From positions 1 to 22,961 of IMG/VR virus record IMGVR_UViG_3300028026_000005: a DNA stretch of 22,961 nucleotides; one strand, written 5' to 3'. This DNA comes from a virus. This document shows positions 1 to 22,961 of this stretch, one piece after another; position 1 is the stretch's first letter; each line of letters begins with the position of its first letter. The notes under the pieces are model-generated. The model did no database searches. It was not told where the DNA came from and worked only from the letters and a program-made list of their open reading frames with translations. The translations under genes and the position numbers were made by a program.

Positions 1-1
1 A

Positions 2-634
2 CTTGCTATCTTTCATGAGGTATCGAGAGATAACGATCTTGTTAGGTCTGCGTTAGAGTTCCGAGAGGATAAGATTGCGCGGAAATTAATTGCGTGGGCA
101 AACGATGTAGAATTTATCCCGAGTCCAACGATGAGTGATGCTGAAGTTGACAAACTTAACATCATGCTAATTCAAAGTTCAATCGAGAGCAATTCAGCGC
201 AACTGTCTGAGATTGCTATCGAATCGGCGTATTTCGGTCTTGGTGTAATAGAAATTCAACCAACCCACCTTAAAGGATTTGAACTTATAACCCAGCCATT
301 GACTGTGCACCACGTTAAAATGTGGGGAGCATTGGTTTCGTGCGACGTGAGTCAGCGATATTACATGAAAAAGACCTTTAGCCCTACTAGCGGGTATCTA
401 TCTGTTGAAGTTAGTGATCGGTACAGGCTTGCACCTAAGGTAATTAAGGCAATAGAGGCTAAGAAACCTAAACTGATAGCCAAACATATTTTAGGTGTTC
501 CATCGTTTTCAAATATATCGAGAAGACTTGTCGAACGTGAGGTTAAGCGAATAACAGATGAATTCATGGCGTTTCTTCAGGTTTTCGCAACGACTGGTAG
601 GCTTTATGTTGATCCCATAAAGTTAGTCTTGTAA
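2..634 (+). CDS. Hypothetical protein, 5'-truncated by the window edge
   Basis: The frame of ORF 131..634 stays open back to base 2 (LAIFHEVSRDNDLVRSALEF...), so the true start is probably upstream. Ends at TAA 632-634. Confidence 0.75.
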   Translation, partial: LAIFHEVSRDNDLVRSALEFREDKIARKLIAWANDVEFIPSPTMSDAEVDKLNIMLIQSSIESNSAQLSEIAIESAYFGLGVIEIQPTHLKGFELITQPLTVHHVKMWGALVSCDVSQRYYMKKTFSPTSGYLSVEVSDRYRLAPKVIKAIEAKKPKLIAKHILGVPSFSNISRRLVEREVKRITDEFMAFLQVFATTGRLYVDPIKLVL

Positions 635-658
635 CGGAATTTGCACTCCTTTCTATCA

Positions 659-684
659 GGGGGGAGCGTATAGCTGCTCCCCCC
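659..684 (+). terminator. GC-rich hairpin after a gene (terminator or RNA-stability hairpin)
   Basis: GGGGGGAGC (659-667) pairs with GCTCCCCCC (676-684), a 9-bp stem. The U-tail is poor. Confidence 0.55.
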
Positions 685-688
685 AATC

Positions 689-716
689 TTGACTTTAGGT
701 TAAACATTGTTAAGAT
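689..716 (+). promoter_or_regulatory. Sigma70-like promoter with extended -10, overlapped by a palindrome
   Basis: TTGACT (689-694), 16-nt spacer ending TGT, then TAAGAT (711-716). The inverted repeat ATTGTTAA-gata-TTAACAAT (706-725) overlaps the -10 and predicted +1. Confidence 0.6.
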
Positions 717-724
717 ATTAACAA

Positions 725-870
725 TCTTGTGCGCCTATGTGCAGTCGTGTCTATACGACGTTCAAGGGGTAGCCCCTTGGTGAAGTCCTTGGCAGCGCCA
801 AAGCGCTGCCAAAGCGGCGAGCGGAACATCTGGCGGCGCTATTAGCGTTCATGCACATGGGCTCACAAGA
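725..870 (+). ncRNA. Unassigned highly structured RNA (~146 nt)
   Basis: Closing stem 725-731/864-870 plus 733-743/852-862. Internal hairpins at 744-759, 764-778, 789-812 (perfect 10 bp) and 836-848; GTTC 760-763 pairs with GAAC 824-827. It begins right at the predicted transcription start. Confidence 0.65.
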
Positions 871-900
871 GCTTAACAATGGAACATAATGGAGGCAAAA

Positions 901-1269
901 ATGACCGACAATTATTTATTTCCCTTGAGGCTTGTGCGCAGACTTCGAAGATACCTAAAGGGTTCGCATCAAAAAGCAAATAAAGAAGCTGTGTTAACGC
1001 GAGAAAATGATACGATGGTATTAGCCAACGCTTGCGTAGACGGAATTGGCATAGCGGTTACGATTATGGAGGCTTACATTGCTGGGCACCTAGGGGACGA
1101 ATCAAAATCTCCTAGAGAGCACCTTCTCGAAACATTGGAAATACTAAAATTGCACCGAGAAGATCTGTTGCAACACTCAGAGGACAAGAAAAGATATGAA
1201 GCTTTAGCAAGCGGGTTAGCTTGGGCAATTGATTTGTCGAAATTTTTTGCTTGGAAGGGGTCATCATAG
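901..1269 (+). CDS. Hypothetical protein
   Basis: GGAGG at 891-895 precedes ATG 901 (the ORF track starts at 889). Helical-looking 122 aa. Confidence 0.75.
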   Translation: MTDNYLFPLRLVRRLRRYLKGSHQKANKEAVLTRENDTMVLANACVDGIGIAVTIMEAYIAGHLGDESKSPREHLLETLEILKLHREDLLQHSEDKKRYEALASGLAWAIDLSKFFAWKGSS

Positions 1270-1505
1270 GCATAGTAAAAAAACATAACGATATGACCCA
1301 GGCGCGTAAAATAGATGAACTTTTAGCAGAAAGCGTAGCCTTGCTAGGGAAAGTGAAGGCTAATCTTGTTAAGATTAAGGCTGTTGCTTCTCAGAAGGTT
1401 AGGCTAGGTGTTCATTCTAATATTGTATGGGCATATCGTATAATTACAGGCATCAAGATAAGCAAGGAATGTATCCGCGAGCTTGAATCATTTGACAGCA
1501 AATAG
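1251..1505 (+). CDS. Hypothetical protein (start uncertain)
   Basis: Fills the gap between neighbours on the coding strand; no clear RBS. Confidence 0.5.
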   Translation: MEGVIIGIVKKHNDMTQARKIDELLAESVALLGKVKANLVKIKAVASQKVRLGVHSNIVWAYRIITGIKISKECIRELESFDSK

Positions 1506-1549
1506 CTCTGCAGGGATAAGTGGCGTTCCTTCTTTAAGGAGAAAAGTAA

Positions 1550-1825
1550 ATGCGGGTTTTTTTGTATAGCAGCGGTAAAAAAAATCCACCAGAGATTTTC
1601 AGGGACACTGCACAATTAATAGAGGCTTTGGAGGGCGATCTTATGGCTATGACAGACGAACTTGACCTGACTGAGGGTGACATTGTTACTGTTTGCGTAA
1701 ACGGTGACGTTACTCTTAAAATAGAAGTAGGAGATATGAACGAAGAGGAAATTTCCGGTCTTCCGAACATAAATCATGGAAGAAATCTTGAACCTACAAA
1801 AAACAGGTTTGAAAGTGAGGAGTAG
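1550..1825 (+). CDS. Hypothetical acidic protein
   Basis: AAGGAG RBS upstream of ATG 1550. Confidence 0.7.
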   Translation: MRVFLYSSGKKNPPEIFRDTAQLIEALEGDLMAMTDELDLTEGDIVTVCVNGDVTLKIEVGDMNEEEISGLPNINHGRNLEPTKNRFESEE

Positions 1826-2102
1826 TTTGGGCTTGCAAAAAAAAAGAAAACAAGCAAGGAGTTATAAGAAAATAGATAAATTCATTTGGGCCATCATAGC
1901 TTGGCTCTTACTGTTGGTATTGATTATGTTCTTTGGCAAAGATTTTGCCGTCGGAAGTTTGCAGCTAGATATTATAGCTACCGTTCTGGCAGGGTTGACA
2001 ATGCTGGTTGTAACTGTATTATGTATTGTTTTCATTGTGGCTATGCTTAATGGGAAATTAAAACTTAGGGTTAGCAAGAGAAGAAAGAAACCATCCTCTT
2101 AA
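1776..2102 (+). CDS. Membrane protein with two TM helices
   Basis: Hydrophobic segments FIWAIIAWLLLLVLIMFF and IIATVLAGLTMLVVTVLCIVFIVAML, flanked by basic termini. Confidence 0.7.
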   Translation: MEEILNLQKTGLKVRSSLGLQKKRKQARSYKKIDKFIWAIIAWLLLLVLIMFFGKDFAVGSLQLDIIATVLAGLTMLVVTVLCIVFIVAMLNGKLKLRVSKRRKKPSS

Positions 2103-2108
2103 CGCATC

Positions 2109-2132
2109 GAGCGGGCGCTATGTCGCCCGCTC
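2109..2132 (+). terminator. GC-rich hairpin
   Basis: GAGCGGGCG pairs with CGCCCGCTC (9 bp) immediately after the stop at 2102. Confidence 0.6.
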
Positions 2133-2137
2133 TAGTC

Positions 2138-2165
2138 TTGTTTCGACATTTTTTTTTGACATACT
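2138..2165 (+). promoter_or_regulatory. Putative promoter for a leaderless mRNA
   Basis: TTGTTT, 16-nt spacer ending TGA, then CATACT. ATG 2172 follows after 6 nt and has no SD. Confidence 0.35.
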
Positions 2166-2171
2166 TAAGAT

Positions 2172-2816
2172 ATGAAAGCAAATCGTTGGACTAAATTCTG
2201 GATGGGCGGACTTTCAGGGATGCTTGCAGGCATATTGTTAACAATGATGATAGTGTTGGGAATCAAGGGTTGTCAGAAAAAATCAACATTGCAATGGACA
2301 AAGACTATCCCAACAATTGTTCCTGCTGATTCTAAGCTGAGAGAAAATGGGGAAACCAGTAAATGGATTTCAGCTAAACCTGTAAGAGATACGATATTTG
2401 AGGAAGGCACAATTATATATGACACGTTACACTACGGTATAACATCCATTAATATAGCGCCATCCCTTGCAGGTGTGTTTTTCAAACGCCCGTCTGGAAA
2501 ATTAGTTTGGAAAGAATTCGCGCTACCTCCAGATTTGAATTATGAGATACAGGTTTACTTTCAGGACACTGTTCCCGATATTAAATTCAGAAGATTAGCT
2601 GGGGTATCATCTAAGGAAACAATATTAGAATTAGAATTAGGTGGTTTGATTAATCCAACCGCCGACACTTTGTCTCACATTAATTATAGCATCTTTTTAG
2701 GTCTAAACTGGAAGGTGTTTTCGTGGTTGACCGTTACGCCGATAAAAGTATCTTATGACGGGTCGTTAATGTGCTCGACTGAGATGAGCTTGCACATTCC
2801 TGTTTTGAGAAAATGA
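2172..2816 (+). CDS. Membrane-anchored or exported protein with C-terminal amphipathic beta-strands
   Basis: N-terminal hydrophobic helix ending IKGC, alternating-pattern strands at the C-terminus, and four D-T-[ILV] motifs. Confidence 0.75.
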   Translation: MKANRWTKFWMGGLSGMLAGILLTMMIVLGIKGCQKKSTLQWTKTIPTIVPADSKLRENGETSKWISAKPVRDTIFEEGTIIYDTLHYGITSINIAPSLAGVFFKRPSGKLVWKEFALPPDLNYEIQVYFQDTVPDIKFRRLAGVSSKETILELELGGLINPTADTLSHINYSIFLGLNWKVFSWLTVTPIKVSYDGSLMCSTEMSLHIPVLRK

Positions 2817-2846
2817 ACTTAACCGCTTAACCCTCCCCTGCTTTCT

Positions 2847-2875
2847 GGCGAGCCAATTTAGGCTCGCCTTTTTTT
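2847..2875 (+). terminator. Intrinsic terminator
   Basis: GGCGAGCC-aattta-GGCTCGCC followed by T7. Confidence 0.85.
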
Positions 2876-2902
2876 GAAAAAAGATGTTGTTTGAGGTATA
2901 AA
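2874..2902 (+). promoter_or_regulatory. Sigma70-like promoter
   Basis: TTGAAA, 17-nt spacer, TATAAA; same GGTATAA context as at 10628 and 15920. Confidence 0.5.
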
Positions 2903-2943
2903 ATTTATGTAGAGATCTTACAAACAAAAGAAAGGAGAATAAG

Positions 2944-3327
2944 ATGTCTTACATAAAAAATATCGCAATATCAGTTATGGGTGCCATAATCACGGTGTTT
3001 TTGGTAGCGCTTGTCGTGTTATCTCTCCCCCGTCAAAAGATAGAAGTTGAACACGAACAAGGATTGATGACAACACGTACAGTGTATAAAATCAAAAGTG
3101 GAAGCACCTTTTCTGAAGAAAGACAAGTAGCAGAAATAATTTCAAGGGAAACAAAGATCCCTCGGTGGTTAGGTGGCGGCACGATCCTTAAGGTCACTGC
3201 TGTAGCTATGGACGACACAATCTCTTTAGCAAGTCGAGACTGTAAAGATAAAAATGAAGCAGCTCGCGCCTTGTATGACAATGGGTATATAAACAAAACC
3301 ACCTTCAATGAATTGAGTTCGCTATAA
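2944..3327 (+). CDS. N-terminally membrane-anchored hypothetical protein
   Basis: AAAGGAG RBS; TM segment IAISVMGAIITVFLVALVVLSL. Confidence 0.8.
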   Translation: MSYIKNIAISVMGAIITVFLVALVVLSLPRQKIEVEHEQGLMTTRTVYKIKSGSTFSEERQVAEIISRETKIPRWLGGGTILKVTAVAMDDTISLASRDCKDKNEAARALYDNGYINKTTFNELSSL

Positions 3328-3342
3328 CTTGCAAATTATTAA

Positions 3343-3371
3343 TTAGGGAGGCCTTTCAGTGGCCTCCCTAA
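3343..3371 (+). terminator. Intergenic hairpin
   Basis: TTAGGGAGGCC pairs with GGCCTCCCTAA (11 bp); no U-tail on the + strand. Confidence 0.5.
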
Positions 3372-3385
3372 AGGCATAACAATTT

Positions 3386-4018
3386 ATGGATTTTTTAACG
3401 AGAAAGAACGGTGTAAGCTATACTCTTAAAAGATGTCGCATTTGCGGAAAATTGTTCTATGCTCCTATATCCTCTTTGCGAAGAGCTGCGAAGGCTGGGA
3501 TTACTCCTTCTTGTAAAGAGTGTGGAATAAGAAGTACCGCTAAGCCGGAATTTTCCGAAAGAGAAGATGGTGGAGGACTCTGCATTATCGTCAAACTGCC
3601 CAAGGATCACCCTTTTTATTCTATGACGAGAAAGAGACGAGACTGGGTGAAGAAACATCGTCTTGTAATGGCCACCCATCTTGGAAGACCTCTTAGAGAG
3701 GATGAGTATGTCTTTCACAAGGATGGAAACTATAAAAATAATGAGCTTGATAATTTAGAGTTATTAAGCTTGGCTGAAGCTAGGGCGCAAAATAGGATAG
3801 CTGCGCTTCCAATGGATTCTGTAGTAGAATCTTTTAAGCTTGGCATTTCGATAAAAACCTTAGCGGAAAGACATGGTGTGTGCGAGCGCACTATTAGGAA
3901 TAGGCTAAAAAAAGCGGGTGTCGAAATCCCGCATAAAAAGTTAAGAGGTGAAAAAAATGAGCGAAAAGAACCCGAACCTTGCAAAAGTACTACTGAAAGT
4001 CGAAAGGGCGTTGATTGA
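3386..4018 (+). CDS. Zn-finger + HNH-family domain (apparently degenerate) + HTH protein
   Basis: CRIC...CKEC; HRLVMATHLGRPLREDEYVFHKDGNYKNNELDNLEL (HNH_3-type motif); ISIKTLAERHGVCERTIRNRLKKAGV (HTH). Confidence 0.85.
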   Translation: MDFLTRKNGVSYTLKRCRICGKLFYAPISSLRRAAKAGITPSCKECGIRSTAKPEFSEREDGGGLCIIVKLPKDHPFYSMTRKRRDWVKKHRLVMATHLGRPLREDEYVFHKDGNYKNNELDNLELLSLAEARAQNRIAALPMDSVVESFKLGISIKTLAERHGVCERTIRNRLKKAGVEIPHKKLRGEKNERKEPEPCKSTTESRKGVD

Positions 4019-4265
4019 CGCCAGAGATGTTTTTCAAACAGCTAGTTTAGAAACTATGCTTGATGGACAACAATCAACCTTGGCAACTGAAGTTGCCCCA
4101 GTACTTCTTGAGCTTATCAACGAGCTAGAGAAGCTTGAAGATAAAACATTCAAAGCAACAACGTTGTTAGAGTTGCGTGATATCTTGGCAGACATATCGC
4201 GAGTCCAAAAGGAGCTTACGCATATAACAAGCACTCCTCCATACGACTGTTGTTTTGCTTGTTAG
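3957..4265 (+). CDS. Hypothetical helical protein
   Basis: AGAGGTG RBS before ATG 3957; leucine-rich amphipathic helices; ends CCFAC. Confidence 0.7.
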   Translation: MSEKNPNLAKVLLKVERALIDARDVFQTASLETMLDGQQSTLATEVAPVLLELINELEKLEDKTFKATTLLELRDILADISRVQKELTHITSTPPYDCCFAC

Positions 4266-4310
4266 TAACATTCGCTAATTATTTGCAGCAACCAATTAAG
4301 GAGGTTTGAC

Positions 4311-4667
4311 ATGACTTATCTCGCAAGATACAAGATACAGGATGGTGAGTCGGTCTATTATCAATACCTAACCTTTGGCGCTAAGAATTCCATAGAAGCA
4401 CTGCAGATTGCAGAAACGTATCGCTTAAGATTCTGGGAAGATTCTGAGTTTGACGACCCTATTGTTGGAACACCAAAAGACCCTCGACTAGAAATGGATA
4501 GGTATTGGGACTCAACTATGACGAGACTTGTAAGTGTTGTTGATGTTCAGGAGCTTAGTGAAGACGAAGCGACGTTCTTAGAGAAGATTTCGGCAAAGAC
4601 AATGATTGCCCCGAGCATAAACGGTGCTGTGCCATGGTGTCTAGCTAAAATGACGAGCTTGGCATGA
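4311..4667 (+). CDS. Hypothetical protein
   Basis: AAGGAGG RBS; ATGA overlap with the next gene. Confidence 0.8.
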   Translation: MTYLARYKIQDGESVYYQYLTFGAKNSIEALQIAETYRLRFWEDSEFDDPIVGTPKDPRLEMDRYWDSTMTRLVSVVDVQELSEDEATFLEKISAKTMIAPSINGAVPWCLAKMTSLA

Positions 4668-4981
4668 ACGCTATTTGTGCTTGCATAATAAAGTCTGTGT
4701 ATGAGATAAAGGTTACTTTCTCTAACGGCAAAAAATATGTCTATTGGGTAGAGTTGCCAAACAGCCAAGCCGCAAAGGCATTAGTGCTTGCAATCTCACG
4801 AGGGGCTTGCGTTTTCGCTGCGCATAAGCTGTTTCTTGCACAGAAGTACTTTGAAGGATTCCTTGAAAGAAAGGGCGTAGCGACAACGAGACTGCTTCGA
4901 GGTGAAGCCATTTCTTTCATCAAAGGCCGCTCAAACGAGTGTGAATTCATAACAACAGAAGCAGAAAAGGAGACTGGCTAG
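4664..4981 (+). CDS. Hypothetical protein
   Basis: Coupled to neighbours on both sides (ATGA; TAGTG). Confidence 0.65.
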   Translation: MNAICACIIKSVYEIKVTFSNGKKYVYWVELPNSQAAKALVLAISRGACVFAAHKLFLAQKYFEGFLERKGVATTRLLRGEAISFIKGRSNECEFITTEAEKETG

Positions 4982-5940
4982 TGGCAAGTAACTATGATGT
5001 AGTTAAAGCTTTTGTTGACTACGACTTTTCAGACGGTCGCAACTTGAGAAGGTGTGGTCCTAAAAAGACCCCAAGGGGGGCGTTGTCATGGGACGTTGAA
5101 TCTCGTTCACCCGATAGCAATGACCGGTTGGCTGCCTCCCTTTATAGTTACAGCACAAGGATTGCCGTAAAATTTCAAGGTCGAGAAGGTAAGTTAGATT
5201 ACTATCTATCAAATTCGGATTGGTACTCAATTACAACATCGAGCCATCAATCTACAGCCAATAGCGCAATACGACAAGCAGTTGGAGAATTTCCCAACTT
5301 TTCATTCTCGGCATTGAAAGGGGGGTTATCCCCTTTTGATCTTCGCATCTTGGCTTTTACAAGATATGGCAGACTGTTTGAAAACGATCTAAGCGTTCCT
5401 TCTCGCGTGCTTGGAGTTCAACCTGGAATATTGTTTAGAAAACGTAAGCGACACCTACCGCTAGATAACGTTAAAGCCACCCTTGGCATCCGTAAATATG
5501 GAGGGCGGTATACCCCATTGATAATACTAGGAAAGGAAACGCATTGGTTACCTTTTTGGGTATCAGACATAGATGCCGCATGGGAAGCGTTATGTCCATC
5601 TGAATGGGTTGAAGATTTGGACAACCTTATTCGCTATGGGGATTTCTGGGTGAAAAAGGCTACTGATTCTCAACTAGCAAATATTAAGAAAATGTCAAAT
5701 GAGAGGATTAAAAAGTGGTATTCTATAGCTGAAGACAATCACCACGGCTGGCCATTAAGACATACCGGCGGGAAAGTAGTCGCGGCAAGAGCAATTCGGC
5801 AAGATGTACGTACTTTTTTTGTAAAAGGCAGCCTCAGGGATTACGCTAAAGGCAACTTATCGTTGCCAGAATGGCATGTAATTAAACCATCTCGACAGTA
5901 TGATCCACCATGGTGGAAAGCATTTTTGCGCCCAATGTGA
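4981..5940 (+). CDS. Phage-type hypothetical protein
   Basis: AAGGAG RBS, GTG start, 319 aa. The motifs LYSYSTRIA and YSITTSSHQS resemble uncharacterised phage proteins (recollection, unverified). Confidence 0.8.
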   Translation: MASNYDVVKAFVDYDFSDGRNLRRCGPKKTPRGALSWDVESRSPDSNDRLAASLYSYSTRIAVKFQGREGKLDYYLSNSDWYSITTSSHQSTANSAIRQAVGEFPNFSFSALKGGLSPFDLRILAFTRYGRLFENDLSVPSRVLGVQPGILFRKRKRHLPLDNVKATLGIRKYGGRYTPLIILGKETHWLPFWVSDIDAAWEALCPSEWVEDLDNLIRYGDFWVKKATDSQLANIKKMSNERIKKWYSIAEDNHHGWPLRHTGGKVVAARAIRQDVRTFFVKGSLRDYAKGNLSLPEWHVIKPSRQYDPPWWKAFLRPM

Positions 5941-5992
5941 TAGTCCATGCTGAAATGGCGAAAAAACGGTGACTTGAAAACTAAGGAGTAAC

Positions 5993-6334
5993 ATGACTTT
6001 CGAAGAGTATCATGAGAGAGCAGAACAAACAGCCAATTACCCCGAAAAGTTCTCTGGCAGTATGATAGCGCTAGCTTACGTAGCTCTTGGGTTAACTGGT
6101 GAAGCTGGTGAATTCTCTAATAAAATTAAAAAGATTATTCGCGACAACAATATGCAGATAACCGAAGACTTAAAAAAATCTTTAATTGGAGAGCTAGGAG
6201 ATTGTTTATGGTATCTGTCCGCTGCTGCTAAAGAATTAGACGTTTCTCTTGAAGATGTAGCGGTTGCGAACCTAGAAAAACTGGAAAGCCGTAAGCGCAG
6301 AAATAAATTAGGAGGATCAGGTGACAACAGGTAA
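5993..6334 (+). CDS. mazG: MazG-like nucleoside triphosphate pyrophosphohydrolase (single domain)
   Basis: ALGLTGEAGEFSNKIKK...ELGDCLWYLSAAAKELDVSLEDVAVANLEKLESR, containing ExxE and ExxD metal motifs. Confidence 0.9.
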   Translation: MTFEEYHERAEQTANYPEKFSGSMIALAYVALGLTGEAGEFSNKIKKIIRDNNMQITEDLKKSLIGELGDCLWYLSAAAKELDVSLEDVAVANLEKLESRKRRNKLGGSGDNR

Positions 6335-6716
6335 ACATGAAAACAGAGCCGGTGTCGTTTTCGAGATAAAATGTTGTCAACACGAACCTGCTGCAACAGT
6401 AGTTATGATAAGACAAGACAAAGAAAACTTGCCTGCCGAGAAGTATGAAGGAGTATGCCCTAAGTGCGGGTCTTTGTTTGAAATGTCATTTCCGAAGATT
6501 TCTCCTTATGTTGAGGGTGATACTGAAAGGACTTTACCTCCTAATGGAGTACAGTCTTGCTCAGAATGCGGCAAGCCAACCTATCCTGGGTCAGGGCGTT
6601 TCGTCAACAGGGTTCCTGACTTTAACGACGCAAAGACAAAAGAGAATATGGGGAGACCATTCCCTCATGGCAATTTTATTTGCGCTGAATGTGACGACAA
6701 GAGCTCTTGCCATTAA
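6321..6716 (+). CDS. Zinc-ribbon protein
   Basis: GGAGG RBS before GTG; CPKC, CSEC and CAEC motifs plus GSGRFVNRVPD. Confidence 0.75.
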   Translation: MTTGKHENRAGVVFEIKCCQHEPAATVVMIRQDKENLPAEKYEGVCPKCGSLFEMSFPKISPYVEGDTERTLPPNGVQSCSECGKPTYPGSGRFVNRVPDFNDAKTKENMGRPFPHGNFICAECDDKSSCH

Positions 6717-6725
6717 ATATATAAA

Positions 6726-6754
6726 AGGGTGCCCTTACTTAGGTTGGGCACCCT
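6726..6754 (+). terminator. Intergenic hairpin
   Basis: AGGGTGCCC pairs with GGGCACCCT (9 bp). Confidence 0.5.
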
Positions 6755-6770
6755 GCTTACGGAGTAGATA

Positions 6771-7079
6771 ATGAGCCAACGTAACGAAGGGCTTTCCTTA
6801 CCACCGGGTTATACCTGGCGGTTATTCTCTCGAAAAAACAAAGGTGTTTTTTTAGCAAAACAAGGCCGTTATAAACTTTGTTGCAAAATTGTTTCTACTG
6901 ACTCAAGAGGCAGGTACAGGTTTAGCTCTGAAAAGGATGCCGAGCAATTTCTCGACAATGTTGCATTTAACGCTTGCTGGTCGACTTTCCAGCGCAAACG
7001 CTGTGTTGTTGAAAAACTGCATAGCAAGCGTAATACTAAAATAGGCTGTTTTGCGATTCGATTAACTTTCGAAAATTAA
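6771..7079 (+). CDS. Basic hypothetical protein, paralogue of 10315..10590
   Basis: GGAG RBS; shares motifs LPxxYxW, GV[FY]L, RCxxExL and GxxxIRL with 10315..10590. Confidence 0.75.
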   Translation: MSQRNEGLSLPPGYTWRLFSRKNKGVFLAKQGRYKLCCKIVSTDSRGRYRFSSEKDAEQFLDNVAFNACWSTFQRKRCVVEKLHSKRNTKIGCFAIRLTFEN

Positions 7080-7099
7080 ATCAGATAAAGGAGACGTCA

Positions 7100-7498
7100 A
7101 TGACAATGGCAACTTTATTGAAAAATCTTGAAAAAGTAAAAACATGCATCCTATCTTTTTCAAAAAAAAGAGACGAGATACATCTAAATCAATTAAGGGA
7201 AGCAGCTAAACATATTTACGCAGACATAGAATCCAGCAATCTTCCTGAACAGATAGGGATTCTGGTTAATATAGCGCTTACTCTGACCAAGTTGCAAGAA
7301 TTAGATGACAGCAAGCTAGACAGCTTAGTTGAAGTTATAGATAAAACAATATACTCGACAATGGAATTTTCGGTTGAGGAAGCTACAGACATACTGTCTG
7401 ATGGAGGCTGGGATATGGGAGAGATAGGGTTACGTGCATTAGTCGCAATATACACAACAAGAGGAGGTAAAAATGAAGACGGTGAAGCCAAGCGTTAA
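7100..7498 (+). CDS. Hypothetical helical protein
   Basis: AAAGGAG RBS. Confidence 0.75.
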   Translation: MTMATLLKNLEKVKTCILSFSKKRDEIHLNQLREAAKHIYADIESSNLPEQIGILVNIALTLTKLQELDDSKLDSLVEVIDKTIYSTMEFSVEEATDILSDGGWDMGEIGLRALVAIYTTRGGKNEDGEAKR

Positions 7499-8333
7499 AA
7501 ACATTTACGCAACCCCTGATGCTATGAGAGCAATCGAACGCGCCGGGAGGGTTTGTTATAGGTCTGATGGTAAAACAACAAGACATTCGGCGGCTCCTTT
7601 TGTAAAACGATTAATAGAAAACGGTCATGAATCAATACTAGAACACGCCACGGCAAGCTTTAGGGTTGTTACAGACAGGGGTGTATCTCATGAAATCGTG
7701 CGACACAGGCTGAGTTCTTTTGCTCAAGAATCGACAAGGTTCTGTAACTATACGAAGAAAAAGTTTGGTGGAAATATACTGTTCATTAAGCCAGCAGGGT
7801 TGACTCCGCAGCAGGAAGATGATTGGTTGGCGTTCTGTGAACGTTCGGAGCGTTTATACTTTAATTGGATTTCCCAAGGCGCAAGTCCGCAGCAAGCAAG
7901 GCATATTTTGCCGATAAGCTTAAAGACAGAACTGGTTTGGACTGCAAATTTCAGAGAATGGCGCACGATATTGAAACAACGATTGTCCACTGCGGCGCAT
8001 CCTCATATGCAATTTGTTGCTGGTAAGATATATGACTGGTTTTTGAAAAAGTACCCTATAATGGTTTTCGACATTGTTAATCTTGACGCATACTACGGTA
8101 AAGAAAAAATGCTGCTTTTGTCAAAAAATCATAAAACTTCAAAAAAAGAGCTATGGCAGTTAGCTTTCGCAAAGGAAGAAGAAGTGCGGATTAATGTAGC
8201 TAAAAATAAGACTACTCCGACTACGTTGCTGCATGTCTTAGCAAAAGATTTGATGGAAAAAGTACAAAAGGCAGCACTTTGCGCTATTGGAAAACGACGA
8301 AAGAAGGTAGAGCAGAATGAAGACTTTGGTTAA
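7473..8333 (+). CDS. thyX: FAD-dependent thymidylate synthase ThyX with C-terminal LRV-like repeat extension
   Basis: GHESILEH, HEIVRHRLSSFAQESTRF (RHRx7S signature), ARHILP and NFREWR...RLSTAAHP; GAGGAGG RBS. Confidence 0.95.
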   Translation: MKTVKPSVKNIYATPDAMRAIERAGRVCYRSDGKTTRHSAAPFVKRLIENGHESILEHATASFRVVTDRGVSHEIVRHRLSSFAQESTRFCNYTKKKFGGNILFIKPAGLTPQQEDDWLAFCERSERLYFNWISQGASPQQARHILPISLKTELVWTANFREWRTILKQRLSTAAHPHMQFVAGKIYDWFLKKYPIMVFDIVNLDAYYGKEKMLLLSKNHKTSKKELWQLAFAKEEEVRINVAKNKTTPTTLLHVLAKDLMEKVQKAALCAIGKRRKKVEQNEDFG

Positions 8334-8412
8334 AAATGTTCTGAGGAGAGCTGCTGTGGGAGTCTTAATAGCAACAGCACTATTGCTATTCTGTTTATGC
8401 CTCAAACAATAA
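8317..8412 (+). CDS. Small single-TM protein (31 aa; not in ORF track)
   Basis: MKTLVKNVLRRAAVGVLIATALLLFCLCLKQ; GAAGGT upstream; fills the intergenic gap. Confidence 0.5.
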   Translation: MKTLVKNVLRRAAVGVLIATALLLFCLCLKQ

Positions 8413-8431
8413 TCAAAGAAAGGTTGTTTAA

Positions 8432-8965
8432 GTGAAGCTCAAGATAGGTGATGTAGAAAGAGCGATGGCTAAAGCGATAGCTGATTTCCTCCAGAGACTA
8501 GATATTGACCACAAAAAAAGGATGCCGTACTTTTTAACGCAAAACAGAAGGGGTATCGAAGAGTTTTTATCGCAATACAAGTACAGGCTGTTGTGCTGCA
8601 ACTCTAGGAATCCTTTGACCTTAACCGCACGCGACATTAAAATTCTGACGACGTTGAACATGACTGAGCGACGACGTAAACGTTTAGAGTTTATGGCTTT
8701 TCTTTATTATGTAAGATCGGAGCTAGCTGATTTCATACTGTTTAGGAAAAAAGCTATGGCTAGTATTGTTAAATTTGTCTTCAGAAGAATGACTGATTGC
8801 TGCTCCGTGTCGAGATACAACTTACGCCTTTCAACCCCCAAGAAACGCAGGGGGGAAGGAGGTGTTGGTGTCCACGTGGTATTTGGCCTTAAAAATGGCA
8901 ATCCACGATGTGTTCTTATTCCTTATCGCGATGAGCAGGTGCAATTCTTAACGTTTGCAGAATAA
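8432..8965 (+). CDS. Basic hypothetical protein
   Basis: GAAAGG RBS, GTG start, 177 aa. Confidence 0.7.
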   Translation: MKLKIGDVERAMAKAIADFLQRLDIDHKKRMPYFLTQNRRGIEEFLSQYKYRLLCCNSRNPLTLTARDIKILTTLNMTERRRKRLEFMAFLYYVRSELADFILFRKKAMASIVKFVFRRMTDCCSVSRYNLRLSTPKKRRGEGGVGVHVVFGLKNGNPRCVLIPYRDEQVQFLTFAE

Positions 8966-8982
8966 CTAAACGAGGAGATAAA

Positions 8983-9030
8983 ATGATCGTCGGCGAAATC
9001 CCTAGAGAATACTCCTCTATGTCGAGGTGA
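8983..9030 (+). CDS. Possible 15-aa micro-ORF
   Basis: GAGGAG RBS before ATG 8983; MIVGEIPREYSSMSR. Confidence 0.35.
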   Translation: MIVGEIPREYSSMSR

Positions 9031-9040
9031 AAAATAGATA

Positions 9041-9069
9041 GTGGCGGGGCTACTTGGTGGCCCCGCTGC
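9041..9069 (+). terminator. GC-rich intergenic hairpin
   Basis: GTGGCGGGGCTAC-ttg-GTGGCCCCGCTGC, 13 bp including G-U pairs; no U-tail. Confidence 0.45.
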
Positions 9070-9087
9070 GACCAACAGGAGGTTAGC

Positions 9088-9387
9088 TTGTTAAAGCAAA
9101 AAGTTAGAACGGTACGAATAGTTGAAAATAATGCAGGTAGATTTTTCTACCCAGTAGCCATTAACGGCGAAATGATTTTCAAGAGAGAAGAAGATGCGAA
9201 AGCGGAACTTAAAAAGTTGTTGCAATTATTGCAAACGTTAGGGCTTGAGGGGAAAGTTAGCATAGCGCCAGTTTTCCTCCCTTTCTACATAAGCGGGTGG
9301 TATTTAGTTTATGACCCAAAATCCGACACAGATCAAATTTTGCAAACATTAGGTGAGCTGTTAAATTTTGGAAACTGTGATGAATAG
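9088..9387 (+). CDS. Hypothetical protein
   Basis: AGGAGG RBS, TTG start. Confidence 0.75.
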   Translation: MLKQKVRTVRIVENNAGRFFYPVAINGEMIFKREEDAKAELKKLLQLLQTLGLEGKVSIAPVFLPFYISGWYLVYDPKSDTDQILQTLGELLNFGNCDE

Positions 9388-9408
9388 ATCGGGAAGCAAG
9401 GAGTTATT

Positions 9409-9690
9409 TTGGGAAAAGGTTTCTTAGGTAGGAAAATACTCTCGAAAAAAGTTAGTAATTTGTTGTTTGGGGAAATTAAAAAAAAGCGGAGATGCGCAAA
9501 ACTGACAAAACTGTACAAATCAATGATGTTGCCCAGCTTGGGTGCGGCGGCGCTTTTTGTTGTAGGGGCGATACTAACAGCCTATACAGGTAATTTCTTG
9601 TACTGGCTAATAGGATTGGTTTTAGTGTTTGCTTACCCTGCATTGATTTTGTGGATGTTGTGGACTTGCAAGGAAACGCGAGAAAAATGA
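9409..9690 (+). CDS. Membrane protein with two TM helices
   Basis: AAGGAG RBS; basic N-terminus followed by two hydrophobic segments. Confidence 0.75.
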   Translation: MGKGFLGRKILSKKVSNLLFGEIKKKRRCAKLTKLYKSMMLPSLGAAALFVVGAILTAYTGNFLYWLIGLVLVFAYPALILWMLWTCKETREK

Positions 9691-9700
9691 GGAGAGTAAA

Positions 9701-10318
9701 ATGAATTTGAACAAAACAGACGGTACTAAGTTTTGCAAAGCAATTTTTGAATCTGAAAAGCTGTCTAGTTTATCTCCGGCTGAGCTTAAAAAGGTAGAGA
9801 AAATAAGTCTCCTCGAGAAGGAGATTGACATGGATGAACTCAGCTCAATTCTTGTCCAATGCGTTAATCTAAAAAAACTTACTCTTACCAATCCGCGCCA
9901 CCCGAATTGGGATTTTTTAGCTAATTTAACCTTGCTTGAATATGTCTTATTGGAGGGTGCTAAAAGTTTGAAAACTGCCATAGAATTCATGAGCAATCTT
10001 CCAAGGTTAACGACCCTTATAGTAATTAACAGTCCGTTGATGGACGATAGCATCAAAATGTTAAAGAAATCCAATATTAAAATGCTCGGGTTGCCAGGCA
10101 CTCTAGTGACGGACAGCTCAGCAGAAAGTTTAAGTAAAATTAATCTTGAAGAATTAGATTTAGCGTGGACACTAATTGGGGATGCAGGTGCCCGTAAATT
10201 ATTTGGTATGGAACTTAAGGCTGTGCGTTTTGGGGCATATGTCACAGAAGGCTGCATCAAAGAATTTAAGGCAGTCAATCCAACCTGCAAAGTCTATCGA
10301 AACTGGGAGCATGTATGA
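9701..10318 (+). CDS. Leucine-rich repeat protein
   Basis: LxxLxL repeats (NLKKLTL, LLEYVLL, RLTTLIV, NIKMLGLPGTLVTD, NLEELDLAWTLIGDAG) and cap CIKEFKAVNPTCKVY. Confidence 0.85.
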   Translation: MNLNKTDGTKFCKAIFESEKLSSLSPAELKKVEKISLLEKEIDMDELSSILVQCVNLKKLTLTNPRHPNWDFLANLTLLEYVLLEGAKSLKTAIEFMSNLPRLTTLIVINSPLMDDSIKMLKKSNIKMLGLPGTLVTDSSAESLSKINLEELDLAWTLIGDAGARKLFGMELKAVRFGAYVTEGCIKEFKAVNPTCKVYRNWEHV

Positions 10319-10590
10319 GCTCCAACAATTACCCTGACTTGCCTGCAAAATATATGTGGGCAAGTTTGAAAGGTGGAGTGTATCTGCATCGTAAAGGGAT
10401 TAATATTTCAGGGAAAGGGCAAAGAGTTACCTTCCTTACGAAAGAGGCAGCGGCGAGAGAACTGAATCGAATCTGCGACGCGCAGCACTGGACACAAGCT
10501 GAAACTGCAAGATGCTCTATTGAAAGACTGGTTGGTGTCAAGGGTGTGCCAGGCAGATATTCTATTCGACTTGGGTACGATTGCGTATAA
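10315..10590 (+). CDS. Hypothetical protein, paralogue of 6771..7079
   Basis: ATGA coupling; LPAKYMW, GVYL, RCSIERL and GRYSIRL. Confidence 0.75.
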   Translation: MSSNNYPDLPAKYMWASLKGGVYLHRKGINISGKGQRVTFLTKEAAARELNRICDAQHWTQAETARCSIERLVGVKGVPGRYSIRLGYDCV

Positions 10591-10607
10591 CAGTCCATAA
10601 CTCTTAG

Positions 10608-10635
10608 TTGAAATCGTACCCTATTACGGTATAAA
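10608..10635 (+). promoter_or_regulatory. Sigma70-like promoter, possibly driving the repeat-gene array
   Basis: TTGAAA, 16-nt spacer, TATAAA (GGTATAA context). Confidence 0.5.
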
Positions 10636-10665
10636 ACTGTGAAACAATATTATTAGGAGTGAAAT

Positions 10666-10866
10666 ATGAACAGCAATACAAAAACCAGTCATAAACCAAG
10701 AAAGTTTTTTTGGTTAGTCGAAGAAACGGCAGACGGAAAACCCGAAAGGATTATTAACGGGTTTACCTCGAAAGAGTTAGCGCTAAGAGCAAAGTTTTTA
10801 GCTGTCGCTCGCGCTGAGAAAGATAAAAATAGCGCAGAAAAGAGATATTCTATCTGCGTTAATTGA
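10666..10866 (+). CDS. Small hypothetical protein
   Basis: AGGAG RBS; GFTSKELA motif. Confidence 0.7.
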   Translation: MNSNTKTSHKPRKFFWLVEETADGKPERIINGFTSKELALRAKFLAVARAEKDKNSAEKRYSICVN

Positions 10867-10887
10867 CAAGTATTAAACTACCTGTTA

Positions 10888-10936
10888 CCCCCCCCTGAAA
10901 GGGGCGCCTAGTTGATAGCAAATCGCTGGGCGCCCC
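10888..10936 (+). promoter_or_regulatory. C8 tract and two mutually exclusive hairpins upstream of the repeat-gene array
   Basis: CCCC-TGAAA-GGGG (10892-10904) competes with GGGGCGCCTAG (10901-10911) pairing to CTGGGCGCCCC (10926-10936). Confidence 0.45.
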
Positions 10937-10981
10937 GAAAATTATCTTTTGGCTTCTTTTTTTACGGAGGAGAATGAAAAA

Positions 10982-12355
10982 ATGATTTGCATAAAAGCAT
11001 TTGAGAAAGGTTTGATTTGCAAGGGCTTCCCATACGAAGTTGGCAAAACATACATCATGTCAAGGAACAAGGTCAAGCTTTGCAGTAGAGGTTTCCATGC
11101 TGCGAACGGCACGGATCCAAGCCTTACGTTGGAGTATTATTCACTAACAGAATCGACCGAATATTGCTTGGTAGATATTAACGTAGTATCATCAGATGAC
11201 GACAAAGTTGTTGGCGACAAGATTAAGATAGTGCGCAAGTTATCTTTAGATGAGGTCATAGAACTAGATAAAACCGGCGAATGGTGTGCTTGTTTTGCAA
11301 CATACGTCAAAGGCGCCGACATCAAGAAGCTTCAAGCTGCGGTTATCAAGAAAGATAAAACTGGCGAATGGTGCGCTTACTTTGCAGCATACGTCAAAGG
11401 CGCCGACATCAAGAAGCTTCAAGCTGCGGTTGTAAAACTAGATAAAACTGGCGAATGGTGCGCTTACTTTGCGGGCCACGTCAAAGCCGCCGACGTTAAA
11501 AAGCTTCAGGCTAAGGTTATAAAACTAGATAAAACTGGCCAATGGTGTGCCAACTTTGCAATATTTGCCGAAGGTGCAGACATCAAGAAACTTCAAGCTG
11601 AGGTTATCAAGAAAGATGAAACCGGCCAATGGTGCCATTGGTTTGCAAGAGCAGTCGAAGGTGCCGACATAGAGAAACTTCAAGCTGAGGTTATCAAGAA
11701 AGACAAGATTGGCGAATGGTGCTATCTCTTTGCAAGAGACGTCAAAGGTGCCGACATCAAAAAGCTCCAAACTGCGGTTATTGAGAAAGACAAAACTGGC
11801 GAAGAGTGTACCTACTTTGCAGAATACGTCGAAGGCGCTGATATCAAAAAGCTCGAAGCTGAGGTTATCAAGAAAGATAAGACTGGGAAATGGTGCCGTT
11901 GGTTTGCAAAATACATCAGGTGGGCCGACTTCGAGAAGCTCCAAGCTGAGGTTATCAAGAAGGATAAGACTGGCGAACAGTGTTATAGCTTTGCAAGAGA
12001 TGTAAAAGGCGCAGCCATCAAGAAACTCCAAGCAGAGGTTATTAAGAAAGATAAAACTGGTAGATGGTGTGCTTACTTTGCAGCATTGATTCAAGCCGCC
12101 GACATCAAAAAGCTCCAAACTGCGGTTATTAAGAAAGATAAGACTGGCAGATGGTGCCTCTACTTTGCAGATTACATCAAAGGTGCAGACATTGAAAAGC
12201 TCCAAGCTGCGGTTATTGAAAAAGACAAAACCGGCAAATTGTGCTATAACTTTGCGAGAGACGTCGAAGGTGCAGACATCGGGAAGCTTCAAGATGCGAT
12301 TGCAGGCAAAGATAAGCGCAATCAATTGGCCAAGCGTTTGTTAAACATGCCGTGA
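10982..12355 (+). CDS. DUF7666-like N-terminal domain + 12 x 29-aa hypervariable helical repeats (457 aa)
   Basis: GGAGG at 10966-10970; the start MICIKAF is shared with the paralogues. The 98-aa head (KAF..GL.CKGF.YEVGKTY...GFHA...YY...YCLV...KIKIVRKLSL) is followed by repeats GEWCxxFAxxVKGADIKKLQAAVIKKDKT. Confidence 0.9.
   Translation: MICIKAFEKGLICKGFPYEVGKTYIMSRNKVKLCSRGFHAANGTDPSLTLEYYSLTESTEYCLVDINVVSSDDDKVVGDKIKIVRKLSLDEVIELDKTGEWCACFATYVKGADIKKLQAAVIKKDKTGEWCAYFAAYVKGADIKKLQAAVVKLDKTGEWCAYFAGHVKAADVKKLQAKVIKLDKTGQWCANFAIFAEGADIKKLQAEVIKKDETGQWCHWFARAVEGADIEKLQAEVIKKDKIGEWCYLFARDVKGADIKKLQTAVIEKDKTGEECTYFAEYVEGADIKKLEAEVIKKDKTGKWCRWFAKYIRWADFEKLQAEVIKKDKTGEQCYSFARDVKGAAIKKLQAEVIKKDKTGRWCAYFAALIQAADIKKLQTAVIKKDKTGRWCLYFADYIKGADIEKLQAAVIEKDKTGKLCYNFARDVEGADIGKLQDAIAGKDKRNQLAKRLLNMP
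11276..12319 (+). repeat. 12 x 87-bp coding tandem repeat
   Basis: Counted directly: 98 + 12x29 + 11 = 457 aa. Confidence 0.9.
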
Positions 12356-12365
12356 AGGAAGAAAA

Positions 12366-13409
12366 ATGATTTGCATAAAAGCATTTGGGGCAGGTTTGGT
12401 TTGCAAGGGCTTTCAGTACGAAGTCGGCAAAACATACATCATGCCAAGGAACAAGGTCAAGCTTTACAGGAGCGGGTTCCATGCTGCGAACGGCACGGAT
12501 CCAAGCCTTACTTTGGAGTATTACCCATTAACAGAAACGACCGAATATTGCATGGTCGACATTAACGTAATATCATCAGATGGCGACAAAGTTGTTGGCG
12601 ATAAGATCAAGATATTGCGCAAGTTATCTTTGGATGAGGTCATAGAACTAGACAAGACTGGTGAATGGTGCTTCAACTTTGCGAAAGACGTAAAAGGTGC
12701 CGACATCAAAAAGTTTCAAGCTAAGGTTATTGAGAAAGATAAAACTGGCGAATGGTGCGCTTACTTTGCAGCATTTGTCAAAGGTGCCGACATCGAGAAA
12801 CTTCAAGCGGCGGTTATCGGGAAAAATAAGACTGGCAGATGGTGTACCTACTTTGCAGAATACGTAAAAGGTGCCGACATCAAAAAACTTCAAGCTGCAG
12901 TTATCAAGAAAGACAAAACTGGCTATCCGTGCTACGACTTTGCAAAACACGTCAAAGGTGCCGACATTAAAAAGCTCGAAGCTGCTGTTATTGAGAAAGA
13001 TAAGATCGGCGATATGTGCTATCTCTTTGCAAGATACATCAAAGGCGCAGACATCAAGAAACTTCAAGCTGCGGTTATCAAGAAGGATGAAACTGGCTTT
13101 TGGTGCTTTCGGTTTGCAAGATACGTCAAAGGTGCCGACATCAAAAAGCTCCAAGCTGCAGTTATCAAAAAAGACAAGACTGGCCAATGGTGCTATCGGT
13201 TTGCAGAAGACGTCAAAGGCGCAGACATCAAGAAACTTCAAGCTAAGGTTGTCAATAAAGATGGAATCGGCGAATACTGTTATTGCTTTGCAAGAGGCGT
13301 CAAGGGTGCCGACATCGAAAAGCTTCAAGCGGCGGTTGCAGGCAAAGATAAGCGTCGTCGATGGATCAAGCGTTTGTTGGATATACCGGTTCAAAAGGAA
13401 GAAAAATGA
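12366..13409 (+). CDS. DUF7666-like domain + 8 x 29-aa repeats (347 aa)
   Basis: Paralogue of 10982..12355; 98 + 8x29 + 17 aa. Confidence 0.9.
   Translation: MICIKAFGAGLVCKGFQYEVGKTYIMPRNKVKLYRSGFHAANGTDPSLTLEYYPLTETTEYCMVDINVISSDGDKVVGDKIKILRKLSLDEVIELDKTGEWCFNFAKDVKGADIKKFQAKVIEKDKTGEWCAYFAAFVKGADIEKLQAAVIGKNKTGRWCTYFAEYVKGADIKKLQAAVIKKDKTGYPCYDFAKHVKGADIKKLEAAVIEKDKIGDMCYLFARYIKGADIKKLQAAVIKKDETGFWCFRFARYVKGADIKKLQAAVIKKDKTGQWCYRFAEDVKGADIKKLQAKVVNKDGIGEYCYCFARGVKGADIEKLQAAVAGKDKRRRWIKRLLDIPVQKEEK
12660..13355 (+). repeat. 8 x 87-bp coding tandem repeat
   Basis: Counted directly from the translation. Confidence 0.9.
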
Positions 13410-14575
13410 TTTGCATAAAAGCATTTGGTGACGGTTTGTTTTGCAATGGCTTCCCATTCGAAGTTGGCAAAACATACACCATGCCAAAGTACAAGGTCAA
13501 GCTTTACGAGAGCGGTTTTCATGCTGCGAACGGCACTGATCCAAGCCTTACTTTGAACTATTATCCGCCAATAAAAACGACCGAATATTGTTTGGTCGAC
13601 ATTAACGTAGTATTGTCAGATGGTTACGAAGTTGTTGGCGATAAGATCACGATATTACGCAAGTTGTCTTTGGATGAGGTCATAGAAAAAGACAAGACTG
13701 GCAAATGGTGCTATCGGTTTGCAACAGACGTAAAGGGTGCCGACATCAAAAAGTTTCAAGCTAAGGTTATCAAGAAATGTAAAACCGGCGAATGGTGTTT
13801 TTGGTTTGCACGACACGTAAAGGGTGCCGACATCAAAAAGCTTCAAGCGGCAGTTATAAAAAAAGACGAAACTGGCGAATGGTGCTATAACTTTGCAAAA
13901 CACATAAAAGGCGCCGACGTCAAAAAGCTTCAAGCTAAGGTTATCAAGAAGGATAAAACCGGCTATTGGTGCTGTCTCTTTGCAAGATACGTCAAAGGTG
14001 CCGACATCGAGAAACTTCAAGCGGCGGTTATCGGGAAAGATAAGACTAGCTATTGGTGCTTTCTCTTTGCAAGATACGTCAAAGGCGCAGACATAAAGAA
14101 GCTTCAAGCCGCAGTTATCAAGAAAGACGAGTTCGGCGAATTGTGCTACGACTTTGCAAGATACATCAAAGGTGCCGACATCAAAAAGCTTCAAGCTGCG
14201 ATTATTAAGAAAGATGAAACCGGAAAATTGTATTTCAAACTTGCGGCATACGTCGAAGGTGCAGACATCAAGAAGCTTCAAGCTAAGGTCATCAAGAAGG
14301 ATAAGACTGGCGAATGGTGTTTTTTGTTTGTAAAACACGTCGAAGGTGCAGACATTAAAAAGCTCGAAGCTGCGGTTGTTGAGAAAGATAAGACTGGCGA
14401 ATGGTGCTATTATTTTGCAAACGAGATCGAAGGTGCCGACATCGAGAAACTTCAAGACGCTGTTATTGAAAAAGGTAAAACTGCTCTTTGGTGCCAGTGC
14501 TTTGAAATAGTTAAGGGCGCAGACATAAAGAAGCTTCAAACTGCGATTGCAGATAAAGATTGGAGGCGTCAATGA
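13406..14575 (+). CDS. DUF7666-like domain + 10 x 29-aa repeats (389 aa)
   Basis: The likely start MICIKAF at 13406 overlaps the previous stop (ATGA); the last repeat is 28 aa. Confidence 0.9.
   Translation: MICIKAFGDGLFCNGFPFEVGKTYTMPKYKVKLYESGFHAANGTDPSLTLNYYPPIKTTEYCLVDINVVLSDGYEVVGDKITILRKLSLDEVIEKDKTGKWCYRFATDVKGADIKKFQAKVIKKCKTGEWCFWFARHVKGADIKKLQAAVIKKDETGEWCYNFAKHIKGADVKKLQAKVIKKDKTGYWCCLFARYVKGADIEKLQAAVIGKDKTSYWCFLFARYVKGADIKKLQAAVIKKDEFGELCYDFARYIKGADIKKLQAAIIKKDETGKLYFKLAAYVEGADIKKLQAKVIKKDKTGEWCFLFVKHVEGADIKKLEAAVVEKDKTGEWCYYFANEIEGADIEKLQDAVIEKGKTALWCQCFEIVKGADIKKLQTAIADKDWRRQ
13700..14566 (+). repeat. 10 x ~87-bp coding tandem repeat
   Basis: Nine units of 87 bp plus one of 84 bp. 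Confidence 0.9.
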
Positions 14576-14760
14576 GCCCAGCTGATTTCGTTATAGCACT
14601 AGATAAAACCGGCGAATTGTGCTATTGGTTTGCAAAATACGTAAAAGGTGCTGACATTGAGAAGCTCGAAGCTGCAGTTGTTAAAAAACGCGAACTTGAT
14701 TTTTGGGACCTTTTCTCTGACCTTAAGTTTTGTTCTGAGAAACTGTTCTGTGGCTGCTAG
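14572..14760 (+). CDS. Single-repeat mini-paralogue or remnant lacking the N-terminal domain (62 aa)
   Basis: GGAGG RBS and ATGA overlap; VIALDKTGELCYWFAKYVKGADIEKLEAAVVKK. Confidence 0.65.
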   Translation: MSPADFVIALDKTGELCYWFAKYVKGADIEKLEAAVVKKRELDFWDLFSDLKFCSEKLFCGC

Positions 14761-14775
14761 AAGTGGAGGAAACTT

Positions 14776-15243
14776 ATGACAATAAAAATCACTCGTAATC
14801 ACGAACACAAACCTTCTGTAATAGGTACTATTACCGAGATTGAGTTTTCGGAAACTTTCAACCCTAAGTCCTCATGGGTTGTTTTTTTCGAAGAGGTTCA
14901 AGCCGCCATCAGAGATCTTTTCTCGGCGCGATTTACTGTCGAAAAGGTTAGCTTTGTGAAAGCTCCTATTACCTGGGCCGCTGACGTTCTAAGAAGTGCA
15001 GCTATTGCCAAATTCCATAAGCTTAAGACAATAGTACTCGAAAATTGTCAAGCAAAACCTGACTCGAAATGGTTCGGTGAGATTCCACGGTTCCCATTCT
15101 TGGAGGAGGTGTTTTTTCGTGGAACGAACATCTCGGAAGAGCAAGTTAATAAGCTAAGGAAGAAGTTGGCTGGCGTCAAGATTATTATTGAAAGGAGAAC
15201 AAATGGGAAACAAAAAGGGAAAACCAGAGCAACAGACAATTAA
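14776..15243 (+). CDS. Protein with short C-terminal LRR segment
   Basis: GGAGG RBS; KLKTIVLENC and FPFLEEVFFRGTNISEEQVNKLRKKLAGVKII. Confidence 0.75.
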   Translation: MTIKITRNHEHKPSVIGTITEIEFSETFNPKSSWVVFFEEVQAAIRDLFSARFTVEKVSFVKAPITWAADVLRSAAIAKFHKLKTIVLENCQAKPDSKWFGEIPRFPFLEEVFFRGTNISEEQVNKLRKKLAGVKIIIERRTNGKQKGKTRATDN

Positions 15244-15643
15244 TTACCTAATAATATCTGGTAAAATTGCAACAGAAGTTAAGACATGGCTAAATCAGGG
15301 TTACCCGGATCCAGTGTGCCGTTTCACTCTTGCAGTTGAGCATGGCGCGAACGGTGGACAAGCTTGCAAAACAGTGTACGGGACATCGGTTTTTGACGTG
15401 TACTTTGACAGTACGGCCATAAAACAGCAACACCTTGATTTGTTCCGCAAAGGTGTTTATGTAGTAGTTGAAGGCTCGGTATACAGATTGAAGCGTAAGG
15501 TTTCCGAAACAGGAGAAATAGAACAAACCTCTGCACGCATAATTGCTCGGAAGATAAGCCTTGTTAACGCTATAAGTGGCGAGCCACCCAGTGGCTTAGT
15601 TACTAAGACAGAAAGGAATAAAGATGCGTGCAACAAAAAATAA
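15203..15643 (+). CDS. ssb: Single-stranded DNA-binding protein (OB fold), no acidic tail
   Basis: AAAGGAG RBS before ATG 15203; INYLIISGKI...CRFTLAV...FRKGVYVVVEGSV...ARIIARKI follows the SSB pattern. Confidence 0.75.
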   Translation: MGNKKGKPEQQTINYLIISGKIATEVKTWLNQGYPDPVCRFTLAVEHGANGGQACKTVYGTSVFDVYFDSTAIKQQHLDLFRKGVYVVVEGSVYRLKRKVSETGEIEQTSARIIARKISLVNAISGEPPSGLVTKTERNKDACNKK

Positions 15644-15890
15644 AAGTTTGCCGCCTTTTTTAGCTAGTCAATATTTTGAATGGGGACATGTTGTACTAGC
15701 CGGGATATTGACTGAAGTTGAAAACAATCAGGTTAAGGCGAGTATTTACCTAACAGTTTATGCAAGCAGTAAATGCGAAAAGTCATCTCCCATGATTGTC
15801 AACTTGGACGCTGGGATTTTCAAAACTGCTAAAGATGCTACCTCGTGGGTAAAAAATAACATAAAAAGGTATGCCTCAGCTAGTAAATGA
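15624..15890 (+). CDS. Hypothetical protein
   Basis: AAAGGA RBS; overlaps the end of ssb. Confidence 0.65.
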   Translation: MRATKNKSLPPFLASQYFEWGHVVLAGILTEVENNQVKASIYLTVYASSKCEKSSPMIVNLDAGIFKTAKDATSWVKNNIKRYASASK

Positions 15891-15899
15891 AGCGCTAAC

Positions 15900-15927
15900 T
15901 TGACAACGCTGGAACAATTGGTATAAT
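15900..15927 (+). promoter_or_regulatory. Near-consensus sigma70 promoter with extended -10
   Basis: TTGACA (15900-15905), 16-nt spacer ending TGG, TATAAT (15922-15927). Confidence 0.85.
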
Positions 15928-15966
15928 ATGTTTATCCGTTAACGCCGATAGGTCGGCAGAAATATC

Positions 15967-16011
15967 GCCCTTCTTCCCGTGTAAGCATACAAAGGGAAGA
16001 GGGGCTTTTTT
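15967..16011 (+). terminator. Intrinsic terminator starting ~40 nt downstream of the -10
   Basis: GCCCTTCTTCCC pairs with GGGAAGAGGGGC (12 bp), followed by T6. Confidence 0.8.
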
Positions 16012-16040
16012 ATTGAAAAGAAGATCTTGAAGGAGGTCAA

Positions 16041-16211
16041 ATGTCAACACAAGAAAAGTTTTTAGAAAACGTAGTGCAAGCTATACAGTCTCTCAAGGAT
16101 ATTTGCGGGGAGCTGTTAACTATGACACAAGAAAACAAAAAAGCTATTCAGGACCTGCGAGAAGTTGTAGAATCCAATTCATGCGAATCTTTTGACAAGG
16201 AGAGAAAATAA
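16041..16211 (+). CDS. Small coiled-coil-like protein (56 aa; not in ORF track)
   Basis: AAGGAGGT RBS; MSTQEKFLENVVQAIQSLKDICGELL...; TAATG coupling to the next gene. Confidence 0.75.
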   Translation: MSTQEKFLENVVQAIQSLKDICGELLTMTQENKKAIQDLREVVESNSCESFDKERK

Positions 16212-16474
16212 TGGCTCAGGCAATAACAAGACGTCCATTTAAAACTGTAAGGGGTATGCTAAATGCTGTGACCAAAGTGATTGATCGCCTCGTTTGGTCG
16301 GTGGATTTCAGTTTTTCTATGGAGAGACATCACGAGGAGTGGGTTGCGACAATCTCTGTTCCTTATTCTTGCATTGAGCATTTGCAAATTGATAGCTACT
16401 CACCTAGCATTAATTGTCAAGTACTCAAAATAGAAGATAATGAACTTAAAATAATTTTCTTCACAAAAGCATGA
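16211..16474 (+). CDS. Hypothetical protein
   Basis: AAGGAG RBS; coupled start. Confidence 0.75.
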   Translation: MAQAITRRPFKTVRGMLNAVTKVIDRLVWSVDFSFSMERHHEEWVATISVPYSCIEHLQIDSYSPSINCQVLKIEDNELKIIFFTKA

Positions 16475-16490
16475 ACGAAAGGAGTCGACA

Positions 16491-17471
16491 ATGGAAAGCC
16501 CTGAGGATGAAGTCATTAAGGAACGGAATAGGATTATAGCCATTTTGCTAGGCGAAATGAACAAAGCTTTTCATGCCCCCTACTCAGAGACTAGGGCGAT
16601 GCGCACCAGCGAACTTTGCGATCGGTTTGGCGGGTTTGCTCTTAAACTGGGACCATCCCCTCGAAAGGCGATACTTGAGTACCTAAATAAGCAATTAGAT
16701 GAGCTTTTCGATTCTGTAAGAGACTTGAGCATTGACGTTGACGAGACATCCATTCAAAGCCTTAGGGAGTTTCCAAATCTGAAGGAATTGCATGTATATG
16801 GAACAGAGACCACGCAAAAAGACCTTACGGAACATATAAGCAATTTAACTCAATTAACAAGGTTAAATATTTCAAACACAGTCGTAAACAATAGCTTGCT
16901 TAAAGCTCTTGCTAAATCAAATAATTTAGAAACCTTGGACATAAATTGTTGTCTTGGCATAACTAACGCTGGACTTGTGCCGTTAACTAAACTAAAGAAG
17001 CTTAAAAAATTGGACATTTCTTATACGCATATTGGCGACGCAGGTCTTGAGCATATTGGCAAGTTTAACAACTTAGAGAGTTTAATCTTATCTTCTACAA
17101 GCATTTGCGACGACGGACTTAAACATTTAGGCAAGCTGACTAATCTAGAAATTCTGCGATTGGACAACACCTCGATTGGAGATAAAGGTCTTAGTTATTT
17201 AGTTAACTTAACTAAGTTAAGAGTGTTGTCTTTATCTTTTACTAGAATTACTAATGATGGACTCAAGTACTTGAGCAAGATGTCGGACTTGAGAAATTTG
17301 GATTTACATCAGACTGACGTATCGAATAAAGGTATTCATAACCTTAATCTTAGAAACTTACCTTACTTAGAGGAACTAGATTTGAGAAATACATCAGTTA
17401 CTGAAGATAGAATAAAATATTTAGGAGTTGATTTCCCCAGTTTGGAGGTTGTTTTTCAACATGAAAACTAA
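16491..17471 (+). CDS. LRR protein with ~9 repeats of ~24 aa
   Basis: Consensus LxxLxxLxLxxTxIxDxGLxxLxx, e.g. LTNLEILRLDNTSIGDKGLSYLVN. Confidence 0.92.
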   Translation: MESPEDEVIKERNRIIAILLGEMNKAFHAPYSETRAMRTSELCDRFGGFALKLGPSPRKAILEYLNKQLDELFDSVRDLSIDVDETSIQSLREFPNLKELHVYGTETTQKDLTEHISNLTQLTRLNISNTVVNNSLLKALAKSNNLETLDINCCLGITNAGLVPLTKLKKLKKLDISYTHIGDAGLEHIGKFNNLESLILSSTSICDDGLKHLGKLTNLEILRLDNTSIGDKGLSYLVNLTKLRVLSLSFTRITNDGLKYLSKMSDLRNLDLHQTDVSNKGIHNLNLRNLPYLEELDLRNTSVTEDRIKYLGVDFPSLEVVFQHEN

Positions 17472-17505
17472 GGACTTTTTAACTCTTTAAACAAAGGAGA
17501 ACAAA

Positions 17506-18243
17506 ATGAAACAGATTATTTTAACAGCCTTACTTTTGCTTACCACATGCAAAGGTACAACACAAAAAGTTACAACACTAACAGTTATATGTAAAGAAGG
17601 CAATTCGGTTGATACTGTAAAAGTTGATGTAACTGGGTTGGATGTTGGAGACTATCTTATCGGCAGCGACTTTTTTCCAGAAGATAGCCTTTTCACTTGG
17701 GATGGTAAAGATATATGGGTTATGGAATGGAAAGCCTCTGTAGCTTATGTAGATAACGTTCCGCGTGCGGTTTGTGTAGAAAGAGGAGACACTAACTACG
17801 TTATACCGAAAAACACAAACGATATAGTTTGTGTAACAAGTTATGGGTTTTGGCCTGAGTCTTTAATCCCTTTACTTATGACGCTAGATACATTTCCTAA
17901 CCTTAAAATGTTAGACTTGCCTGTTACAGACGAAGATTTATGTTTTCTTGCAAAACTTCGTTTGAAAAACTTGCAAATTTTACGGCTTAAAGCTGGTAAA
18001 CTTGCTACTGCCGAACCTATTCTTTTCGACCTAGATTATCATCTCGTAGAATCTACAGATAAATTTTTAACAGATGAAGGGCTTGGTTACCTTAAAACAT
18101 TTAAGAACTTAAAAAAGTTAGTTTTGGATTTGGATATGGGTAATCCAGGTATAACATCAGAAGGAATAAACAAACTACAAAAAGCGTTGCCTAACTGTAA
18201 AATTTATATTGGCAACAAGCTTTATAAGGAGAGGACAAAATGA
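17506..18243 (+). CDS. Putative lipoprotein with C-terminal LRRs
   Basis: Signal MKQIILTALLLLTTC; FPNLKMLDL, LKNLQILRL, LTDEGLGYLKTFKNLKKLVL; cap GINKLQKALPNCKIY. Confidence 0.85.
   Translation: MKQIILTALLLLTTCKGTTQKVTTLTVICKEGNSVDTVKVDVTGLDVGDYLIGSDFFPEDSLFTWDGKDIWVMEWKASVAYVDNVPRAVCVERGDTNYVIPKNTNDIVCVTSYGFWPESLIPLLMTLDTFPNLKMLDLPVTDEDLCFLAKLRLKNLQILRLKAGKLATAEPILFDLDYHLVESTDKFLTDEGLGYLKTFKNLKKLVLDLDMGNPGITSEGINKLQKALPNCKIYIGNKLYKERTK
18166..18243 (+). repeat. 78-bp imperfect direct repeat, copy 1 (copy 2 at 18963-19040)
   Basis: 57/78 identical by hand alignment with no gaps; both copies end CTTTATAAGGAG-N6-AAATGA. Confidence 0.75.
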
Positions 18244-19040
18244 AAAAAATAATTGCAAGCATACTATTCCTAATGCCCTTGGTTTCGATGGCAATAACAC
18301 ACAAAGATATCGAAGAAAGCGTAGCACCATATTTTTCGGGAGATTTGCGTTCTTATAAATGGCATAATGAAACTACATTGGTGCTTATTCAAACTCAAGC
18401 TGATACAACATTTTCAGGGAATATGATTGGTTTGTATTATTATCAATTCCTAACCTTTGGCGCTCACGCTAAGATTATTGAGATGGATGGTATGGTAATG
18501 TTTCTTCCTATCATATGCCGTAGAGACACAACTTTCGATTATAATTTTTATCCTAATCGTTGGTTGCGTTTTAGCCTAAAAAAAGATGAATTGAGCGATT
18601 ACCTATGGGAAGATGAGAACGTTCCTAAAGATTTGCTTTGTGATAAATATATAGACCTAAATGAAGATAGTATATTCCGGCGGAAAATGGCAGCAGATAA
18701 TGAGCCCTTCTACTCTTTAGATGCTTTTGATGTATTCGCTTTAGCGGACACTAACTCTGTATATTACTATACTCATATGGGAAATGATATTTATGAAGTA
18801 AGGGAGTTTTTTAGCCCCGTACAAAGAGTTCTCCCTTGGCTTGCGATGAAAAAGCTTTCAGAGGTGGGTGTTGACTTTAGCGAAATTGACGCAATGATAG
18901 AGAGGCAAGCTCGTGATAGATATGAAGCGAGGCTTCGTCTTTCTAATTTTTATACAAAAGATACAAACAATCTTAAAAAAACGGTATCTCACTGTAAAAC
19001 CTACGTTGGAGACGAACTTTATAAGGAGCTTATAAAATGA
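18240..19040 (+). CDS. Secreted hypothetical protein
   Basis: Signal peptide MKKIIASILFLMPLVSMA; ATGA coupling at both ends. Confidence 0.85.
   Translation: MKKIIASILFLMPLVSMAITHKDIEESVAPYFSGDLRSYKWHNETTLVLIQTQADTTFSGNMIGLYYYQFLTFGAHAKIIEMDGMVMFLPIICRRDTTFDYNFYPNRWLRFSLKKDELSDYLWEDENVPKDLLCDKYIDLNEDSIFRRKMAADNEPFYSLDAFDVFALADTNSVYYYTHMGNDIYEVREFFSPVQRVLPWLAMKKLSEVGVDFSEIDAMIERQARDRYEARLRLSNFYTKDTNNLKKTVSHCKTYVGDELYKELIK
18963..19040 (+). repeat. 78-bp imperfect direct repeat, copy 2
   Basis: TNNLKKTVSHCKTYVGDELYKELIK versus INKLQKALPNCKIYIGNKLYKERTK. Confidence 0.75.
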
Positions 19041-19294
19041 TTTTAGTGTTTTTAGTTGTTATTGTAGCTGTAGTAAGTCTTGGTTGCGGTATATCCTTTA
19101 TACTGCGCGGAAGTTTATTGGCTTTTCGCTTTGATACTACTATCAAAAAAAGTGAAGTTACTGAATTTGATAAGATAAAACCAAGAAGGGAATATAAAGC
19201 CTTTATTTGGAAAGGCATTTTTTGGAGCAGTGTTGGAATGATAGGGTTTTATTTCATCCCTATGCTCCAAAAGCTTATACTAGAATGGTTTTAA
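19037..19294 (+). CDS. Small membrane protein (2 TM)
   Basis: Hydrophobic N- and C-terminal segments. Confidence 0.75.
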   Translation: MILVFLVVIVAVVSLGCGISFILRGSLLAFRFDTTIKKSEVTEFDKIKPRREYKAFIWKGIFWSSVGMIGFYFIPMLQKLILEWF

Positions 19295-19331
19295 CCAAGC
19301 CACTAAGGGGCTTAAACAAAAGGAGAACAAA

Positions 19332-19928
19332 ATGAAAAAGTACAAGAAACACATAAAACAAACAATAAGCTTAATAATAGCAATAAGCTTTGCAACTATA
19401 AATTGTGGGACACCGACACGTATGACTGTAACACCCCCACATCAAACATATTCGCATGTAATTTCAACACCTGTTATTGCCGGCGTTAGTTATTTGAAGA
19501 TACAAGCACCATCCGTAGATTCTTTACGGCGCATTTATTTAGATGGTTGTTGCGTAGGAACAATAGCTACTATTGACAGCATAGGCGTTCTTGCAGGTGA
19601 ACACATCGTAAGTTTTTTCCCTAATTTCTATACTGGAATAAAACAGAAATTAAATGTTGCCAACGGGTCAACCGATACATCGTATGCAGTTACAGTTTTT
19701 GATGGAGCAGACGCTACTGATGTATGGGCAGCAGGAACATACTATGCTTATATCGAACCTAATAAGACTATAACAATCTCTATGAATTATCGTGAAGTTA
19801 CGCGAGTTGCAAATGAAATTGAAGCAACTAGAAGAGCTGTCGCAACAAACGGACTGCTTATAACTGTTGGGCTCGCGATAGTTTCAGTGGTAATTGGTAT
19901 TGCTATTTTTCGAGGCAGTTTTCAGTAA
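19332..19928 (+). CDS. Putative lipoprotein with PEGA-like domain and C-terminal TM
   Basis: LIIAISFATINC; YLKIQAPS...IYLDG..VG......V.AGEHIVSF matches the PEGA pattern; C-terminal LLITVGLAIVSVVIGIAIF. Confidence 0.75.
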   Translation: MKKYKKHIKQTISLIIAISFATINCGTPTRMTVTPPHQTYSHVISTPVIAGVSYLKIQAPSVDSLRRIYLDGCCVGTIATIDSIGVLAGEHIVSFFPNFYTGIKQKLNVANGSTDTSYAVTVFDGADATDVWAAGTYYAYIEPNKTITISMNYREVTRVANEIEATRRAVATNGLLITVGLAIVSVVIGIAIFRGSFQ

Positions 19929-19971
19929 AGGACGACTTAGGACTGAAGCCCTATAACAAAGGAGATCTACA

Positions 19972-20925
19972 ATGAAAGCAAGAAAAGAAGCGACCAAAAG
20001 GGCGGCAGTAGCTGCTCTTGGATTAACCTTAGCGGTAACTCTATTTCTGAGTTTGGCGAGGTGTACAGTGGACGAGCTTAAGAATATCCCAACTCACGCT
20101 GATACACTAGCCTATGAAGAGCTGATGGAAACCATAAGACAGCTTGAAGGCGACTCGGCGGCTCAGGTGTTTGCGGAGACGAAAGTTGAGGAGATATTAA
20201 TAGATACGGTTAGGGTGGAATTATCTGGAGTAGAAAATGGCAATCCAAACACCGTACAGCTTGCGTTAGCGCAGCTGCTTTGTTATGGGCTTAGGCACGG
20301 AATGACGGGTAGTATTAGTGGTATGACGGCTGAAGTCTTTATTATTATTACTACTCCTAAAGATTACCTAAACATGTCGCCCCCTCAACGAACAGCGGGT
20401 GGCAGAGGAAGCTTCCCTTACATTACTGTTAATAGCACTAAGACATTTACGGAAGGGAATAGCGGCACGTGGAGGGGAACTTACTTGTATTCAGGTATTT
20501 CCAAAATTTGTAGCCAAGTACACAGCAACCAAATAGCTGACGGAGACACACTTAACGTCAATTGGACGATTAACATAGGCGGCAACTATTATGTTACGCA
20601 GCGTTCTCAGTTAGCAAAGGTATTGAGTCCTGAGAGCGGGTATGGCGGTTCAATGTACCCTGTGGGTAAGTGTAAAGTTAAGCTGTCTTCTGGTGACGTG
20701 TTACTTGCTCCTTATGCTATGTATGGTGGTTCTGGCAATGATACAGTATTGGTTGTTGAGTATAGGTATACCCACAGTGGTTCAAGCGCAACGATAAACA
20801 GCTTTGAAATACAGAACAGCAACGGGGACGTTATCCATGTATCAAACGACAATAAGCCGGTATCTGACGGAAGTATAGTTAAGATATTTCACAAGGCAGA
20901 CTTTACGATTGGCAACTCAGGATAA
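19972..20925 (+). CDS. Exported or lipoprotein with two related beta-rich domains
   Basis: Signal ending LSLARC; the two domains end similarly (QIADGDTLNVNWTINIG and PVSDGSIVKIFHKADFTIG). Confidence 0.8.
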   Translation: MKARKEATKRAAVAALGLTLAVTLFLSLARCTVDELKNIPTHADTLAYEELMETIRQLEGDSAAQVFAETKVEEILIDTVRVELSGVENGNPNTVQLALAQLLCYGLRHGMTGSISGMTAEVFIIITTPKDYLNMSPPQRTAGGRGSFPYITVNSTKTFTEGNSGTWRGTYLYSGISKICSQVHSNQIADGDTLNVNWTINIGGNYYVTQRSQLAKVLSPESGYGGSMYPVGKCKVKLSSGDVLLAPYAMYGGSGNDTVLVVEYRYTHSGSSATINSFEIQNSNGDVIHVSNDNKPVSDGSIVKIFHKADFTIGNSG

Positions 20926-21062
20926 TGGCTACCATAACAAAGAACTTTAGCGATAGCATCTATCCTGTTATATCCACTTGGGCAGAGCTTGTATCCAACC
21001 CTGATAGGAGTTACTCTACTTCAGCTTATTTAGCGACTGATATGAGGGTGGATCTAACTTAA
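20925..21062 (+). CDS. Short ORF (45 aa), possibly a truncated gene remnant
   Basis: TAATG coupling; MATITKNFSDSIYPVISTWAELVSNPD... Confidence 0.4.
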   Translation: MATITKNFSDSIYPVISTWAELVSNPDRSYSTSAYLATDMRVDLT

Positions 21063-21080
21063 CTCTGATAAAGCGCTAAT

Positions 21081-21194
21081 CCATTAAAACCGCCTTAGAG
21101 ACCCTTAATCCACAATAAGCAACCAACACCATTAAGGTTGATGGTACAGTTAAGTAGAGGGGTGTCTATGACGATGTATGGGCGTTTTAAGTGG
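21081..21194. other. Long imperfect intergenic hairpin
   Basis: TTAAAAC 21084-90 with GTTTTAA 21184-90; TAGAGACCCTT 21096-106 with AGGGGTGTCTA 21158-68; ACCATTA 21128-34 with TGATGGT 21139-45. Confidence 0.5.
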
Positions 21195-21326
21195 TTGGTA
21201 ATGGGTGAATTAAGGCTAGAAAAACGGCAGGACGGCTAATCATGTGATTTTGGGCTAAAATTCTGGGTTTTTGGCTTCTCTGCAAATTTAGCATTCCTGC
21301 GTATAAACTTACAATAAAGGAGAAAA

Positions 21327-21602
21327 ATGTTCCTTGTAATTGTCATTATTTTGGTTATAATTGGTTTCGCGGTAGGCGCCGGCATAAGTCTTGGTGCTTG
21401 GACTGTTGATTCAGCGCGGCTTCGTTTTGGTCGCAATACAGGTAAGCGTGAAAGCTTGCAATCTAAAGTTGGGGATCTCAATCAGACTACTGGCGAAGTG
21501 CAACCAGTTAAGCGTTCATCGTCGGAGAAAGAGACTGAGGCCACTGAGGGGCCACCTGTCAGTCGTTCGGAATCCCCAGCTAAAACAATAATCACAGATT
21601 AA
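21327..21602 (+). CDS. Single-TM protein with disordered tail
   Basis: AAAGGAG RBS; hydrophobic N-terminus. Confidence 0.75.
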   Translation: MFLVIVIILVIIGFAVGAGISLGAWTVDSARLRFGRNTGKRESLQSKVGDLNQTTGEVQPVKRSSSEKETEATEGPPVSRSESPAKTIITD

Positions 21603-21611
21603 GGAGTACTG

Positions 21612-22172
21612 ATGCCTGATAAAAATAGCGATGATGGGATGCATCTAAGAACCCGTGAAGAGGAAGAGCTAGAAAAGCTAGCTGATATAGCAGGGAAGGT
21701 GCGTCATATAAGTACAGGTGATGAGATGAATCACGAAAAACATGAACAGCTAGCTGGTGGGACGTATCAAGAAAAACTTGTTGCCACAGTTACTTTTTGG
21801 CCGCCCTGCAGGACGTGTAAATACGCTGGCGGCGATACTCAACGGTTGACTTCGCGTAGGCTCAAAACATTTCAAGAAGTTGGCAACGTGGACGTTATAG
21901 AGATCAATCAGCAGCAACTTACCGAAGATATGCTTGACTTTGTGTCACGCTGTCTCAATGTTAAGGAGGTGCGATTAGATCATACCAACCTAGAAGACAA
22001 AGACTTGAAATATTTCGAGAAGCTAACCCAGTTAAGGGAGCTTCATATAGACCAGACAAAGGTTACGAGAGCAGGAATCGAAGCTTTAGAGAAAAAGATC
22101 CCTAACTGTGTAATCTTTGTCTCTCAAGAGACATGGAAATCAATAAAGGAGGATAGCCGTGTTGATTGCTAA
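21612..22172 (+). CDS. Protein with CxxC motif and C-terminal LRRs
   Basis: CRTC; NVKEVRLDHTNLEDKDLKYFEKLTQLRELHIDQTKVTRAGIEALEKKIPNCVIF. Confidence 0.85.
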   Translation: MPDKNSDDGMHLRTREEEELEKLADIAGKVRHISTGDEMNHEKHEQLAGGTYQEKLVATVTFWPPCRTCKYAGGDTQRLTSRRLKTFQEVGNVDVIEINQQQLTEDMLDFVSRCLNVKEVRLDHTNLEDKDLKYFEKLTQLRELHIDQTKVTRAGIEALEKKIPNCVIFVSQETWKSIKEDSRVDC

Positions 22173-22961
22173 AGCTGAAGGCAGTATCGCTCTCAGCAGC
22201 CGGCGTTGCAACCTCCTTGTTATCGCTCGCAAAAATAGCATTGAGAGGGCATACAAAAAAGTAATAGACGCACTCGTGCCACAAACCGATCGTGAAACAA
22301 CCATGGGTAAATTTGAACTAGATTTTAGATCTGCTGAAGAAGAAAATAATTTCTACGAGACTATTGATCTGATTACTAACGCTGAGATAATTTTTACAGA
22401 CGTTAACAACCTTCTTGAAGGCGAATTAATGATGTATGCTCGCAAAAAAATAACAAACCCAAGCGTAGGTACTGTACCGTCAGATGTTCAGGCAGGTAAA
22501 ATTGATTTATTCCTCCGTCGAGTTGATGAAGTAATACGTCTTATGTCTTTTTTTCAGCACTCTGGAAGAATGGCGTTCGGTGAAGCGCGCAAGATTCGCG
22601 ACGAGTATTGTGTCAGCGATCTAAGCAGCGCCTTTGCCAGAGAAAAAATGGCAGACGTGATTGTAAAAAGAGAACTAGATAAAACGCTGAGAGCGGCTAA
22701 GAGGTTGCTTGATATATTCTTAGATAACGACGCAGGTCGTCTTGAATTTAAGATAGGAGGCGTTAATCAATTTGTCTTTTCACTCAGCGACGAAGAATTT
22801 GAGTTCTGGGCATCTCTTAGTAGTCTTTGGCGCTTGGGTTTCAGAAAACTTAATCAACGTGTTGACGGAGAGCTTTTCAGGTACGCACTGAAAAAAATAA
22901 TTGGTACAGAAACTATAAAGTCAGGAGAACGAGCGCGCGAAGAAATCCTTGGACGGTTTGC
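22159..22961 (+). CDS. Hypothetical protein, 3'-truncated by the window edge (not in ORF track)
   Basis: AAGGAGG RBS at 22146-22152, GTG 22159; the frame is open to the end (MLIAKAEGSIALSSRRCNLLV...MGKFELDFRSAEEENNF...). Confidence 0.8.
   Translation, partial: MLIAKAEGSIALSSRRCNLLVIARKNSIERAYKKVIDALVPQTDRETTMGKFELDFRSAEEENNFYETIDLITNAEIIFTDVNNLLEGELMMYARKKITNPSVGTVPSDVQAGKIDLFLRRVDEVIRLMSFFQHSGRMAFGEARKIRDEYCVSDLSSAFAREKMADVIVKRELDKTLRAAKRLLDIFLDNDAGRLEFKIGGVNQFVFSLSDEEFEFWASLSSLWRLGFRKLNQRVDGELFRYALKKIIGTETIKSGERAREEILGRF

Follow-up and report, generated by a model that had tools for sequence, protein, structure and literature searches.

Four tandem genes (g1 to g4) from an IMG/VR virus record encode 31 copies of a two-helix, 29-residue repeat whose variability is focused on positions 2, 5, 6, 9 and 10, and in three of the genes the repeats follow a DUF7666 head. 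We propose that these proteins are host-directed recognition modules, in which a constant head would be combined with a variable solenoid binding surface, and we hold this model with about even confidence. The window analysed is the stretch of 22,961 nucleotides at positions 1 to 22,961 of record IMGVR_UViG_3300028026_000005; the whole record is 98.6 kb and ~53% complete. An earlier note on this DNA had described the array as a natural library of modular binders. Its interpretation is supported in part; the predicted ADP-ribosyltransferase (ART)-like and RIIB-like fold of the head and the spread of the repeat family lie beyond what it claimed.

Organisation of the array

The translations give a "three-plus-one" array, three genes with a head and one without (Table 1). 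The unit follows the pattern G-x-x-C-x-x-F-A-x-x-VKGADIKKLQAAVIKKDKT, and all units are in register with a spacing of exactly 87 nt; the last unit of g3 carries a one-codon deletion. The four paralogues and their copy numbers had been recognised in the earlier note, and TRF independently recovered the 87-nt period. A higher-order super-period of 261 nt, also reported by TRF, was rejected as a higher-order unit since its 76% matches equal those of the 87-nt period.

Table 1 Features of the g1 to g4 array in window coordinates
Feature	Coordinates	Strand	Head	Repeats (block)	Product	Remarks
Hairpin	10901..10936	+				GC-rich hairpin then T-rich tract, between upstream gene and g1; MFE -33.7 kcal/mol, z -2.5
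g1	10982..12355	+	DUF7666, 10982-11275	12 (11276-12319)	457 aa	Upstream RBS GGAGGAG; short tail
g2	12366..13409	+	DUF7666, 12366-12659	8 (12660-13355)	347 aa	Tail RRWIKRLLDIPVQKEEK; model pLDDT 95.4
g3	13406..14575	+	DUF7666, 13406-13699	10 (13700-14566)	389 aa	Start overlaps g2 stop (ATGA)
g4	14572..14760	+		1 (14611-14697)	62 aa	Headless; GGAGG RBS; ATG overlaps g3 stop

The start of g3 was corrected to the ATG at 13406, with a AAGGAAGAAAAATG context common to the g2 and g3 starts, and g4 most likely begins at the ATG at 14572, behind its GGAGG and overlapping the g3 stop, rather than at the TTG at 14560. The product of g4 consists of the final residues of the head-repeat linker, one repeat and a Cys-rich tail. 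Long antisense ORFs on the - strand (11525-12325, 12648-13487 and 13655-14572) were taken as by-products of the repeat, because it is the + strand that carries the head matches and the ribosome-binding sites and shows purifying selection.

The four genes would form one translationally coupled unit in the early or accessory arm of a large uncultivated phage. The hairpin upstream of g1 is probably a terminator that sets them apart as a single unit; a simple terminator scan gave no terminators, this hairpin included, and a sigma-70 promoter scan gave matches at shuffle level. Neighbours in the accessory region include HNH, MazG and thymidylate synthase genes, which agree with the phage origin assumed earlier and with the source of the record, and LRR proteins are encoded at 9701-10318 and 16491-17471. 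Within the 98.6-kb record the repeat is confined to the g1 to g4 array.

Structure, variation and spread of the repeat

The AlphaFold (AF2) model of g2 is a high-confidence two-helix alpha-solenoid, in line with the solenoid fold that had been expected. In each unit helix A spans positions 2-10 and helix B positions 16-26. A helical wheel on the DSSP helix limits, which reports helix geometry and not measured solvent exposure, places helix-A residues 4, 7, 8 and 11 on the buried side and the variable positions on the opposite, outer face, the single helix face to which the earlier note had assigned them. Entropy across the 31 units is 2.35-2.92 bits at positions 2, 5, 6, 9 and 10, 1.5 bits at position 3 and at most 1.6 bits elsewhere. 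Each unit has its own five-residue combination at the variable positions (31/31 unique), and the residue pairs listed earlier are correct, 22 at positions 5/6 and 19 at 9/10. Trp-Cys is conserved at positions 3-4. Among relatives, 63-77% have Tyr at position 5, which is semi-conserved and probably structural, as is position 3 (Trp or Tyr).

The residues found at the variable sites are far from a neutral sample. Tyr accounts for 36 of 154, or 6.8 times what is expected under neutrality; Phe and Glu are over-represented, Ser, Gly and Ile are almost absent, and Pro, Val and Met do not occur. The sites are not neutral filler, and in composition they match binding surfaces. Helix B is constant and Lys-rich, contributing a charge of +3.8 per unit, and the variable face is net neutral; the repeat domains as a whole have a pI of 9.2-9.6 and a net charge of +19 to +23. 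A constant face as strongly basic as this could point to a polyanion partner, which our preferred model leaves unexplained.

Whole-protein fold searches returned generic or designed helical repeats only and no specific family. Matches had Z values of 7-11 (Puf4 8.8, PUM2 7.4, symplekin HEAT domain 7.2, YibA 7.1), those of Puf4 and PUM2 lying below the noise level that the search tool states for helical repeats. The superhelix superposes poorly on solved solenoids (Foldseek TM <=0.40), and the repeat profile, searched against the sequences of solved structures, gave chance-level matches only.

The scaffold is under strong purifying selection (pN/pS 0.14-0.34), including the exposed residues of helix B (0.29). 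At the variable codons the ratio is 0.97-1.27, close to the synonymous rate, as estimated from independent nearest pairs of units; synonymous sites are near saturation, and recombination confounds pairwise counts. No value at these codons was clearly above 1 in such pairs. Change at the synonymous rate does not demonstrate positive selection, nor does it show a library kept diverse by selection; values this close to 1 are consistent with relaxed constraint acting on a limited set of residues.

The same positions vary elsewhere. Phage L005 carries an independent four-paralogue array in which positions 6, 9 and 10 exceed 3 bits and positions 5 and 2 reach ~2 bits, and the variability profile is the same in 97 units of DUF7666 relatives and in 669 units of distant family members. 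Units cluster by genome (30/30 in the window, 26/30 in L005). One relative with an 88% identical head and the same tail has only 2 repeats, and the copy number of the repeat is plastic. In the relative L004 the solenoid gene is paired with an LRR gene, as it is in this window. Overall the repeat profile matches 1,662 protein clusters (50% identity); the repeat occurs widely and is combined with many other domains. The earlier note had left it to a search whether the family was already described: Pfam, NCBIfam and PHROG lack a model for the repeat region, but the family is far from confined to this phage. Neither megablast of 9000-16000 nor tblastn of g2 found a match in 50,697 phage records.

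These observations bear on a different reading, in which the head is the sole functional part, the solenoid is a spacer, a scaffold or a rod that binds a polyanion (DNA, RNA or membrane) through its Lys-rich face, and the variable sites are simply the least constrained surface. The ratio of about 1 at the variable codons is consistent with this, the conservation of the exposed helix-B residues suggests that theirs is the functional face, and DUF7666 heads also bear beta-solenoid rods of varying length. Such a reading would not, however, account for the non-neutral composition of the variable sites, or for variation at the same positions in independent lineages while nearby exposed positions are invariable in this genome. 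Nor would it be expected to maintain three intact paralogues (g1, g2 and g3) with non-overlapping repeat sets. We regard it as a minor but credible alternative.

Doubtful is the suggestion, also made in the earlier note, that the solenoid reads nucleic acid through a per-repeat code in the style of PUF, PPR and TALE proteins, with aromatic residues stacking on bases and Arg, Lys, Asp, Asn and His reading their edges. Basic repeat domains, variable residues that are aromatic and charged or polar, and the presence of Puf4 and PUM2 among the structural matches would all suit it. Codes of this kind re-use a handful of combinations, whereas here none of the 31 recurs and the positive charge sits on the constant helix-B face; a per-repeat code is therefore unlikely. 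In addition, the Pfam matches listed include no PUF, PPR or TALE, and a unit of two helices and 29 residues, unlike the three helices and 36 residues of PUF, together with a Puf4 score below noise, places the repeat outside the PUF family.

The diversity of the array derives in part from mosaic reshuffling. Units g2_r2 and g3_r4 differ at only 9 of their 87 nt, all of them in the five variable codons plus one other, and the A-halves of both resemble other units, indicating mosaic recombination. A dedicated diversification system, such as a diversity-generating retroelement, acting in place of ordinary mutation and recombination was rejected as highly improbable: the record does encode a reverse transcriptase at 90.6-91.7 kb (PF00078, E 5.9e-19), and the clustering of the g2_r2/g3_r4 changes in variable codons could recall such a system, but the ~53%-complete record holds no repeat DNA outside 11276-14688 and hence no template repeat, there is no direct repeat of at least 40 nt within 5 kb of the reverse transcriptase, whose region is single copy in the record, and Trp codons and third-position changes at variable sites misfit adenine-specific mutagenesis.

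The DUF7666 head

The heads of g1, g2 and g3, already described as DUF7666-like, match Pfam DUF7666 (PF24703) over profile positions 1-94/95 with 63.5-73.2 bits against a cut-off of 27 bits (E 2.5e-20 to 2.6e-17); Pfam gives no DUF7666 match in g4. PHROG matches (4433 / 14105) cover the head only. The tails of the DUF7666 relatives retrieved are of beta type, with pentapeptide, GA(A/T)S(A/N)(T/S)G-type and similar short repeats. A literature search found no paper mentioning DUF7666.

Modelled alone, the head has a pLDDT of 94.9. Its fold matches are nearly all members of the ART superfamily (top 50 of 48,161 PDB representatives, 68-90 residues aligned), led by Arr (Z 5.7), BC2332 (Z 5.5) and PARP13 (Z 4.8) and followed by Tpt1, TreTu, MbcT, pertussis and diphtheria toxins, DarT and RES. 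SCOP places both BC2332 and CC0527 in the ART superfamily (PMC3000352). The likeness is weak, with Z at most 5.7 and an E value of 0.16-0.2 for the top Foldseek match, again Arr, and a sequence search of solved structures with the head profile gave chance-level matches only, lending no sequence support to an ART relationship. Candidates for an ART triad are H39 in the GFHA strand, Y52/Y53 and D65. Of 38 aligned heads, 8 have another residue instead of the GFHA histidine, the best-conserved His of the head, and neither a canonical H-Y-E triad nor an R-S-E one could be located in this alignment.

Viral models that match the head comprise DUF7666 proteins, RIIB proteins and the heads of giant-virus ankyrin and DUF4116 repeat proteins. 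The DUF7666 head thus occurs with interchangeable repeat arrays, pentapeptide repeats among them. Many phage RIIB models in BFVD match by Foldseek (TMq 0.63-0.73, probability 1.00, E 1e-3 to 2e-2). The motif C-x-x-G-[FL]-H-[AV]-C is common to the head and T4 RIIB, where it aligns at residues 227-260; hhalign of the head against T4 RIIB gave a probability of 0.6%, below significance.

Proposed function and comparison with known systems

We propose that the full-length proteins are cytoplasmic and made of two modules. The first would be a constant, beta-rich head of 95 residues, with a predicted fold that is a miniature of the ART fold and resembles the C-terminal part of phage RIIB. The second would be a superhelical stack of 8-12 two-helix repeats, in which positions 2, 6, 9 and 10 (here also 5) of each unit would face the solvent, positions 4, 7, 8 and 11 would be buried and helix B would present a constant Lys/Ala face. 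Stacking of the units would then create a long, changing stripe of Tyr, Phe, Trp, Arg, Lys, Asp and His along one layer and leave the other layer uniformly basic. The model starts from the gene structure, repeat anatomy, predicted fold, selection pattern, family distribution and head-fold similarity described above; binding itself, the type of target and a possible enzymatic role of the head are our inference. The stripe may recognise host proteins or peptides, or those of competing elements, and the head may supply a constant activity or a docking function. In this way the paralogues would aim one function at different targets, in host takeover or counter-defence. Repeats would be gained, lost and reshuffled by recombination inside each phage lineage.

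A more specific version treats the proteins as aimed effectors, their miniature ART-type, RIIB-related head directed by the modular solenoid at host defence or housekeeping proteins and their Tyr/Arg-rich helix-A stripe re-written by mutation and repeat shuffling. It is speculative and unlikely. If true, it would provide a phage counterpart of alphaRep and DARPin libraries and of tankyrase-type targeting, and a first handle on the role of the RIIB/DUF7666 fold.

Should the variable stripe be a binding surface, these proteins would represent a new class of phage host-interaction proteins and a compact natural scaffold (29 residues per unit, four or five specificity positions in each and a plastic copy number) of possible use in binder engineering. 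The head may link DUF7666, a large uncharacterised phage family, to the ART fold and RIIB, and paralogues with different tails lend themselves to studying its role. Many orphan proteins would gain an annotation if the repeat family, for which Pfam, NCBIfam and PHROG have no model, were defined.

T4 RIIB counters RexAB (PMC13716836), and neither that paper nor PMC7824862 describes a mechanism for RIIB. It has an N-terminal HTH and no repeat array, in contrast to the head and repeat array seen here. PUF, PPR and TALE proteins are likewise alpha-solenoids with few specificity positions per repeat (hence a match such as Puf4), but they differ in unit length and helix number, and the residue combinations found here are too many for a four-letter code.

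Tankyrase combines ankyrin repeats with a PARP domain. The head resembles minimal members of the ART superfamily (Arr, BC2332-like proteins, Tpt1/KptA) in its predicted fold, and a tankyrase-like logic would have the repeat array select targets for an ART-type domain. Against this stand the low Z values, the lack of a placed NAD-binding triad and the conserved His that is not invariant; the known active ARTs are, to our knowledge, all larger than the ~90-residue head.

The closest relatives by head are the DUF7666 phage proteins of PHROG 4433 / 14105, such as the "Pentapeptide" protein of Rheinheimera phage Barba28A, which have the same head (E about 1e-20). They too join a conserved head to length-variable repeats and are phage accessory genes, often in paralogous sets. 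They differ in the tail, which is of beta type in the members retrieved and a 29-residue two-helix alpha-solenoid here.

Artificial alphaRep binder libraries are built from HEAT-like (PBS-lyase-type) repeats. The repeat described here has in common with these two antiparallel helices in ~30 residues, a small residue where the helices cross, a turn Gly and a constant scaffold with few variable surface positions, and YibA and the symplekin HEAT domain are among its fold matches. Stacked two-helix repeats of ~30-40 residues characterise HEAT-type proteins, and the helices at 2-10 and 16-26 (pLDDT 95) show this trait. HEAT, HEAT_2 and HEAT_PBS were absent from the Pfam matches listed for the four proteins at E <=1, a range in which HMMER filters drop most matches above E ~0.1. 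The Trp-Cys at positions 3-4 and the superhelix geometry set the repeat apart from HEAT-like repeats, and variability is carried by its first, shorter helix but by the second helix in alphaRep.

Organisation of the solenoid genes and their surroundings

The first three genes, g1, g2 and g3, each encode a 98-residue head, which the earlier note had called DUF7666-like and which matches that Pfam family end to end, followed by 12, 8 and 10 units respectively of exactly 29 residues. The fourth, g4, is a headless paralogue that encodes the end of the head-repeat linker, one unit and a Cys-rich tail. The claimed array of 12, 8, 10 and 1 copies is borne out by these translations and by an 87-nt period detected independently by TRF; no further copy of the repeat lies outside g1-g4 within the record. 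The residue pairs previously listed at unit positions 5/6 and 9/10 were correct. Variability is concentrated at positions 2, 5, 6, 9 and 10 (2.35-2.92 bits of per-position entropy), with 1.5 bits at position 3 and at most 1.6 elsewhere, and the five-residue combination at 2/5/6/9/10 differs in all 31 units.

The start context AAGGAAGAAAAATG is common to g2 and g3, the g3 start is overlapped by the g2 stop, and the ATG that opens g4, with GGAGG ahead of it, is overlapped by the g3 stop. Together with the hairpin before g1, these features suggest that g1-g4 are translationally coupled as one unit. The g4 tail ends FCSEKLFCGC, and the GGAGG is a ribosome-binding site of the gene's own; g4 may encode a working mini-protein instead of being a remnant. 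Long antisense open frames running through each array most likely arise simply from the sequence periodicity.

The virus record, of which the window covers the first 22,961 bases, is 98.6 kb long and estimated to be about half complete. Every sizeable gene in the window is on the + strand, and the annotated neighbours (HNH endonuclease, MazG-like pyrophosphatase and thymidylate synthase) mean that the window fits the accessory or nucleotide-metabolism arm of a large phage. A segment of low G+C, whose genes have no family match, may have been acquired more recently. Genes for LRR proteins flank the solenoid genes on both sides; the 326-aa product matches LRR_14 (E 1.7e-16) and the 205-aa product has a weak match. 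A relative's contig with a single DUF7666-solenoid gene (L004) has, a few genes after it, an LRR gene whose product is 39% identical to the 326-aa protein. Together, the LRR and solenoid genes resemble a small island of genes for repeat-type binders.

Coordinates of the features discussed (window positions unless another source is named)
Feature	Coordinates	Strand	Description
GC-rich hairpin, then T-rich tract	10901-10936		ahead of g1
g1	10982-12355	+	457 aa
g2	12366-13409	+	347 aa
g2, head	12366-12659	+	shares motif with T4 RIIB
g3	13406-14575	+	389 aa
g4	14572-14760 (most likely start)	+	62 aa
Antisense open frames	11525-12325; 12648-13487; 13655-14572	-	266-305 codons
LRR gene	9701-10318	+	205 aa
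LRR gene	16491-17471	+	326 aa
Low-G+C segment	17000-19300		G+C down to 0.35 (0.40-0.44 around)
LRR gene of relative	L004 1735-2211		
Reverse transcriptase	G000:C1:90622-91713 (= L009 4623-5714)		363 aa; outside window; PF00078, E 4.4e-17
T4 rIIB	L008 466-1404	-	motif in residues 227-260

Predicted fold and diversification of the repeats

The model of g2, built from an alignment of 28 DUF7666-plus-repeat proteins (mean pLDDT 95.4, pTM 0.86), begins with a beta-rich head at residues 1-87; a linker helix leads into the solenoid, to which every unit contributes helix A (unit positions 2-10) and helix B (16-26). When helix A is drawn as a helical wheel, the invariant C4, F7, A8 and V11 fall on one face. 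Positions 2, 6 and 9 lie opposite that face with 10 beside them, and 3 and 5 flank the buried face. Conservation in the wider family agrees with this: Tyr occupies position 5 in 63-77% of units, Trp or Tyr stands at position 3, and variability is greatest at 6, 9, 10 and 2. Wheel and conservation together suggest that only 2, 6, 9 and 10 are truly free, with 5 joining them in this genome, and helix geometry would place them at the surface. Helix B is predicted to present a constant Lys/Ala surface on the outside. Fold searches with the whole model returned only generic or designed helical repeats, such as Puf4 (Z 8.8), LWY effectors, HEAT domains and YibA, all below the search tool's meaningful level for helical repeats.

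Across all unit pairs the scaffold has a dN/dS of 0.12-0.15, and the variable codons a dN over scaffold dS of 0.8-1.0. In 15 independent nearest pairs, picked from codons 11-29 alone, pN/pS at the variable codons is 0.97 with their own pS and 1.27 with pooled pS. The corresponding values are 0.14 for buried helix-A residues, 0.17 (pooled pS) or 0.24 (own pS) for buried helix-B residues and 0.29 for exposed helix-B residues. Synonymous sites are near saturation among units, and these ratios therefore do not demonstrate positive selection at the variable codons. Composition at the variable sites departs from the neutral expectation: base composition predicts 5.3 Tyr among the 154 residues and 36 are present, Phe and Glu are over-represented, Pro, Val and Met never occur, and Ser, Gly and Ile hardly ever do.

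Unit 2 of g2 and unit 4 of g3 differ over 87 nt by just nine changes, all falling within the five variable codons and one other. Since the helix-A half of each is closer to another unit, the sequences point to mosaic recombination rather than focused mutation. A diversity-generating retroelement was set aside: despite the reverse transcriptase, this roughly half-complete record contains neither a template copy of the array nor a template/variable repeat pair, near that gene or elsewhere. An AAA-type ATPase is encoded one gene beyond the reverse transcriptase.

Relatives of the repeat and of the DUF7666 head

A word-indexed search found 109 related proteins, and a two-unit profile retrieved 1,662 at E <=1e-3, 1,088 of them at E <=1e-10, from 1.84 billion cluster representatives. 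Among close relatives both the DUF7666 head and the unit length of 29 residues are retained. In distant ones the unit has 28 residues (consensus x-E-Y-I-Y-x-F-A-x-x-V-K-G-A-N-I-x-K-L-E-D-A-I-I), and it occurs either without a recognised partner domain or fused to NDK, DUF1963, PcfJ, SH3b, AAA ATPase or OHA. Among metagenome relatives, the 28-residue form is joined to nucleoside diphosphate kinase in P0054, P0056 and P0066 and to DUF1963 in P0048. Array comparison with another IMG/VR phage (L005; four dispersed DUF7666-solenoid paralogues, 30 units) upheld the pattern of variation, entropy peaking at the same unit positions and exceeding 3 bits at 6, 9 and 10. Units from the two phages cluster by genome, which indicates lineage-specific expansion or homogenisation. 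The L004 protein has an 88% identical head, the same C-terminal tail and just two repeats.

The head was also modelled alone (pLDDT 94.9). In an exhaustive structural comparison with 48,161 PDB representatives only 68 chains reached Z >=2, and the 50 best come almost entirely from the ADP-ribosyltransferase (ART) superfamily: Arr (Z 5.7; rmsd 3.8 over 77 aligned residues), BC2332 (Z 5.5), PARP13 (Z 4.8), tRNA 2'-phosphotransferase, the Rhs toxins TreTu and TreX, MbcT, pertussis, diphtheria and cholix toxins, DarT and RES. The two best Foldseek matches in the PDB are likewise Arr (E 0.16-0.2). BC2332-like and CC0527-like proteins are placed in the ADP-ribosylation superfamily in SCOP (PMC3000352), and ProFunc tied BC2332 to diphtheria toxin (PMC3024214). 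The scores are weak and the match list is homogeneous; the modelled head is probably an ART-like fold in miniature. It has no sequence match to solved ARTs, 8 of the 38 heads aligned carry another residue in place of the best-conserved His (GFHA), and a canonical catalytic triad could not be placed. A literature search found no paper on DUF7666.

Matches to the head among predicted viral structures include DUF7666 proteins from both phages and giant viruses, many RIIB proteins (TMq 0.63-0.73), the 'Pentapeptide' protein of Rheinheimera phage Barba28A, and the head regions of ankyrin and DUF4116 repeat proteins from giant viruses. A comparison of profiles gave no significant score for T4 RIIB; in that alignment both share the motif C-x-x-G-[FL]-H-[AV]-C, and the C-terminal part of RIIB may be a DUF7666-like, ART-like domain. 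The recurring picture is of a single head type with interchangeable repeat arrays: pentapeptide, other short-period, ankyrin, DUF4116 and, here, alpha-solenoid.

Function and relation to known systems

We consider the chances about even that the arrays are recognition modules, whose variable stripe would recognise proteins of the host or of competitors, with the head as constant partner, either effector or docking domain. This reading draws on the architecture, the non-neutral aromatic and charged stripe, its recurrence in independent lineages that vary at the same positions, the plasticity of repeat and gene numbers, and the setting in an accessory region near LRR genes. The repeat domains have a pI of 9.2-9.6 and a net charge of +19 to +23; in each unit the constant face and loops carry about +3.8, and the charges of the variable face sum to zero. 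A serious rival, rather unlikely in our estimate, is that the solenoid is a rod or polyanion binder whose variable positions are merely the least constrained. The nucleic-acid code, read repeat by repeat, that the earlier note had offered as an alternative is improbable, because the units carry 31 different residue sets, not a few recurring ones, and because it is the constant face that carries the positive charge.

Both alpha-solenoid binders and repeat proteins headed by DUF7666 have precedents, in the second case solely an uncharacterised Pfam family. The novelty lies in the repeat family of 28-29 residues, for which Pfam, NCBIfam and PHROGs have no model, and in its fusion to a DUF7666 head in multi-paralogue arrays.
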